Origin: an uncultured Verrucomicrobiota bacterium
GTDB taxonomy: Bacteria; Verrucomicrobiota; Kiritimatiellia; JAAZAB01
NCBI GenBank assembly: GCA_964475405.1
Contig: CAYYWX010000001.1
Span: forward strand, 6,333-70,332
Length of the DNA stretch: 64,000 nucleotides
Direction: 5' to 3'
Part shown: one piece after another, positions 1 through 64,000 of the stretch
Layout of the letters: the number at the start of each line of letters is the position of its first letter
Position numbering within the stretch: position 1 is the first letter of the stretch
Notes under the pieces: model-generated
Database searches by the model: none
Told to the model about the DNA's origin: nothing
What the model saw: only the letters and a program-made list of their open reading frames with translations
Position numbers and translations under genes: made by a program

Positions 1-1662
1 ATCACCAAGCGCGGCATTTATAACCCGGACGACCTGGAATCGGACCGCATGGCGCTCCTCGCGCTTTACCAGAACCGCGGTTACCTGGACGCGCGCATCG
101 GCAACCCCGAGACGAGCCTTTACGCCCCGCGCAAGCTGGCGGTCAACTTTCCGATCAGCGAGGGCAGCCAATACCGGGTCGGCGGCCTGGCCATCCGCGG
201 CGCGACCCTGTTTGCCGAGTCAAACCTCTGGAAAATTGTCACCATTAAAAGCGGCGACGTTGCCGCGATGGACGCCATCAACCGCGCCGCCGAAACACTG
301 CGCGATTATTACCAAAGCCGCGGCTACATCCGCACCTCGGTCATGCCCCAGATCAATCCCCGTTTAAACGAGGCGGTTGTCGACATCCAGTTCAATATTT
401 CCGAAAGCAGCCTGATTTATCTGCGCTATATTGACATCCGCGGCAACTCCCGGACAAAGGACGTTGTCATCCGCCGCGAATTGCAGGTCTATCCCGGCGA
501 AGTCTACAACCAGGTGCAGGTCAAGCGCGGCGAACGCATCCTCCAGAACCTGGGGTTCTTTTCGAAGGTCTCCAGCTATCCGCGCGAAACGATCGACCCC
601 ACCAAGGACGACCTGGTATACGAGGTTGAGGAGGGCCGGACCGGCCAGTTTTCGATCGGCGCCGGTTATTCCAGCATTGACGAGTTGATGGGCTTTGTTG
701 AAATGTCCCAAGGAAATTTCGACCTGTTCAACTGGCCGCATTTCACCGGCGACGGGCAGAAACTGCGCCTGCGCACCCAGTTCGGGAGGCTGAACGAGAA
801 TTACGAGCTATCCTTCGTGGAGCCCTGGTTCCTGGGCCGCAAGCTTTCGCTCGGCGTTGACGTCTACGACTCCAAGCTCAGCAACCTGAGCGATTATTAC
901 AGCCAGCAGCGCCTGGGCAGCGCGGTAACGATCGGCAAGCCGCTCAAATGGTATTTTTTCCATCGCGGTGAGTTGCGCTACAGCCTGGAGCGCATCACGA
1001 TTTTTGACGTCTCCAGCAACGCGACCGAAATGATCCAGAGCCAGGCGGGCGGCCGCAACGTCAGCACCCTCAAGCCCACGATCATCCATGACACGCGCAA
1101 TAACGTCTTCATCCCGACCCGCGGCAACAAGACCACCCTTTCCGCCCGGCTCTCCGGCGGGCCGCTCGGGTTTGACACGGACGTTTACGGATTTGACGCT
1201 GAAACCACCTCCTATTTCCCGGCGCTCTTTGACCACGTCCTGAGCATGCGGGTCTGGGCGGCAACCATCCAGGAATACGGCAACGACGACGACGTGCCCC
1301 TCTTTGACCGCCTCTTCCTCGGCGGCGCGCGGAATTTGCGCGGCTTCAAATACCGTTACGTCGGCCCCTACCAGAACGGGGACCCGATCGGCGGCAAAAC
1401 CGCCGGGCTGGCCTCGTTTGAATACACGGTTCCGGTCTACGCCAACATGATCCGCGTGGCCGGCTTTTATGATATCGGCAATGTTTGGCTTGATGCCTTC
1501 GACTTCGATGTGCTAAAGTACTGCTCGGACATCGGAATCGGGCTTCGAATTGACGTTCCCGGCTTCCCGATCCGGGTGGACTATGCCTGGCCGCTGGAAA
1601 TCAGCGGCGACGTGCAAAGGACCTCGGCGCGCTTCAACTTCTGGCTGGGTTACGGATTTTGA
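1..1662 (+). CDS. bamA: Outer membrane protein assembly factor BamA (Omp85/D15), C-terminal part; 5' end lies outside the window
   Basis: The reading frame is open from nt 1, so the track start at 49 is only the first in-frame Met. POTRA-like segment (IRGNSRTKDVVIRRELQVYPGEVYN), then a surface-antigen/Omp85 beta-barrel ending in aromatic-rich LGYGF. The conserved bamA-skp-lpxD order follows. Confidence 0.85.
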   Translation: MTKRGIYNPDDLESDRMALLALYQNRGYLDARIGNPETSLYAPRKLAVNFPISEGSQYRVGGLAIRGATLFAESNLWKIVTIKSGDVAAMDAINRAAETLRDYYQSRGYIRTSVMPQINPRLNEAVVDIQFNISESSLIYLRYIDIRGNSRTKDVVIRRELQVYPGEVYNQVQVKRGERILQNLGFFSKVSSYPRETIDPTKDDLVYEVEEGRTGQFSIGAGYSSIDELMGFVEMSQGNFDLFNWPHFTGDGQKLRLRTQFGRLNENYELSFVEPWFLGRKLSLGVDVYDSKLSNLSDYYSQQRLGSAVTIGKPLKWYFFHRGELRYSLERITIFDVSSNATEMIQSQAGGRNVSTLKPTIIHDTRNNVFIPTRGNKTTLSARLSGGPLGFDTDVYGFDAETTSYFPALFDHVLSMRVWAATIQEYGNDDDVPLFDRLFLGGARNLRGFKYRYVGPYQNGDPIGGKTAGLASFEYTVPVYANMIRVAGFYDIGNVWLDAFDFDVLKYCSDIGIGLRIDVPGFPIRVDYAWPLEISGDVQRTSARFNFWLGYGF

Positions 1663-1691
1663 GAAACAACAACGATAGGAGAGCAACAATA

Positions 1692-2291
1692 ATGAATTCA
1701 CCGATGAAATGGCCGCTTATCCTGGCCGCAATATTGACCGCCGGCGGCGTGATGGCCGCGGAACAGAAAATCGCGTTTATCAACATGGAAAGGGTGTTTG
1801 ACGAATTCCACAAAACCAAGGCGGCCAACCTCCAGTTCAAGGCGCGCGGCGAGGAAATAGACGTGAAGCGCAAGGACATCGTGTCCAAGGCCAAGGTCCT
1901 GAAGGCGGACTTTGACAAGCTGAACGCCGAATACAAGGACAAGTCGCTCAACGAAAACACGCGTGACAAGAAAAAAGAGGAAGCGGAGAAAAAACTTGAG
2001 GAGCTCAGGGAAGCCGAGACAAAACTGATGGAATTCGACAAGACTTACAAGAAGGAGATTGCCGACCAGATGCGCCAGATGCAGCAGCAGATCGTGAGCG
2101 AAATCCGCGGCGTCATCCAGACTTACGCGGTTGAAAACAAAATCGATATTGTCCTGGATAACTCCGGCAAAACCCTGAACAACGTGGAAAGCGTGATGTA
2201 TTTCGACAAGCGGATGGACATCACCGACCCGATCCTGGCGATCATGAATAAAAACGCGCCGGACACGGAAAAGAAGAGCGCCGCCAAGTGA
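1692..2291 (+). CDS. skp: Periplasmic chaperone Skp/OmpH family
   Basis: Signal peptide (MKWPLILAAILTAGGVMAAEQ), ~200 aa lysine/glutamate-rich coiled-coil typical of OmpH. AGGAGA RBS 9 nt before the ATG at 1692. The track ORF begins at an upstream alternative start, 1659. Sits between bamA and lpxD. Confidence 0.75.
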   Translation: MNSPMKWPLILAAILTAGGVMAAEQKIAFINMERVFDEFHKTKAANLQFKARGEEIDVKRKDIVSKAKVLKADFDKLNAEYKDKSLNENTRDKKKEEAEKKLEELREAETKLMEFDKTYKKEIADQMRQMQQQIVSEIRGVIQTYAVENKIDIVLDNSGKTLNNVESVMYFDKRMDITDPILAIMNKNAPDTEKKSAAK

Positions 2292-3337
2292 AAGCGCAAT
2301 TATCGGTAGCCGAAATCGCCGGCCGCCTGCAAGGGCGCGTCGAGGGCAACAAGGAAGCGATCATCACCGGCCTGGCCGGGATCCGCGAGGCCGGCGAGGG
2401 CGATCTGTCGTTCATCGCCAACGCGCGCTACGCCCCGGCGGCGGCCGTGACCAAGGCCGGGGCGGTCATTGTCGCCGAGGACTGGAACCGGTCCTGTTCG
2501 GCCACCATGATCCGCGTTAAAAACCCCGACAAGGCGTTCGCCGAAACGGCGCAATGGTTCGCGCCGCCGCCGGTGACTTTCCAGCCGGGCATCCACCCCT
2601 CCGCGATTGTCGCCAAGAGCGCGCAGATCGGCCGCGACGTGTTCATCGGCCCCTGCTGCGTCATTGAACCGGACGTCGTCATCGGCGACCGGTGCGTCAT
2701 TTACGCCGGCTGTTACATCGGCCACGGCTCGATCCTCGGCGAGGACGGCAAGCTGTATTCGCTGGTAACCATTCGCGAACACACGCGAATTGGAAAACGG
2801 ACAATTATTCATAGCGGCACGGTTGTCGGCAGCGATGGATTCGGCTATGTGCAGGAAGGCGCGGTCCGGAAAAAAATTCCGCAAATCGGGATCGTGGTGA
2901 TCGGCGACGACGTGGAGATCGGCGCAAATGTCGCGATTGACCGCGCGCGCTTCGGCCAAACCCGCATCGGCAACGGCGTCAAGATTGACAACCTGGTGAT
3001 GATCGCGCACAACGTCGTCATCGGCGACAATTGCGTCATCGTCTCCCAGGTCGGCATCTCGGGCAGCACCTCCATCGGCGCGAGGACCATCCTCGCCGGC
3101 CAGGTCGGCATCGTCGGCCACCTTGAAATCGGCGCGGACGTGATTATCGGCGCCCAGTCGGGGGTCTCCAAGAACATCCCCCCGAAAACCTATGTCACCG
3201 GCTCGCCGGCAATCAGTCACGAGAAATACCTGAAAACTAACGCCCATATCATGCGCCTGCCGGATCTCAAGGAAAAAGTCGCCTTGATGGAAGCGCGCCT
3301 CGCCAAGCTCGAAGAGCAGCTTTCCAAGAAATCATAA
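2288..3337 (+). CDS. lpxD: UDP-3-O-(3-hydroxyacyl)glucosamine N-acyltransferase LpxD
   Basis: LpxD N-terminal domain (LSVAEIAGRLQGRVEG...GDLSFIANARYAPAAA) followed by hexapeptide left-handed beta-helix repeats (IGDDVEIGANVAIDRARFG..). GTG start overlaps the skp stop (GTGA). Confidence 0.9.
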   Translation: MKAQLSVAEIAGRLQGRVEGNKEAIITGLAGIREAGEGDLSFIANARYAPAAAVTKAGAVIVAEDWNRSCSATMIRVKNPDKAFAETAQWFAPPPVTFQPGIHPSAIVAKSAQIGRDVFIGPCCVIEPDVVIGDRCVIYAGCYIGHGSILGEDGKLYSLVTIREHTRIGKRTIIHSGTVVGSDGFGYVQEGAVRKKIPQIGIVVIGDDVEIGANVAIDRARFGQTRIGNGVKIDNLVMIAHNVVIGDNCVIVSQVGISGSTSIGARTILAGQVGIVGHLEIGADVIIGAQSGVSKNIPPKTYVTGSPAISHEKYLKTNAHIMRLPDLKEKVALMEARLAKLEEQLSKKS

Positions 3338-3403
3338 GACGCCTCGCGGACTTGCGCAGCCACGGCGGGCGCCGGCCGGCCCGGCAAAAATGGATAAGTT
3401 TTC

Positions 3404-6001
3404 TTGACCAAACTTCCATTTCCGCCAATAATTGCTTCCATGTCGGTCAATCCCAACAAAAAACTTACAGGGTTGCGCCATTATCTTGCCGGAGCGCTGT
3501 CGGCGGCCTTTTTAACGGCGCTCCTCTGTTCAAGCGCTCCGGGCGCGAACCGGGATGACCTCCTCCTGGCCAACGCGGCGGCCGCGCTCGACGATGAACT
3601 GTACGAAAACGCCGAGCAGAACATCCGGCAGCACCTGAGCGGCGGCCGCGCCGACGGGCTGAAAACCGAATATGTCATCCTGCTCGCCCGGGCGCTGCAC
3701 GGCCAGAAACGCTACCCGGAAATGCTCAACCTGCTGCAACAGCGCCGCGGCGAATCGGAAAACAGCGCCCTGGCCGATGATTATTCGTTCTGGCTCGCGC
3801 TCGCCTGTTATGACAACTCCCAATTTGACGCGACGCTCAAACAAACCGATAACTTTGAAAAGCGCCATCCCGGTTCGCGGCTTATTCCCGACATCATCCG
3901 CCTGAGGGTAAAAACGCTTTTGAAACTCGGCCGGGAAGACGAGGCCATCGGGACCTTGGAGCAGCTGATCAAGGAACAAAAGGACGGCGACGAAATAGTC
4001 ATGGACCGGCTCTTGCTCGGGCAGATCCTGGCCAATGCCGGCCGGACGCAGGAAGCCTGCGCCATCCTTGAAAAGCTTCTCGTCTCCGTGCCTGACACCA
4101 GCACGGGGCAGAAGTGCCGCGTCATTCTCGGGCGGGTTTACATGGACCAGAAGCAATGGCAAAAAGCCCGGCTGGCCTTTGAGCCCCTGGTCACCCAGGG
4201 CAATGTTCCCAATAATTACCGGCGGCAGGCCATTGAATCGCTGGCGGAAATCGCGGCGGCGCAAGGCAAATTCAGCGAGGCGCTCGGCATCCTGGAAAGC
4301 GGCGCGCGCCAAATGCCAAACCCGCCGCATTCGCTTGAGCTTTCGCTGCGCAAGGGCGTTATATTGCTGGAAATGAAAAAAATTGACGAGGGAACGGCGT
4401 TGATTCACGACTATGTCAGCGCGCAAACAACCAACGCGATCGGCGCCAAGGTCCAGCTTGAGCTCGCGCAAACGCTCCTGAAAGGCGGCTATAACGAAAA
4501 AGCTCTGGTTGAATTCCAGAATTTCCTGGAAAGCTTCGCCGCGCAGGACGGTTTAACCGAGGCCTTCAAGGGAAAAGGAACGGCCCTTTTCAACCTGGAG
4601 CGCTACCATGAAGCCGCCGCCGCCTTCACCAGGGCCGACGAGGCCGCTAAAAACCCGGACGAAAAGGCGCAATGCCGCTATCGCACGGCGGACGCGCTCT
4701 TCGCGCTCGGCCAGTTCAAGGCCGCCGCCGAAACATACGCCCGGGCCGGCGAGATGCAACCGGATACCTGCCTGGCCATGATGGCGCTCTTTCAAACGGC
4801 GGAATGCCAGGCGCAAACCGGGAACATGCCCGGGGCGGAAAACACATTCTGGATTGTTTACGACACGGACCCAACCGACGCCCTCGCGCCGCGCGCCCTG
4901 CTGCGCCTCGCCGACCTTCTCCTGCAACAAAACAAACAGCGCGCGGCGGAAACCATTTACGCCTGGATTGACAATGATTATCCGGGCCAGTGGCGCGCGC
5001 GGTCGGTTTACGGGCGCGGCATGATCGCCTACCGTTCCGGCCGGTTCGCCGAGGCCCTGCAATGCTTTGAAGACACCCTGCGCCTGGCCGCCAAACCGGC
5101 CGCGGTCGGCGGGGACGATGAAGTCGCCGCGGAGGCGACTTACATGACGGGCTGGTCGTGCCTGATGCTCAACAAATCCGCCGAGGCCCGCGACCGCTTT
5201 GCCAAAGTGATCAGTTCCTATCCCCGCTCATCCAAGGCGCCCGAGGCGCTTTTCAGGATCGGCGAGGATGACTATAACAACAAGCGTTATAATTCCGCCG
5301 AAATTATATTCAGCCGCCTGGCGCATGATTATCCCGCCGCGCCGCTCGCCGCCGACGCCCTTTTCCGGGCGGGAAGATCCGCCCTGCAGCAAAACGAATT
5401 CAAGCGCGGCCGAGATTATTTTTCCGCCCTGATCAAAAATTATCCCGCCAGCCCGAAACGGCCCGAGGCCAGGTATTTCCAGGGGCTCGCGCTCTGCGAA
5501 TTGGGCCAGTTTGACGCCGCCATTCTCATTTTTAATGAAATAATCAAGCAATACCCGGACCACGACCTGGCGGAACCGGCCGCCATCAAGCGCGCCGACA
5601 GCCAGTTCGTTCTCGGCTCGGACGAGCCCAAGCGCTACGAGGAGGCGGTCGCCTCCTATCAGCTTGTCCTGGACCGGCCCGGTTGTTCCGCCGCAACGCG
5701 CCTGCAGGTGAAATATAAAATCGGGCGCTGCCTTGAAAAACTCGGCAAGACGAACGAGGCCTTTAACCAGTACTTGCAGGTCGTTTATTCATACCTGCAG
5801 AACCAGGAGCAAACGCCGGTTGGGGACCTTTGGTTCACCCGCGCGGCTTTCAACGCGGCCGGGATCCTGGAAGAACAGCAAAAATGGCGCCAGGCCGCCA
5901 ATATCTATGAAAGAGTGATCGAGGCCGATATCCCGGCCAGCCGCGATGCCGAGGAGCGCGTTGAAAAAATGCGCGCCGAGCACTGGTTGTCCTTTTATTA
6001 A
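3404..6001 (+). CDS. Large secreted tetratricopeptide (TPR) repeat protein
   Basis: N-terminal signal peptide (LAGALSAAFLTALLCSSAPGA), then ~800 aa of degenerate TPR-like helical repeats (recurrent A..Y/F...G....A). The true start may be the internal Met near 3440. Confidence 0.7.
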   Translation: MTKLPFPPIIASMSVNPNKKLTGLRHYLAGALSAAFLTALLCSSAPGANRDDLLLANAAAALDDELYENAEQNIRQHLSGGRADGLKTEYVILLARALHGQKRYPEMLNLLQQRRGESENSALADDYSFWLALACYDNSQFDATLKQTDNFEKRHPGSRLIPDIIRLRVKTLLKLGREDEAIGTLEQLIKEQKDGDEIVMDRLLLGQILANAGRTQEACAILEKLLVSVPDTSTGQKCRVILGRVYMDQKQWQKARLAFEPLVTQGNVPNNYRRQAIESLAEIAAAQGKFSEALGILESGARQMPNPPHSLELSLRKGVILLEMKKIDEGTALIHDYVSAQTTNAIGAKVQLELAQTLLKGGYNEKALVEFQNFLESFAAQDGLTEAFKGKGTALFNLERYHEAAAAFTRADEAAKNPDEKAQCRYRTADALFALGQFKAAAETYARAGEMQPDTCLAMMALFQTAECQAQTGNMPGAENTFWIVYDTDPTDALAPRALLRLADLLLQQNKQRAAETIYAWIDNDYPGQWRARSVYGRGMIAYRSGRFAEALQCFEDTLRLAAKPAAVGGDDEVAAEATYMTGWSCLMLNKSAEARDRFAKVISSYPRSSKAPEALFRIGEDDYNNKRYNSAEIIFSRLAHDYPAAPLAADALFRAGRSALQQNEFKRGRDYFSALIKNYPASPKRPEARYFQGLALCELGQFDAAILIFNEIIKQYPDHDLAEPAAIKRADSQFVLGSDEPKRYEEAVASYQLVLDRPGCSAATRLQVKYKIGRCLEKLGKTNEAFNQYLQVVYSYLQNQEQTPVGDLWFTRAAFNAAGILEEQQKWRQAANIYERVIEADIPASRDAEERVEKMRAEHWLSFY

Positions 6002-6059
6002 GGAATAAAAGAGAATAGAGTATGAGTCAGCCGAGTAAGGCCGCAGCCATCCGTGAATA

Positions 6060-6160
6060 AGAGGGAATTCGGTTCCCGTAGGGGCTGCGCCTTGTCCACC
6101 ATAGCTCCTTGAGCGACGGTGGATTGCGCAGCCCGTTCCGATTGGACGGTCTTCGGCAGG
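6060..6160. other. Structured intergenic element (extended stem-loop) between the TPR gene and exbB
   Basis: Perfect 9-bp arms gggctgcgc/gcgcagccc enclose an inner imperfect IR (ccaccat/acggtgg). Contains the 15-mer cttgtccaccatagc, whose reverse complement recurs at ~26805. Confidence 0.35.
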
Positions 6161-6200
6161 GTGAAGCCACTACTTGGCCGATTTTGGGAGGAAATGTAAA

Positions 6201-6848
6201 ATGACGACAGTATTAATTCAGGGCGGACCGTTATTGTGGTTTATCATGGCCGGCGGGGTGGCGGCGCTGGTAATTTTCCTGGAACGCTGGTTCCACATCC
6301 ACCGCGCCAAGATAAAAACCGATGATTTTTTAAACGGCATATTCAACATCCTCGGCCGCCATAATGTCACCGAAGCCCTGACGATCTGCAAGGAAACGCC
6401 CGGGCCGGTGGCGCATATCGTCCGGACGGCGGTGATGCATTCCAGCCAGCCGCCGATGATGATTGAACGCGCGATCGACGCGGTGGCCCTGAATGAAATT
6501 TCGCGCCTGGAGAGGCATTTTGCCACCCTGGCCACCATCGCCCAGACCGCGCCGGTCATCGGCCTGCTCGGCACAGTCATCGGCATGATCCAGGCCTTTA
6601 TCGCAATGCAGCAAAAAGCGCCGCTCGCGCCGGCGGCCGACCTGGCCGGCGGCATCTGGACCGCCCTGATCACAACCGCCGCCGGCCTGATCGTGGCCGT
6701 CTTTTCCTATTTCACCTACAACCTGCTGGTTGTCAAGACATCGTCCATTGTGCTGGACATGGAAAGGGCCGCCAATGAAATAACCGGCTTTTTGATCGGA
6801 CAAGGCGCCGGACAGAAGTCAGGAGACAAAAGTCAGGAGGCAGAATGA
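6201..6848 (+). CDS. exbB: MotA/TolQ/ExbB proton-channel family protein
   Basis: Three TM helices and the conserved TolQ/ExbB core (IAQTAPVIGLLGTVIGMIQAFIAM). GGGAGG RBS precedes the ATG at 6201. Confidence 0.8.
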   Translation: MTTVLIQGGPLLWFIMAGGVAALVIFLERWFHIHRAKIKTDDFLNGIFNILGRHNVTEALTICKETPGPVAHIVRTAVMHSSQPPMMIERAIDAVALNEISRLERHFATLATIAQTAPVIGLLGTVIGMIQAFIAMQQKAPLAPAADLAGGIWTALITTAAGLIVAVFSYFTYNLLVVKTSSIVLDMERAANEITGFLIGQGAGQKSGDKSQEAE

Positions 6849-6960
6849 AAAAATACGGAATACAAATCGTTCAGATAGTTTGTTTCTTGCCTGTCACTTT
6901 GTGCCTGCTGCCTTCCCTGGCCGAGCTCGGGCAGGCTGCCTTTGTGCCTATCATATAAAC

Positions 6961-7419
6961 ATGGAAACCAATATTCATCCGATCGGACAACGCTGGCGGC
7001 GGTTCCAGATGAACGCGCGAGTGTTCGACAAGCCGTTCGCGTTCATCCCGTTGCTGAACATATTCGTCCTGATATTTTTCTTCATCGTTTTCAACTCCGC
7101 CTTTGTCCTGAAGCCGGGCATTAACGTCCAGCTGCCCGCCGGCGCCTTCCAGCAAGGGGCGTTATACAGTTCCATGGCGGTCATCCTGACCCAGGAAGGC
7201 CTTGTCTTTTACAACGACGAGCGGGTGCCGCTGGACGCGCTTGCGGACGCCCTGCGCTCGTCGGTCGGCAAGAATAAATCCTTGCAGCTCACGGTGGAGG
7301 CCGACCTGCGCGTGCCCTACGACCGGGTTATCCGGGTCCTGAACATGGCCACCGCGGCCGGGGTGAGCAATATTTTTCTCTCAGTCCGGCCGACGTTCGG
7401 CGAGGAATTGATGCCATGA
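6961..7419 (+). CDS. exbD: Biopolymer transport protein ExbD/TolR
   Basis: Single N-terminal TM (IPLLNIFVLIFFFIVF) and ExbD periplasmic domain (LQLTVEADLRVPYDRVIRVLNMATAAGVSNIFL). Start is ambiguous between 6961 and 7009. Confidence 0.75.
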   Translation: METNIHPIGQRWRRFQMNARVFDKPFAFIPLLNIFVLIFFFIVFNSAFVLKPGINVQLPAGAFQQGALYSSMAVILTQEGLVFYNDERVPLDALADALRSSVGKNKSLQLTVEADLRVPYDRVIRVLNMATAAGVSNIFLSVRPTFGEELMP

Positions 7420-8165
7420 AAAAGTTTGATCGGCTGGCTTTCTACGGGTGGCCGGCGCTGGCGGTCATAATCCTCTTCGCGTTATTTGCGGGGTTATTGC
7501 TGTTGCCCGGCCGGGAAAAAGCACCCGACCGGCCCATGCCCAAAGCCGCGTCGGTCCGGTACGCGGTCACGGATAACCGCGAACCGCTCTCTCCCGCAGA
7601 AAAGGCGGAAGTCCGCGCCCTCTATGCCTCCGACCTGTTCGCCTCGTCGCGGGAAAGCCGGTTCCCGGCGCTGAACGCCGCTGTGAACCGTCTGGATCAG
7701 ACCAACATAACGCCGTCGGTGACGCCGTTGTTCTATTCCTTCCCGCCGTCGGCAAACCCGGTTTACGCGCGCCTCTCGGCCATAAACGTGCTTGGCGCCG
7801 ACAATGCCGTTGACGACCTGCCGCTTTCCGTCCACCCGCCCCGGCAATCAAGACAAAAAACTCCAAAATTATGCGTTGAAATAAAAGGCGCACTGAAACA
7901 AGGCGTGCTTGAACCCGATATATTCAACGGCAAGGCCTTCCCCCTGCCCGCGGACCGGAAACCCAGATCATTCCAGGCGCAAATCCGCGTCAACAACGAA
8001 GGGCGCGTGGAGCATGTGTTTGCCGAATCGGCGGACCGCGATGAGCCGGTTTATGCGGATATCATCAGCAGGCTTTATCAATGCCGTTTCAGCGGAATCA
8101 CCCAGGCCTGCGAAGGCACGATTATAATCGGCTACCCGGCCTATTCCGCGGACCCGGGGAAATGA
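7416..8165 (+). CDS. Membrane-anchored protein in the TonB position; TonB-like energy transducer candidate
   Basis: ATGA overlap with exbD. N-terminal TM anchor (WPALAVIILFALFAGLLLL), proline-containing linker, and a ~90-aa C-terminal domain (IRVNNEGRVEHVFAE...) of the size and position expected for a TonB C-terminal domain. Sequence similarity to TonB is not established. Confidence 0.45.
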   Translation: MKKFDRLAFYGWPALAVIILFALFAGLLLLPGREKAPDRPMPKAASVRYAVTDNREPLSPAEKAEVRALYASDLFASSRESRFPALNAAVNRLDQTNITPSVTPLFYSFPPSANPVYARLSAINVLGADNAVDDLPLSVHPPRQSRQKTPKLCVEIKGALKQGVLEPDIFNGKAFPLPADRKPRSFQAQIRVNNEGRVEHVFAESADRDEPVYADIISRLYQCRFSGITQACEGTIIIGYPAYSADPGK

Positions 8166-8212
8166 TGCAGGGGAAAAAATAATCAGGCTCGCTTGTGCTG
8201 AGCTTTGTCAAA

Positions 8213-8310
8213 GTGTCCGCCGAAGGCGGCAACTGCCCCCAGGTAGGGCGGGACAGCCTTGTCCCGCCGCGCTTCTGCCGTTCGGACGTCCGGACTGGCA
8301 GTCCGGACCT
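8213..8310 (+). terminator. Cluster of three consecutive GC-rich hairpins downstream of the tonB-like gene
   Basis: tccgccgaaggcgga, gcgggacagccttgtcccgc and gtccggactggcagtccggac are each perfect inverted repeats. The last is followed by cctaccTTTTgaa. Confidence 0.4.
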
Positions 8311-8407
8311 ACCTTTTGAAATTCCTATGCATGAACAAGATACCCTTCCGTCACCTTATTCCCTGAATTACTTTGCCTTTTAATTAAATTGAAAATTTAG
8401 ACTCCAA

Positions 8408-9277
8408 TTATTTATTTTTTGCGGATTTCTTGGCCTTGAAATCTTGAATCATTCTTTTTAATGATTCTCGGAATTTTTGATTCTTTGTCTCGGCCATTAC
8501 CTTCTCCATGTAAGGAATTGACGATTCATCCATACAATGAGTAATCCCGTATGCGGCTTTCACGCTTTGGACCGATTTTACAATTAACGCCGTATCCCAA
8601 AAAGTCATCAATGCAGGGACGCTCCTGGGATCCCCGAACTCCCCCAAAGTAACTGCCGCATAGCCCCTCACTTCATTTATGGCAACTTCTGGCCGCGTTC
8701 TTGATTTGGCAATCTCCGGCCTGTTCACAAAATATACGTCATTTGACACCACGTTCTCCAGAATCGGGCGCGCATCCCTGATTCCTAACTTGCTAATTGC
8801 ACAGGTAACAGCCGCGCATCCGCTCCCTTCCCCTAATGGATAATTATTCAATTCATTATTCTTCCATATCTTCTCCACCAGCAGCATGGGCACATCCTTC
8901 CCCTTGGAAGTCATATCGTCTCCAACACCAATTATTTTCATATCCCAAGCCCTCGTATCGGGATAATCCATTGCCGTTTCCACAAACTTGGCAATGGCTT
9001 TCGCCTTGGTAACCCGCTCCCTGACGATTTCACCCATAATTTTGACGCGCCAATCATCCGTTGTTTTGATTACATCGTTAAATTCCTTCGTCCTGGCGCG
9101 GTATGTCGCCTCCAAGGCCTTCCTTCCCTCCAAATATGGACCGCCTTCTTTTCCCGCCACGGCCAGGATCTGTGTTGTTAGATCGCCGTTATCATCGGCG
9201 ATGAGACCTGCGCTCGGCAACAATGCCACGGACATAACCAGGACGATCAAGAGGAACTTTTTATTAATATTTCTCAT
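8408..9277 (-). CDS. Secreted HEAT/PBS-lyase-like repeat protein; AT-richer than flanks
   Basis: Signal peptide (KKFLLIVLVMSVALLPSAG), HEAT-like repeat signature (LGEFGDPRSVPAL), and visibly lower GC than the surrounding genes. Confidence 0.55.
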   Translation of the reverse strand: MRNINKKFLLIVLVMSVALLPSAGLIADDNGDLTTQILAVAGKEGGPYLEGRKALEATYRARTKEFNDVIKTTDDWRVKIMGEIVRERVTKAKAIAKFVETAMDYPDTRAWDMKIIGVGDDMTSKGKDVPMLLVEKIWKNNELNNYPLGEGSGCAAVTCAISKLGIRDARPILENVVSNDVYFVNRPEIAKSRTRPEVAINEVRGYAAVTLGEFGDPRSVPALMTFWDTALIVKSVQSVKAAYGITHCMDESSIPYMEKVMAETKNQKFRESLKRMIQDFKAKKSAKNK

Positions 9278-9332
9278 ATAATAAGCCTGTGATGGACATC
9301 AGGAACGCGTCTCAACAAATAACATTTAGCCG

Positions 9333-9500
9333 TTATGATATCAATTCGCCTTTAAGCTTTGCACCGATCCGCACTGCATCTGTTGAATACTTCTTTCCGT
9401 CCGCGGCTTCAAGTTTCAGTCGGTGACAATTTGTAACCGACTGACTACCCTCCTTTTTGAGCCTTTCCTTCAACTTATTCAAAAAACTCCGGATCGCCAT
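9333..9500 (-). CDS. Small ORF (55 aa; MAIRSFLNKLKERLKKEGSQSVTNCHRLKLEAADGKKYSTDAVRIGAKLKGELIS) in the low-GC patch; possible gene remnant
   Basis: Below the ORF-track size cut-off and found by manual translation. Lies in the AT-rich segment between the HEAT-repeat gene and the 838-aa gene. Function unknown. Confidence 0.2.
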   Translation of the reverse strand: MAIRSFLNKLKERLKKEGSQSVTNCHRLKLEAADGKKYSTDAVRIGAKLKGELIS

Positions 9501-9678
9501 CCCGGCCGTCGCGTTATCTATTCCATCCCTCCCGCTCGCCGATCTGCCCCGGCATCATCACGGTCGGGCGGTATATGAGGCATAATATCAGATCGCGCAC
9601 CCAATCGGCAACCGTTTTCAGGTTGACAACCGGGTTAGGCGTCGTTAACGTTTTATTTTCAAACCAAGGAGGTTTTGG

Positions 9679-12195
9679 ATGCATCACACGGGGGAAATCC
9701 ACGTGTCCGAGTTGCCCTCGGGTTTCAAATATGTCATAGGTATTTCGGCCCTCTTCATCGCGGGCTGCTCGGCTTTCTTCTCGGTCTGCGGGCTGGGGTT
9801 CCTCTTCGCCGGGTCGGCCGCGGCGGTGATGATCATGGCCAGCAGCCTGGAAATCGGCAAGCTCGTCGCGGCCTCGTTCCTCTACCGCTACTGGCATTAC
9901 CTCAACCGCCTGCTCAAGCTTTACCTCCTGGTCGCGGTGCTGGTCCTGATCGGAATCACGTCGCTCGGCAACTACGGCTACCTCGCCCGGGCCTACGAGC
10001 GGACCCACACGCGCGTCACCCTTTTTGAAGGACAGATCGCGGCGCTCGAGAAGGAGATCGTCGACACCCAGCGCCAAATAGACAATTCGCGCAGCCAGCT
10101 CGGCAAAACCACCGATAACAGCCGCGAGGACATCGCGAAAATCCAGCAGCGCATACCGGAGGCCAACACCCTCATGGAGCAGTCGTTGACCCGCCTCCAG
10201 GAACGGCGCAAGACCGCGCAGGAACGGCGCGACCGCGATATCCAGGCGCTGACCCAGCAGCTCGCCGACAAGGCGGAAGTGCTGAAAAAAGCCATCGGCT
10301 CCGAAGAAAGCGCCATCACGGACTGCAACGTAAGCCTGGCCGTGCTGGACCGCGCGGTGGACGCCTATACCAAGGAGGGCGGCGCCGCCATCCTTAAACC
10401 AGACAGCGTCAAGAAAGGACAGGAACTCCGCGACAAGCAGCGCCCGGAACGCGACGCGCTCTTCGCCCAGATCGTCAGCCACCGCCTGCGCCAGGAACAG
10501 CAACGCTCCGACCTGGCGAAGGCGACCGAGGCCACCGACAAGGAGCTCGCCGCGATCCGCGCCAGGTCCGCAAGCGAAATGGCGCAGTTTGACTCCGATG
10601 AACAGGACCTGCGCGAGGCCCGCAACACGGCCGTCGCGCAAGCCGAGCAGCAACTGGCCGCGCTGCGATCGCAAGGCAAGACCATCGCCGCCGGCGGCGA
10701 CACGCAGATTGAAGCATTGTACCAGCGCATCCGCGCGCGCAATGAAGATATCCGCCTCCTGCGCGAACAGATTTCCTCGACCGACATCGGCTCCTACCGC
10801 TTCGTGGCCCGCGCGTTTGACACCCAGTCGGACAGCGTCGTCAAGTGGCTGACGCTCGTGCTGGTGCTGGTGTTTGACCCGCTCGCGGTCTCGTTGGCCG
10901 TCGGTTTCAACGTCGCGATCCTGACCGACCGGCGGAGCCGGATGCCGGTCGGCGGCGGATTATTTCCCTCCGAGGCGGTGAAAGAAAAAGAAACGCCGGT
11001 CGTTGCGAAGCGCCGCAATCGCTGGCTGTTCTTCGGCACCAGCCTGCTGTTGGTGATATTTATCATCGGCACGATCGCCGCCGCCACGAACTGGGGCATC
11101 CGGACCTGGCGGCACCAGTCGCTGGCCTCCCACGCCGCGTTCATCCCGGGTGACAGCTTTGCCGTGGTCGCCCTGCACCCCGCCGCCTTGCCACGGTTCG
11201 CCCAGCGCATGAATTTACTGGCCGTGCTTGGCGCGGACGCAAGCACCAATATCACGGAATTACTGACGCAGTTACGCAACAACGGCGTTGATCCGAGCGC
11301 CGACGTGTATGCCTTCGCCAAATTCCCGACGCTCCGCAAGGAAGATCGTGGTGACCGGCCGGTTATGCTGGTCGGCCTCGTGATGCAACTGGACGATGCC
11401 AAGGTGGCGGAAAGGGCATTCTCGCAGATAGCCGACCGGTTCGGTAACATCATGAGCACGAACGCCGTCGCATTTCCGTTGCTGACCAGAAACCGGGTGA
11501 TGGTGCGCTGCGGCCAGGGACGCTATATCGATCCCGAGGGCGGTTTTTTCACCTTCGGCCTCACGGACCGCGTCGCAGTGTTCCTGCTGGAATTTGAAGG
11601 CACCCAAAATGCATCCAACGTGGAAAACGAAATGCGGATATGCCTCGCGCCCGGCGAATCCCTCTCCGGGTCCACAAGCGTGCGCGCCAAGCTGCCGGAG
11701 CGGGCCTTGAGCCGCGACGGTGCGATCGCCGTATGGTTTGACGCAAACCGTTTTTTCAACGACCTGCCGAAGAATCCGGCCGCGCAAACGCGCTACGAGC
11801 AGCTTCAACAGTATCTCGGATTTGACCTCTTGTTGAAGGCACAGCCGGAAAACGCCGATCAGTTGCAAATAACAGCCGACTATGTCTACCAAGCGGAACG
11901 GTTCAAGAACGGCCAACAGTCGACCGCAATACAACAACTTGCCGGCCTCGGCCCGGTTGACCAGGCCGGAATCGCCGGACGGTTCATGGACCGTTGTGTT
12001 GACACGCTGGACTATGACTCGCTGATTGAAAAGTTCCGCGTTGCGCTCGGGAATGCGAAACAAAAAGGCGTACGGGATTTGGTTGTTGAAAAATCGTTCA
12101 TTTCGTCGCGTAACGCGCGGTTCGTGTTGACCGTCATCTGCGACCCGCAGGCCGGGCCTCCGATGCGAGCCGTGTTAAGCGCGCTCTGGCAATGA
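9679..12195 (+). CDS. Large polytopic membrane protein: N-terminal TM bundle, ~330-aa coiled-coil, TM hairpin, ~370-aa C-terminal domain; function unknown
   Basis: AAGGAGG RBS 5 nt before the ATG. Three to four N-terminal hydrophobic helices (GISALFIAGCSAFFSVCGLGFLFAG; AAVMIMASSLEIGKLVAASFL; LYLLVAVLVLIGITSLG). A long heptad-rich Q/R/E/A-rich region (residues ~110-440). Two further TM segments (WLTLVLVLVFDPLAVSLAVGFNVAIL; WLFFGTSLLLVIFIIGTIAAA). A C-terminal globular region with no motif I recognise. Confidence 0.75.
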   Translation: MHHTGEIHVSELPSGFKYVIGISALFIAGCSAFFSVCGLGFLFAGSAAAVMIMASSLEIGKLVAASFLYRYWHYLNRLLKLYLLVAVLVLIGITSLGNYGYLARAYERTHTRVTLFEGQIAALEKEIVDTQRQIDNSRSQLGKTTDNSREDIAKIQQRIPEANTLMEQSLTRLQERRKTAQERRDRDIQALTQQLADKAEVLKKAIGSEESAITDCNVSLAVLDRAVDAYTKEGGAAILKPDSVKKGQELRDKQRPERDALFAQIVSHRLRQEQQRSDLAKATEATDKELAAIRARSASEMAQFDSDEQDLREARNTAVAQAEQQLAALRSQGKTIAAGGDTQIEALYQRIRARNEDIRLLREQISSTDIGSYRFVARAFDTQSDSVVKWLTLVLVLVFDPLAVSLAVGFNVAILTDRRSRMPVGGGLFPSEAVKEKETPVVAKRRNRWLFFGTSLLLVIFIIGTIAAATNWGIRTWRHQSLASHAAFIPGDSFAVVALHPAALPRFAQRMNLLAVLGADASTNITELLTQLRNNGVDPSADVYAFAKFPTLRKEDRGDRPVMLVGLVMQLDDAKVAERAFSQIADRFGNIMSTNAVAFPLLTRNRVMVRCGQGRYIDPEGGFFTFGLTDRVAVFLLEFEGTQNASNVENEMRICLAPGESLSGSTSVRAKLPERALSRDGAIAVWFDANRFFNDLPKNPAAQTRYEQLQQYLGFDLLLKAQPENADQLQITADYVYQAERFKNGQQSTAIQQLAGLGPVDQAGIAGRFMDRCVDTLDYDSLIEKFRVALGNAKQKGVRDLVVEKSFISSRNARFVLTVICDPQAGPPMRAVLSALWQ

Positions 12196-13046
12196 AGAAA
12201 AAATCACTTATGCGCCGGGCGCGGTCATCGCTGATCCTTGCCTTCTGCCTCTCCCTCATCCTTGCCGTGACAGGTTGCCGGACAACCGGAAAAAAAACGG
12301 GCGGGCACGCCGGGTCATCATCGCCGGCCAAATCCGATTCTTCCCCGGCAGTGCCTGATCCTGACCTCAAAAAGAGCGAACAGCCCGCTCCCCCGGCCGA
12401 AGAAAAACCGGCAACTCCTCCATCTTTGCCCATAGCCGAAACGCCTTCAAACACAGTGGCTCTGCCGCCGCCGGCCGCGCCGACTAACAAGCCGGCGGCA
12501 ACTGGCGGCAATACAAATTTGGACAATTCGGTAAAATTGCCCCAACCACCGCCGGGTAAACCGCAAACCGCCGCTGATGCGTCCGCCGTCAGGTTGCAAA
12601 TTCCGGACCGCGGCCAAAATGCTTCCGGCGCCAAAACCAACCTGTTTTACCGGCCGACTCTGGGCGGCACCTCGCGCGCAACCGGCGCCACTAATGATAA
12701 TATCCCGGCAAGGCCGCTTCCCATCGGTCTTTGGCAATCGCTGACATCTTCCTCCAAACACGCAGGAAGCACCGCGCCGTTGATGACCCCCGGCGCCGGG
12801 CAGACGCCAAGCAACCATTCCGCGAACGGGGTTACCCTGCCGGTGAAGGGAGACGCTCATCCTGCGTCATCCGACAATGAAACCCCGGCGGCGGTCCTGC
12901 CGGTGGAGCCGTTGCTGGAGAACGGCGAGACCGAGGCGCAGCGGCGCGAACGGGAGGCGGCCCGGCAGGAATCCGAGCGCAAGGCGCGGGAGGCCGGGCG
13001 CGATAACCTCAATCGCGCCTTCTATAGGTTTTTGCTGGGACAATGA
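12192..13046 (+). CDS. Proline/alanine-rich lipoprotein, operon partner of the 838-aa protein
   Basis: ATGA start/stop overlap with the upstream gene. Lipobox (LILAVTGC). Long low-complexity P/A/T/S-rich region and a charged C-terminal helix (ETEAQRREREAARQESERKAREAGRD). Confidence 0.65.
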   Translation: MKKKSLMRRARSSLILAFCLSLILAVTGCRTTGKKTGGHAGSSSPAKSDSSPAVPDPDLKKSEQPAPPAEEKPATPPSLPIAETPSNTVALPPPAAPTNKPAATGGNTNLDNSVKLPQPPPGKPQTAADASAVRLQIPDRGQNASGAKTNLFYRPTLGGTSRATGATNDNIPARPLPIGLWQSLTSSSKHAGSTAPLMTPGAGQTPSNHSANGVTLPVKGDAHPASSDNETPAAVLPVEPLLENGETEAQRREREAARQESERKAREAGRDNLNRAFYRFLLGQ

Positions 13047-13109
13047 TTTTGCGCGAACATCGGCGTTCCAGCCGCTATCAAATTTCAACTGATTTACATC
13101 GAAAAACGG

Positions 13110-13790
13110 TTATGAGATTTGCTTAATCAGTGTTTCTAAATGTTCTCTACGCAAGGTGGCGAGAATACATTTTCCCCAGGTGGGCGGACACCTGGCCAAC
13201 AGGTCGCGCACAATTTGCATCTCCCTCTTCTTGTTGAGAAGATCAAGAATGAGAGCGGCAGCGTCAATATCCTTCCGCTTTTTCTCCACGTTCCTACGGC
13301 GAGGCGCGACGAGTAGCTTGTGCAAAGCAAACGCCGCCGGATGCGGCGCGTTTACCGGCACGTTCCCAAAATTAAGTCGAACGGTCATCATAAGGGCAAT
13401 CCCCATGAATCGAAGCGCCTGGGCATTCAGCTTGAGCTTTGGCAAATCCTGCAGGCCCTCGCTTCCGCGTCCCCGTTCAGGAACAAGGAACTCAATCATC
13501 AATTCTGGATGCTCCAGCATCATCACGCCTTGTGTGCCTCGAAATCCCGTGATGAACCCAAGGCCTTTCAGGAGCTCCGGGACATCCACCGTTTTGCGGA
13601 TTGCCGCCACGGATGGCACCAGGAAATCCATGTCGCGCGTACGCACGGCAGGAACAGCGCCGACATCCCGGAAATAGTCGCGGTATAGAACAAGACACCA
13701 GCTTCCGACCAGGACTAGATTTTGAAGCACCCCGGCTGCCTCCAGCTTGCTGAGCACATTCAGGCATAACTCATACTGCTTGTTTTGCAC
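13110..13790 (-). CDS. Nucleotidyltransferase-fold protein (pol-beta-like GS...D.D motif); candidate toxin/defence effector
   Basis: VLVGSWCLVLYRDYF...RTRDMDFLVP matches the hG[GS] ... [DE]h[DE]h minimal NTase pattern with a longer spacer than usual. AT-richer than the genome. Its start overlaps the upstream small gene by 20 nt. Confidence 0.55.
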   Translation of the reverse strand: MQNKQYELCLNVLSKLEAAGVLQNLVLVGSWCLVLYRDYFRDVGAVPAVRTRDMDFLVPSVAAIRKTVDVPELLKGLGFITGFRGTQGVMMLEHPELMIEFLVPERGRGSEGLQDLPKLKLNAQALRFMGIALMMTVRLNFGNVPVNAPHPAAFALHKLLVAPRRRNVEKKRKDIDAAALILDLLNKKREMQIVRDLLARCPPTWGKCILATLRREHLETLIKQIS

Positions 13791-14088
13791 GGAGCGCCTT
13801 CCTCATAAAAACAATTTGTTTTCGCACATCAGAGAGGAGCTTGCGGTACTGCACGCGAAACTGCCTGGCGTTCCGATACTTGGCTATCTCCCGCTCCTCC
13901 ATATTGCGGCCTTTATATAGAAACCTTACGCGGTTCTTTTCACGGTACGCAAGATAGTAGTAAGCCCGTCCGCGGATGATCTTTTTGACCACGCATCCGC
14001 GAGGCAGTTTGCCCAATGCGCGCCGGTAATCCCGCTCCATGCGGAGCGAGTTGCCCAGCTCTTCTTTTAGTAATTCCTTGATCGCCAT
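13771..14088 (-). CDS. Small basic protein (105 aa, K/R-rich) translationally overlapped with the NTase-fold gene; candidate antitoxin/regulatory partner
   Basis: Its ORF overlaps the start of the downstream gene. Highly basic (RGRAYYYLAYREKNRVRFLYKGRNMEEREIAKYRNARQFRVQYRKLL). Same AT-rich island. Confidence 0.5.
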   Translation of the reverse strand: MAIKELLKEELGNSLRMERDYRRALGKLPRGCVVKKIIRGRAYYYLAYREKNRVRFLYKGRNMEEREIAKYRNARQFRVQYRKLLSDVRKQIVFMRKALRAKQAV

Positions 14089-14523
14089 AAAGACCTCTTA
14101 ACTAACATCCTTGGCAATAAACATACCCAGCCTGGCAATTGATGTCAAGTTACCAAACATAGTGTCCATTTATCGCCATGTGTTTGGTAACGTCACGAAC
14201 CGCGGCAATTAAGGCAGGGAGTCCGGGGATTACGCTCATTTCCAGACGCATGCCACCAAACCCTGTTATTTCGTCGGACTACTTATTCTGACCTGGATTC
14301 CCTGGCCGAGCTCGGGCAGGCCCGTTTTCACGGGAATGACATTATAGCGCCGGTCAAAAACGGATGATTTTGGCCGGGTTAAAAATGGATTAACAATACA
14401 TTATAGTTACATCTTTGTCGGCAACTGTTCTACAGGTGGGGCGAACCCTCAGGGTGAGCCGATCTCAGAACGGCTCGGCAGGGACGCCTCGCCCTACCAT
14501 TTTTAAAATTCTACACATCAGAA

Positions 14524-15327
14524 TTAAAACTGGTAGGAAACGCCGATGCTGAGCACCGGGTAGAACCGGAATTTGTCGGCCTGGTTTTGCGCGTCGTCCT
14601 CTTCCTCCTGGAGGTCCGCGAGGAAAGTCGCGTCTTGCGACTTGGTGCCGTCCGCGCTCAGACTGACGCTGGGCGTGCCCTGGAACACGACGCCCAGGTC
14701 AAAGACAAAATTCCAGGCGGTATCCGGGCCGCCGACGGCGTTGCCGAACCCGATGCCGACATAAGGCCCGAAATTATTGAATTTTACCGAGCCGCTCAAA
14801 GTGCCGACTTCCTCGGGCGTGTAAAAATGCTCGCCGATCTTCTGGACGGCGTTCAGCGTGGCGTCCAGATCGCCGCGGTTGCGATTATAAAGCACGCCGC
14901 CGCTGACCCGGAAATTGTTGCCGAACGGATGCCAGTCCAGCATCAGCGGCACGGAAGCCCATTTGACATCCACCTTGTATTCCAGGTCATGGATGGTAGT
15001 GGTGAACCGCAGCGGCAGGTAATTGCCACCCACGCGCAGGTTGAGATATGATTCGACCACCCCGACCGTTACTTCCACTCCCGGGCCAAGCGTGCCGATC
15101 TTGATCGCCGCCCCGATCCAGGGCGGATAATATTCCGTTTCTTCCATTTCAAGGTCGCCGGTCTTGATCGTGGTCGTGGTGGTGGTGATGACCGTTGTTT
15201 TTTTCGCGGCGGAAGAATTGCCATCCGGGACCTCGCGCCCGGCTGCCGCGGCGTTTTGCACCAGAAGCCCGCCCGGGGCGATTAATCCGGCAAGAACAAG
15301 AGCGAGACAAGCGCGATTATATTGCAT
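14524..15327 (-). CDS. Outer-membrane beta-barrel protein (OmpA-like/opacity-family 8-strand barrel)
   Basis: Signal peptide (ACLALVLAGLIAPGGLLVQNAAAA), alternating amphipathic beta strands with aromatic girdle residues, and a C-terminal ...VSYQF ending in Phe. Confidence 0.7.
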   Translation of the reverse strand: MQYNRACLALVLAGLIAPGGLLVQNAAAAGREVPDGNSSAAKKTTVITTTTTTIKTGDLEMEETEYYPPWIGAAIKIGTLGPGVEVTVGVVESYLNLRVGGNYLPLRFTTTIHDLEYKVDVKWASVPLMLDWHPFGNNFRVSGGVLYNRNRGDLDATLNAVQKIGEHFYTPEEVGTLSGSVKFNNFGPYVGIGFGNAVGGPDTAWNFVFDLGVVFQGTPSVSLSADGTKSQDATFLADLQEEEDDAQNQADKFRFYPVLSIGVSYQF

Positions 15328-15351
15328 GAGTTCCTTTTTGGTTAATATTCA

Positions 15352-18300
15352 CTACTTGATTTCAATCTTCATGATCCTGGTCTCATACGGCGCGAGGGTC
15401 ATGGTCGGGCTATCTTCCTTCGCGGCGGCGTTGTAATTCCAGATCGCCTTGATCGGGGTGGCTGCCGGGGCGGTCAACTTAACCTCCACACTCTTGCCGG
15501 TGGTGTTGGCCAGGTAGGTCAGGAGCGCGCCCTCCGCGGACACGGTGCGCGATTCAACGCCCGGCGGGTAGCCGCCGTCCGGCGTGAAGGCCCGGACCGG
15601 ACGCTGGAAACGCAAGTCATCCATCAACCGGTCCAGGAGCGCCCGGCGGCTGTCCACCGTGAGCTGGGCCGCAAGGTATATGACGCGCCCCCTGCCGACC
15701 GGGCGCGAGAGGATTGCCGGCTCCCCGCTTCCCGCGTAGGTTGCCATGACCTGCCAATCCGCGGAGGCCTTCACGCTCTGGATGACGCCCGCCGCGTCAA
15801 GGTTCTCCGGCGCGGCGGCCAGGAATCCGCTCTTCTTGACGGCAACCGTGCGCTTGGGTTCCTTTGAGACGATCGTCTTGGCGACCGGTCCCTGGATGAA
15901 ATCCAGCTCGCCGGTCTGCGCGATGCCCGGCTTGGCTTCCCCGGCCTTGATCTCGGGCAGTTCCTCGGCAAGCAGTTCCAGGCCGAGGTTCCCCAGGTAA
16001 TCGCGCTTGCGGTTGTATTCGTCGGCCACGAGCGAGGTCGGCGTAATGAGCAATGTGCCGCCGCCGGCGACCCATTCCTTAAGCCTGACAAAGACATCCT
16101 CTTCCACGTAGCGGCAGCCGGGGATGACGACCAGCTTGAAGTTGGCCGGGATATTCTCGCGGACGCGGCGCGAGGAAACGAAACCGACCGGCGCGTCAAG
16201 CCGCACCGCGGCCTGGTAGGTCTTCTCCATCTCCAGCGCATAGGGCGTCTTGTGTCCCTGGGTCCGGGGATCGAGCTGGATCAGGGTGGCGCGTGGATAT
16301 AAAAGGGCTATTTCGGCCGGGGCATCCGGGAACGGCGCGATCTGTTTCGCGAGGCGGCGGACATCCAGGGCCGTGCGCATGACCGTGCCCACTTCCTCCA
16401 GTGAGATTGTCGCGGAATGCCGCAAGGCGCTGTTGTCAAACTCCCCTTCACCCGGCGGCCACCACCAGTAATCCATCATTCCGCAGCCGTGGAGGAACAT
16501 GAGGAAGCAGGTGTTCGGCAAGGCATGATATTCCGGGTCAAGGATGGGGACCGGACGGGAGACGAGGTGCCGCTGCAAATCCATCACGCTCGTTACGCCC
16601 AGCGCCCGGCTGCCGGTTTCCGACAGGAATATGTCGTTGACCCCGTCGCGGATCAGGCCCTCCTCGTCAATGCCCTGCCGCCAGAATCCGCTCCCGAACG
16701 GTTCGCCGCCGCCGGTCGTCAGCGGGAGGCCCGGCGCGGCCTTGTTGACTTCACTCTTGGCCCATTTCATGTAATCCGTGAAGCGCCAGAGGTTGAAATC
16801 GCCGAAGTCGTAATACTTGGCCGGGTTGGGTTCCGTCTTGTCCGGCGCATACTCCGACAGGTTAATCTCCTTGAAATCCTTGAAGGCCGTCTTCCAGACG
16901 GCATTGAGTTTTTCCACGCTCCCATACTTGCGCCCGAGCCACTGGCGGAAGAGGTCGGCGGAATAAACGTCGTAATTCACGTAAGAATATTCAAAACCGA
17001 CGTTCACGTAAAGGTTGCCGGGCTTGACGCCCTGGCGCTGGCCGTAGCGGGCAATGGATTTGGCGATGGCCTCGCGCATCTTCGGGCTATCAAGGTTAAT
17101 GACGCAACGCTCCCTGCTGCCGCCCGCGGAGTACTGGTCGCAGATGATGTGTCCGCACCAGCCGCCGTCATAGACGCGGTGGGTCTCGGGATATTTCTGG
17201 TAGGCCTCCCAGACCGGCGTGCTCTGCACGTCGTAGCGGCTCGCGCCGACGGCCGAAATGCTGTAATGATGCGTCCGCGGGGAAAACCAACGTATCAGCT
17301 CGCCGGAGTTATGATACTGCATTGAGAAAAGTATTTTCGGCTCGTCGCCCTCGCAGAAGTAGCGTCCCTTCAATTTTAGTTTCGTGAAGTCCGGGTGGGG
17401 CGGCACCTTGATGTCCGGCGCCTTGCCGGCCATGATGTCCTTCAGGCGCCGGGCGGCCACTTGGCTGGATTGAAGAATGTAGGCCGCGTTCGTCCCGCGC
17501 TGTCCGAGATGGTTTGGCAAATCCCAGCGCACATTAAAGGCAAGAGCGCTTAAAACAATTGGAATCTCGTCGTAAAGAGTTTCAACGCCCCTGGTCTTGG
17601 CCTCCGCCACGACGGTTTTCAACTCCGCCAGGGCCTGCTCCGCCTCGGCGCGGCGCGCGCCCTGCTCCGGCGTTTCCGTCACCAGCGGCGGATCAGCCTT
17701 CATTTCCCGCCCGGTCTCGGCCAGCGTTACGCCGCACTTGGCGTCAAGGTCCATTCCCGTAAGGCTCACATCGTCCACCCAGACACGGCCCCGGCCCTTG
17801 CCGGACAACTGGATGAAGACTTTCACGGCGGGGCACTTGTCGGGCACGTCAAACACCAGCTCCGCCCTCGTCCAGGCGTAGGTGCCCGGCAAGGTCATGA
17901 CCGCGTCGGGAAGGGGTCGCTCGCCGGAATCCGTCACCAATATGCTGGGCACGCCCTGGCCCTGGCTCTGCACGTAGGCGGTCAGTTTCAGGCGGGTGGG
18001 ATATTGCACCGGGATGAGCGGCGAGAAAAATCCGATTTTGCACGGGCCCCTGGCGTCAAGCATCGCCGAGGCGCTGCCGGAATAAACGGCCTTCTCTCCC
18101 TTCCCCAGGAAACTCCGCCCTTCCCAGCGCCGGGCGTTCCACCATTTGAACGGATTGCCCAGGGCATCGGGCGTTTGCAGATCCTCAAACGATCCGTTGA
18201 CCAGGAGTTCCTTGTAGGGCATTTTTACCATGGCGGCCTTAGGAATCACGGGAGGGTTCTCGGAAAGGTACATGTTGTCAATATAGACCATGATCTCTTG

Positions 18301-18813
18301 CGGGCAATTCTTGTAGAGGCAGATGAACGCCACGTTGCCGCGGTCCAATTCAACCCGGTTCTTGAGATCATCCAGGTCAATGGTGAGCGTATTGACCCCC
18401 GGGCCGAGGATGAACGATGATTCGGCCTTATGGAACGCCTTGTCGCGGATCCAGATTCCGAACTCGGCCGGCAGCTGGCCATCAAGGAAGACGTCAACGT
18501 TCAGATACCTGAACCCGGTCCAGTCGGAAGGCATCTTGTCCGTCAGGATATTGGACCACTCGGGCTTGTTGGTGTAATAAACCTTCAGCGACTTTTTGCC
18601 CTGTGTGACGTGCCTGGCAGAAACTTCAAACGGCGAATGATTTTCGCTTTTCCAGATGGAAGCATCCTCAAAATCAACGATGCTTTTTACGCGGCCCACG
18701 CCGGACGGCGGGGCATCCGCCCCGGACGCGCAAATTGCCCCAATTCCCAGGACAGTGATCATGGCCAGTATTCTCCCCCGCAGTTGCATATGATTATTCC
18801 TTTCAAAGGACAC
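15352..18813 (-). CDS. Large secreted glycoside hydrolase, GH42-like beta-galactosidase architecture with N-terminal beta-sandwich (CBM-like) extension
   Basis: Signal peptide. The segment FRQWLGRKYGSVEKLNAVWKTAF resembles the conserved GH42 motif (F..WL..KYG....LN.AW). A C-terminal glutamine-amidotransferase-like trimerisation-type segment (VRLKEWVAGGGTLLITPTS). Assignment to GH42 is by motif recall only. Confidence 0.6.
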   Translation of the reverse strand: MSFERNNHMQLRGRILAMITVLGIGAICASGADAPPSGVGRVKSIVDFEDASIWKSENHSPFEVSARHVTQGKKSLKVYYTNKPEWSNILTDKMPSDWTGFRYLNVDVFLDGQLPAEFGIWIRDKAFHKAESSFILGPGVNTLTIDLDDLKNRVELDRGNVAFICLYKNCPQEIMVYIDNMYLSENPPVIPKAAMVKMPYKELLVNGSFEDLQTPDALGNPFKWWNARRWEGRSFLGKGEKAVYSGSASAMLDARGPCKIGFFSPLIPVQYPTRLKLTAYVQSQGQGVPSILVTDSGERPLPDAVMTLPGTYAWTRAELVFDVPDKCPAVKVFIQLSGKGRGRVWVDDVSLTGMDLDAKCGVTLAETGREMKADPPLVTETPEQGARRAEAEQALAELKTVVAEAKTRGVETLYDEIPIVLSALAFNVRWDLPNHLGQRGTNAAYILQSSQVAARRLKDIMAGKAPDIKVPPHPDFTKLKLKGRYFCEGDEPKILFSMQYHNSGELIRWFSPRTHHYSISAVGASRYDVQSTPVWEAYQKYPETHRVYDGGWCGHIICDQYSAGGSRERCVINLDSPKMREAIAKSIARYGQRQGVKPGNLYVNVGFEYSYVNYDVYSADLFRQWLGRKYGSVEKLNAVWKTAFKDFKEINLSEYAPDKTEPNPAKYYDFGDFNLWRFTDYMKWAKSEVNKAAPGLPLTTGGGEPFGSGFWRQGIDEEGLIRDGVNDIFLSETGSRALGVTSVMDLQRHLVSRPVPILDPEYHALPNTCFLMFLHGCGMMDYWWWPPGEGEFDNSALRHSATISLEEVGTVMRTALDVRRLAKQIAPFPDAPAEIALLYPRATLIQLDPRTQGHKTPYALEMEKTYQAAVRLDAPVGFVSSRRVRENIPANFKLVVIPGCRYVEEDVFVRLKEWVAGGGTLLITPTSLVADEYNRKRDYLGNLGLELLAEELPEIKAGEAKPGIAQTGELDFIQGPVAKTIVSKEPKRTVAVKKSGFLAAAPENLDAAGVIQSVKASADWQVMATYAGSGEPAILSRPVGRGRVIYLAAQLTVDSRRALLDRLMDDLRFQRPVRAFTPDGGYPPGVESRTVSAEGALLTYLANTTGKSVEVKLTAPAATPIKAIWNYNAAAKEDSPTMTLAPYETRIMKIEIK

Positions 18814-18840
18814 CTTACCAGTTTATGGCCGGGAAGCGAA

Positions 18841-20472
18841 TTATTTTCCCGGGCCGCCGATGCAATACAGATACCTCTGCGCCCGGTAGAAGATATTGTT
18901 GCCGTCAAAGAACGGGGTGCTCACCGTCCCCTCAAGCGTATTGTTCCCATAGTAGTAATTGATGCGCTGGTCGATGGTATTGCGTCCGACTTCCTTGTAT
19001 TCCCGGCCCGGCTCAAGGATCAAGGTCGTCCCGAAGTTGCCGACCAGGAATATTTTCCCCCCGGCCAGGGCCGGCGAGGCGGCCATCCCGCAGCCATAGG
19101 GCCGGTCATTGCGCAACGGCTCATTGCCGAAGTCGAGATTTTTGCTGTAAACGACCTTTTCCGTCAGGACATCGCAGACGAATAACAACATTTGGGGACC
19201 CAGCGCCGGTTTACCTTTGCTAGGCATGATCGGATTGTTGCCGCAGACATAAAGCAACCCGTCGTGATAAAGCACCGAGGGCACCACGTGGCGTCCGCCG
19301 TCGGGCGGGACCAAGGCTGTTCCCTTGATTACCGGCTTGAACGGCGCGTCGGCCTTTTCGGGCAATTGATAATAACGCACCGGGCTGCCGTTGTTCGCTG
19401 TGCTGACGCCGCCCATGCCCTCCATCCAGAAAACAAATCCGCCGCCGAACACCGGCGATCCCTTGCCGGTATGTATGAGGGCGCCCTTGGAAAAACAGAC
19501 ACCGTCCGAGGCGCGGATCAGGCTGCCGTCGCCGGCGGCGAACACCTTTTCACCCCCAATGACCGAGCTGACATGGGAGGCAAACCACCAGGCACCGCCC
19601 TTGAGGTCCGTTCTCCAGGCGTCCTTGCCGGTTTTCTTGTCAAAGGCCAGGTATTGCCGGCCGACATAAGTGATCACCAGGTCGCCGACCAGCAGGGGTG
19701 AACCGTAATGGCCGTGTTCCTGCGGCACAAGCTTGTCATAACGGATCCATTGGCGGTTGCCGTCAAGGTCAAAGCAGGCCGTCACGCCCCAGCCGTTCCA
19801 GGCAAAAACAAATTTTCCGTCGGAGACCGGGGTGGCGGCCATGAATCCGCCCTCACCCCCTATTCCGCTCTTATAGTTCTTGTCCAAGTTGCCGGCGGCG
19901 ACGAGGAGTTTGATCACCTCGCCATTCATCACCCCGTCAATCTTGGATATTTCCCCGCCCAATTGGAAAACTCCATTCGTTCCGGGATCGGTTATTTTCG
20001 CAAGGAGCGCATCGCGCTGTTGCGCCTGCTGGTCCAGCTTGTCAAAGACCTCCTTGTTCGCTTCGCGTTCTTCCTTCGTCGCGGCGTCATAGGGACTGAC
20101 CGGCTTGACCCACAGGATTTTACCCGTGAGTTTATCCGCGCAGATCAATTCATAGTTGTTGCCGGTGGCAAAGAGTTTGTCGCCGACCGCGATCACGGAG
20201 CTGGGAGAGTCAAATGGCATAATGGTCCGCCAGGCGATATTAGTCCCCTTGCCGTCCTTCAGGCTCCAGTTCATGGGCGGGGTGGCGCCGGAAAATTTTC
20301 CCGTGCCGTCCCCGCGCCAGCCGACCGGCTGTTCGGGCGACGGGCGGAAGTCCGGCGAACCCAGCAGCGCGTCCTTGGCCGCGACCGTTGTTGAAACGCC
20401 GAAGATTAAAACCGCGAAAGCCAGGCCGGCGGCCTGGATCGTTCTTCTCGTCTTGTTCGGGTCAATTTTCAT
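18841..20472 (-). CDS. Secreted PQQ-like beta-propeller repeat protein, paralog 1 (BamB/PQQ-repeat superfamily)
   Basis: GGGAGA RBS. Signal peptide, then the family N-motif LGSPDFRPSPEQPVGWRGDGTGKFSGATPPMNW. PQQ-like repeats (A.DK.TGKILW). Its C-terminal ~65 aa are near-identical to paralog 2. Confidence 0.8.
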   Translation of the reverse strand: MKIDPNKTRRTIQAAGLAFAVLIFGVSTTVAAKDALLGSPDFRPSPEQPVGWRGDGTGKFSGATPPMNWSLKDGKGTNIAWRTIMPFDSPSSVIAVGDKLFATGNNYELICADKLTGKILWVKPVSPYDAATKEEREANKEVFDKLDQQAQQRDALLAKITDPGTNGVFQLGGEISKIDGVMNGEVIKLLVAAGNLDKNYKSGIGGEGGFMAATPVSDGKFVFAWNGWGVTACFDLDGNRQWIRYDKLVPQEHGHYGSPLLVGDLVITYVGRQYLAFDKKTGKDAWRTDLKGGAWWFASHVSSVIGGEKVFAAGDGSLIRASDGVCFSKGALIHTGKGSPVFGGGFVFWMEGMGGVSTANNGSPVRYYQLPEKADAPFKPVIKGTALVPPDGGRHVVPSVLYHDGLLYVCGNNPIMPSKGKPALGPQMLLFVCDVLTEKVVYSKNLDFGNEPLRNDRPYGCGMAASPALAGGKIFLVGNFGTTLILEPGREYKEVGRNTIDQRINYYYGNNTLEGTVSTPFFDGNNIFYRAQRYLYCIGGPGK

Positions 20473-20567
20473 AATTATTCATCTCCCTTTCATGTTGTTC
20501 ATTTCTTCACACCGCTCGGAAACGGATTTACTTGTTTTTTAGAACTCCTCAGTTAATGTGGGCTAAT

Positions 20568-20636
20568 TGTCATTCCCGACTTGATCGGGAATCCTGAAAA
20601 AGCAATACTGGATTCCCGCTTTCGCGGGAATGACAG
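20568..20636. repeat. Nested inverted-repeat (MITE/REP-like) element between the GH20 gene and paralog 1
   Basis: The element gtcattcccga-cttga-tcgggaat ... ggattcccgc-tttc-gcgggaatgacag contains two inner hairpins (attcccga/tcgggaat and attcccgc/gcgggaat) bracketed by outer arms gtcattccc/gggaatgac. A half-copy (cgggaatgacattat) occurs at ~14337. Confidence 0.5.
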
Positions 20637-20658
20637 TATTGAAGTTCACAACCTGCCC

Positions 20659-22743
20659 TCATAACTGAGGAGTTATGTTTTTCCGGTACGCGGCGATATA
20701 ACGTTTCAGCCGCGAGCGGTATCCCTCCAAATCGAGCAACTGCTCATCCAGGATCAGGTAAGTCATGTCCGCGGTGCGGTTGGCAAAGTGCCGCGCCCGG
20801 TCGCGGGCGTGCAAATATCTCCGGCCGGGCAAGGACAGTCCCTTGGGCAAACGGGTCCGTTCCCAGAGACGGACAAGGCCGGAGAAGACCCGCTCGCGGT
20901 CGGCGAGGTGATCGCCGATCATCCGCGCGGCCCGGCGCAGATGCCCCAGCGCCGCGCGCCGGTCGGAAAAATGTTCCCCGGACGCCAGGCAAACGGCGTG
21001 TTCCAGTTCCCCGAGCATCAGGATCAGCCCGGCATTGTGGCGCATCAGTTCCGCGACGGACCGCATCAACTCAAGGTCGTGGCGATTCCGCGCGCCGCGC
21101 GAGAGGTTGTCGGCAATGATCGCCTCCGCCCGGAGAAGGGCGTGCTGTTCCTGGAGCGCGCGTTGGGTCAGCGCCCGGTAACGGTTTCGCCAGAAATTGC
21201 TGATCTCAAGGCCGGCGCGCGGGAAATCCGGAAGGTGGATCTTGCCCACGTCGCCGTGATGCCACACGTTGCGCTGGAAAGTGTCGTAATAAAATTCCGC
21301 CGAGTTTTGCAGAAGCGCATAAAGTTCCGGCAGGTCGCGGCCCTCCGGGCCAAAATAGCGCAGGAAAAACCGGCGCGTCCAGCCGGCAATATCGCGTTCT
21401 CGGGCATTCCAGGAGAATTCCGCCCCGCAGACGAAACGCCCCATCCACATCCGGGTGTGAAGGCCCGAGTCGTCCCACGATGTAATGATCGCGCCCTCCA
21501 CGGCCCCGGTCCGCGCCGCGGCGGCGATTGAGGCCGTCTCTTTGAACGTCCCCTGCCGCTCGCATCCCGGCTCGTTCTGCCACATGGACCGCTGCACCCA
21601 GGGAAAATGCGGCAGGAAAAGCGGGGTGATGCCGGGGTTCGGCGCGTAAGTCCAGAGCGCGCGCCCGGCGGCGCGCGCCGCCGCCAAGCTTTCATTATCG
21701 CCGAAAGCCACGCTGACCATGGACTCCGAGGCCGGGTGTTTTGCTCCGGCCTGCCACTGGCCGCCCCACGAGATTGCTTTCCGTCCGCGCTTTTCCACGT
21801 GCGCGACGCAGCGGCTGAGAAAGTCCTGCATCAGCTCGTCCTTCCCCGCCACCCCGGCCCGCGCCTGGCATCCGCACTCCGCGCCCTGGCCCAGTTCGTA
21901 AGTCTCGTCGCAGCCGATGTGAATAAACTCGCTGCCCGGGGTGGCGGCGATGGCCTCGTCCCAGAGATCAAAGAGAAGGCGTAACGAGCCATCCTTCAGC
22001 GGGCAAAATTCCCAGTTGGAATCGGAAATCTCCCGCAGATGCCGGTGCCGGGGATGCTTGAGGATGAACGACACGTGCCCGAGTCCCTGGACGAGCGGCA
22101 CCAGCTGGACGTGATGCTTGAGCGCCAGGCGGGCAAAGGCGCGCACCTGGCCCGGCGTGAAGGCGCCGGGAGCGCCGATTTCCGGGTGACGGCGGTAGGC
22201 GAACTTGTCCTCCCATTCCCAGACCAGCACGTTTATTTTCCAGGACGCGAGTTGGAGGATGAGGTCCCGAACATAGGCAGCGGTGGGCTGGTGGTGCTTG
22301 GTGTCGTAATGAATGGCGCGATATTTCAGGTCGGGCCAATCGTTGATTTCCAGGCACGGGGCCATGACGGCGTCGCCTTCCCGGCGCAAGCACTGTCGCA
22401 GGGTCTGCATGGCATAATAGACGCCGGCGGCATCGCCGCCCTCCAGGACGATTTGTCGCGGTTGAATGGTCAAGCCATAGCCCTGCGGCGGGCGTCCACT
22501 GCCGCGCTTGATGATGAGCTTCACGCGTCCCGGACCGGACCGGCCTTTCGCCACACGCGCCTCCAGCCCGCACTCGGAGCGCAGGCAGCGGCCCAGGTAC
22601 CCGGCCGAGAACCGGTCTTCAGCCGGGGCATCGGGAGCGAGCACGATTGAGATTCCCCGGGAGAGGCGGCAAAAACCTCCGGCCGCCCGGACTTCCTGCG
22701 GCTCGGGAATCAGCGCCAACTCTGGCATTTCGCCGCGTTTCAT
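20659..22743 (-). CDS. Glycoside hydrolase family 20-like beta-N-acetylhexosaminidase
   Basis: GH20 catalytic (beta/alpha)8 signature H-x-G-x-D-E present as HIGCDETYELGQG, with the upstream GH20b-like N-domain. Its ATG overlaps the stop of paralog 2 (ATGA), so the two are translationally coupled. Confidence 0.7.
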   Translation of the reverse strand: MKRGEMPELALIPEPQEVRAAGGFCRLSRGISIVLAPDAPAEDRFSAGYLGRCLRSECGLEARVAKGRSGPGRVKLIIKRGSGRPPQGYGLTIQPRQIVLEGGDAAGVYYAMQTLRQCLRREGDAVMAPCLEINDWPDLKYRAIHYDTKHHQPTAAYVRDLILQLASWKINVLVWEWEDKFAYRRHPEIGAPGAFTPGQVRAFARLALKHHVQLVPLVQGLGHVSFILKHPRHRHLREISDSNWEFCPLKDGSLRLLFDLWDEAIAATPGSEFIHIGCDETYELGQGAECGCQARAGVAGKDELMQDFLSRCVAHVEKRGRKAISWGGQWQAGAKHPASESMVSVAFGDNESLAAARAAGRALWTYAPNPGITPLFLPHFPWVQRSMWQNEPGCERQGTFKETASIAAAARTGAVEGAIITSWDDSGLHTRMWMGRFVCGAEFSWNARERDIAGWTRRFFLRYFGPEGRDLPELYALLQNSAEFYYDTFQRNVWHHGDVGKIHLPDFPRAGLEISNFWRNRYRALTQRALQEQHALLRAEAIIADNLSRGARNRHDLELMRSVAELMRHNAGLILMLGELEHAVCLASGEHFSDRRAALGHLRRAARMIGDHLADRERVFSGLVRLWERTRLPKGLSLPGRRYLHARDRARHFANRTADMTYLILDEQLLDLEGYRSRLKRYIAAYRKNITPQL

Positions 22744-24413
22744 TTTTCGCTGGTCCCTTCCGGCTCGCCAATGCAGTAAAGATGCCTCTGCGCCCGGTAG
22801 AAAATCTTGTTGCCGTCAAAAAACAGGTTACCTACCGTCCCCTCCATCCTGTCTTCCTTATAGTAGTAACTGATGCGCTGGTCGATGGTATTGCGTCCGA
22901 CTTCCTTGTATTCCCGGCCCGGCTCAAGGATCAAGGTCGTCCCGAAGTTGCCGACCAGGAATATTTTCCCTCCGGCAATGGCCGGCGAGGCGGCCATCCC
23001 GCAGCCATAGGGCCGGTCATTGCGCAAGGGCTCATTGCCGAAGTCGAGATTTTTGCTGTAAACGACCTTTTCCGTCAAGACATCGCAGACGAACAATATC
23101 ATGTTCTCTTCCACTCCCCGCTTGCCGCCGCCGCGGGTGATGGTCGTACTGTTGCCGCAGACATAAATCAAACCGTCGTGATAAAGCGGCGAAGGCACCA
23201 CGTGGCGCGCGGTTTCGGGCACTTCCAGGGCCGCGCCCTTGATGGCCGGCTTGAACGGCGCGTCGGCTTTTTCGGGCAGTTTATAGTAACGCAACGGACT
23301 GGTTAATGACCCATATCCATCCAGCCAGCAGACATACCCGCCACCGGCCACGGGCGATCCCACGCTGGGATGCCAGCAGGCGCCCTTGGCAAAACGGCCG
23401 CCGTCGGCAATGGTCATCAGGCTGCCGTCGCCGCCCACCATCACTTTTTTACCATCAATGACTGTGCCGACCGGCGAGGCAAACCACCAGCCGCCCTCGC
23501 CCGGACCCGCCTTATGATCCGTTCTCCAGATTTCCTTGCCGGTTTTCTTGTCCAGCGCCAGGTATTGCCGGCCGACATAAATGATCACCAGGTCCCCGGA
23601 AAGAAGGGGCGAGCTGTAATGGCCGTGCTCCTGCCAGGCGAGCTTGTCAAAGCGGATCCACTTGCGGTTGCCTTCAAGGTCAAAGCAGGCCGTAACGCCC
23701 CACCCGTTCCAGGCGTAGACCAAAGCGCCGTCCGAAGCCGGCGTGGTGCCCATGAACCCGCCTTCGCCCGATATCCCGGGGCCCTTGTATTTTACCTTGT
23801 CGGACGCGGCAAGGAGTTTCATCATCTCGCTGTCGTTCTTGGTTATTTCACCGCCCAGCTTGAAAATTTCGTTGGAGACCGCCGCGGCGGCGACGGCCGG
23901 CATCTTCGCGAGGAGCTCATCGCGCTTTTGCGCCATTTTATCCAGGTTGTCAAAGAGCTCCTTGTTGGCCTCCCGGTCTTCCTTCGTCGCAGCGTCATAG
24001 GGGCTGACCGGCTTGACCCACAGGATTTTGCCCGTGCGCTTCTCCACGCAAATTAGCTCGAAGTCGTTGCCGGTGGTGAAGAGTTTGTCGCCGACCGCGA
24101 TCACGGAGCTGGGAGAGTCAAGGGGCATCCGGACCTGCCAGGCGATATTGGTCCCCTTGCCGTCCTTCAGGCTCCAGGTCATGGGCGGCGTGGCGCCGGG
24201 AAAATGCCCCGTGCCGTCCCCGCGCCAGCCGACCGGCTGTTCCGGCGAAGGGCGGAAGTCCTTTGAACCCAGCGGCGCGTCCTTGGCCGCGGCCGAAGTT
24301 GAAATGCCGCACATTAAGACCGCGAAGGCCAGGCCGGCTGCCGGGATTATCGTCCTCGCAAAATTCAGGTCAATCTTCATTATCTGTTTTCCTTTCAGGG
24401 AACTCATGGTCAC
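22740..24413 (-). CDS. Secreted PQQ-like beta-propeller repeat protein, paralog 2
   Basis: Signal peptide plus N-motif LGSKDFRPSPEQPVGWRGDGTGHFPGATPPMTW. PQQ repeats (CVEKRTGKILWVKPVS). The 3'-terminal ~200 nt are essentially identical to paralog 1. Confidence 0.8.
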   Translation of the reverse strand: MTMSSLKGKQIMKIDLNFARTIIPAAGLAFAVLMCGISTSAAAKDAPLGSKDFRPSPEQPVGWRGDGTGHFPGATPPMTWSLKDGKGTNIAWQVRMPLDSPSSVIAVGDKLFTTGNDFELICVEKRTGKILWVKPVSPYDAATKEDREANKELFDNLDKMAQKRDELLAKMPAVAAAAVSNEIFKLGGEITKNDSEMMKLLAASDKVKYKGPGISGEGGFMGTTPASDGALVYAWNGWGVTACFDLEGNRKWIRFDKLAWQEHGHYSSPLLSGDLVIIYVGRQYLALDKKTGKEIWRTDHKAGPGEGGWWFASPVGTVIDGKKVMVGGDGSLMTIADGGRFAKGACWHPSVGSPVAGGGYVCWLDGYGSLTSPLRYYKLPEKADAPFKPAIKGAALEVPETARHVVPSPLYHDGLIYVCGNSTTITRGGGKRGVEENMILFVCDVLTEKVVYSKNLDFGNEPLRNDRPYGCGMAASPAIAGGKIFLVGNFGTTLILEPGREYKEVGRNTIDQRISYYYKEDRMEGTVGNLFFDGNKIFYRAQRHLYCIGEPEGTSEK

Positions 24414-24445
24414 CTCCGTTAGCTTTTGATTGTTAAATTGAAAGT

Positions 24446-26623
24446 TTACTGTTTCTTCCCCTGTTCCTCAATGCAATACAAATTTTCCTCCCCGCGAAAG
24501 TACATGCGATTGCCGTCAAAGACAGGCGTGCTGGTCATGGTATTGTCCTGGTACTCGGGACAGTACTTCCTGTTGCACCAATATCCATAGTTGCCGAGCG
24601 CCCGGCCGCTTCTGGCAAGGTATTGAATCCGGTTGCGGGCGACTTCTTCATACGTGCGCCCCGGCTTGATGACTATCGTCACGCCGGTCGCTCCCATCAG
24701 GTAGATGTGCCCGCCGGCAAGAGCCAGGCTCGCGCCGAAATAACTGCGTTGATGCGCGGCCGCAAAAAGATCAATCGGCAATTCCTTCTGATACACGCCT
24801 TCCATGGTCACCACGTCGAAAACCTTCAACACTCCATCGCCGCTCACGGTATACCCCAGGCCATCATAAATTAACGGGGACGTCACAAGACTTTTGCCCT
24901 GGTAGAAGTTCAATCCCAACGGCAACTGCTCCGGCAATTTCACGCTTTGCCCTGGTTGTTTGATCGCCAGGCCGTTGTTGGTGGTTGCCTCGACCGTATA
25001 TTTAAGGACACCATCCGGAGAGTTTTGCCATGCCGCATCCCCCTCAAAGATCGGCGTGGAAACCCAGTTGCCCCAGCCTTGCGAGCCGAAGACCTGTCCA
25101 TCCCGGGCGCGCACGAGAATATTGCCGCCGGGACACAGGACGTATTCAGTATCTTTGAACACCGCCCGGCTGAGCGAACCGCCCCAATTCCGCCAGCCCT
25201 TGGTTTTACTCGCGTTTTCAAGACCCACGCTCCACTTCGCCGAGCCGTCGGAGAGGTCAAAGGCCGTGATGGTGCCGTCCATAATGACAAACTTCCTGTC
25301 GGCAATGACCGGCGCGCTGTAGTAGCCATGATGCTGGTACTTCGGCCTTTCGTAGCGTATCCAGCGGCGTTTGCCGTCCAGGCCGTAACAGGCTCTTGTT
25401 CCCCGTGTCAGCCATACAAAAACGCCGCTGCCTTCGGAGGCCGGCGTCGGAATCGTCCACCAGTCCGGCTCGCCCTGCTCGTCGGGCCGCTTGTACTTCA
25501 CGCGGTCCACCTCAAGCATAATTTTGTCCAGCTCGTTTTCAAGCTTAGATTCTTCTTTCACCGCGGCCTCGTCGGGCTGTTTTCCAAGCAAATAGTCTTG
25601 ATAGAAAAGCTCGCGCTTGGCCGCCAGCGGATCCAGCTTGGCGAAAACTTCCGGCTTGGCCTTGCGTTCCTCGGGCGTGGCGGCATCGTAGGGACTGTTC
25701 TGCCGGATCCAAACGATCTTGCCCGTCTTCTTGTCAACGCAGACCAGGTTGTAGGGATGGGCCATGGTGAACAGGAAATCGCCCGCGATGATCGGGTTGG
25801 CCTGGGTCAGCCCCGGCATTCGAACTATCCAGGAAATATTCGTGGAAGCATAGTCGCGCGGTTCTTCCGACGGCCAGAACCGGCAGCGCACAAAACACGT
25901 TTTCGGAAAATCAAAATTGCCCATGCCCATACGGGGCGTCAACTTGAACAGGAAACGGTTCCAGCCCGCCTGAAGCTGCAATTCCAGGGTGGGCCCCATG
26001 TCGCCGCCTCCGTTATTGACGGGGGTGTCGGGATTGGTGTATTCCCTCGCGCCGTTCAGCCACAACACCAATCCCCTGGCATGGTTCAGATGGAACCAGA
26101 TCTTGGCCGGCTTCTCAACATACAGGCACGCCTGCGCATACGCCGCCTGATCATTGGTCATAATTCCCAAGGGGCGAAAAAGGTCTATAAAGGAGTCTTC
26201 CACCTTGACCATCTGCCAAATTGCGTTGCCAAGTTTGTCGCCTTCCCGCGGTGCGAACGACGCTTCCCCGGGCATCACTTCCTGCGCGATCGCGTTGGTC
26301 AGACCGGCGCACGAAAACGGGCCGGCCACAAGCCACTCCGTGAAAAATCCCGTCGTGGCCGGGGTTGCGCCGGCGGATGAATTGTCCTTCGGCGCGGCGG
26401 CCGCGCATTTCAAGTCGCCAAGTTGCTTCAGGCTGCGCCCCCAATGCACGGGAGGATTGGCGCCAGGATATTTTCCCGTGCCGTCCCCGCGCCAGCCGAC
26501 CGGCTGCTCGGCGGATACTCGGAAATCGGGCGAACCCAGAACCGCATCTTTGGCCATGATTGTTGAGATGTTGAATGTTAAAAGTGCCAACGCCAAACTG
26601 GCCGTCATAATAATCTTTTTCAT
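24446..26623 (-). CDS. Secreted PQQ-like beta-propeller repeat protein, paralog 3, with inserted beta-sandwich (galactose-binding-like/CBM-like) module
   Basis: Probable true start at MKKIIMTASLALALL (track ORF extends to 26737). N-motif LGSPDFRVSAEQPVGWRGDGTGKYPGANPPVHW. A ~200-aa insert (FFTEWLVAGPFSC...WFHLNHARGLVLWLNGAREY) lies before the propeller repeats (VCVDKKTGKIVWIRQNS). Confidence 0.75.
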   Translation of the reverse strand: MKKIIMTASLALALLTFNISTIMAKDAVLGSPDFRVSAEQPVGWRGDGTGKYPGANPPVHWGRSLKQLGDLKCAAAAPKDNSSAGATPATTGFFTEWLVAGPFSCAGLTNAIAQEVMPGEASFAPREGDKLGNAIWQMVKVEDSFIDLFRPLGIMTNDQAAYAQACLYVEKPAKIWFHLNHARGLVLWLNGAREYTNPDTPVNNGGGDMGPTLELQLQAGWNRFLFKLTPRMGMGNFDFPKTCFVRCRFWPSEEPRDYASTNISWIVRMPGLTQANPIIAGDFLFTMAHPYNLVCVDKKTGKIVWIRQNSPYDAATPEERKAKPEVFAKLDPLAAKRELFYQDYLLGKQPDEAAVKEESKLENELDKIMLEVDRVKYKRPDEQGEPDWWTIPTPASEGSGVFVWLTRGTRACYGLDGKRRWIRYERPKYQHHGYYSAPVIADRKFVIMDGTITAFDLSDGSAKWSVGLENASKTKGWRNWGGSLSRAVFKDTEYVLCPGGNILVRARDGQVFGSQGWGNWVSTPIFEGDAAWQNSPDGVLKYTVEATTNNGLAIKQPGQSVKLPEQLPLGLNFYQGKSLVTSPLIYDGLGYTVSGDGVLKVFDVVTMEGVYQKELPIDLFAAAHQRSYFGASLALAGGHIYLMGATGVTIVIKPGRTYEEVARNRIQYLARSGRALGNYGYWCNRKYCPEYQDNTMTSTPVFDGNRMYFRGEENLYCIEEQGKKQ

Positions 26624-26667
26624 TTTTTCCTTTCTATCCAAGGTGGCATATAGCCGCGACCGAATTT

Positions 26668-26705
26668 TCAGATTCCCCGCACACTGTGCGGGGCTACAGT
26701 TGTTT
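26668..26705. repeat. Double-hairpin module (copy 1): ccccgcaca-ctg-tgcgggg followed by gctaca-N10-tgtagc
   Basis: Perfect IRs seen in sequence. A second copy of the same two-hairpin arrangement is at ~29862-29900. Confidence 0.4.
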
Positions 26706-26913
26706 ATTTGTAGCGCGTCACCAGGCTCCGCCGCCATGTCCCGCCGGAGCGGCTTCGCGTAGGGGGAAGCGCTTCCGCCGTCGCCCTGTAGTTAAGCGAA
26801 GCGTATACTACAGGGCTATGGTGGACAAGTCGCCCAGGCGAGCAATGTGACACGTTGTTTTCTTCTTCTACAAAAGCGCCATATGTTTAAATGGAACTAT
26901 GTGTCTTTCTTAT

Positions 26914-28356
26914 TCATCGCACTCCATAAATTGTGCCCGCCCGGATGTTTTCATAGGCGCCCATGTCAACGGTGCCGTAGCGGATGCGCGCGCGGCCGTC
27001 CAGATCCCTGCTCGTGACGCTTCCATCCCTCATCCAGGAAAGATTCGTCCCGGCGTTGACGCACGGCGAGCGCCCTGAAAGGCGGTAATTACCGGCAACA
27101 TGGTTCGTCCCGTAGTCGCTGCCCTTATCCAGCAACATCGGATCATCGGTGATATTCCCGGCCCCGGCCGCGGCGGGCGCCGTGCAGCTATTTACGAAAG
27201 TGCATCCGGTCCAGTTTGAGATGCTGGCGCCGCCGGAATTGAAATATACGATGCAATTAGACAGAGTGCCGCCATACACTCCGCCGCCGCCGGTGCCGCC
27301 GGTCGCCTTGTTACCGACCAGTGTGCAATTATACAGCTTGCTTGCGGCTGATGATCCGGCGCCGCCGCCATAACCGGCATGGTTGCCAGTCAATAAACAG
27401 TTATACAAAGTGCTGTCATACGCCCCGCCGCCGGCCATGCTGTCTGACGCCCTGTTGCCGGTCAACGTGCAGTTATACAAAATGCAAGAGTGAACGCCAC
27501 CGCCATAGTTTTCAGTCGCCTGATTGCTAATCACCGAGCAGTTATACAGGGTGCCACCATATGCCCCGCCACCAGCGCGCGCCGTATTGGCCGTAAGCGT
27601 GCAATTAGACAAAACGCAGCCGCGGCCACCGCCGCCGTACTTTCCAAGGTTGCCGGTCAACGTGCAGTTAACCATGATGCTGTACGCCGCGCCGCCGCCA
27701 TGGGTGGCATTAAGAGCAGGCGCGCCATATGTCATATTGCCGATCAGCGAGCAGTTATGCAACGTGCCATACCATACTCCACCACCTCCATAGTTGCCGG
27801 CCAATCCGCCGTAGGCCGAGTTGCCGGTTATGATGCAATTGGATATCACCGGGGTCGTGATGGCGGGACAATACACGCCGCCGCCGCAGCCGGACAGGCT
27901 CTCCACGCTCAACGTGGCGCCATTGGTGATTGTAAAACCGATCAAGGAAGAATTGGCGGCCATATAAACGCAACGAACAGCATTCGGGCCGTTGGTATTG
28001 CCGTCCGAGGCCCAGGCGCCCCTGATGATCGTATTTGTCGGATTGTTGTCCTTGCTCCTGACAGTGATCGCCTTGGTGATCGCAATCCGGTTGGTCAGGA
28101 TCGAGCCGGCGGGGTAATTCGTGACACCGCCGGAGGCATATATCCCATTGCTGACCCAGATCGTGTCGCTCGCCGCGGATTTGTCTATTGCGCCCTGGAG
28201 ATTGTTGGTGGCGTTCGCCCAGCCATTTGTCCCCAGGCCGGTCCCATTCGTCGCCACATACCAATCAACCGCCGGCGTTGTCCTGAGCAAACTAATCAAT
28301 AAAAACGCCGCCAGGCATACTTTCCACCGCATGCTACTTTTCGTTTTCATTATCAT
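26914..28356 (-). CDS. Secreted right-handed parallel beta-helix repeat protein (pectate-lyase-fold, glycine-rich LYNC(T/S)L(T/I)GN repeats)
   Basis: Signal peptide. About ten tandem ~22-aa repeats (GGGAY..TLYNCTLTGN...). C-terminal ...GTVDMGAYEN ending characteristic of this family. Confidence 0.7.
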   Translation of the reverse strand: MIMKTKSSMRWKVCLAAFLLISLLRTTPAVDWYVATNGTGLGTNGWANATNNLQGAIDKSAASDTIWVSNGIYASGGVTNYPAGSILTNRIAITKAITVRSKDNNPTNTIIRGAWASDGNTNGPNAVRCVYMAANSSLIGFTITNGATLSVESLSGCGGGVYCPAITTPVISNCIITGNSAYGGLAGNYGGGGVWYGTLHNCSLIGNMTYGAPALNATHGGGAAYSIMVNCTLTGNLGKYGGGGRGCVLSNCTLTANTARAGGGAYGGTLYNCSVISNQATENYGGGVHSCILYNCTLTGNRASDSMAGGGAYDSTLYNCLLTGNHAGYGGGAGSSAASKLYNCTLVGNKATGGTGGGGVYGGTLSNCIVYFNSGGASISNWTGCTFVNSCTAPAAAGAGNITDDPMLLDKGSDYGTNHVAGNYRLSGRSPCVNAGTNLSWMRDGSVTSRDLDGRARIRYGTVDMGAYENIRAGTIYGVR

Positions 28357-28359
28357 TAA

Positions 28360-28925
28360 CCAACAATTTCTTTTGTTAGACTATATTATCAAAACAGTTA
28401 CAAATCAATCAACACACATGTTGCCTTTTTGTCATAGTATTGCTTATATTTGTCATTTAGATCGTTCCGTTAAAACCCTGGCCACGCATTTTACGTGGTA
28501 AACCTGTGACTTGCCAAGTTACCAAGTCGCGGGTAAGGCCAAAGGCATGGCTGGGCAGGCATGACACACTTTTGCGGAGAAGTTGGAACGTATGACAAAA
28601 AGAATTCTTGTCCCGCTCAATCCCGATATCAAATCGGGATTGGGCGGCAGACTCGCAGGGCGAATTTCGCTTCCGCCAGTGCGGATTGGGAAAAACAAGG
28701 CAAGACCGGTTTAGATGCCGGTGCGCCGCGTGAAGCATCAGACTCGATTCTATGCGAACGCGGCAAGCCGGCAGATAAGCCGGTATCGCCGACTTGTCCT
28801 CCGTAGTCCGCTGTAGCGAGACGAAGGAGGACGTATTTTCCCAACGAAATTCGCACTGCTATGAACAACGAACGGCGATAAATAAATTTGGTTGCGGCTA
28901 TATGCCGCCTTAAGGAGGAATCACA
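28360..28925. promoter_or_regulatory. Long AT-rich divergent control region between the beta-helix gene and the AraC gene, with direct tttgtcat repeats and several small hairpins
   Basis: Direct repeat tttgtcat-N23-tttgtcat around 28425-28465. Perfect hairpin caatcccgat-atcaa-atcgggattg at ~28618-28642. Strong RBS (taaggaggaatcacaATG) before the AraC gene. Confidence 0.4.
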
Positions 28926-29789
28926 ATGGCAGGCAGAGCGCTTGAACAGGACGACTGGCTCAGGCTCAACAGCCGGTTGCTGTGGATATATGACGAGGCT
29001 GTCCCTGAAACAGGCAGCAGGAAGTTCAGCTCGCCGAATTATTCGGCCTGGCTTGTCAGGCGCGGGCACGTGAAAGTTTCATGGCCCGGACATGAACCAA
29101 TCGTAATCGGCGGCGGGTCCTGGGTGATTCCTCCGCTCAACGTGGAAAGATCGCAGTTATTTTCGCGCGATGCGGCCATTCTTTCCATGTGCTTCCAGCT
29201 TGAATGGCCGAATTACAGCCCGCTTTTTCCGCTGAAAAAACTGGTTTCCTTCCGGTCGTCATCCGCGCCGGAACTTGAGAAACATGCGCTGGATCTTTTG
29301 AATGTTTCCGGCGGACGCCTGACGTTCCCCTGGTGGCGCGAGGACGGATTCATGGACTTCGGGAAACATTCCGCTTCGCAGGCAAAATTCTGGCAATGGC
29401 TCGCCCGCTGGTCCTCCGTCATGATCAAGAACGGCGTGGAGCCGTTTATTCCCGATAAAATGGACAGCCGGGTGGCGGGTGCCATCAAGATGATTGACGG
29501 CCTCTCCTTCACGGGTAAAATTCCTTACGGCAACCTGGAAAAAATCGCCGGGCTGGGAAAAGTTCAAATTGACCGGCTTTTCCTCAAAAACATCGGGATG
29601 ACGCCCCGCAAATATCTTGAAAGAAGGGTCTTGGAATCCGCCAGGGAACTGCTCCAGACAACCGGAATGTCGGTCAAGGAAATAGGCTTCAAGCTGGGCT
29701 TCGCCTCCGCCTCGCATTTCTGTTTTTGGTTCAGGAAGCGCGCCGGTATCTATCCGCTGGATTTCAAGCTCAAGGGATGGCCGTTTTAA
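28926..29789 (+). CDS. AraC/XylS-family transcriptional regulator
   Basis: C-terminal double HTH (LFLKNIGMTPRKYLERRVLESARELLQTTGMSVKEIGFKLGFASASHFCFWFRKRAGIYP) and an N-terminal ligand-binding-like domain. Divergently oriented to the hydrolase/PQQ gene array. Confidence 0.8.
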   Translation: MAGRALEQDDWLRLNSRLLWIYDEAVPETGSRKFSSPNYSAWLVRRGHVKVSWPGHEPIVIGGGSWVIPPLNVERSQLFSRDAAILSMCFQLEWPNYSPLFPLKKLVSFRSSSAPELEKHALDLLNVSGGRLTFPWWREDGFMDFGKHSASQAKFWQWLARWSSVMIKNGVEPFIPDKMDSRVAGAIKMIDGLSFTGKIPYGNLEKIAGLGKVQIDRLFLKNIGMTPRKYLERRVLESARELLQTTGMSVKEIGFKLGFASASHFCFWFRKRAGIYPLDFKLKGWPF

Positions 29790-29861
29790 GGCTCCGGCCG
29801 ATTGCCGGCAATCGCTCGCGCGGGTTTATTCCTGAAACAGGCTATGCCCGCAACCCAAGTT

Positions 29862-29900
29862 CGCCGCACACCGTGCGGCGCTACAATTGTAGTTCGTCAA
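29862..29900. terminator. Double-hairpin module (copy 2) between convergent AraC and paralog 4 genes; likely bidirectional terminator
   Basis: cgccgcac-acc-gtgcggcg followed by the palindromic gctacaattgtagt. The same architecture as the element at ~26668. Confidence 0.4.
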
Positions 29901-29910
29901 GAAATGAAAA

Positions 29911-32133
29911 CTACCGCTCTTCAATGCAGTACAGGTTTTCCTGTCCGCGGTAATACATGCGTTTCCCCTCGAAAACCGGCGCGCTGGCGATGGTGGATTC
30001 CTGCTGCTCGACAATGTAAGGCAATTTATAGGAGGTGTTGCCGTAGATGTTGATACAATAAGAGCCGAGCGCCCTGCCGCCTTTCACCATCCTGGTGTCC
30101 TGCGATTCATCTCCCCTGACGATATGTTCCACCTTGTTGCGCGCGACCTCCTCATACTGCCGGCCGGTCTTGAAGACGATCGTGATGCCGGTGGGGCTCA
30201 TGACATAGATGTAAGGGCCGGCCAGGGTCGGGCTTCCACCCCACCAATTGCACCACGGATTACGGGAGAAACTGTTGATGTCGCCGGCCAGTTCCTTCTG
30301 GTAGACCGCGGCCATCTGCTCGATGTCAAACACGGTCAGCACGCCGTCGTCGCTGACCTGGTAACCAAGTCCTTCGTGTATAACCTGGGAGCCGCAAACG
30401 CTCCTGAACATGTCCTGGTATCCCGGGGGCTTGATCGGCTTTTCGGCCAGGGGCTTCATTGTGCCGCGCGAGACGGCTGAAACTCCGGAACTGCCGGCCT
30501 TGATGTCGAAGACCCGGGACCCGGACATGACGCGGTCCTTGTCTATCACCGGGGTTATCATGAATCCGCCGGAAAATTTATTGGAGTTCACCTGCCCGTC
30601 CGTGCCCCGGATGAAAACATTCCCGCCGCCCCCGCACAGGTAATCGGTCGAATTGAACCGGTAGTTGACGAACGACCCGAACTGACCCGGGCCGCGAAAA
30701 TAGCCGATCGCGCTTCCGGCGATCTGCCAGGCCTGGAGACCGTCGGCCTGGTTGAAGGCCGTCATGTTGCCGTCATAGATCACCATTTTTCCGTCGGCTA
30801 TGTTCGGCGAGTTGAACCAGTTGTGGTGCTGGGGGAGCGGAGTGCTGTAGCGGGTCCAGCGTCGTTTGCCCGCCATGTCAAAGCAGGCGCGCACGCCGAA
30901 AGTGTTCCAGACATAAATGTTTTGGCCGTCCGAGACCGGCGTCGCCACGGACCATTGTTCCCCGTCCGTGGGTTCCTGGAGTTTCTTGTATGTTTCGTTC
31001 CACGTCTCCAGGATTAATTTGTCCATCTCCTTTTCCAGGGCCATCTGTTCCTTGACCGCCTGCTCGCCCGGCTGGGTGCCTTCCACGTAACTGCGGTAAT
31101 AAGCATCGCGTTTCTCAGCCATGCCGTCCAGCTTGGCGGCCGCCTCTGGATTTTCCTTGCGCTCCTCCGGCGTGAGGGCGTCGTAAATGCTGTTTGGACG
31201 CACCCAGAGGACTTTTCCCGTTTTCTTCTCCACGCAGACCAGGCTGCAAGGATAGGCCGTGGTGAAAATTTTGTCGCCGACAATGATCGGCATTGACAGG
31301 CTGATTCCGGGCATCGTCGTTATCCAGGCGATATTTTTCTCCTGGTATTCATGCGGCTCCCCGGCGCTCCAAAAACGGCAGCGCAGGTAGCATTGCGGCT
31401 TCCAGCCTTCCGCCTTGGTCTCCGAAATTTTGAACAGGAAACGGTTCCAGCCGGCCTTCAACTCCAGGGGGATCACCGGGCCATGGGCAAAATGCCACCA
31501 GGATTGCATGTCCTTGTTGGCGTACATCTGTTTGCCGTTAAACCAGAAGGCCGCGCCCTGGACGTGTTTCAGGTGCGCATAAACCTTGACCGGATTCTCA
31601 ACGTAGAGGCACGATTGCGCGTAGGCCAGCTGGTTACTGGTCATCGGGCCGACCGCTTTCCATAAGTCCACGTATGAGTCGTCAACCTTGACAAGCTTCC
31701 AGGTTGTGTCGCCGATTTTATCCCCCGCCACCGGCGCGAAATCAGCCTCCCCCGGCAGCAATTGGCCGGTGATCGCCTTCACGGCGTCCGTGTCGGAACA
31801 ACTGATCGGCCCGGCCACGAGCCACTCGCTGAAAAATCCGACCGAGACAGGCGTCGCGTCCTTGCCCGACTGGTCCTTCGGCACGGCGGCCAAGCACTTG
31901 ATCCCCAGCATTTTCTTGTCAACCCGTCCCCAATGCACGGGCGGATTGGCGGCCGGGTATTTTCCAGTGCCGTCCATACGCCAGCCGACCGGCTGTTCCG
32001 GGGAAGGACGGAAATCAGGCGATCCGAGCGGCGCCTGTCCCGCGACAGCGCCGCGAACGCCGCAGGTTAGAAAAATGAGCGCCAGGACGGGTGCCGGGAT
32101 CATTGTCTTCATGAGGTTGGAATTGATTTTCAT
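29911..32133 (-). CDS. Secreted PQQ-like beta-propeller repeat protein, paralog 4, with inserted beta-sandwich module
   Basis: Signal peptide. N-motif LGSPDFRPSPEQPVGWRMDGTGKYPAANPPVHW. Insert homologous to that of paralog 3 (FFSEWLVAGPISC...YAHLKHVQGAAFWFNGKQMY). PQQ repeats (VCVEKKTGKVLWVRPNS). Confidence 0.75.
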   Translation of the reverse strand: MKINSNLMKTMIPAPVLALIFLTCGVRGAVAGQAPLGSPDFRPSPEQPVGWRMDGTGKYPAANPPVHWGRVDKKMLGIKCLAAVPKDQSGKDATPVSVGFFSEWLVAGPISCSDTDAVKAITGQLLPGEADFAPVAGDKIGDTTWKLVKVDDSYVDLWKAVGPMTSNQLAYAQSCLYVENPVKVYAHLKHVQGAAFWFNGKQMYANKDMQSWWHFAHGPVIPLELKAGWNRFLFKISETKAEGWKPQCYLRCRFWSAGEPHEYQEKNIAWITTMPGISLSMPIIVGDKIFTTAYPCSLVCVEKKTGKVLWVRPNSIYDALTPEERKENPEAAAKLDGMAEKRDAYYRSYVEGTQPGEQAVKEQMALEKEMDKLILETWNETYKKLQEPTDGEQWSVATPVSDGQNIYVWNTFGVRACFDMAGKRRWTRYSTPLPQHHNWFNSPNIADGKMVIYDGNMTAFNQADGLQAWQIAGSAIGYFRGPGQFGSFVNYRFNSTDYLCGGGGNVFIRGTDGQVNSNKFSGGFMITPVIDKDRVMSGSRVFDIKAGSSGVSAVSRGTMKPLAEKPIKPPGYQDMFRSVCGSQVIHEGLGYQVSDDGVLTVFDIEQMAAVYQKELAGDINSFSRNPWCNWWGGSPTLAGPYIYVMSPTGITIVFKTGRQYEEVARNKVEHIVRGDESQDTRMVKGGRALGSYCINIYGNTSYKLPYIVEQQESTIASAPVFEGKRMYYRGQENLYCIEER

Positions 32134-32395
32134 TGTCGATCCTTCCGTTATTCCGCGTGGTTTATTCCCAAGCCTACTCTGTGAAATAATTTTCAGATGC
32201 TACCCCCTCCGCCAAGCGTGTCAATGTTATTCTTCACCCCGCGGACTGAATATGATTGACGGGGAGATGCAGAAAGAATAGTTTTCAAAAAAATTTGGAC
32301 GTCCGCCGGCGCATCCGGGTAAGGACACTTATGAAAACATCCGTCGTGGCGTCATCCGCGGTTTCCGCTGAAAAATAACAGGGGGATTATTTACT

Positions 32396-34495
32396 ATGAT
32401 CATTTGGAACATGACCAAAACAATGACTTTGGCAACCGGCCTGGCGTTTGTTCTCCTAATCCACGCTGTCCGAGGTGTTGCGGCAGGAGAGGCGCAATTG
32501 GGTTCCCCGGATTTCCGCCCTTCGCCGGACCGACCGATCGGCTGGCGCGGGGATGGTTCCGGGAAATATCCGGCGGCCGAGCCGCCGCTTCACTGGGGAC
32601 GCGTGGCGAAATCGGTGAAGGAATTATGCGCCCAGTCCGCCAAGCCAAAGGAGGGCGACAAGGGGAAACCGATACCCGACGGCGTCATCCGCGAATGGAT
32701 GGTTCTGGGACCGCTGCCGGCGCCGGAGGGCAGGAATTTCACGAATGAACTCATCAGCGGGGAAGCCGATCTCAATCCGGCCGAGAACGACAAAATCGGG
32801 GAAAACGCCTGGAAAAAGGTTTTGCTGGAAACATCCTGCCTTGACCTTGCGACCTTGTTTGACCTTGCCGGTAAAACAAACCCGGTCGTCGCCTACGCCT
32901 GCGCGAACTTATGCTCCCCCGGCGGCCAGCCGCTCATCCTGAATTACATGCACGGGGGGATGACTCAAATCTGGCTCAACGGCAAAATGATCTACAACTG
33001 GAACCCCGCCGCCAATTCCACCGTGCGCTTGCAGCTCAACCCGGTAAAAGGCTGGAACCGGCTGGTCATCAAGATCAGCGCCAAGGGCTACATGCGCCCG
33101 GTGATCTTCGGCGCCCTTCCCGGCGAGTACGAGAGCAAGAATATCGCCTGGACCGCCGTCTTTCCGGCCGCGGGCCACAGTTCGCCGCTGATTGTCGGGG
33201 ACAAGATTTTTGCCATCGCCGAGGGCGGCCGCCTGTGCTGCCTGAACAAGGCGGACGGCAGGATCCTCTGGGTCCGTTCCAGCACTTACTTTGACGCGGC
33301 GACGGAGGAGGAGAAGAAGGCCAACCCGGACCTTTTCAAGGAACTGGAACCGCTCGCGGCAAAACTCAGGGAACTGGATGACGCCTGGGTGGCATCGCCG
33401 CTGCCGGATACGCTGAAAGAGCGCGGGAATATAGAGACCCTACTCTACAAGGGCGTTGTCAAAGTGAACAAGGAAAAATACCGCATGGCCGACGGCAGCG
33501 AGGCCGGCTACAGCGCCCCCTCCCCGGTCAGCGACGGACAGCGCGTCTACGCGGCTTTCGGCTCAGGCCTGGTTGTCTGCTATGATTTTGAAGGCAACCG
33601 CAAGTGGCTCACGCTCGAAAGCCACCCGACCGTGGAACACGGTTACACCTCTTCACCGCTGCTGGTGGACGGCAAATTGATCGTCTATTTCGGCAACCTG
33701 CGCGCGCTGGACGCGAAGACCGGCGCGGTGGCCTGGCAGCGGCCGCGCTACCTGCTCACGGGCGACAGCCTGACATATTGCGTGTTTCGCGGGACCGGTT
33801 GCGTGCTGCCGGCCGGCAATGACAAGGTGGCCTATTTCCTGAACGGCGATTTCGCGCGGGTGAGCGACGGCAAGATGCTCTGTGCGGACTTCTGGAAATT
33901 CGGCGACAACCGGATCGCAAGTCCTGTTGTCGATCGCGGTGTGATATATAAAATCGCCTCCAATAGTGGCGGCGTCACGGCCATCAAGCTTCCGGAACCG
34001 GCCGGGGATAAAATACTGCCGGAGATTGTCAAAAAGATTGCCTTCGACACCGGGAAGTTTCCCGTCAAGTTCTTTAATACCTACTACAATGCCTCGCCCT
34101 TGCTCAATGAAGGCCTTATGTACTGCGTGGACCAGGACGGCGTCCTAACGGTCGTGGATGTGGAAAAAGGAGAAGTGCTCTACCAGAAGACGCTTGATCT
34201 GGACCTGTACATGCACCACAACTTCGGTCCCGGCCGGGGCGGCGCCTCGTCCAGCCCGACGCTCGCCGGCAAGTATATCTACATCTTCGGCAACCAGGGA
34301 ACCTGCCTTGTCATCGAGTCGGGCCGCACGTACAAGCAGGTCGCGAAGAACCGTGTGGAATTCATTTACGGCGCGCGGGAATGGTGGGCGCGCCAGGAAA
34401 TCACGATGTCGTGCCCGGTCTTTGAGGGCCGGCGGATGTACTTCAGGGCGGACGCGAACCTGTACTGCATTGAAGAAAAAGGAACTGACAAATGA
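32396..34495 (+). CDS. Secreted PQQ-like beta-propeller repeat protein, paralog 5 (plus strand), with inserted beta-sandwich module
   Basis: AGGGGGA RBS. Signal peptide. N-motif LGSPDFRPSPDRPIGWRGDGSGKYPAAEPPLHW. Insert (IREWMVLGPLPAPEG...IWLNGKMIYNW). PQQ repeats (CCLNKADGRILWVRSST). The stop overlaps the next gene's start (ATGA). Confidence 0.75.
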   Translation: MIIWNMTKTMTLATGLAFVLLIHAVRGVAAGEAQLGSPDFRPSPDRPIGWRGDGSGKYPAAEPPLHWGRVAKSVKELCAQSAKPKEGDKGKPIPDGVIREWMVLGPLPAPEGRNFTNELISGEADLNPAENDKIGENAWKKVLLETSCLDLATLFDLAGKTNPVVAYACANLCSPGGQPLILNYMHGGMTQIWLNGKMIYNWNPAANSTVRLQLNPVKGWNRLVIKISAKGYMRPVIFGALPGEYESKNIAWTAVFPAAGHSSPLIVGDKIFAIAEGGRLCCLNKADGRILWVRSSTYFDAATEEEKKANPDLFKELEPLAAKLRELDDAWVASPLPDTLKERGNIETLLYKGVVKVNKEKYRMADGSEAGYSAPSPVSDGQRVYAAFGSGLVVCYDFEGNRKWLTLESHPTVEHGYTSSPLLVDGKLIVYFGNLRALDAKTGAVAWQRPRYLLTGDSLTYCVFRGTGCVLPAGNDKVAYFLNGDFARVSDGKMLCADFWKFGDNRIASPVVDRGVIYKIASNSGGVTAIKLPEPAGDKILPEIVKKIAFDTGKFPVKFFNTYYNASPLLNEGLMYCVDQDGVLTVVDVEKGEVLYQKTLDLDLYMHHNFGPGRGGASSSPTLAGKYIYIFGNQGTCLVIESGRTYKQVAKNRVEFIYGAREWWARQEITMSCPVFEGRRMYFRADANLYCIEEKGTDK

Positions 34496-36567
34496 ACCTG
34501 ACGCTGGTCGGCGACCATAGCAATGATTTGTGTTCCGTTCTGCGGCAAAACAAGGTGGATTTCGAGCATTGCGCTTCCGCGCGGGAAGCAATCGCGAAGG
34601 CCGGCAAGGGCGCGGGGATTATCATATTGGCCGACGGCTATCCGGAGAAGACCACGGAGCTGGACACAACCCTCCTGGAAAATGCCGCCGCGAAAGGCGC
34701 GCGACTTTACGTTGAATTCCCCGCGCGGTTACCCGGCACGGGAATGACGAAAGCCGGTGAAACGCGAAAATCCGGATGGGAGCGCGCGGTTGTGTCCTCG
34801 GACACCTTTGGCCCGGAACTGAAAAAATTGCGGATACTGATGATCCACGGCTGCCGTTTTGTTGACGTCAAGGCGGATAACCCGCACATCGCGCTGGCGC
34901 GCGTTGCCGGATTTGACACTGCCGTTTTCGGCCTGCCCGGCAATGCCGCCCCTATCCTCTTTGAACATCCAAGCGGCAATCTCCTGGTGGCAACCACCAA
35001 GCTAAGCCAATTTATGACAGGCCGATACGCTCCGCCGGATGCATGGGCAAGGGTCTGGCAGTGGATTCTCGGCTGGCTTCTCCCGGGGCGGACACTCCCG
35101 CAACTGCGCTGGACGCCGACAGTTCGTCCATCCTATCCGGCCGATACGACCCTTCCGCGCGATGTCGAGGAAGAGGCCTTCCGGCGCGGGGTCCGGTGGT
35201 TCGGCAAGGCCAGGCTGTTCATCCACCCCGACTGGCAGGACGAGGCCCAACAACGCCTGGAAAAATTTCACGATGGAACCGGACCGGGACCGGAAAAAAC
35301 CCGGCCGGTCGGCGACGGCTCTTGCGGCATGATTGAGGGCGCCAGTTCAAAGATTTACCCGGACGGCACCCAGGACTGGCGCTATCATGTGCGCAACGAC
35401 TGCATGGGCGAGACTTCGATGGCGATGGCTTTCGCCGGGACGCTGGCGGATGATAAAGGCGCATCCAAATTGGCCGGGAATCTAAATAACTTCATCTATT
35501 TCAACTCCATCTTCGCCAAGGGACCGCGGGCGAACCCGGAAAGCCCGTCCTACGGCCTGATACCCTGGATGTCGCAGCCGCCCGCAAGCGGCGTCTATTA
35601 CGGCGATGACAACGCGCGCTCCATGCTCGGCACGATGGCCGCCTCGGCCCTGCTGCATACCGACCGCTGGGACAAACCGCTCCTGAAATGCCTGCTTGCG
35701 AATTTGCGCACAACCGGCCCGCTCGGGTTTCGGAACAACTCGCTCGACGAGCGCGACCTCCAGGAAAAGGGCTGGCGATATTTCTGGGAAACGGAGCGCG
35801 CTAATTACGCCCCGCACTACGAAAGCTGGCTGTGGGCGACTTTCCTCTGGGCCTATCGCCATACCGGCTTCAAGCCTTTCCTTGACAGGGCCGTCACCGC
35901 GATCCGCCTGACCATGGAAGCCTACCCGGACGAATGGCGCTGGGCGAACGGGATCCAGCAGGAACGGGCGCGCATGTTGTTTCCGCTGGCCTGGCTGGTG
36001 CGCGTGGACGACAACGACCTGCACCGCCGCTGGCTGCGCGTCATGACCGGGGAACTGCTGGCGCGGCAGGATGCCTGCGGCGCCATCGCCGAGGAGGTGG
36101 GTTCCGCCGGCCATGGCGCCTACGGTCCGCCCCGGACAAACGAGGCATACGGCACGAGCGAAGCCCCGCTCATCCAGCAGAACGGCGACGCGCTTTGCGA
36201 CCTGCTCTACACTTCCAATTTTGCTTTCGCCGGACTGCACGAGGCCGCCTCCGCCACCGGCGATTCATTCTACTCCGGGGCGACCGACAGATTGGCAAAG
36301 TTCCTTTGCCGGATCCAGGTCCGCTCAGAAACCCAACCGGAATTGGATGGCGGGTGGTTCCGGGCATTTGACTTCAAACGCTGGGATTATTGGGCCAGCA
36401 ACGCGGACCTCGGCTGGGGCGCCTGGAGCATCGAGTCCGGCTGGACGCAGGGCTGGATCACGGCCACGCTGGCGATGCGGCAGATGAAGACTTCCTTGTG
36501 GGACCTGACCGCCGGCACCGGGATAAAGAGTCATCTGGACGAGCTGCTTCCGGTGATGCTGCCTTGA
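34492..36567 (+). CDS. Hypothetical protein, probable (alpha/alpha)6-toroid glycosidase-like fold; translationally coupled to paralog 5
   Basis: ATGA overlap with the upstream gene. No signal peptide. The Trp/aromatic-rich C-terminal half (WLWATFLWAYRHTGF...WASNADLGWGAWSIESGWTQGWI) is reminiscent of six-hairpin glycosidases, but no family could be assigned. Confidence 0.6.
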   Translation: MNLTLVGDHSNDLCSVLRQNKVDFEHCASAREAIAKAGKGAGIIILADGYPEKTTELDTTLLENAAAKGARLYVEFPARLPGTGMTKAGETRKSGWERAVVSSDTFGPELKKLRILMIHGCRFVDVKADNPHIALARVAGFDTAVFGLPGNAAPILFEHPSGNLLVATTKLSQFMTGRYAPPDAWARVWQWILGWLLPGRTLPQLRWTPTVRPSYPADTTLPRDVEEEAFRRGVRWFGKARLFIHPDWQDEAQQRLEKFHDGTGPGPEKTRPVGDGSCGMIEGASSKIYPDGTQDWRYHVRNDCMGETSMAMAFAGTLADDKGASKLAGNLNNFIYFNSIFAKGPRANPESPSYGLIPWMSQPPASGVYYGDDNARSMLGTMAASALLHTDRWDKPLLKCLLANLRTTGPLGFRNNSLDERDLQEKGWRYFWETERANYAPHYESWLWATFLWAYRHTGFKPFLDRAVTAIRLTMEAYPDEWRWANGIQQERARMLFPLAWLVRVDDNDLHRRWLRVMTGELLARQDACGAIAEEVGSAGHGAYGPPRTNEAYGTSEAPLIQQNGDALCDLLYTSNFAFAGLHEAASATGDSFYSGATDRLAKFLCRIQVRSETQPELDGGWFRAFDFKRWDYWASNADLGWGAWSIESGWTQGWITATLAMRQMKTSLWDLTAGTGIKSHLDELLPVMLP

Positions 36568-36830
36568 TGTAAAACCGTGTTCGTAATAGGTGTAAATTCT
36601 TTGATCCATCCCAACAATCACCCACCCCGCCCGTCCCGGCTCCGTCCGCCGACGGCGCGACTCCGCCGAGGCGAGCACCCCTCCCAAGGAGGGGAACCGA
36701 AGAAGTTCGGGAACAAGAGTTTCGATCCCCTCCTGCGGAGGGGTGCCCAACTGGCGGGGTGGGTCGGATTTTGACAGTAATTTTTGTTCGACATCAGAAA
36801 AATTGTCTTACACTGCCTTTGTGATAGCAA

Positions 36831-36888
36831 CTTTATCCATCCTTGACTTTCAATCCGGCGATAATCTAAGATTTCCTGAAAAATTTAC
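36831..36888 (+). repeat. Direct repeat copy A (~58 nt) upstream of the tauE-like gene; candidate shared promoter/operator
   Basis: ttatccatccTTGACTttcaatccggcgataatctaagatttcctgaaaaattta. Contains a TTGACT -35-like hexamer. A near-identical copy lies at ~37813-37872. Confidence 0.5.
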
Positions 36889-36976
36889 CAGGCGGCACGG
36901 CAAAGATAAAGAGCAGCCCGGCCAGGAATCGCAAACAACCCGTTAATCCGCGCGGGCCGGCTCACGGCATAAATCA

Positions 36977-37801
36977 ATGGAACATTACTTGTGTTTTATC
37001 GCGCTGGGATTGGCGGTGGGCGCTCTCGGAACCCTGATCGGGGCCGGCGGCGGGTTTGTGCTCGTGCCCGTTCTGCTCCTGCTCGATCCCCGCGCAACCC
37101 CGGAAACCATCACCGCCATCTCGCTCGCGGTCGTGTTCTTCAACGCCCTTTCCGGCTCATGGGCCTATGCGCGCATGAGGCGCATTGATTACCGCTCCGG
37201 GCTCCTCTTTGCCGCCGCGACAATACCCGGGGCGATTATCGGCGCATTGACAACGGACTACATTCCCCGCCGGCTGTTTGACGGCGTCTTCGGACTGTTG
37301 ATGGTAACGGCGGCAACCTATCTTTTTTTTCACCGGGACGGCGAAAAGATACCCGGCGCGGAAATAAACAAGCGGCATGTAACCAGGAAGGTTGTCGAGA
37401 CGAACGGCACGGCGCATGTCTTTTCATATGACCTGAAAATCGGGATGTGGTTGAGTCTGTTTGTCGGGTATGTTTCCAGCCTGCTCGGCATCGGCGGCGG
37501 CATTGTCCATGTGCCGGTCCTCGTCCGTCTCCTGAATTTTCCGGTCCACATCGCCACGGCGACTTCCCATTTCATCCTGGTGATCATGGCCCTGACCGGG
37601 ACCCTGGTCCACGTTGCGGCCGGGTCGTTTTCGCCTGACAGCGTCCGCCTGACGCTCTTCCTTGCCATCGGCGTCATGATCGGAGCGCAGGCGGGGGCGT
37701 GGCTTTCCGTCCGCGTGCACGGTCGGTGGATCATCCGCGGCCTGGCGGTCGCGCTGATCTTCGTTGGCGTCCGGATCCTCGTCATGGCATTGCGTCCATG
37801 A
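36977..37801 (+). CDS. TauE/SafE-family (DUF81) sulfite/anion exporter
   Basis: Eight predicted TM helices and a duplicated 4-TM architecture with two G-rich motifs (GTLIGAGGGFVLVPVLL and LLGIGGGIVHVPVLV) typical of TauE/SafE. Confidence 0.75.
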   Translation: MEHYLCFIALGLAVGALGTLIGAGGGFVLVPVLLLLDPRATPETITAISLAVVFFNALSGSWAYARMRRIDYRSGLLFAAATIPGAIIGALTTDYIPRRLFDGVFGLLMVTAATYLFFHRDGEKIPGAEINKRHVTRKVVETNGTAHVFSYDLKIGMWLSLFVGYVSSLLGIGGGIVHVPVLVRLLNFPVHIATATSHFILVIMALTGTLVHVAAGSFSPDSVRLTLFLAIGVMIGAQAGAWLSVRVHGRWIIRGLAVALIFVGVRILVMALRP

Positions 37802-37812
37802 GTCTGTTGGGC

Positions 37813-37872
37813 GATTTTATCCATACTTGACTTTCAATCCGGCGATATTTTAAGATTTCTCAAAAATTAAAC
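37813..37872 (+). repeat. Direct repeat copy B (~58 nt) immediately upstream of the GH127-like gene
   Basis: ttatccatacTTGACTttcaatccggcgatattttaagatttctcaaaaattaaa, about 90% identical to copy A in the same orientation. Confidence 0.5.
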
Positions 37873-37932
37873 AGGTTTTTGATTATTTTACGATTTGAGT
37901 TGGTTGAGATAAATATTGTCTGGCAAGAAAAT

Positions 37933-39819
37933 ATGAAGATAGAAAGTCCGTCACTTCATCCATTTCCGCTCGGGGCGATTTCGCCCCGAGGCTGGTTGAA
38001 GCAACAACTCCGCATCCAGGCTGACGGCCTCAGCGGCAACCTGGACACTTTCTGGCCGGATATCAAGGACAGCGCCTGGATCGGCGGACAGGCCGAGGGT
38101 TGGGAGCGGATGCCCTACTGGCTCGACGGCGTGATACCGCTCGCCTGGCTCATGGATGACCAACCGCTGAAGAAAAGAATCAGCGGATATCTGGACTTCA
38201 TCATCGCCCATCAGCAGGAGGACGGCTGGCTCGGACCGCGCGCGGAAGAAAAGCAGGAGGCAAGGGATCTCTGGTCGCAGGCCCTCGCGCTGAAAATGCT
38301 GGTCGGCTACCACGATGCAGCCGGCGATGAGCGCATTCCCGGCGTGGTTGAAAAGGCCTTGCGCATGCTGGACCGTTATATTGACGCCCATTCGCTCTCG
38401 CAATGGGGCTTGTTCCGGTGGTTTGAATTCCTGATCGCCATCTGGTGGCTTTACGAAAGGAAACCTGAAAAATGGCTCCTTGACCTCACCGTCAAACTCC
38501 ACGCGCAGGGTTTTAACTGGCGTGAATTTTTCCGGGAATGGCCGTTGAAAGAACCCAATGAGAAAGGCCGCTGGAATTTTTATGCTCACGTGGTGAACAA
38601 CGCCATGGCGCTGAAAGAAGGCGCGCTCTGGTGGCGGCTTACGGGCGATGACGCCGATAAGAATTCAGCCTACGCCATGATCGAAGCCCTGGACAAATAC
38701 CACGGCATGCCCACCGGTGTGTTCACCGGGGATGAATGCCTGGCCGGGACCGGTGCGACCCAGGGCACGGAACTTTGCGCGGTGGCCGAATACATGTATT
38801 CGCTGGAGTGGCTGGTCGGCCTGCTCGGTGATCCGGCGTTCGCGGACCGCCTGGAAATGATCGCCTTCAATGCCCTCCCGGCGACCTTCTCGCCGGACAT
38901 GTGGGCACACCAGTATGACCAGCAGCTCAACCAGATTGAATGCAGTGTCCGGAAGGACCGGACATGGAATTCAAACGGTCCGGACGCCAATATCTTCGGC
39001 CTGGAGCCGAATTTTGGCTGTTGCACCGCCAACCTCAGCCAGGCCTGGCCGAAGTTCGCCGCCCACCTCTGGATGCGCACGCGGACCGGCGGTATCGCGG
39101 CCACTGCTTATGCGCCGTCGCGCTTGGAAATCGAGATCAACGGGATACCGGTGAATGTTGAATTGCAGACCGAGTATCCCTTCCGGTCAAGCCTGCGGTT
39201 CAACGTCAGCGTTAAACAACTGGTCGCCTTTCCATTACTGCTCCGCATACCCGCCTGGGCAAAAGGGGCGACGGTGGAGATCAAGGGTGAGCGGCATGAC
39301 GTTCCCGAGCTTTCGGCATTCCATACAATTGAGCGAACATGGCAGGGTGACACCGTGATCACGCTTTCTTTGCCGATGACGCCCACCATCATCCCCCGCC
39401 CCAACAATGCCGTGTCAATCCGCCGCGGTCCTTTGCTTTTCGCCCTCAAAATCGGGGAAGACTGGCGGCAGATCAACAAGGATAAACCCTTCCGCGAATT
39501 ACCCCATGCCGACTGGGATGTATATCCCACTACCCCATGGAACTACGCCCTCGAAACAAATGAGCGAACGCTGGCAAACGACATTCACTTCCAGGAGCAT
39601 CCCGTCGGGAACGTTGTTTTTTCACCGGAGCACGCGCCGGTCTCGGCAACGATTAAGGGCAGGCGCGTGCCTGGCTGGACCGCGGAAAACGGCTCGGCCG
39701 GACAAACCCCGCCAAGCCCGGTCCGGACGGATGAGCCGGCCGAAGACCTGCTCCTCATTCCCTACGGCTGCACCAACCTGCGCATCGCCGAGTTCCCGGT
39801 TGCGGAATCTTTGCGGTGA
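37933..39819 (+). CDS. GH127-like (DUF1680) beta-L-arabinofuranosidase-family glycoside hydrolase
   Basis: Overall DUF1680 organisation: N-terminal (alpha/alpha)6 region, a Cys-rich segment (LEPNFGCCTANLSQAW) as expected for the Cys/Glu-Zn catalytic centre of GH127/GH146, and a C-terminal beta-sandwich. The track start (TTG at 37879) was replaced by the in-frame ATG at 37933. Confidence 0.55.
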   Translation: MKIESPSLHPFPLGAISPRGWLKQQLRIQADGLSGNLDTFWPDIKDSAWIGGQAEGWERMPYWLDGVIPLAWLMDDQPLKKRISGYLDFIIAHQQEDGWLGPRAEEKQEARDLWSQALALKMLVGYHDAAGDERIPGVVEKALRMLDRYIDAHSLSQWGLFRWFEFLIAIWWLYERKPEKWLLDLTVKLHAQGFNWREFFREWPLKEPNEKGRWNFYAHVVNNAMALKEGALWWRLTGDDADKNSAYAMIEALDKYHGMPTGVFTGDECLAGTGATQGTELCAVAEYMYSLEWLVGLLGDPAFADRLEMIAFNALPATFSPDMWAHQYDQQLNQIECSVRKDRTWNSNGPDANIFGLEPNFGCCTANLSQAWPKFAAHLWMRTRTGGIAATAYAPSRLEIEINGIPVNVELQTEYPFRSSLRFNVSVKQLVAFPLLLRIPAWAKGATVEIKGERHDVPELSAFHTIERTWQGDTVITLSLPMTPTIIPRPNNAVSIRRGPLLFALKIGEDWRQINKDKPFRELPHADWDVYPTTPWNYALETNERTLANDIHFQEHPVGNVVFSPEHAPVSATIKGRRVPGWTAENGSAGQTPPSPVRTDEPAEDLLLIPYGCTNLRIAEFPVAESLR

Positions 39820-39822
39820 AAT

Positions 39823-39870
39823 TTTTTGTGATTGTCATTGACAATGTGTTGCAGATGTGACACATTGCGG
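39823..39870 (+). promoter_or_regulatory. Palindromic operator-like sequences upstream of the dinJ-like gene
   Basis: ttgtcattgacaa (perfect palindrome) and atgtgacacat (perfect palindrome) within 50 nt of the antitoxin start, a typical arrangement for TA autoregulation. Confidence 0.4.
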
Positions 39871-39872
39871 CC

Positions 39873-40133
39873 ATGAATAAATCAGCCGTCATCCACGCCA
39901 GAATAGAGCCCGAAACCAAGAACGCGGCCGAGCGCGTCCTGCTCAAACTCGGATTAAGCCCCACAAATGCCATCCGCATTTTCTATCGCCAAATATCGTT
40001 GAGGCAGGGACTGCCTTTTTCGGTGGAAATGCCGAACGAATTGACGCGCGCCACTCTCAAAAAGAGCCGGAACGGAAAAGACATCGAGCGCTATGACACC
40101 CTGGATGATATGTTCGCGAGCTGGAAGAAATGA
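39873..40133 (+). CDS. dinJ: Type II antitoxin, RelB/DinJ family
   Basis: Ribbon-helix-helix N-terminus (AVIHARIEPETKNAAERVLLKLGLSPTNAIRIFYRQI). ATGA overlap with the downstream YafQ-like toxin gene. Confidence 0.8.
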   Translation: MNKSAVIHARIEPETKNAAERVLLKLGLSPTNAIRIFYRQISLRQGLPFSVEMPNELTRATLKKSRNGKDIERYDTLDDMFASWKK

Positions 40134-40399
40134 AACAACTCTTCCAGACAACGCAATTCTCCAAGGATGTCAAACGGATGCAGAAGCGGAACAAAGACCT
40201 GGAGAAACTTGAAATCATTGTCCGGAAACTGGCTAACGATGAACCCCTTGATCCGCGCCACAGGGACCATCCTCTTTCCGGTGAATGGAAGCCCTGCCGG
40301 GATTGCCATGTTGAACCGGACTGGATATTGATTTACACAAAGACAGACGAATACCTCCGGCTGGAGCGCACCGGCACGCATAGCGATCTTTTTGAATGA
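40130..40399 (+). CDS. yafQ: Type II toxin, YafQ/RelE family mRNA interferase
   Basis: QTTQFSKDVKRMQKRNKDLEKL...DPRHRDHPLSGEWKPCRDCHVEPDWILIY matches the YafQ family signature, including the catalytic His/Asp-rich C-terminus. Confidence 0.8.
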   Translation: MKQLFQTTQFSKDVKRMQKRNKDLEKLEIIVRKLANDEPLDPRHRDHPLSGEWKPCRDCHVEPDWILIYTKTDEYLRLERTGTHSDLFE

Positions 40400-40544
40400 A
40401 ATATTTGTTTGAACGCGAAAAGGCTGCAAAAAGCTCAAAAACTATTATGCTTGTTTCGGAACCAGTCCCATTGGACCCTCAACGCTTGACAGCCATCCAT
40501 CCGATTGGCTAGGCTTGCCAAAAAAACACGGGGAGAACCAAGTT

Positions 40545-40874
40545 ATGCCCTGGCTTTATCTTTCTATCGCCATTGTCTCGGAAGTCATTGCCACCTCCGC
40601 CCTCAAGGCGACCGACGGATTCACGCGCTGGTTCCCGTCGCTGCTGGTCGTCGCCGGATACTCATCGTCCTTCTTTTTCCTTTCACTGACCTTGCGCACC
40701 ATCCCGCTCGGCGTGAGCTACGCCATCTGGTGCGGCCTGGGAGTAATACTCGTCTCCGTCGCCGGCTGGATTATTTACCATCAGGCGCTGGACAGAGCGG
40801 CCCTGGCGGGGATTGCGCTCATCATCGCCGGCGTGGCCGTCATAAATCTTTTTTCAAAGACCGCCGCGCATTAA
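40545..40874 (+). CDS. SMR-family small multidrug efflux protein (EmrE/QacE-like)
   Basis: 110 aa, 4 TM. Conserved membrane-embedded Glu in TM1 (AIVSEVIATSALK). GGGGAG RBS before the ATG at 40545. Confidence 0.8.
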   Translation: MPWLYLSIAIVSEVIATSALKATDGFTRWFPSLLVVAGYSSSFFFLSLTLRTIPLGVSYAIWCGLGVILVSVAGWIIYHQALDRAALAGIALIIAGVAVINLFSKTAAH

Positions 40875-40949
40875 GCGACCTTTGGACCGGCCGTCGCCGG
40901 TTGATTGCTCGTGAAATGATTTGACGGCAAAATGGCGGCAAACTCTAAC

Positions 40950-41180
40950 CCGCATTTCTCACACCTTGTGCGAGAAATGCGCCTAAAAGGCTTCGACGCG
41001 CCCCGAAACCGGGGCTTGCTCAGGGTTTGCCTTTCGTCGCGTCGAAGGGCCTGTCCTGAGCAAAGTCGAAGGGTTATCTTGAGCAATCCGCCAGTGGCGG
41101 AGGCCGAAACTTTTGCCGCAAAGGATTGCGGCAAAAGCGCATGTCTCGCAGGCGGTTTTCGCCCGTGAGATATGCGGGCT
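40950..41180 (+). repeat. Multi-hairpin structured repeat cluster A (upstream of the GH99/WbsX-like gene)
   Basis: Consecutive inverted repeats: gcatttctcaca..tgtgcgagaaatgc; cttcgacgcg..cgcgtcgaag; ccccgaaaccgggg; cttgctcagg..cctgagcaag; tccgccagtggcgga; ttttgccgcaaaggattgcggcaaaa. Ends with gagatatgcgggctaaaag. Modules are shared with cluster B. Confidence 0.5.
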
Positions 41181-41208
41181 AAAAGATCAAAAAAAGGAGA
41201 TCAACGAC

Positions 41209-42252
41209 ATGATAGGAGCGTATTATTTTGAAGGATGGGCGGGGCGCAACAAATTTGCCGATGATCCGGAACAGCCATGGGCGCGGAACGCGCCGACCCA
41301 CCTGACCCGGCGCATGATCAGTGAATTCCCGGAGCGGGAGCCAATCTGGGGCTGGCGGGACGATTCCCTGGCAATCATGGAACGGCAGATTGACCTCGCG
41401 GCGGACAACGGACTCGCCTTCTTCGCTTTCTGCTGGTACTGGCGCGATGACGGCCGGGCGATCAACAAAAAGGCGATCAAGGACGATCCGCTGCATACCT
41501 GCCTGGAGTTGTACCTGAAGGCCAGGAACAACCACCGCCTGAAATTCTGCCTGCTGGTGGCCAATCACCGGGGGGCCGAGATCAAGGGGACGGAAAACTG
41601 GAAGCAGGCCGCCGAGTTCTGGATGCCGTATCTGAAGCACCCGCAATATGTGACCGTAGGCAAAAAGCCGCTGGTCATTGTCTTCAGTCACGTGGGCGGA
41701 GACGCAGAAGGCTTCGCCTGCATGCAGAAAGCGGTAAAAAAAGCAGGGTTGACGGAAGGCCTGGCGATCGCCGGCTGCGGTGGCGGAGACCAGAAAACCC
41801 TGGAATCGGGCTACACGCACCGGACGCATTACAATGTCATTTCCGGATACGAGGCTAAATCCGAGCCGCACAAATTCGCGGAGCTCGCGGCATCCAACCG
41901 GGAAGCGTGGGGCGGCAGCCGCGAACAGCCGTATATGCCGATCGTGACGGCCGGATGGGATAAACGGCCGTGGGAAGGGCCGACCGGACTTAAGCAGGCG
42001 GAAAATTATTATTACCCGGACCGCACGCCGGAGCAATTCGCAAGTTATTTGCGCGACGCGCTCAAGTGGATGGACGAACACCCCGACCAAACCACCGCCG
42101 AACGGATTGTCCTGATCTATGCCTGGAACGAGTTCGGCGAAGGCGGTTATATCGCGCCAACCAAGGGCGACCAGGACGGCAAGTATTTGAAGGCGCTCCG
42201 CTCGGTTGCGATACCGGGAGTTCCGGCGGCTGAAAACAAACCACGCCGCTAA
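41209..42252 (+). CDS. Glycoside hydrolase/glycosyl-transferase-like TIM-barrel protein of the GH99/WbsX-like group
   Basis: AAGGAG RBS. No signal peptide. C-terminal motif IYAWNEFGEGGYIAPT resembles the (A)WNEW.EG motif of GH99/WbsX-like families. Assignment is tentative. Confidence 0.5.
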   Translation: MIGAYYFEGWAGRNKFADDPEQPWARNAPTHLTRRMISEFPEREPIWGWRDDSLAIMERQIDLAADNGLAFFAFCWYWRDDGRAINKKAIKDDPLHTCLELYLKARNNHRLKFCLLVANHRGAEIKGTENWKQAAEFWMPYLKHPQYVTVGKKPLVIVFSHVGGDAEGFACMQKAVKKAGLTEGLAIAGCGGGDQKTLESGYTHRTHYNVISGYEAKSEPHKFAELAASNREAWGGSREQPYMPIVTAGWDKRPWEGPTGLKQAENYYYPDRTPEQFASYLRDALKWMDEHPDQTTAERIVLIYAWNEFGEGGYIAPTKGDQDGKYLKALRSVAIPGVPAAENKPRR

Positions 42253-42478
42253 CCCGGATTTCTCACAGGGAAAATCCGCCGGCGAGAAATCCGCTTGTGC
42301 CGCAAAAGATTGCGGCACAAGTTTCGACGCGGTGCTGTCGCACCTTGCTCAAGGTTGCCCCGCGTCATGCCGAAAGGTGAACCCTGAGCAAGCCCTGTTT
42401 TCAGGGCACGCCGAAGCCCTTGGGGCGCATTTCTCACACGCCGGGTGTGAGAAATGCGGGCTAAAGGGTGACATTCGT
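42253..42478 (+). repeat. Multi-hairpin structured repeat cluster B (downstream of the GH99/WbsX-like gene, upstream of the RHH antitoxin)
   Basis: Inverted repeats: ggatttctc..gagaaatcc; cttgtgccgcaaaagattgcggcacaag (12-bp arms); cttgctcaaggtt..aaccctgagcaag; ccctgttttcaggg; gcatttctcacacgccgggtgtgagaaatgc (13-bp arms). Ends with gagaaatgcgggctaaaggg. Confidence 0.5.
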
Positions 42479-42528
42479 TTTCAGATGGATGATTGACAAT
42501 CCGCCGGTAATGTTATACATTGTATTAC

Positions 42529-42750
42529 ATGAAAACGGCAACACTCAGCATTCGTTTGGACAAGGATTTGGATCGTCTCCTGGACAAGGCCAGCAGCCTG
42601 GCCGGCAGGAGCCGGAGCGAAGTGGCCCGCGACGCGCTGCGGCGTCAACTCCGTCTTACCCAATTTGAGGCCATCCGCCGCCGCATGATGCCCTTTGCCG
42701 AGGCGCGGGGATTCCTTACCGACGAGGATGTTTTCGCCCAGGTGTCATGA
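42529..42750 (+). CDS. Ribbon-helix-helix (CopG/VapB-like) antitoxin
   Basis: MKTATLSIRLDKDLDRLLDKASSLAGRSRSEVARDALRRQL is a canonical RHH. ATGA overlap with the downstream PIN gene. Confidence 0.7.
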   Translation: MKTATLSIRLDKDLDRLLDKASSLAGRSRSEVARDALRRQLRLTQFEAIRRRMMPFAEARGFLTDEDVFAQVS

Positions 42751-43190
42751 GGGTGTTCCTGGACACGAACGTGATCGCCAGCGCCATCGCGACTCGCGGG
42801 TTATGCGCGGACGTGTTTCGCACGGCCGTTGAATTCCACGAGCTGGTGGTTTCGGAACATCTCCTGGCCGAACTCCGGCGGATTTTGAAAGACAAATTCG
42901 GATCATCACCGGACCTCATTGACGACGTCACCCGGCTTCTTCGCCAGGACACTTTCATGGCAAAATCGCAACCGCCCGCCAATGTGTCGCTGAAGGACAC
43001 CGCCGACATTGCCATCGTCACCTCGGCCATCAATGGAGACGCGGAACTGCTCGTCACGGGCGACAAGGAGATACTGGCATTGAAACGCGTGGGCCCGCTC
43101 AACATCATCACCCCGCGCCAATTCTGGGAAAGAGAAAGAGGCCGGGAACGGGATACAGACTATCGCCCGGCTGCGACGGATGAATATTGA
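42747..43190 (+). CDS. PIN-domain toxin (VapC-like ribonuclease)
   Basis: MRVFLDTNVIASA provides the first acidic residue of the PIN motif, with further conserved acidic positions (ADIAIVTSA...ELLVTGD). Confidence 0.7.
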   Translation: MRVFLDTNVIASAIATRGLCADVFRTAVEFHELVVSEHLLAELRRILKDKFGSSPDLIDDVTRLLRQDTFMAKSQPPANVSLKDTADIAIVTSAINGDAELLVTGDKEILALKRVGPLNIITPRQFWERERGRERDTDYRPAATDEY

Positions 43191-43193
43191 TCC

Positions 43194-44291
43194 ATGATGC
43201 TCATGAACCCGATCACAAGCACGTATGACGCGCAACGGATACTGACCGCCTTGAAGGTTGAGCGCGTAATGATCTGGAAGCCCGGCCGGGAGTGGACCTA
43301 TTCCCACCACGCGCACATCGTTTTCTTCAAGGAAATGTTTTACGCGATCTGGTCCAATGGAAGGAAAGATGAGGACGCTCCCGGCCAGAGGATCATGATC
43401 AGCAGTTCCAGGGATTTTATCTCGTGGTCAATTCCCAAGCCGCTGGTTGATTCATTACCCGGCAAGGGGAGCACGGAGTTTGTCCTGACCGCGGCCGGCT
43501 TCCATCAATACGCCGGGACGCTGGCGGCTTATTTCGGGCAATACGAGGAAGACAAATCCGAAACCTGCCTTCGGGCCGTGACGACAACCGACGGCGCGGC
43601 CTGGAGCCCGATCCGGGAAATGAATATTCCCGTGAACCCTAATCACGGTCCGCAGCCGACCCGGACCGGGCGGCTGATCATCGCCGGCAATATTTCCTTC
43701 CCCTGCACGGACGATCCGGCCGGATTAAATGGCTGGAAAATGAGCGGGGTTTTTCCCCCGCAAATGGCGGGGATGAGCGACAACCCCGCGAGTTTCTGGG
43801 AGGTCAAGCAAAAGATGAACTGGCCCGTGGCCCTGTGTGAAGGGGCGTTCTATCAAACCGACGACGGCATAATCCATATGCTCCTCCGCGCCACCGGCCC
43901 GGGTTATCGCGGCCGGCTCTGGGTGACGGAAAGCCGTGACGACGGGACGACCTGGGGCGCCCCGCTGGAAACGCAGTTCGGGGATGCGGATACGAAATTC
44001 CATTTCGGGCGTTTGCCCGACAAGCGTTTTTATTACGTCGGATGTCCTGATCCCAATAGCGCCGGGAAACGCTCGCCGCTCATCCTTTCCATTTCGGAAG
44101 ACGGACACATTTTTGACCGGCATTTCCGGATAGCGGACGAGCCTTATGTGATGCGTTTTCCGGGACGATGGAAGGGCGGAGAATACGGTTATCCGCATAC
44201 GATGGTCCGGAACGGACATCTGTATGTGATTGTCTCACGCCAGAAGGAAGCCGTGGAAGTCATCCGCCTCTCGCTTGACCAGGTTATCTGA
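43194..44291 (+). CDS. BNR/Asp-box beta-propeller protein, exo-alpha-sialidase (GH33)-like
   Basis: Two Asp-box motifs S/T-x-D-x-G-x-x-W (TTTDGAAWSP and SRDDGTTWGAP) in a ~360-aa beta-rich protein. Sialidase activity is not provable from sequence. Confidence 0.55.
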   Translation: MMLMNPITSTYDAQRILTALKVERVMIWKPGREWTYSHHAHIVFFKEMFYAIWSNGRKDEDAPGQRIMISSSRDFISWSIPKPLVDSLPGKGSTEFVLTAAGFHQYAGTLAAYFGQYEEDKSETCLRAVTTTDGAAWSPIREMNIPVNPNHGPQPTRTGRLIIAGNISFPCTDDPAGLNGWKMSGVFPPQMAGMSDNPASFWEVKQKMNWPVALCEGAFYQTDDGIIHMLLRATGPGYRGRLWVTESRDDGTTWGAPLETQFGDADTKFHFGRLPDKRFYYVGCPDPNSAGKRSPLILSISEDGHIFDRHFRIADEPYVMRFPGRWKGGEYGYPHTMVRNGHLYVIVSRQKEAVEVIRLSLDQVI

Positions 44292-44443
44292 CCAGGATAT
44301 ATCTCACCGCGGAGGCGCTGAGGTCGCAGAGAATAACATTTTTGGAAGTCGTAATAAAAACTCTCTTCAAACTCTGCGTTCGCCTCGGCAAGGTCCGTGG
44401 CAGAACTGGGTGAGTATCGCGCCCGGGGGGTTGCGGGGCATTC

Positions 44444-45682
44444 TTATTCTGCCTTCAACTCATAAGGGGAAACTGAACTACGGGCGGCAATCACCACCAA
44501 CGCGGCGGGGATGAGCCAGATCTGGGCTACCTGAACAATATTGTCGGGATAATCGCCCAGGCCATAGATGTGGATGAACAAAAGCATAAGGGCAATCGTG
44601 CCCGGCAAAAGACGTTCGTCCAATGTCCGCCCGGCCCATATCCTGCGCAAGAGCCCAATTGCCAGCAAGAGCCAGGCAAGGGCATAAAGGCAGAAACCCG
44701 TCAATCCATATTCAAAAAGCAACTTGAGCCAATACTGGTGACAATGCGGGAAATGAAAACTGGCCCGCGGCGGTTGGGAGGCGTAATAGTTCATTTCAAA
44801 ATTGCCCTTGCCGTAGCCGTAACCGAACCATTTTTTCTCCTTAACAAGCTCCCAGGTATGCTTCCAGACCTTGTCCCGCTCGCTGAATCCGCTCATGGTT
44901 TTCTTTTCCGCGAAGCGCGGGTTGATGCGGTGGAAGTTGATCAAAAGGACGGCGCCCAGGACGATAATCGCCGCCACCCAGGCAAACTTGAGTTTCCATC
45001 CGGGTAAAAGCAAGCCGCTGAAGGCAAATGCCAGCGCGAACGCTATTTGCGGACCGCGCGAAGCGGCGATCACCAGATACGCCAGGCAGACAAGGCCACC
45101 CGCCAGGCAACCCAGGGCCGGCCACAAAGATTTGCGGTTTTCCCAAATAAAATACAGGAAAACAAAAAACGAAAGGCCTGCCATCATGCTGGCGACATTG
45201 GAATGATTGAGGATGAAAGGCCTGAATGAATGCGCCTTGGCGAATATGGCGGGGCCGAGATAATAAGTCATCCGGACCAGATCGTATCCCAGGACCAGCG
45301 CAATACCGACCGCGCTGTAAAAAAGAGCCCGGGCGATTTTTTTATCGGTGTTGAAAATGACCGGGATGGCAAACGCGCCCGCCAATATCTCGATCATGCC
45401 CTCGGTGTCATGGATGGACATCTCCGGCGAAATGGAAAAAGGGAGCGTGAATAAATGATAAACGAGGAGAATGACGAACGCCACCCCGGCCGGCTGTCGC
45501 CAGGCCGCCTTCCCGCGATAAGCGAAAAAGAGCGCGCCCAAGGACGCGCCGAAAACAATCACATCCTGGACGGCAGTGGCCGAGAATTTCCAGATGATGA
45601 CGCCCATGGCCGCGCCGGCGATAAAACGGACCCAGCTCCTTGCAGAAAGAGCGGCGCTAATCTGTTTTACTTTTTCAAACAT
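44444..45682 (-). CDS. O-antigen ligase/polymerase-like (Wzy_C) polytopic membrane protein; AT-richer than flanks
   Basis: About 10-12 TM helices with a large loop, as in O-antigen ligase-like proteins. GC is lower than in neighbouring genes. Confidence 0.5.
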   Translation of the reverse strand: MFEKVKQISAALSARSWVRFIAGAAMGVIIWKFSATAVQDVIVFGASLGALFFAYRGKAAWRQPAGVAFVILLVYHLFTLPFSISPEMSIHDTEGMIEILAGAFAIPVIFNTDKKIARALFYSAVGIALVLGYDLVRMTYYLGPAIFAKAHSFRPFILNHSNVASMMAGLSFFVFLYFIWENRKSLWPALGCLAGGLVCLAYLVIAASRGPQIAFALAFAFSGLLLPGWKLKFAWVAAIIVLGAVLLINFHRINPRFAEKKTMSGFSERDKVWKHTWELVKEKKWFGYGYGKGNFEMNYYASQPPRASFHFPHCHQYWLKLLFEYGLTGFCLYALAWLLLAIGLLRRIWAGRTLDERLLPGTIALMLLFIHIYGLGDYPDNIVQVAQIWLIPAALVVIAARSSVSPYELKAE

Positions 45683-45766
45683 ACATATTTTTATTCATAT
45701 TTGGAGGGCCACGTTTCATCGTGGCCGTTCTTGACTTTAAATCATTAGTCCATATAAATGCCGTTC

Positions 45767-46693
45767 TTATCTTTCCCTGGCAATAATATATTCCACAATC
45801 TCCTTCAGCGGCTCAATATTTCCATTCAAGGGCGCCAGAGATTCAACCGCCTCCCCGGCCAGGCGGCGCGTCATCTTCCGCGCCTTTTCCAGGCCATAAA
45901 CCGCCACGTAAGTCATCTTGCCGCGCGCCCGGTCGCTGCCGGCGGCCTTGCCGAGCGCCTTCGGCGTTGAGGTCTCATTAAGGATATCATCGGCGATTTG
46001 AAACGCCAGGCCCGCCCTTTCGCCGTAGTCGCCCAGCGCCGCCAATTCCTTTTTGCCGGCCCCGGCGCAGATGCCGCCAATGCGCGCGGCGGCCTTTATA
46101 AGACAGGCTGTTTTATGCAGGTGAATATATTTCACCACGGCCGCGTTCGGTTTTTTTCCTTCGCAGGAAAGATCCTCAACCTGGCCCGCGACCACGCCCA
46201 GGCTTCCGGCGGCGCGCGCCAGTTCCAGGATCAGGTCGGTTGTCTTGTGCGGCGGGAGCGGCGTTGCCGCCGCCATCCATTCAAAGGCGAGCGTCAGGAG
46301 GGCATCGCCGGCAAGGACGGCGTTCGCCTCGCCGAAAGCAACGTGACAGGTCGGCTTGCCCCGGCGCAGGTCGTCATCATCCATGCAGGGCAGGTCGTCA
46401 TGGATAAGCGTGTAAGTATGCAGAACTTCCATGGCCAGGGCGGGAACAAGGGCGTATTTTTCCTTCCCCGGTCCTCCAACCGCCCCGGCGGCGGCCAAGC
46501 AAAGAATTGGCCGGAGGCGCTTCCCGCCGGCCATGACGCTGTAACGCATGGCGCGGTGCAGGATGGCCGGCCGGCTGTTTGCCGCCGGCAAAGAACGCTC
46601 CAAAGCTGCGTTGACCAGCCTGGTTTTTGCTTTTAAATATTGCTGGAGATCGAACATGGGGTCCAAAATGGTCTTATCCACTAATAAAATCAA
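45767..46693 (-). CDS. ispA: Polyprenyl diphosphate synthase (farnesyl/geranylgeranyl diphosphate synthase, IspA-like)
   Basis: First aspartate-rich motif LIHDDLPCMDDDDLRRG and second motif FQIADDILN, with the KT/chain-length-determination region upstream of motif 1. Confidence 0.85.
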   Translation of the reverse strand: MILLVDKTILDPMFDLQQYLKAKTRLVNAALERSLPAANSRPAILHRAMRYSVMAGGKRLRPILCLAAAGAVGGPGKEKYALVPALAMEVLHTYTLIHDDLPCMDDDDLRRGKPTCHVAFGEANAVLAGDALLTLAFEWMAAATPLPPHKTTDLILELARAAGSLGVVAGQVEDLSCEGKKPNAAVVKYIHLHKTACLIKAAARIGGICAGAGKKELAALGDYGERAGLAFQIADDILNETSTPKALGKAAGSDRARGKMTYVAVYGLEKARKMTRRLAGEAVESLAPLNGNIEPLKEIVEYIIARER

Positions 46694-46919
46694 CCACGGA
46701 TTACACTGATTTCACGGATACACTCAACCTTCCGTTTTCCTGAAAAAACCTTGCATGCATGTTATGCAGTTTTGTTTATCATTCAGCAAGATAGTCATCA
46801 ATATATATCATGCCGGGTAATTATCAAGGTTTGACATTCTTTTTGTCTCCGCTTAATATACTGATAAATTTGTAACAATCTTCATCTGGTTTTCCAGTTT
46901 GAGTTTGTTCCAATAAACT

Positions 46920-47318
46920 ATGTTCTGCATTGAAATGAAGATTAGAAAAAAACTGTTCTTGGTCATGGTGGTTGGTATCCTTCTCTGTTCAGTGGCGATG
47001 AACGTTTGGCAATACATCCGCATGAAACCATTGCGAGAATCAGTTACGCACGATCTTATCATTCTGCGTTCATCGCCTATGCTTGAAATTCTGAGTGAGA
47101 CGAATGGGGTATCTTTTTCAGAGCAGAAAATTAATGCCCTCCGGTCTGGTGTGTGGGCAATCTTCAAATTCAGCGCAAAAGAAAGAGAAACTTATCGCTT
47201 TCTCGGACTTGTTAAGGACAACGAGAACGAGAATGAGATCGACAGACTGGTGAGAGAAACAAGAGAGAAGCACAACCGGCTTCAACCTACGCCACTACAC
47301 GGCGCGCCTGAGCCGTGA
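46920..47318 (+). CDS. Hypothetical small membrane-anchored protein in an AT-rich island
   Basis: One N-terminal TM (KKLFLVMVVGILLCSVAM) and a charged C-terminus. Markedly lower GC than the genome. Confidence 0.35.
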   Translation: MFCIEMKIRKKLFLVMVVGILLCSVAMNVWQYIRMKPLRESVTHDLIILRSSPMLEILSETNGVSFSEQKINALRSGVWAIFKFSAKERETYRFLGLVKDNENENEIDRLVRETREKHNRLQPTPLHGAPEP

Positions 47319-47331
47319 CGTGGACCATGAT

Positions 47332-47847
47332 ATGAAGAGACTACACATAGTCTTGGCGCTTATTGTTATTTCCACAACATCGTGTGACAGGCGCTATCTG
47401 AATATAGATTTTTTCGTCCCAACACTCGATTCTGTTCGGCGTGAATATCCGGAACTTCTCATTTCAACAAATGGATTTACGGGAATATCCGGGGATTATG
47501 ATATCAATTATGAGATGTTCAGCTATCGAGCCGACCAAAACATAGACAACATTCTGGATTATTACGTTGGTATTACTAACTGGGCTCTAGTTGAGCGCAC
47601 AACGAATGTCATCGTGCTCGCTAACATCTCGCCAAATAGCCGGGGGATAACCCAAGCATGGATCGGATCAGCAATAAATCGCCGCATTGTCATAGCTTTA
47701 CTCTCGCGATCTATCCCAAAAGGTACAAAACGACTGGAGGACACCAAGTGGAAGCCGCTAGCAGATCGTATAAAGTCCGAATTTCTTGCCGAAATGAATA
47801 AGGAGATGGTCCAACAAAGCGCCGCACCACTACCTCGTGCCCCGTAA
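47332..47847 (+). CDS. Hypothetical lipoprotein in an AT-rich island
   Basis: Signal peptide with lipobox-like LIVISTTSC. The track start (GTG at 47320) was moved to the in-frame ATG. Low GC. Confidence 0.4.
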   Translation: MKRLHIVLALIVISTTSCDRRYLNIDFFVPTLDSVRREYPELLISTNGFTGISGDYDINYEMFSYRADQNIDNILDYYVGITNWALVERTTNVIVLANISPNSRGITQAWIGSAINRRIVIALLSRSIPKGTKRLEDTKWKPLADRIKSEFLAEMNKEMVQQSAAPLPRAP

Positions 47848-47947
47848 CGGGTCACTCGGGGGTGAGCGCTAACGTTGGCCATAACAAAAAAAGAATTGAC
47901 GGTATGTACAGACTTCCGTACGCTCTTGTACAGAATGGAGCTGTAAT

Positions 47948-48187
47948 ATGACAACCGTAACCTTGACCGAATTCAGGAGCCATGCATCCGGCATGCTGAA
48001 CCGAGTAGAAAATGGAGAGACACTGCTGGTCCTTCGACATGGACGACCTATCGCGGAGGTGACGCCCGTTGCAAATCAAAATAACGGGCAACCTTCGTGG
48101 AAAAAGCCAGGCCTGCGCCTTTCGACCAAAGGCATTAGCCTTTCTGCGGCCATCTTGGCGGAGCGAGACCATGAAAGCATATCTTGA
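47948..48187 (+). CDS. Type II antitoxin, Phd/YefM family
   Basis: MTTVTLTEFRSHASGMLNRVENGETLLVLRHGRPIAEVTPV is the canonical Phd/YefM N-terminus. It overlaps the downstream PIN gene start by 17 nt. Confidence 0.75.
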   Translation: MTTVTLTEFRSHASGMLNRVENGETLLVLRHGRPIAEVTPVANQNNGQPSWKKPGLRLSTKGISLSAAILAERDHESIS

Positions 48188-48584
48188 TTCATCCGCCTTT
48201 GCAAAACGCTTCATAGAAGAGAGCGGAAGCGATGCAGTCGAATCCATCTGTGCCAAGGCCTTGGAACTTGGACTAAGCATCCTCTGCGTGCCCGAGATCA
48301 TCTCGGCACTTAGCCGTCGCCTACGCGAACATACGCTGACGCACGCCCAGTACAATGAGGCAAAACGTCGATTGCTGGATGATGTCCGGGACGCAGACAT
48401 CATAACGCTGACGCCCTCGGTAATTGGTTCAGCCATCATGATCATCGAGGCAAGCCCTGTCAGAGCGATGGACGCGCTGCACATAGCCTGTGCGCTTGAG
48501 TGGGGCGCAGAACTGTTTGCATCATCCGACAAGCAGCAACTGAGCGCAGCAAAACGAGCGGGCCTGAAAACACAGCAGACATGA
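48171..48584 (+). CDS. vapC: PIN-domain toxin VapC
   Basis: MKAYLDSSAFAKRFIEE...DALHIACALEWGAELFASSD carries the PIN acidic tetrad positions. The track ORF starts upstream at 48069, but the Met at 48171 pairs with the antitoxin stop. Confidence 0.75.
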   Translation: MKAYLDSSAFAKRFIEESGSDAVESICAKALELGLSILCVPEIISALSRRLREHTLTHAQYNEAKRRLLDDVRDADIITLTPSVIGSAIMIIEASPVRAMDALHIACALEWGAELFASSDKQQLSAAKRAGLKTQQT

Positions 48585-48619
48585 ATGACCGTTCGCAAAA
48601 GGACATAAAGAGGACAAAC

Positions 48620-49960
48620 ATGAACCTGAAAGCTGGATTCGCCGAGGTCGAGATCAACCCGCAAACATTCCCCGCCCGGACCTACTGGGGGCCAGTCGAC
48701 ACCGTCATTGACCCTCTCTTTGCCCATGCCGCCGTGTTCCACGATGGAGCGAGCACCATCGCGTTTCTGTCTCTCGATGTCGTCATTGTCGAACGTGAAT
48801 ACGTTCTGGCGATTCGGGAACAGGTCAGCCGTGCATGTCCGATTTCCCCTGAATGCATCATGATCTGTGCGACCCATAACCATGCGTGTCCCGCCGTTGT
48901 CGAACGCCCATGGTCAGAAAAGGATCGCGAGTACCTGCGGCACATGGTCGAACAGGCGGTTGCGGCGATCATCAAAGCTTTCCATGCAATGGTTCCCGTT
49001 GAGATCGGGACGGGCGCCTGTTACGAGGGGCGGGTGTCGTTCAATCGCCGATTCATCATGAAAAACGGTTCGGTGATTTCACAGCCATCTTTCAATATCG
49101 TAGATAGAGATGTGCTGTTTGGCGAAGGAACCATTGATCCGCAAGTCGGCGTACTGTGCGCAAGAGACAGCAACCGAAGAATCGTGGGGATACTCGTCAA
49201 TTTTGCCTGCCACGCCACGCACCTTATGGGCAGCCTGTCCGCCGGTTTCCCCGGAGTGTTGTCTGATCGTCTCAAGAAAACGTATGGCGAGAACTCTATT
49301 TGTGTATTCCTCAATGGCGCATGTGGCAACGTCATCCACATGAATTATGCCGACCCTGGATGCGAAGACACGAAGGACAGGATCGGTTCAGTTCTTGCCG
49401 ATGATGTCATCCGTATTGTGGAAGGCATCACGTATTCCGGGCAAGCCAGGATTGCGGCGGCCTCAACCAGCGTTGCCATCCCTTACAGAGAGATAGATGG
49501 GCTTGAGCAGAACTTGGACAACTTGACTTCCTTCAACGTCTTTAAAGGACTGATTGAAAGAGGCTGGTACCAGTGGTCGCTGGACAAGCTGAAAGCCCTG
49601 CACTCGAAGAGCGACCATGAGAATGCCGAGATCCAGGTATTGATGATTGGCGACACTGTTTTCGGTGCAGTACCAGCCGAATACTTCTCGCAACATTCCC
49701 TGCGCATCAAGGAACAGAGCCCGGTTAAAGATACCTTTGTGGTGTCATTGGCAAACGGTTGGCTGGGTTATATCCCCCACAGGGAGGCCTTTAACCGCAT
49801 CGGCGGTCACGAGAGCACTTGGTGTATCTCAAGCAAGATGGAACCCGGAGCGGGAGACCGCATGGCAGATGCCATGTTGGAAATTATCAGAAAGCTTTCG
49901 ATCGGAGACCGTGCGACACCGACCAAGCGGAATGCGAAAGCCCCTCGAGACAACGCTTGA
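48620..49960 (+). CDS. Neutral/alkaline ceramidase-like hydrolase (N-terminal ceramidase domain family)
   Basis: Family-like features include ICATHNHACP and NFACHATH histidine clusters and the EVEINPQTFPARTYWGP N-terminus, resembling bacterial neutral ceramidase-like proteins. AAAGAGGA RBS. Tentative. Confidence 0.45.
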   Translation: MNLKAGFAEVEINPQTFPARTYWGPVDTVIDPLFAHAAVFHDGASTIAFLSLDVVIVEREYVLAIREQVSRACPISPECIMICATHNHACPAVVERPWSEKDREYLRHMVEQAVAAIIKAFHAMVPVEIGTGACYEGRVSFNRRFIMKNGSVISQPSFNIVDRDVLFGEGTIDPQVGVLCARDSNRRIVGILVNFACHATHLMGSLSAGFPGVLSDRLKKTYGENSICVFLNGACGNVIHMNYADPGCEDTKDRIGSVLADDVIRIVEGITYSGQARIAAASTSVAIPYREIDGLEQNLDNLTSFNVFKGLIERGWYQWSLDKLKALHSKSDHENAEIQVLMIGDTVFGAVPAEYFSQHSLRIKEQSPVKDTFVVSLANGWLGYIPHREAFNRIGGHESTWCISSKMEPGAGDRMADAMLEIIRKLSIGDRATPTKRNAKAPRDNA

Positions 49961-49975
49961 TAGCGCGCCTCATGA

Positions 49976-51862
49976 ATGAGTTGTGCTTCATGGCGGATGC
50001 AAGATGATATGAAATCAAAATCCGGTCAAATTCCATCGCAAGCCGTGGAAGGGGCCTTCGGGCGGATTTTCACCGACAAAAAAACCTACCGTCCGCTGGA
50101 TACCGTCACGGTCCATATCCGGGGCCGCGACCGGGGGGATAAAAAGTGCACCGTTCGCGTGTGCGATCCCGGCCAACGCCAATATTTTGAGTCCGGGGCG
50201 GCATTAAATAACAACCGCGGCAGCATATCATTCCGCGCGGGATTGACGCTCGGCGCGCACTATGTTTACCTGGTCTGGCCCGGTGAAAAATGGCACAGCA
50301 GATACGTCAACTTCCGGCTGGACTGCGGGACGGGCATTGAGTCCGGGGACCCGGACTTTGACGGCATCTACCCCTTCACGCGCGAGGCGATGCTTCTCGG
50401 CCGGCGCGAATATGAAACCCCCGCCGGAAAGTTCGTTGGATACATCTCGGCCGATACGTGGCATTTTGACGGCATCTGGCTTCGGGACTGGATTTATGGC
50501 CTGAGCGCGTACCGGTATTGGGAAACGGAAATGACCTGCGGGCTTGACCGTTTCCTGGAAAAACAATCCGCAAACGGCATGGCGCCGGACGGCATAGAAC
50601 GCAATGGCCGCACCTGGCGCGTGGGGCTGGAATCCGATGTGGAATACATCATGGCGCTCGGCGTCTGGCGAACGTGGCAGGCCACCGGCGACGACCGCTG
50701 GATGGCCGCCGCCTTGCCGCGCCTTGAAAAGGCGCTGGCCTATATCCGCAACGACCCGAAACACTGGGACAAGAAACATAAACTCGTCAAGCGCCAGCAC
50801 AGTTGCGACACGTGGGATTTTGACATTGACGGCGCATCCGACCGGGGCAAGGCGCGGCATGTAATCGCCACCTGCGACCAGGGCGGATATTTCCTCGCCT
50901 TCCGGGCCATGAGCCAAATGTATGCGCGCCTCGGCAAGACAAGAGAGGCAAAACGCTGGGCGAAGGAGGCGGACGCATACCGGCGGAGAGCGAATCAATT
51001 GCTTTGGGACGGCGGCAAGTTCCTGCACCACTTTCACCTGGACAAGATCAGTCATGGCGATTTTGACGAAGGCAACCAGCTCGCCATGGGCAACACCTGG
51101 GCAATGACGCGCGGCCTGGCCGCGCCGGCCCAGGCCAAAAGCATCATTGACGAATACCGCCGCCGCCATGCCGCAACGGGCGATGCTTATCCCTGGTGGA
51201 GTCTCCAGCCGGGATACCCGGATCACCTGGGCTACTTCCACCAGGAATACTGCCGCCAGGGCGGATACGCCAATGGCGGCTTGATGCCGTGGGTCGGCGG
51301 CGAACTATGCCGGGCGGCATTCCTTTTTGGAAGGGAAGAATACGGCGTTGAGCTCCTCCGCGCCTATGCAAAGCACCTGAAACGCACCGGCGGAGCCCAA
51401 GTCTGGTACTGGCCGAACGGCAAACCCGGGTTCCGAACCACAAACGAGGTCCCCTATGCCGGATGGGGCATGGCCGAATGGGTGAACGCGACCTTGGAAG
51501 GCCTGGCCGGCATCCAGGACGATAACGGCCAATTACGCGCCGTCACCCTGTCGCCAAACTGGGCGGTGATTCCGGCGAAAGATGTCCGGGTCAGCGTCCG
51601 TTATGCCGCCTCAAGGGCTTATTTTTCCTACCGGCTGCGCCTCGACGAATGCCGAAAAGAGATTCATCTGGACTGCACCGGTTCCGGGGAGCGCGTGAAA
51701 ATCAGGATCTTGCTGCCCAAGGGATGGAAACCAAGGGCCGCGAGCGATAACGGCAGACCTTGCGACTTCCGGGTGGATGAACAGGAAACAAGCCGGCGCG
51801 TGTGTTTATCAACGCGCTTGTCTGAGGTTCATTCCATATTGATTGCCTGTAAAAGTCGTTGA
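49976..51862 (+). CDS. Six-hairpin (alpha/alpha)6 glycoside-hydrolase-like protein with N-terminal beta-sandwich
   Basis: Trp-rich helical repeats (WHFDGIWLRDWIYGLSAYRYWE; GGYANGGLMPWVGGELCRAAF) typical of GH63/GH15/GH37-type toroids. Family unassigned and start uncertain. Confidence 0.5.
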   Translation: MSCASWRMQDDMKSKSGQIPSQAVEGAFGRIFTDKKTYRPLDTVTVHIRGRDRGDKKCTVRVCDPGQRQYFESGAALNNNRGSISFRAGLTLGAHYVYLVWPGEKWHSRYVNFRLDCGTGIESGDPDFDGIYPFTREAMLLGRREYETPAGKFVGYISADTWHFDGIWLRDWIYGLSAYRYWETEMTCGLDRFLEKQSANGMAPDGIERNGRTWRVGLESDVEYIMALGVWRTWQATGDDRWMAAALPRLEKALAYIRNDPKHWDKKHKLVKRQHSCDTWDFDIDGASDRGKARHVIATCDQGGYFLAFRAMSQMYARLGKTREAKRWAKEADAYRRRANQLLWDGGKFLHHFHLDKISHGDFDEGNQLAMGNTWAMTRGLAAPAQAKSIIDEYRRRHAATGDAYPWWSLQPGYPDHLGYFHQEYCRQGGYANGGLMPWVGGELCRAAFLFGREEYGVELLRAYAKHLKRTGGAQVWYWPNGKPGFRTTNEVPYAGWGMAEWVNATLEGLAGIQDDNGQLRAVTLSPNWAVIPAKDVRVSVRYAASRAYFSYRLRLDECRKEIHLDCTGSGERVKIRILLPKGWKPRAASDNGRPCDFRVDEQETSRRVCLSTRLSEVHSILIACKSR

Positions 51863-51994
51863 TGGAGGGATGGAGAAGCGCCATTCATTTGACGCTTTAC
51901 GCCATTGCCGATTTGCATATAATTCACGTTCGTTTGTAATTTTGGCCTGGTTGATTGCTAACAATTAAAATATGCCGGCATTGAAAGGAACAAA

Positions 51995-53413
51995 ATGAAA
52001 AAAAACAGATTCGCGTTATTTTTCGGCAACCGCGCTTTTTTCCCCGCCAGCCTGATGAAGGAGGCGCGCGAGCAGCTCCCGGCGGTCTTGAAGGAAATGG
52101 GATATGAAAGCCTGATGATGGACGCCCGCACCACGCCGCACGGCGCGGTGGAAACATTCCGCGAAGGGAAAATCTTTGCCGAATTCCTGAAAAAAAACCG
52201 GGGGAAATACGACGGCATCATCATCTGCCTGCCGAATTTCGGCGATGAAAACGGCGCCCTGGCCGCGATGCGGGATGAAGACGTCCCGATCCTCGTCATG
52301 GCCTACCCGGACGAGCTTGACAAACTCGGGCCGGCCGCGCGGCGCGACGCCTTCTGCGGCAAGCTCTCGGTCATGGACGTCTTTTACCAGGCCGGGATCA
52401 AATTCACCGCCCTCGCGCCGCACACGGTCCACCCGCAATCCGGCCGGTTCGGCGAGAACATGGATTATTTCGCGCGGGTCTGCCGGGTCGTCAACGGCGT
52501 CAGGGGCATGGTGCTCGGCGCGATCGGCGCGCGGACAACGCCCTTCAAGACCGTCCGCTTTGACGAGACCTGCCTGCAGAAAAACGACATCACCGTTGAA
52601 ACGTTCGACCTTTCGATGGTGATGCGGATGATCGCCTCCACGTCGCTCGCCTCCCCCCGGGCAAAGGCCGCCGCCAAACTTCTCGCCAATTACTCGTCCT
52701 GGCAGGGCGTCCCCCGGAAAGCCTTTGATAACAGCGTGAAGCTGGCGCTCGTCCTGGATGACATGATCAAGGACTCCGAGCTGGACGCGATTGCCCTTCG
52801 GTGCTGGACCGAATTCCAGGTTGAACTCGGTATTTCGCCCTGCGTGGTCATGAGCATGCTCAACAACCGCGGCACGGTGGCCGCCTGCGAGGTGGATGTC
52901 GGCAGCGCCATCATGATGCGCGCGCTCGGCCTGGCTTCCGACGGCATTTCGGCCTGCCTGGACTGGAACAATAATTACGGGGATGAGGACGACAAGTGCA
53001 TCCTGTTCCATTGCGGCCCCATCCCGGCCGCCATGATGCAGGGCGCGGGCCGGGTGGCGGACCACGCGATCATCGCCAATTCCATCGGCAAGGGACGCAG
53101 CTTCGGCTGCAATGTCGGGCGCATCGCGCCCGGCGATTGCACCTTCGGCACCTTGCTGACCGACGGCGGCAAGATAAAATGCTGCCTGGGCGAGGGCGCT
53201 TTCACCGACGACGCCATACCGCCCGAGTTTTTCGGCTGCGCCGGCGTGGTTGAAATCGAAAACCTGCAGCAGGTCATGCTCCACCTCGGGCAAAACGGCT
53301 ACCGCCATCACGTCAGCGTCGCGCGCGGGCATGTGGCCGCCCCGGCCCGCGAGGCCCTCGGCCGCTACCTCGGATTTGAGGTTGCGCAGCCCCAAAATAT
53401 CCAGTATAAGTAA
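51995..53413 (+). CDS. L-fucose/L-arabinose isomerase family protein (short FucI-like)
   Basis: N-terminal Rossmann-like segment (RFALFFGNRAFFPASLMKEAREQL...GIIICLPNFGDE) and C-terminal substrate-binding domain architecture of the fucose isomerase family. Confidence 0.55.
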   Translation: MKKNRFALFFGNRAFFPASLMKEAREQLPAVLKEMGYESLMMDARTTPHGAVETFREGKIFAEFLKKNRGKYDGIIICLPNFGDENGALAAMRDEDVPILVMAYPDELDKLGPAARRDAFCGKLSVMDVFYQAGIKFTALAPHTVHPQSGRFGENMDYFARVCRVVNGVRGMVLGAIGARTTPFKTVRFDETCLQKNDITVETFDLSMVMRMIASTSLASPRAKAAAKLLANYSSWQGVPRKAFDNSVKLALVLDDMIKDSELDAIALRCWTEFQVELGISPCVVMSMLNNRGTVAACEVDVGSAIMMRALGLASDGISACLDWNNNYGDEDDKCILFHCGPIPAAMMQGAGRVADHAIIANSIGKGRSFGCNVGRIAPGDCTFGTLLTDGGKIKCCLGEGAFTDDAIPPEFFGCAGVVEIENLQQVMLHLGQNGYRHHVSVARGHVAAPAREALGRYLGFEVAQPQNIQYK

Positions 53414-53494
53414 CACATAATTTCGCGCCGGCCTTTGCCCGGGCGGACAAGGCCGGGGCGCGAGCCGGCTTTTTCGGGAAGGATGTAAAAAGCG

Positions 53495-53797
53495 ATGCCG
53501 ACCTACGAATATGAATGTAAAAAATGCAAGCGCACCTTTGACGTGTTTCAGAGCATAACTGCCAAGCGCCTGCAGAAATGCCCGCAGTGCAAGGGCGCCG
53601 TGCATCGGCTGATCGGGCGGGGCGCCGGCATTATTTTCAAGGGCAGCGGTTTTTACCAGACCGACTACCGCAGCGATAATTACAAAAAAGGGGCGGCCGC
53701 GGACAGGAAAAGCACGGAGCCGGCCGCCGCCGCGGAGACCAAAAAAGGCCCCGCGAAAAAAGAAAAAAGCGCAACCCATGAAAAACATGCCAAATAA
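53495..53797 (+). CDS. FmdB-family zinc-ribbon putative regulatory protein
   Basis: MPTYEYECKKCKRTFDVFQSITAKRLQKCPQCKGAVHRLI gives a CxxC...CxxC zinc ribbon at the N-terminus. Confidence 0.8.
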   Translation: MPTYEYECKKCKRTFDVFQSITAKRLQKCPQCKGAVHRLIGRGAGIIFKGSGFYQTDYRSDNYKKGAAADRKSTEPAAAAETKKGPAKKEKSATHEKHAK

Positions 53798-54518
53798 CAC
53801 GACGGTCAAATGCGCCAAGTGCGGTTTTGAAAATCCGCCCGGGCATCTTTACTGCACAAGATGCAAGGCCAAGCTGAATCTGGACCAAATTTCCAGCGAG
53901 TCTTTTTTAAAATCCGGACAACAAGCCGATTTGCGCCGGCAAATATTGCAGTCAATCCTCCTGGTAATCATCGTCTGCTTCGCCCTGGCTTTCTGGCCGG
54001 TTCAAATCGACACCGTGGCAATGTCCGGGACCGAATTCGCCAAGGCGCGGAACAAATTGACGCAACTGCAGCAGGGGGTGGCGGTGGGCGCGGTCGAGTT
54101 TTCCGAAAAGGAAGTAAACATGCTTTTCAACCACCTGCTCCAGGAAAACCGCCGCCGGCCGGACTACGCCGCGGGCAACTTCTCGGTCTACGCCAGCCAG
54201 GTGATCATCAACCCGAACACATTGACCATTTACCTTAATTACCAGGTCGGCCCCTGGGTGCTGGACCCGATCACCATCGGCCCGTTCTGGCTGTCGTACA
54301 AAGTAACCGGGCGCCCTGAAAAAAGTCCGGACGGCCTGCGCTTCGCCGCGCTCAGCGGCGCCCTGGGCCACCTGCCCCTGCCGCTCCTCGGCGGCAACAT
54401 CGGGGCAACGCGCCTGAAAAGGCTTTTTGGCCCCTTTAAAAACGCGCGCGAACTGCTCGGGCGGCTCGAGGTGACGGAAATGAAAAAAGAGGGCATCACG
54501 GTCTCCAACGCCAAATAA
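53778..54518 (+). CDS. Zinc-ribbon-containing single-pass membrane protein, function unknown
   Basis: N-terminal CxxC-x13-CxxC (VKCAKCGFENPPGHLYCTRCKAKL), one TM (ILLVIIVCFALAFWPV), then a ~170-aa extracytoplasmic domain. Overlaps the FmdB-like gene end; the start may be 53787. Confidence 0.5.
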   Translation: MKNMPNNTTVKCAKCGFENPPGHLYCTRCKAKLNLDQISSESFLKSGQQADLRRQILQSILLVIIVCFALAFWPVQIDTVAMSGTEFAKARNKLTQLQQGVAVGAVEFSEKEVNMLFNHLLQENRRRPDYAAGNFSVYASQVIINPNTLTIYLNYQVGPWVLDPITIGPFWLSYKVTGRPEKSPDGLRFAALSGALGHLPLPLLGGNIGATRLKRLFGPFKNARELLGRLEVTEMKKEGITVSNAK

Positions 54519-54540
54519 CAGCACAAGGAAGGAAAACAAA

Positions 54541-55923
54541 TTGAAGCGCTCACACAAAACAACCGTGGGATTGATCAACGCCGACACGCTCGCCTTCACG
54601 GCCGGCAAGGACCCTGACCTGGACCGGCGCCTGATCGTCGCCGACTGCATCGGCTCCGCCGCGCACGCCGCGATGCTCGCCGGCCTCTCCATCAAGCCGA
54701 AGCTGATCACGCCGGCCGAAAAAAAACGCCTGGTAGCCGAACTGGTCAACATAATCCGCCGGGCCCGGAAGGGTGCTTTCAAAATAACGCTCCGGGACCA
54801 GGACGCGCACCTTGCCATTGAAAGGACCCTGACGGAAAAGCTGGGAAATATCGGCAAAAAAATCCATACCGGCCGCAGCCGCAACGACCAGGTCGCCCTG
54901 GCCCTGCGCCTCTACGGCAAGGAGCAATTGCCGGCCATGGCCGGCGAGATTTTCCGCCTGTGCGGCGCGCTCCTGCGGCTGGCCAAGCGCGAGAAAATGA
55001 CGCCGATGGTCGGCCGGACCCACCTGCAGCCGGCCATGCCGAGCAGCGTCGGGTTATGGGCCTCGGCTTATGTTGAAGGATTGCTGGAGGACGCCGAGCT
55101 GCTGAAAAACGCCCTTGTCCTGAACGACCGTTGTCCGCTCGGGTCGGCCGCCGGCTACGGGGTGCCGCTCGCGATTGACCGCCAGAAAACGTCGGACCTG
55201 CTCGGGTTCAGCCGGCCGATTCACAACGTGCTCCACGCGGGCAATACCCGCGGTAAAATGGAAAGCATCATCCTCGCCGCGGCCGGCCAGCTGATGGTCA
55301 CCCTTTCGCGCCTCGCCCAGGACCTGGTCATTTTCACCATGCCGGAATTCAACTATTTCGGCCTGCCGGCGGAAATGTGCACCGGCAGCAGCATCATGCC
55401 GCAGAAAAAAAACCCGGACATCCTTGAGCTGGTCCGCGCCAAGGCCGCGCGCGTTTGCGCCCAGGCTTCCGGCACGCTTGAAATCATACGCGCCCTGCCC
55501 TCCGGCTACAACCGCGACCTGCAGGAAACCAAGGAACCGTTCCTGGAAGGCCTGGCCACGACCCGCGAGAGCCTGCACGTCATGGCCATGCTTGTTGAAA
55601 ACATCAAGGTCAACCGGGAAGCCCTCCTGGCCGGCTTCCGGCCGGAAGTTTTCGCCGCCGATTACGCGCTGGCCCTGGCCGGCAAGGGCATGCCTTTCCG
55701 CGACGCCTACCGCTACACCAAGGACCATCTGCACGAGCTCGCAAGCATGGATCCCCGGGAGGCCATCCGCCGCAAACGGCACCTCGGGGCGACCGCCGGC
55801 CTGGATCTCAACCTGCTCGGCAAGCGCCTGGCAAAGGAACAGAAATATTTCAGGAACGAAAAAAACCGTCATGACCGCGCCGTTTCCCGCCTGCTCGGCG
55901 TTAAATATCCGGTAAAAAAATGA
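54541..55923 (+). CDS. argH: Argininosuccinate lyase
   Basis: Fumarate-lyase signature GSSIMPQKKNPD and an ArgH N-terminal region (GSAAHAAMLAGL). Apparent TTG start preceded by AAGGAAGG. Confidence 0.85.
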   Translation: MKRSHKTTVGLINADTLAFTAGKDPDLDRRLIVADCIGSAAHAAMLAGLSIKPKLITPAEKKRLVAELVNIIRRARKGAFKITLRDQDAHLAIERTLTEKLGNIGKKIHTGRSRNDQVALALRLYGKEQLPAMAGEIFRLCGALLRLAKREKMTPMVGRTHLQPAMPSSVGLWASAYVEGLLEDAELLKNALVLNDRCPLGSAAGYGVPLAIDRQKTSDLLGFSRPIHNVLHAGNTRGKMESIILAAAGQLMVTLSRLAQDLVIFTMPEFNYFGLPAEMCTGSSIMPQKKNPDILELVRAKAARVCAQASGTLEIIRALPSGYNRDLQETKEPFLEGLATTRESLHVMAMLVENIKVNREALLAGFRPEVFAADYALALAGKGMPFRDAYRYTKDHLHELASMDPREAIRRKRHLGATAGLDLNLLGKRLAKEQKYFRNEKNRHDRAVSRLLGVKYPVKK

Positions 55924-56015
55924 AGAATGCTGAATGATGAATGCAGAAAAAGAGTTCTTAAAACCTGTGTTCATTTTTTATTCTTCGTTTTTCATTCGGC
56001 ATTCTTAATTTTCCC

Positions 56016-56738
56016 ATGACAACGGCCATAGAAATACGGGACCTGACGGTTGAATTCCAGGCGCGCGGCAAAGTCGTGCCGGCTTTGCAGAAACTTAATT
56101 TAAGCGTGGCGCAGGGCGAAGTGTATGGATTTATCGGGCCGAACGGCGCCGGCAAAACCACGACCATGCATGTCCTGCTCGGCTTCATTGAAGCCACCGC
56201 GGGCACGGCGGCGATCTTCGGCGAGGATGTCCGCCGCTCAATCGCCCGCCAGCGGATCGGTTACATGCCGGAGAACCCGCAAATGTACCGCTTCCTGACC
56301 GGGCGCGAACTGCTGGTCATGGCCGGGCAGCTCTTCGGGATGCGCGGCCGCCCCCTCGCCGACAAGGCCGCGGAACTCATCGACCGGATCGGACTTTCCG
56401 GCGCGGCCGACCGTAAAATCGCCGGGTATTCGCGGGGCATGATGCAGCGCATCGCGCTGGCGCAGGCCCTGGTTAACGACCCGGACCTGGTCATCCTGGA
56501 CGAGCCGACGGGCGGGTTTGACCCGATCGGCCGGATTGAGATCCGCAAAATAATCTCCGGCCTGCGCGCCGCCGGCAAAACCGTTTTCTTTTCCTCCCAT
56601 GAGCTTTCGGAAGTTGAACGGGTTTGCGACCGCGTGGGGATCATCGCCCGGGGCCGCCTCATTGCCGACGGCCATGTTTCCCAACTGGCCGGGGCGGGTG
56701 AGACCCTCGAGCAATACTTCGTGAGGATATTGTCATGA
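56016..56738 (+). CDS. ABC transporter ATP-binding protein
   Basis: Walker A GPNGAGKTT, ABC signature YSRGMMQRIALA, and Walker B LVILDEPTGGFD. Confidence 0.85.
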   Translation: MTTAIEIRDLTVEFQARGKVVPALQKLNLSVAQGEVYGFIGPNGAGKTTTMHVLLGFIEATAGTAAIFGEDVRRSIARQRIGYMPENPQMYRFLTGRELLVMAGQLFGMRGRPLADKAAELIDRIGLSGAADRKIAGYSRGMMQRIALAQALVNDPDLVILDEPTGGFDPIGRIEIRKIISGLRAAGKTVFFSSHELSEVERVCDRVGIIARGRLIADGHVSQLAGAGETLEQYFVRILS

Positions 56739-57520
56739 GACGCATTTTTATCATCGCCCGCGCGGTCTGGATTGAAACCATCCGCCGTAAAGACCTGTAT
56801 GTCCTCGCGATCCTGCTGCTCGCCTTCCTCGCGGCGCTCATGACCCTGAACATATTCGGGATGCGGAGCCTGGTCGGCTATATCAAGGAGGCCGGGCTGC
56901 TCCTGGCCTGGGTATTTGCCTGGATCCTGGCCATCGGCGTGAGCGTGCGCCAGCTGCCGCAGGAGGAAAAAACGGGCACGATCTTCCCGCTGCTGGCTAA
57001 GCCGGTCAGGCGTTCCGAGCTGATCATCGGCAAATGGCTCGGGGCCTGGGGGATCGCGGGCGCCGCCACGATGCTTTTTTATATCCTCCTGGCCGGCATC
57101 GTGGTCGCGCGGGGCGGCAACTTCAATCCGGCGCTGACGATCCAAGCCTGGACATTGCATTTTTGCTTCATCGGGATCCTGGCGGCCATGGGGATTCTTT
57201 TCACGACCAGGTTGAACGGCGACGCGGCCGCGACCCTGGCCGGCGTCGTGAGCGTCTCCGCCTTCCTGCTCCTGCCGCAGGTGCCGCAGATGTCCGGCGA
57301 CCTGAGCGGCTGGCGGAAGGAAGGCCTTTTCGTCATTTATTACGCCCTGCCCCACCTGGAACTCTTTGACCTGCGCCTGCGCCTGGTGCATGACTGGGAA
57401 ACCATGCGCCTTGAACCGTTCCTGATGATTATTTGCTACGGCCTGCTGACGATGGCCGTTCTCCTGCTGCTGGGCTGGCTGGCTTACCGCACAAAACGGT
57501 TCAACCGTGACGCGCTTTGA
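56735..57520 (+). CDS. ABC-2 type transporter permease
   Basis: Six TM helices. ATGA-type overlap with the ATPase gene. Confidence 0.7.
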   Translation: MRRIFIIARAVWIETIRRKDLYVLAILLLAFLAALMTLNIFGMRSLVGYIKEAGLLLAWVFAWILAIGVSVRQLPQEEKTGTIFPLLAKPVRRSELIIGKWLGAWGIAGAATMLFYILLAGIVVARGGNFNPALTIQAWTLHFCFIGILAAMGILFTTRLNGDAAATLAGVVSVSAFLLLPQVPQMSGDLSGWRKEGLFVIYYALPHLELFDLRLRLVHDWETMRLEPFLMIICYGLLTMAVLLLLGWLAYRTKRFNRDAL

Positions 57521-58421
57521 TAAAATGCGGAATGAAGAATGTAGAATGCAAAATATGGCAAAGCCCTTATCATCCGGCTTTACAACCTTGCGCGCGGTGC
57601 TGAACATTTTCGCGCTCTGGGGATTTGCCTTCGCGCTCGCCTGCCGCCTCCTGAGCATGCCGGACGACCAGAATAACAACAACGCCGGCCTCGCCGCCAA
57701 AATGCTCGGCGGCATCCGTTACGAAATCAGCGGTGATTTTTTTGAACGGGCCGACCTGGTTTTTCACAAGGGGGTCGGCCATGCCCCGCCCCGGGAAACC
57801 AACCCGGACTGGTTCGCCCGGATGCGCGGGCAGTTGGCGCCTTACGGCCACTATCACCTGCACCAGGAGGGCATCATGGAAATCATGCCCTGGCTTTATT
57901 TCGCGACCCGCGCCGATGCCGGCAATGTCACCGCCTACACGGTGGCCGCCTACTGGCTGGCCGGCGAAGCGAACCGGCCCGACCTGGCGGAACAGGTGTT
58001 GAACGAGGCCTTGCGAAATAATCCGGCCGATTACCGCGTTTACATGGAAAAGGGGCGCCTCGCGATGAAGGAAGGCAAATATAACAAGGCGGCGCGTTAC
58101 CTGGACGCGGCCTACGCCCGCCTGCCGGACACGAGCCGGATTGACAAGGATCATCCGCCGGCGGCCGGCGATAAGGATCAGATACTCTTTGATCGCGCCG
58201 AAATACTTCTCCATCGCGGGCTGATCCATGAAATCCAGGGCAGCCCGGAAAGCGCCCTGCGCTGTTACCGGGAAACGACACAATTATTTCCCGGACGCTT
58301 GAATCTCAAGGAAAGAATGCTAGACTTGGAGAAAAGCGGGCGATCGCGCATTCCGCCGGAACAGATGGCCGCGACCCTGCTCTTTCAACGCCGCTTCGTG
58401 TGCGCGGAAGATGAAGATTGA
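57507..58421 (+). CDS. Hypothetical membrane-anchored TPR-like protein
   Basis: One N-terminal TM (LNIFALWGFAFALACRLL), then TPR-like helices (ALRNNPADYRVYMEKGRLAMKEGKYNKAARYLDAAYARLP). Start ambiguous between several in-frame Met. Confidence 0.5.
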   Translation: MTRFDKMRNEECRMQNMAKPLSSGFTTLRAVLNIFALWGFAFALACRLLSMPDDQNNNNAGLAAKMLGGIRYEISGDFFERADLVFHKGVGHAPPRETNPDWFARMRGQLAPYGHYHLHQEGIMEIMPWLYFATRADAGNVTAYTVAAYWLAGEANRPDLAEQVLNEALRNNPADYRVYMEKGRLAMKEGKYNKAARYLDAAYARLPDTSRIDKDHPPAAGDKDQILFDRAEILLHRGLIHEIQGSPESALRCYRETTQLFPGRLNLKERMLDLEKSGRSRIPPEQMAATLLFQRRFVCAEDED

Positions 58422-58454
58422 TGCTGGTTAACAAAGGGCTACGGGAAAACAGAA

Positions 58455-59264
58455 ATGTATCTTGAATATTACGGACTGAAAGAGGCGCCTTTCAACCTGA
58501 CGCCGGACCCCAGGTTCCTGTTCTTCACCCATAACCACCGCGAGGCGTTTGACCACATGGTTTACGGCATAGAAAACCGGAAAGGGTTCGTGGAATTGAC
58601 CGGCGAAGTCGGGGCGGGCAAGACCACCATCTGCCGCGCGGTCCTGGCCGCCTTGAAGCGCAGCATAAAGACTTCGCTGATTTTCAACCCGTTCCTGACC
58701 GAGAACCAGCTCCTGCGCTCAATCCTGAAGGATTTCGGCATCACGATCAAGGGCCGCGACCGCCTGGCGCACATTGAAACCCTGAACGCTTTTTTGCTGG
58801 ACAATTTAAATTCCGGCAATAATGTTGCCTTGATCATTGATGAGGCCCAGAATTTGAGCCCGGCCGTGCTGGAGCAGGTGCGATTGCTTTCCAACCTGGA
58901 GACGGACCAGCATAAGCTGCTGCAAATCGTTCTCTGCGGCCAGCCGGAACTGAGACAACGGCTGGCGGCGCCCGATTTGCGCCAGCTGCGCCAGCGGATA
59001 AGCGTCCGGTATCATCTTTTGCCCTTGAACGAGAAGGAAACGGCGCAGTATATTGAACACCGCCTGAAAATGGCGGGATGGGAAAACGGTCAATTGTTCG
59101 CGGCCGACGCCATACGCCGGATTCATCATTACGCGCGCGGCATACCGCGCCTGATAAATTCGGTTTGTGATATTTCCCTGCTTGCCGGCTACGTGGCAAG
59201 CGCCGCGATTGTTAACGCCGATTGTGTCAACAAAGCCATCAAGCAACTGGAAGGTCAGCCATGA
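58455..59264 (+). CDS. ExeA/GspA-like AAA ATPase (secretion/pilus accessory ATPase)
   Basis: MYLEYYGLKEAPFNLTPDPRFLFFTHNHREAF is the characteristic ExeA N-terminus. Walker A GEVGAGKTT and Walker B ALIIDEAQNL. Confidence 0.75.
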   Translation: MYLEYYGLKEAPFNLTPDPRFLFFTHNHREAFDHMVYGIENRKGFVELTGEVGAGKTTICRAVLAALKRSIKTSLIFNPFLTENQLLRSILKDFGITIKGRDRLAHIETLNAFLLDNLNSGNNVALIIDEAQNLSPAVLEQVRLLSNLETDQHKLLQIVLCGQPELRQRLAAPDLRQLRQRISVRYHLLPLNEKETAQYIEHRLKMAGWENGQLFAADAIRRIHHYARGIPRLINSVCDISLLAGYVASAAIVNADCVNKAIKQLEGQP

Positions 59265-60028
59265 GCCTGCTGCAGGAAGCCCTGAAGAGAAAAGAAGAGG
59301 ATAATTCCCAATCCAGGCCGGAGGCGGGGAGCGCGGAAACTATGTCCCCACCCGTTGCCGGACAACAGGCGGATGCGCTCCAAAACTCCGGCGCCGCGCC
59401 GGATGCTCCCCCGCAATCAATGCCGGTTGCGGAACAAACCCCGGCCGCACCGGGGCATGGAATGCGCAAATCACCGACACTCTGGATCATCGTGGCGGTA
59501 ATTGCCGTTTCCGCGATGGCAATCACGGCGGGAATAGCATTCCGATTTTCGCGCGTTTCTCCGTCGGCCAAGGCAAAAGCAGCCCAGCAGGCCGGGCCGG
59601 CCAAGGCCGCCGCCGTTGCCGCCCCCGGCACCAACCTGCCGGCCGGCCAGCCTTTGCCGGTCACCGCCCCCGGGACCAAACCGGAATCGGCCGGCGCCGC
59701 GCCCGCACCGGCGCAAAACGCGGAAACAAACGCCGTCCGGCCGCAGCCGGCCGCAACCGCCGAAAGCAAACCTGCGACGGCCAAGCCGGCCTTCTCCAGA
59801 TCCAAGGCGCCGGCAGCATCCCAGGCCGCCAGATGGCCGACGTTGAAACTGACCGGCATCCTGCGCGGCACCGGGAAAACGGAAAGCTCGGCTTTCATCA
59901 ACGGCAAACTGGTCAGCGCGGGGCAAACCATCGCGGAGGTGACCGTCGTCGAAATCCAGGCGGACGGCATTATCCTGAAATACGGGAATGAGAGCAGGTT
60001 TTTGAGGGTTGGCGCGACCTCTTACTGA
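59261..60028 (+). CDS. Proline/alanine-rich single-TM protein, GspB/ExeB-like partner of ExeA
   Basis: Start overlaps the ExeA-like stop (ATGA). One TM (LWIIVAVIAVSAMAITAGIAF), a long P/A-rich linker, and a C-terminal ~60-aa domain (PTLKLTGILRG...IAEVTVVEIQADGIILKYGNESRFLRV) of GspB-like type. Confidence 0.5.
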   Translation: MSLLQEALKRKEEDNSQSRPEAGSAETMSPPVAGQQADALQNSGAAPDAPPQSMPVAEQTPAAPGHGMRKSPTLWIIVAVIAVSAMAITAGIAFRFSRVSPSAKAKAAQQAGPAKAAAVAAPGTNLPAGQPLPVTAPGTKPESAGAAPAPAQNAETNAVRPQPAATAESKPATAKPAFSRSKAPAASQAARWPTLKLTGILRGTGKTESSAFINGKLVSAGQTIAEVTVVEIQADGIILKYGNESRFLRVGATSY

Positions 60029-60874
60029 TCAGGCCTTGGCCGGCGCTTCTTCGGTCAGCAGTTTTTTCGCCTTGATAAGCGCAGTGTCAAAATCATCCGG
60101 CGCCACAAGAAAATAGTGGCAGTCCCGGCCGGTCAGTCCGGTCACATCCATCTTCAACTGGTCGTCATACGGATTAAGCAGCGCCACGAGCACGTCGTTC
60201 CCGATTGTGTCAAATATAAGCACGCCGCGGTTTACCATATATTCCATGGAAAGCAGGGCAACGATGTTTTTCTGGAGTTCAAAGCTGGCCAGGCAGATCA
60301 TGGGCGCATTGCAGGCGGTCGACACGAAACCCATAATATCGCTCATGCCCGGGAAATGGCGGTCATGCAAGGCATGCAGGGTTGAGACGGGAACTTCGCT
60401 GGCCCGGCCGGAATTTTCGGACAAGTCGCGCACGATCAACGAGTAATCCTCCTGGGTGAGTTTCTTGGCCTGGAGAAGATTCCAGGCGAAGGAAATTTCG
60501 GCGGCTATATGCCCCTGGCGGCTGGCGATGGTTTCCCCGCTGTCAATGACGACCGCCATCACTTTTTTGGACTGCAGATTTTCCAGGCGGGCGATCGCGT
60601 CCTTGACATTCTGGCCGGGATTGGCGGCCTCCCGCAGCTTGGACAAGATCACCTCGGCCGCATCCTCGTCGCCTTCATCCGCCACCACCCCGGCCAGGCG
60701 CAGTAAATAATCATTGGCGCGGGTGTGGTCGCCGATTTTTTCGTAGGCATCGGCCAGGGTTTCGAGCGAAAACCGGTCGCCAGGCATCACTTCAAGAATT
60801 TTTTCAAACTGCCCGATTGCGTTCCAGATTTCCGATTCCGTCTGGCTTAATTCCCCGGATGGTTTTTTGCTCAT
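60029..60874 (-). CDS. Protein with type II secretion E N-terminal-like (GspE_N/T2SE_Nter) domains only; no ATPase domain
   Basis: The C-terminal segment (VLVALLNPYDDQLKMDVTGLTGRDCHYFLVAPDDFDTALIKA) matches the GspE N-domain consensus pattern. The track start (TTG at 60895) was replaced by the ATG at 60874. Encoded opposite to the flanking secretion genes. Confidence 0.5.
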   Translation of the reverse strand: MSKKPSGELSQTESEIWNAIGQFEKILEVMPGDRFSLETLADAYEKIGDHTRANDYLLRLAGVVADEGDEDAAEVILSKLREAANPGQNVKDAIARLENLQSKKVMAVVIDSGETIASRQGHIAAEISFAWNLLQAKKLTQEDYSLIVRDLSENSGRASEVPVSTLHALHDRHFPGMSDIMGFVSTACNAPMICLASFELQKNIVALLSMEYMVNRGVLIFDTIGNDVLVALLNPYDDQLKMDVTGLTGRDCHYFLVAPDDFDTALIKAKKLLTEEAPAKA

Positions 60875-61037
60875 GCAGCGCCCTTGGTCATGCAAAAAAA
60901 ATGTTGTTATTTAATATTTATTAAACTATGATAATATTGTTTTAAAAATTAGCAACACCTAAAAAACTAAATAGTGCGTTATTATCCGGCGGGATGATTC
61001 CGGCGGGCGGAGTCCTTGCCGGCAACAGGGGCTAGAC

Positions 61038-62753
61038 ATGGATCATGACTCATTCAGCGGGCAAATCGGCGCCATCCTGACGCGCCGGAAACTGATTGAC
61101 CAGGATCGGCTGCAGGAGATCTTTGATTCCTCCAAGGCGGACGGCAAAAGACTGGAAGAGTACCTGGTCGAGAAAAAACTGATATCGGAGACCGACCTGA
61201 CGCTTGTCATCGCGGAATACCTGGGCATGGCGCCGATCAGCCTGGCGCATTTTACCCCTGACGCGCATTTGCTCGAACTGATCCCGCCGGAAAAAATGAG
61301 AAACACCGTGGCTCTTCCCGTGGCCCGCATCGGTAAAACCCTGACGGTCGCTTTCGGCGATCCCTTTAACACGGCCAATATCGACGCGATCCAGACCATG
61401 ACCGGCTTGAAAATTGAACCCTTGGCCGCCGCCGAGCGCGAGGTCAAGGAAATCCTGCAGAAGTTCCTGGAGCAGTTTTCCCCCGATTTGGGAGACATGT
61501 TCAAAACCATGGAGGAAAGCGACGAGATCGAGGTCGGCCATGACAAGAAGGAGGAAGTAAGCCTGGACGAGATGCTGGAGAGCGCCGAGGGCGCGCCGGT
61601 CATCCGGATCGTGAATTCCATTCTGGTTGAGGCCTTGCGCCGCCGCGCCAGCGATATTCATATCGAGCCGCTCGAAAAGACCCTGCGCCTGCGTTACCGG
61701 GTGGACGGCGATTTATACGAAGTGCCCAGCCCGCCGAAAAACCTGCAATCGGCCATCATCTCCCGCATAAAAATAATGTCGGACATGAACATCGCCGAAA
61801 GGCGGATCCCGCAGGACGGCCGCTTCAAAGTGCGCGCGCTGAACAAGGAGGTGGACGTGCGTGTCAACCTGCTGCCGATTGTTCACGGCGAAAAAATCGT
61901 CATGCGTATCCTTGATAAATCCAGCCTGGCCCCCAATCTCGCCGCGCTGGGGCTTGATAAAAAGGCTTACGAATCGCTGCTTTACGCCATCGGCCAGCCG
62001 CACGGCATCATCCTCGTCACCGGTCCGACCGGAAGCGGCAAGACAACCACCCTTTATTCCTGCCTGCAGGATTTGAACAAGGTTGACGTCAACATCGTCA
62101 CCACCGAGGACCCGGTCGAGTATCAGCTGGTGGGCATCAACCAGGTCCAGATCAACGAGGAAGTCGGGTTGACATTTGCCGGCGCCCTGCGCGCCATCCT
62201 CCGCCAGGACCCGGATATCGTCATGATCGGGGAAATCCGCGACCAGGAAACGGCCTCGATCGCCGTCAAGGCCGCCCTGACCGGCCACTTGGTCCTGAGC
62301 ACCCTGCACACCAATGACGCCGCCGGCGCGATAACCCGCATGCGCGACATGGGGCTGGAAGCGTTCCTGCTTTCATCATCGATCATCATGGCCCAGGCCC
62401 AGCGGCTTTATAAAAAACTATGCCCGGCCTGTAAAAAACCGGGCAAGATCCCGGAGGAATACCTGCGCATAAATAATATTGACCCCAAGATTTTCGGCGA
62501 CGCCCCTCTTTACCAGCCGGTCGGATGCCCGAAATGCTTGAAGACCGGTTTCAAGGGACGCGGATCGCTGATGGAAATCCTGATGGTTGACGACAATATC
62601 CGCCAATTGATCCTGCAGAACGTCAACTCCAAGGCCATGGCGGACAAGGCCATTGAAAAGGGCATGATGACCTTGCGCATGGTCGGCCTTGAAAAAATCA
62701 AGGAAGGCATTTCGAGCCTGGAGGAAGTCCTGAGCGTGACCGGAGGAGAATAA
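61038..62753 (+). CDS. Type II secretion/type IV pilus assembly ATPase GspE/PilB
   Basis: Two N-terminal GspE_N domains, Walker A GPTGSGKTT, Asp box, Walker B IVMIGEIRD, His box STLHTND, and the tetracysteine motif CPAC...CPKC. Confidence 0.9.
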   Translation: MDHDSFSGQIGAILTRRKLIDQDRLQEIFDSSKADGKRLEEYLVEKKLISETDLTLVIAEYLGMAPISLAHFTPDAHLLELIPPEKMRNTVALPVARIGKTLTVAFGDPFNTANIDAIQTMTGLKIEPLAAAEREVKEILQKFLEQFSPDLGDMFKTMEESDEIEVGHDKKEEVSLDEMLESAEGAPVIRIVNSILVEALRRRASDIHIEPLEKTLRLRYRVDGDLYEVPSPPKNLQSAIISRIKIMSDMNIAERRIPQDGRFKVRALNKEVDVRVNLLPIVHGEKIVMRILDKSSLAPNLAALGLDKKAYESLLYAIGQPHGIILVTGPTGSGKTTTLYSCLQDLNKVDVNIVTTEDPVEYQLVGINQVQINEEVGLTFAGALRAILRQDPDIVMIGEIRDQETASIAVKAALTGHLVLSTLHTNDAAGAITRMRDMGLEAFLLSSSIIMAQAQRLYKKLCPACKKPGKIPEEYLRINNIDPKIFGDAPLYQPVGCPKCLKTGFKGRGSLMEILMVDDNIRQLILQNVNSKAMADKAIEKGMMTLRMVGLEKIKEGISSLEEVLSVTGGE

Positions 62754-62825
62754 ATCTTGTGGAATTTGCTTTTATTCCGGATAGGGATAACCGATCATTA
62801 TCGTTTAGCTTAATGGAACAAAATC

Positions 62826-64000
62826 ATGGCTGTATTTAAATCAACCGCCCAGCCGCAGTCCCAAGCCGCGCCGGCCCGCCCGGCCGCGCCGCGTCCGCCG
62901 GACAAGAAGCCGCCTTCTTTCAAACCCGAGGCCGAGAAGCCGGCCCGGGAACAAAAGGCCGTCTCTTCCGACCGGGTAGTCGGCGCGAAAAAAATCAAGC
63001 AGAAGGAATTGCCGGCTTTCTCGCGCCAGCTTTCGGCCATGTTGCTGGCCGGCATGCCGCTCATCCAGACGCTGGACGCCCTGCAGGACCAGACCAGCGA
63101 CAAAAACTTCCAGGCGGTCATCCTCGGGCTGAAAAATTACCTGCAGGCGGGGGCTTCTTTTTCAGAGTCGCTGCAGCATTACCAGGTTATCTTTGATCCG
63201 CTTTACATCAACATGATCAGGGCGGGGGAAACCGGCGGCCAGCTGGGGGAAACCGCGGGGCGACTGGCCACTTTCCTGGAAAGCTCCGCGCGCCTGAACC
63301 GCAAGGTCAAATCGGCCATGAGCTACCCGGTCGCCGTTCTTTGCATCGCGATCTCCATCGCGATCGCCATGATTCTTTTCATCGTGCCGGTCTTTTCCAG
63401 CATGTTTGCCGATTTCGGCGCCAAGCTGCCGGGGCCCACCCAGTTCCTGGTTGACCTGAGCGGCATCCTCAGGCGCTACGGCATCTTCGTGCTGGCCCTG
63501 CTGGTCATCGCCTTTGTCATGTTCAATAAATGGAAAAAGACCCCGGCCGGCGCCTATCAATTCGCATCGGCCCTGCTTAAATTCCCGGTGATCGGCGAAC
63601 TTAACCGGAAAGTGGCGACCAGCCGGTTCGCCCGCACTTTTGCCCAGCTGTTGAAAAGCGGCGTGCCGATCCTGCAGGCAATGGAGATTGTCTCGCGCGC
63701 CACGGGCAACAAGGTATTTGAAATGGTGATCATGCACGCGCGCGGCACGGTGGAACAGGGCGAACCGCTCTCCACCGCCCTCGTCAGGCAACCGTGCTTC
63801 CCGAAACTGCTGGTGCACATGATGGCCGCCGGGGAAAAGACCGGCAAAATCGACGAGATGATGCAGAATATCGCCGATTTTTATGACGAGGAAGTGGAAG
63901 CCATGCTGGACGGCCTGACGGCGCTGATGGAGCCGCTCCTCATGATTTTCCTGGGCGTCATCATCGGCGGCATCGTGGTCTCAATGTTCCTGCCCATATT
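62826..64000 (+). CDS. Type II secretion system F / type IV pilus PilC-family inner-membrane platform protein; 3' end outside the window
   Basis: Manual translation, since the ORF is absent from the track because it runs off the window. Two GspF repeats with TM segments and the conserved LLKSGVPILQAMEIV and GEKTGKIDEMM motifs. The start coordinate is approximate to about 1 nt. Confidence 0.8.
   Translation, partial: MAVFKSTAQPQSQAAPARPAAPRPPDKKPPSFKPEAEKPAREQKAVSSDRVVGAKKIKQKELPAFSRQLSAMLLAGMPLIQTLDALQDQTSDKNFQAVILGLKNYLQAGASFSESLQHYQVIFDPLYINMIRAGETGGQLGETAGRLATFLESSARLNRKVKSAMSYPVAVLCIAISIAIAMILFIVPVFSSMFADFGAKLPGPTQFLVDLSGILRRYGIFVLALLVIAFVMFNKWKKTPAGAYQFASALLKFPVIGELNRKVATSRFARTFAQLLKSGVPILQAMEIVSRATGNKVFEMVIMHARGTVEQGEPLSTALVRQPCFPKLLVHMMAAGEKTGKIDEMMQNIADFYDEEVEAMLDGLTALMEPLLMIFLGVIIGGIVVSMFLPI

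Follow-up and report, generated by a model that had tools for sequence, protein, structure and literature searches.

What are the two spacers, packed with inverted repeats, that lie on either side of a GH99/WbsX-like gene in the DNA of an uncultured groundwater bacterium? The first-pass annotation of the window (i.e., the whole 64-kb stretch of DNA analysed here) offered three answers: a family of cis-regulatory RNAs, a REP/BIME-like array, or the direct-repeat ends of a mobilised gene cassette. The analysis bore out the underlying notion of a repeated or mobile element, but none of these three specific options fits. With a probability of about 0.9, the spacers represent two old copies, opposite in orientation, of a single IS1380-derived MITE, termed here A and B. 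Both are mobile-DNA remnants of an ordinary kind and not a new regulatory RNA.

Two Inverted Copies of One Element

The gene between the copies (41209..42252, + strand; 347 aa) had been correctly assigned to the WbsX family (PF14307, 68.9 bits), as had the SMR gene (PF00893) and the RHH and PIN pair, the latter being one of the toxin-antitoxin (TA) pairs that are found, together with glycosidases, in the neighbourhood. Homologs of the WbsX gene carry GH99-like names and the closest homolog of its protein is 80% identical; GH99-like homologs are also present in Planctomycetota. This gene is not part of the element. Both A and B are situated between co-directional genes. A promoter-like site for the RHH/PIN pair, TTGACA-17-TACATT (42493..42521, + strand), which is a consensus match only, lies outside B; the promoter and terminator scan predicted no such sites inside A or B, and a scan for tRNA and tmRNA returned none.

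Inverted repeats indeed pack both spacers, and the sequence modules named in the first-pass annotation exist and are commoner than expected by chance: the CCGCATTTCTCACA motif was observed six times (0.46 expected), the TTGCCGCAA hairpin module twice (0.01 expected) and the CTTGCTCARGGTT module three times (0.16 expected). It was a mistake, however, to describe them as arranged in the same orientation, since the order of the modules is reversed between A and B, and the modules read alike on both strands because they are palindromes. When A is compared with the reverse complement of B, the two align end to end (score 142 over about 240 nt, 75% identity), whereas the direct comparison yields a local match of 43 nt only. 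Likewise, the family profile scores 205 bits on the minus strand of B and only about 20 bits on its plus strand.

Copy A (40949..41178, + strand; 230 nt, family profile match 197 bits) is delimited by its terminal inverted repeat, with CCCGCATTTCTCACA as the left end and CGTGAGATATGCGGG as the right end, and is enclosed by two identical CTAA duplications read from the sequence (40945..40948 and 41179..41182), the right one being located 26 nt upstream of the start codon of WbsX. Copy B (42253..42460, − strand; 208 nt), reversed relative to A, is likewise delimited by an inverted repeat and has the ends CCCGGATTTCTCACA and TGTGAGAAATGCGGG. Its own CTAA duplications lie at 42249..42252, where the TAA part is the WbsX stop codon, and at 42461..42464 (read from the sequence). 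The boundaries proposed earlier were right within a few bases for A, but the end of B had been set 18 nt too far (42478 instead of 42460). Similarly, the distance of 25–35 nt claimed between the terminal motif and the next start codon holds for the WbsX ATG (30 nt; ATG at 41209) but not for the antitoxin ATG at 42529 (68 nt). The terminal inverted repeat of both copies can be written as CCCG(C/G)AT(T/A)TCTCAC, the family end form also as CCCG(C/G)ATTTCTCAC, and the paired repeats match at 13 of 15 positions in A and at 14 of 15 in B. The predicted pre-insertion (empty) sites read GGCGGCAAACTCTAAAAGATCAAAAAAAGG for A and CACGCCGCTAAAGGGTGACATTCG for B.

Within A, the inverted-repeat search delineated terminal hairpin 1 (40949..40981, + strand), composed of the outer inverted repeat together with a second, inner copy in inverted orientation, and a perfect 12-bp internal hairpin, CTTTTGCCGCAA-AGGA-TTGCGGCAAAAG (41110..41137, + strand). 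A 35-nt internal segment (41075..41109, + strand) falls within a region carrying an insertion of about 24 nt that is absent from the closest relatives of A. Neither copy has transposase coding capacity, and the open reading frames that cross them are spurious, being read through palindromes. A tblastn search of the 64-kb window and of the MITE-bearing metagenome contigs detected no IS1380-family transposase gene. Since the window and the MITE loci encode no transposase, we infer that A and B were mobilised in trans.

Family Copies and Their Target Sites

In the 64-kb window, motif searches and the nhmmer profile found no copies beyond A and B. Pattern scans in other sequence collections identified four stretches in a Victivallales MAG (CAZASC01), one of them a full copy, as well as 23 JGI metagenome contigs, and A is 91% identical to one of the metagenome copies (L055). 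The fallback view, in which the spacers would have neither further copies nor covariation, is thus at variance with the copies found elsewhere and with their covarying hairpins. All 13 further full copies, which come from metagenome or MAG contigs and were found from the end repeat alone, are flanked by a direct 4-bp target site duplication (TSD), namely CTAA/CTAA, TTAG/TTAG or TCAG/TCAG, and never by its reverse complement. Among 28 left flanks, 25 conform to YTAR, with TTAG (11) and CTAA (10) as the two commonest targets and TCAG or CTAC as occasional ones. The MITEs of this family measure 119–234 nt, against about 1.65 kb for the parent insertion sequences (ISs). In-silico excision was applied to ten sites, and none of the resulting sequences contained a spanning open reading frame longer than 97 aa except for an upstream extension of the WbsX frame; hence all ten insertions are considered intergenic.

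IS1380-Family Parent Elements

The same 15–16 nt that end the MITEs constitute the terminal inverted repeats of 1654–1655-bp ISs present on three plasmids, of Pseudomonas putida, Stutzerimonas and Bradyrhizobium, and all three are flanked by CTAG/CTAG duplications. In both copies from Pseudomonadaceae the encoded transposase is intact (NF033539 transpos_IS1380, 406.8 bits at a cutoff of 180; PF13701, 511.7 bits); in the Bradyrhizobium copy no transposase gene is annotated, and the homology there falls into two separate parts. ISs of 1663–1665 bp with the ends CCCGGATTTCTCACC or CCCGCTTTTCTCACG contain transposases of about 70% identity, so that the end variants of the MITEs are covered as well. 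The TSDs of the parent-type ISs are CTAG/CTAG and CTAA/CTAA. The autonomous ISs identified belong to Proteobacteria or to metagenome contigs without assignment, none of them to the lineage of the window. Environmental data contain more than 8000 close relatives of the parent transposase group.

IS1247, ISEcp1 and IS1380 itself are members of the IS1380 family. ISs of this family, e.g., the 1655-bp IS on pKF715A (transposase WP_034018616.1), share with the MITEs the terminal inverted repeat CCCGCATTTCTCACA, the CCC with which the ends start and a 4-bp direct TSD at CTAG, CTAA or TTAG, in accordance with the inverted repeats of 13–16 bp and direct repeats of 4–5 bp ascribed to the family (PMC3281130). 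They differ in that the MITEs contain no transposase gene, and in that the hairpin end, i.e., the outer repeat with its inner inverted copy, is a feature of the MITEs absent from the autonomous ISs examined. The hosts differ too, A and B residing in an uncultured groundwater bacterium and the ISs used for comparison in Proteobacteria.

How could such elements have come to lie around the WbsX gene? An IS1380-family DDE transposase encoded elsewhere would have bound the ends of A and B, and each copy would have been inserted at an intergenic CTAA, A 26 nt ahead of the WbsX start codon and B exactly at the WbsX stop codon, which the duplication would have preserved. Given an identity of only 75%, the copies would stem from old insertions that took place separately, as opposed to a single cassette event; inverted copies, each with a CTAA duplication of its own, are most simply read as two independent insertions. 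The dense hairpins belong to the architecture of the element itself, each end consisting of the outer repeat and its inner inverted copy, with three to four internal palindromes in between. Any SMR-WbsX-antitoxin read-through transcript would presumably carry stable stem-loops, and the dispersed copies may supply homology that permits rearrangements.

Hairpins and Strain Variants in the Light of Alternative Explanations

Folded as single strands, A reaches −76.8 kcal/mol (z = −9.9) and B −65.5 kcal/mol (z = −8.5), and in neither case did any of 200 dinucleotide shuffles equal the value. It may therefore be asked whether the elements, whatever their origin, now function as structured cis-acting RNA, with hairpins under selection and with stem-loops that stabilise or attenuate transcripts, as REP/BIME sequences do in operons of enterobacteria. 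Across 11 copies, 94.4% of the cells are paired, and changes on both sides were counted in 17 pairs and 42 cells, compared with 9.9 and 14.9 for shuffles and 2–13 cells for slid controls, although the shuffle control overstates covariation support because the copies are phylogenetically related. Compensatory changes are most numerous in helix 11 (the hairpin at 41110..41137), where 5 of 12 pairs changed on both sides. Helix 2 of the consensus, the terminal hairpin, is invariant in the 11 copies, a conservation which is partly by construction, as the search patterns demanded the left-end hairpin and most of its bases were required by them. On the aligned strand G-U pairs outnumber A-C pairs (36 to 17), but these counts are not independent, one inherited pair dominates them and the structure was predicted on that very strand. 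The co-directional genes on both sides and the lack of a terminator-like site indicate that A and B are probably transcribed, and compensatory change above the shuffles would also fit selection for an RNA or DNA structure that the plain MITE explanation does not require. Nevertheless, A and B are opposite within one transcriptional direction, so that no single RNA strand is favoured; Rfam gave no match at the gathering score in the whole window and none at E ≤ 1 in 40850–42550; and transposon-type TSDs border every copy, which together speak against the proposed cis-regulatory RNA family. Template switching between the arms of a palindrome in DNA can yield compensatory-looking changes without selection. 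Conserved, compensating internal hairpins are expected of palindromic MITEs and do not show an RNA function, and a present role as cis-acting RNA is considered unlikely. Repeats of the REP/BIME type, kept by a RAYT (IS200/IS605-like Y1) transposase, resemble A and B inasmuch as they are short GC-rich palindromes that occur in both orientations, form intergenic clusters and can end up in transcripts. Unlike A and B, they have neither terminal inverted repeats of a DDE IS nor TSDs and are tied to RAYT genes. The direct 4-bp TSDs of all 13 copies, ends identical to those of a DDE-transposase IS of the IS1380 family, the presence of just two copies in 64 kb and the fact that no GTAG-type head tetranucleotide was seen make the suggested REP/BIME array barely credible.

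The other question is whether A, the WbsX gene and B form a composite transposon (40949–42460) that brought the gene as a unit into the spacer between the SMR gene and the toxin-antitoxin pair via the outermost ends. The outward-facing ends (40949–40963 and 42446–42460) constitute a perfect 15/15 inverted repeat, better than the pair of either element alone, and the outermost flanks are both CTAA. Yet CTAA also forms the inner flanks, and with a full duplication around each element the outer pair carries no information; CTAA is, moreover, the second commonest target. The gene has the same GC content as its neighbours, without the anomaly sought in a composition test for a foreign cassette, and A and B share just 75% identity. 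Exact-protein look-ups with WbsX, SMR and the antitoxin revealed no empty site for A or B; all contigs with the neighbour genes carry the elements, and several of them end inside the elements. Two contigs from one sample (L064 and L025) both end at window position 41025 but have different left contexts, CTAG and CTAA, and a further contig (L002) links the CTAG context to A-WbsX-B. In another sample, A-WbsX-B (the latter partial) follows a different left context with the breakpoint exactly at the outer end of A, as a mobile composite could produce; however, the variant left flank is CTAG and a B-CTAA-antitoxin junction was seen in the same sample (L033), and outer flanks that differ in this way are the hallmark of recombination between copies, as opposed to transposition. 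In this sample, a rearrangement breakpoint at strain level coincides with the outer end of A, the flanks being mismatched (CTAG…CTAA). A composite transposon is accordingly regarded as very improbable, and the direct-repeat ends of a mobilised cassette do not agree with inverted copies, 75% identical and each with its own matching CTAA duplication. An integron gene cassette was rejected too: attC sites are recognised by direct orientation, RYYYAAC…GTTRRRY cores and an adjoining integron integrase, and here the elements are inverted, no GTTRRRY cores are found at the boundaries and the neighbours are SMR, TA pairs and glycosidases.

Two further observations concern the variants. An island or integration reading of two of them (L026 and L029) was abandoned, as the alternative flanks do not overlap each other and code for secreted and esterase-like proteins of ordinary appearance. 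The segment 41075..41109 of A joins two unrelated contexts in JGI assemblies, which could be due to a third locus with a fragment of the element or to an assembly chimera.

Relation to Known MITEs and to piggyBac

The reading of A and B as MITEs places them beside the Correia elements, MITEPye1 and the Tn3-derived TIMEs, with which they share small size, the lack of a transposase, terminal inverted repeats matching those of an IS, TSDs, intergenic location and predicted stem-loops. For MITEPye1, derived from IS1182, the description rests on small size, absence of a transposase, terminal repeats of an IS family, TSDs, intergenic position and long predicted stem-loops (PMC11578231). In A and B, small size without a transposase, IS-matching ends, a TSD of the parental length and dispersed copies with different flanks were all found. 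What distinguishes them from other bacterial MITEs is the parent family, IS1380, and the presence of several independent palindromes in place of one long stem. No description of an IS1380-derived MITE or of its end sequence was found in the literature searched.

The IS1380 and piggyBac superfamilies are close. Eukaryotic piggyBac and its MITEs likewise duplicate 4 bp of a palindromic, TTAA-like target and have CCC…GGG ends, but the target of the family described here is a relaxed YTAR, occasionally TCAG or CTAC, and not strictly TTAA, and the host is bacterial; the likeness concerns the target duplication and the element ends. IS1380 transposases have served as a prokaryotic outgroup to those of piggyBac (PMC10813416).

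With these results a candidate structured RNA family is struck off, the odd spacers being accounted for by a well-known mechanism, and a MITE family with IS1380-type ends is documented, whose clean 4-bp YTAR duplications recall the TTAA rule of piggyBac. For annotators it is of practical importance that such repeats break metagenome assemblies, mark a strain-level breakpoint and can adjoin or even supply stop codons.

Finally, IS1380-type ends also occur in a still smaller form. Mini-hairpins of about 45 nt, which consist of two abutted ends, were found in 18 genome stretches from 15 genomes of about ten diverse lineages, and they might, speculatively, interest those who seek minimal substrates for bacterial piggyBac-like transposases. 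One may imagine that hairpin ends are functional, so that the MITE family and the mini-hairpins would be minimal substrates recognised as folded or paired ends by a piggyBac-like bacterial transposase, with the covariation of the right-end repeat reflecting this recognition, and that the inverted A and B, whose outer ends match perfectly, could mobilise the GH99-like gene as a composite; such a scenario is regarded as improbable. Terminal hairpin 1 of A is equivalent to the mini-hairpins of many phyla.

Two Inverted Copies of One Element Flank the WbsX Gene

The GH99-like/WbsX-family gene (41209-42252) lies between an SMR gene that ends at 40874 and a ribbon-helix-helix/PIN pair that starts at 42529, and short inverted repeats, perfect or near-perfect, were reported by a repeat finder all through both of its spacers. 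Folded as single strands, element A (40949-41178) and element B (42253-42460) reached -76.8 kcal/mol (z = -9.9) and -65.5 kcal/mol (z = -8.5), respectively, and 0 of 200 dinucleotide shuffles was as stable in either case. The named motifs occur above chance frequency in the 64-kb window and are confined to these two spacers; the hairpin-dense spacers and modules that the first-pass annotation described around the WbsX gene are thus real. Its statement that the modules share the same orientation was wrong: being palindromes, the modules look alike on either strand, but one cluster has them in the reverse order of the other. Inverted matches of 94 nt (77%) and 77 nt (79%) join the clusters, and A aligned locally, end to end, with the reverse complement of B (score 142; 75% identity over 214 aligned positions), whereas A and B compared directly gave a local match of 43 nt only. 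Both clusters are copies of a single element, one inverted relative to the other. The SMR-WbsX segment is flanked by two type II toxin-antitoxin pairs (RelB/YafQ, 39873-40399; RHH/PIN, 42529-43190).

The terminal inverted repeats of A are CCCGCATTTCTCACA … CGTGAGATATGCGGG and those of B CCCGGATTTCTCACA … TGTGAGAAATGCGGG, and both elements carry the same four bases, CTAA, on each side in direct orientation as target duplications (40945-40948 and 41179-41182 for A; 42249-42252 and 42461-42464 for B), the WbsX stop codon TAA lying inside the left CTAA of B. At each element end the outer repeat forms a hairpin with an inner inverted copy of itself, and three to four more palindromes stand between the end hairpins. 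No terminator-like site was predicted for the elements, and the sole promoter-like site (42493-42521) lies outside B.

The Ends Are Those of IS1380-Family Insertion Sequences

The left-end hairpin pattern, scanned against one representative genome per species, was found in 18 stretches in 15 genomes (expected, by our own estimate, far below 1), which belong to Alpha-, Beta- and Gammaproteobacteria, Desulfobulbia, Chlamydiae, Victivallales, Verrucomicrobiae, Phycisphaerae, Acidobacteria, Acanthopleuribacter, Balneolaceae and one unclassified bacterium. Most of these stretches are stand-alone hairpins of ~45 nt with the form YTAR|CCCGCATTTCTCACA-loop-TGTGAGAAATGCGGG|YTAR, some with direct, non-palindromic flanks, e.g., CTAA/CTAA or TTAG/TTAG. 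When the ~45-nt hairpin was compared by BLAST with annotated plasmids, the matches were lone copies of the 15-mer, paired 1.65 kb apart. In Pseudomonas putida pKF715A and a Stutzerimonas megaplasmid such a pair bounds a 1655-bp element with CTAG/CTAG flanks, and the encoded protein is annotated as an IS1380-family transposase; a Bradyrhizobium plasmid holds a 1654-bp version with no annotated transposase gene, in which transposase homology falls in two separate pieces. The Pseudomonas transposase passes the NCBI equivalog model NF033539 (406.8 bits; cutoff 180) and Pfam PF13701, and its group comprises at least 8000 proteins at E ≤ 1e-60. Two transposases ~70% identical sit in elements of 1663-1665 bp, one of them flanked CTAA/CTAA, with ends CCCGGATTTCTCACC or CCCGCTTTTCTCACG, variants that cover the differences among the MITE ends. 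The insertion sequences bearing these ends agree with the published figures for the IS1380 family, i.e., ~1.67 kb, inverted repeats of 13-16 bp and duplications of 4-5 bp (PMC3281130). IS1380 transposases have been used as the outgroup of piggyBac transposases (PMC10813416). Elements of both groups end in CCC…GGG and duplicate 4 bp of target resembling TTAA.

The ~45-nt hairpins (L003-L020; e.g., L004 3898-3940 and L012 1544-1588) consist only of two abutted IS1380-type ends with a loop of 3-11 nt and are spread over many phyla; they seem to be derivatives of this IS group reduced to the minimum. On pKF715A (L021 5775-7154) a second IS1380-family insertion sequence adjoins the first, with a transposase that is 28% identical, ends starting CCCGG/CCCGC and an apparent 5-bp TTAAA duplication.

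Dispersed Copies and Target Duplication

A second pattern, the left hairpin plus GGCTTCG, was run on JGI metagenomes and found on 23 contigs, and one Victivallales MAG contains four left-end-hairpin stretches, one of them a full copy (L009). The far end of each copy was located through end-repeat similarity alone. In 13 of 13 full copies (119-234 nt) the right-flank 4 nt equal the left-flank 4 nt in direct orientation (CTAA, TTAG or TCAG) and in none are they the reverse complement, as target duplication predicts and plain palindrome extension does not. YTAR occupies the left flank in 25 of 28 cases, and shorter derivatives missing most of the right repeat retain matching flanks. Each of ten copies was excised in silico together with one duplication: no frame above 97 aa then crossed the site in the eight metagenome copies, and the spanning frames for A and B were extensions of the WbsX frame only, by 11 and 17 codons beyond the site, so that all ten insertions are intergenic. 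With an 11-copy profile, A and B were the sole matches in the window.

A and B have the usual features of a MITE (a small non-autonomous transposon), as applied to MITEPye1 (PMC11578231), and lack the defining features of integron attC sites. In the searched literature, neither a description of an IS1380-derived MITE nor a paper containing this end sequence was found.

Hairpin Conservation Without an RNA Family

The first-pass annotation had also considered a cis-regulatory RNA or riboregulator and proposed covariation analysis and an Rfam scan as checks. Eleven copies gave a consensus fold of 72 pairs, with 94.4% of cells paired, and two-sided changes affect 17 pairs and 42 cells, against 9.9 and 14.9 in column shuffles and 2-13 cells when partners were shifted by 1-3 columns; these copies are related by descent and half of the alignment was pattern-selected, which weakens the covariation as a sign of an RNA family. 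Compensatory change is clearest in the TTGCCGCAA hairpin and in the hairpin at the right end, where outer repeat and inner copy co-vary. G-U outnumber A-C pairs by 36 to 17, a mild excess due mostly to one inherited pair. Covariation above both controls indicates that the hairpins are maintained. However, template switching from one arm to the other can also homogenise an imperfect palindrome in DNA. A and B match no Rfam family even at E ≤ 1 and, if transcribed at all, are transcribed in opposite senses. For these reasons together, the maintained hairpins do not make the elements an RNA family.

Two Insertions or One Composite Transposon

As judged from sequence, A, the WbsX gene and B might together form a composite transposon: the unit's two outer ends match as inverted repeats at 15/15 positions, with CTAA on either side. 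Against this, A and B each lie within a full CTAA pair of their own, they are just 75% identical, and the GC content of the WbsX gene is that of its neighbours. Further samples of the same groundwater project supplied more contigs. The window arrangement recurs in L001 and L027 (99.9% and 100% identity). L002 has A and the gene, with the first 68 nt of B after them (99.93% identity); left of A come CTAG and unrelated sequence that includes another WbsX-family gene (26% identical), and the breakpoint coincides exactly with the outer end of A. L033, from the same sample as L002, has the usual B-CTAA-antitoxin junction. If both derive from one strain, the mismatched CTAG…CTAA flanks point to recombination between two element copies or to an assembly join through them, and are not what a fresh composite insertion would leave. 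L002 1-2240 and L064 1-2321, set against window 40945, represent a strain-level structural variant in which CTAG replaces CTAA left of A-WbsX. L025 (SMR side) and L064 (other WbsX gene side), from one JGI sample, both end at window 41025, the pattern given by two different left contexts that run into a single repeat. A 35-nt piece of A (41075-41109) is joined to two other unrelated contexts in JGI contigs, one with an esterase-like gene (L026 887-921) and one with a 1700-aa secreted-protein gene (L029 2547-2581); these junctions could reflect a third locus with a fragment, a strain variant or chimeric assembly.

The best explanation, with a probability of about 0.9, is that an IS1380-family-derived MITE inserted twice, independently and long ago. 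The ends are identical to those of IS1380 elements, the 4-bp duplications are direct, dispersed copies have differing flanks, sites are intergenic and hairpins are conserved. An IS1380-family DDE transposase acting in trans would recognise the 15-nt ends, mobilise the MITEs and duplicate a YTAR tetranucleotide on insertion, A and B having presumably inserted independently; the stem-loops might affect read-through transcripts, and the copies may act as recombination substrates. No IS1380-family transposase was found in the 64-kb window or on any MITE contig, nor an empty site for A or B among contigs with the neighbouring genes. What survives of the earlier interpretation is the repeated, mobile-type element, now with further copies on JGI contigs and in the Victivallales MAG; the riboregulator, the REP array (the defining REP/BIME features are absent) and the direct-repeat cassette ends (A and B are inverted copies) do not.

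Other Repeats in the Window

A direct repeat of 56-61 nt (86-88% identical) lies upstream of a TauE-family gene and of a GH127 gene, one copy each (36827-36882, 37811-37866); it contains a TTGACT-17-TAAGAT promoter-like motif and might be a promoter region that was duplicated. Two paralogous genes (18849-20390 and 22760-24298), 3.9 kb apart, are 73-91% identical in blocks. A 125-nt segment present at five places, including 26441-26565, 31930-32054 and 32477-32602 (inverted), looks like the shared N-terminal region of a multigene family. A non-coding repeat of ~140 nt (~85% identical) is shared by window 28790-28930 and L002 1990-2175, where an extra 51-nt palindrome (CACGCTTTTCCGC…GCGGAAAAGCGTG) suggests that the population carries another family of small palindromic insertions.
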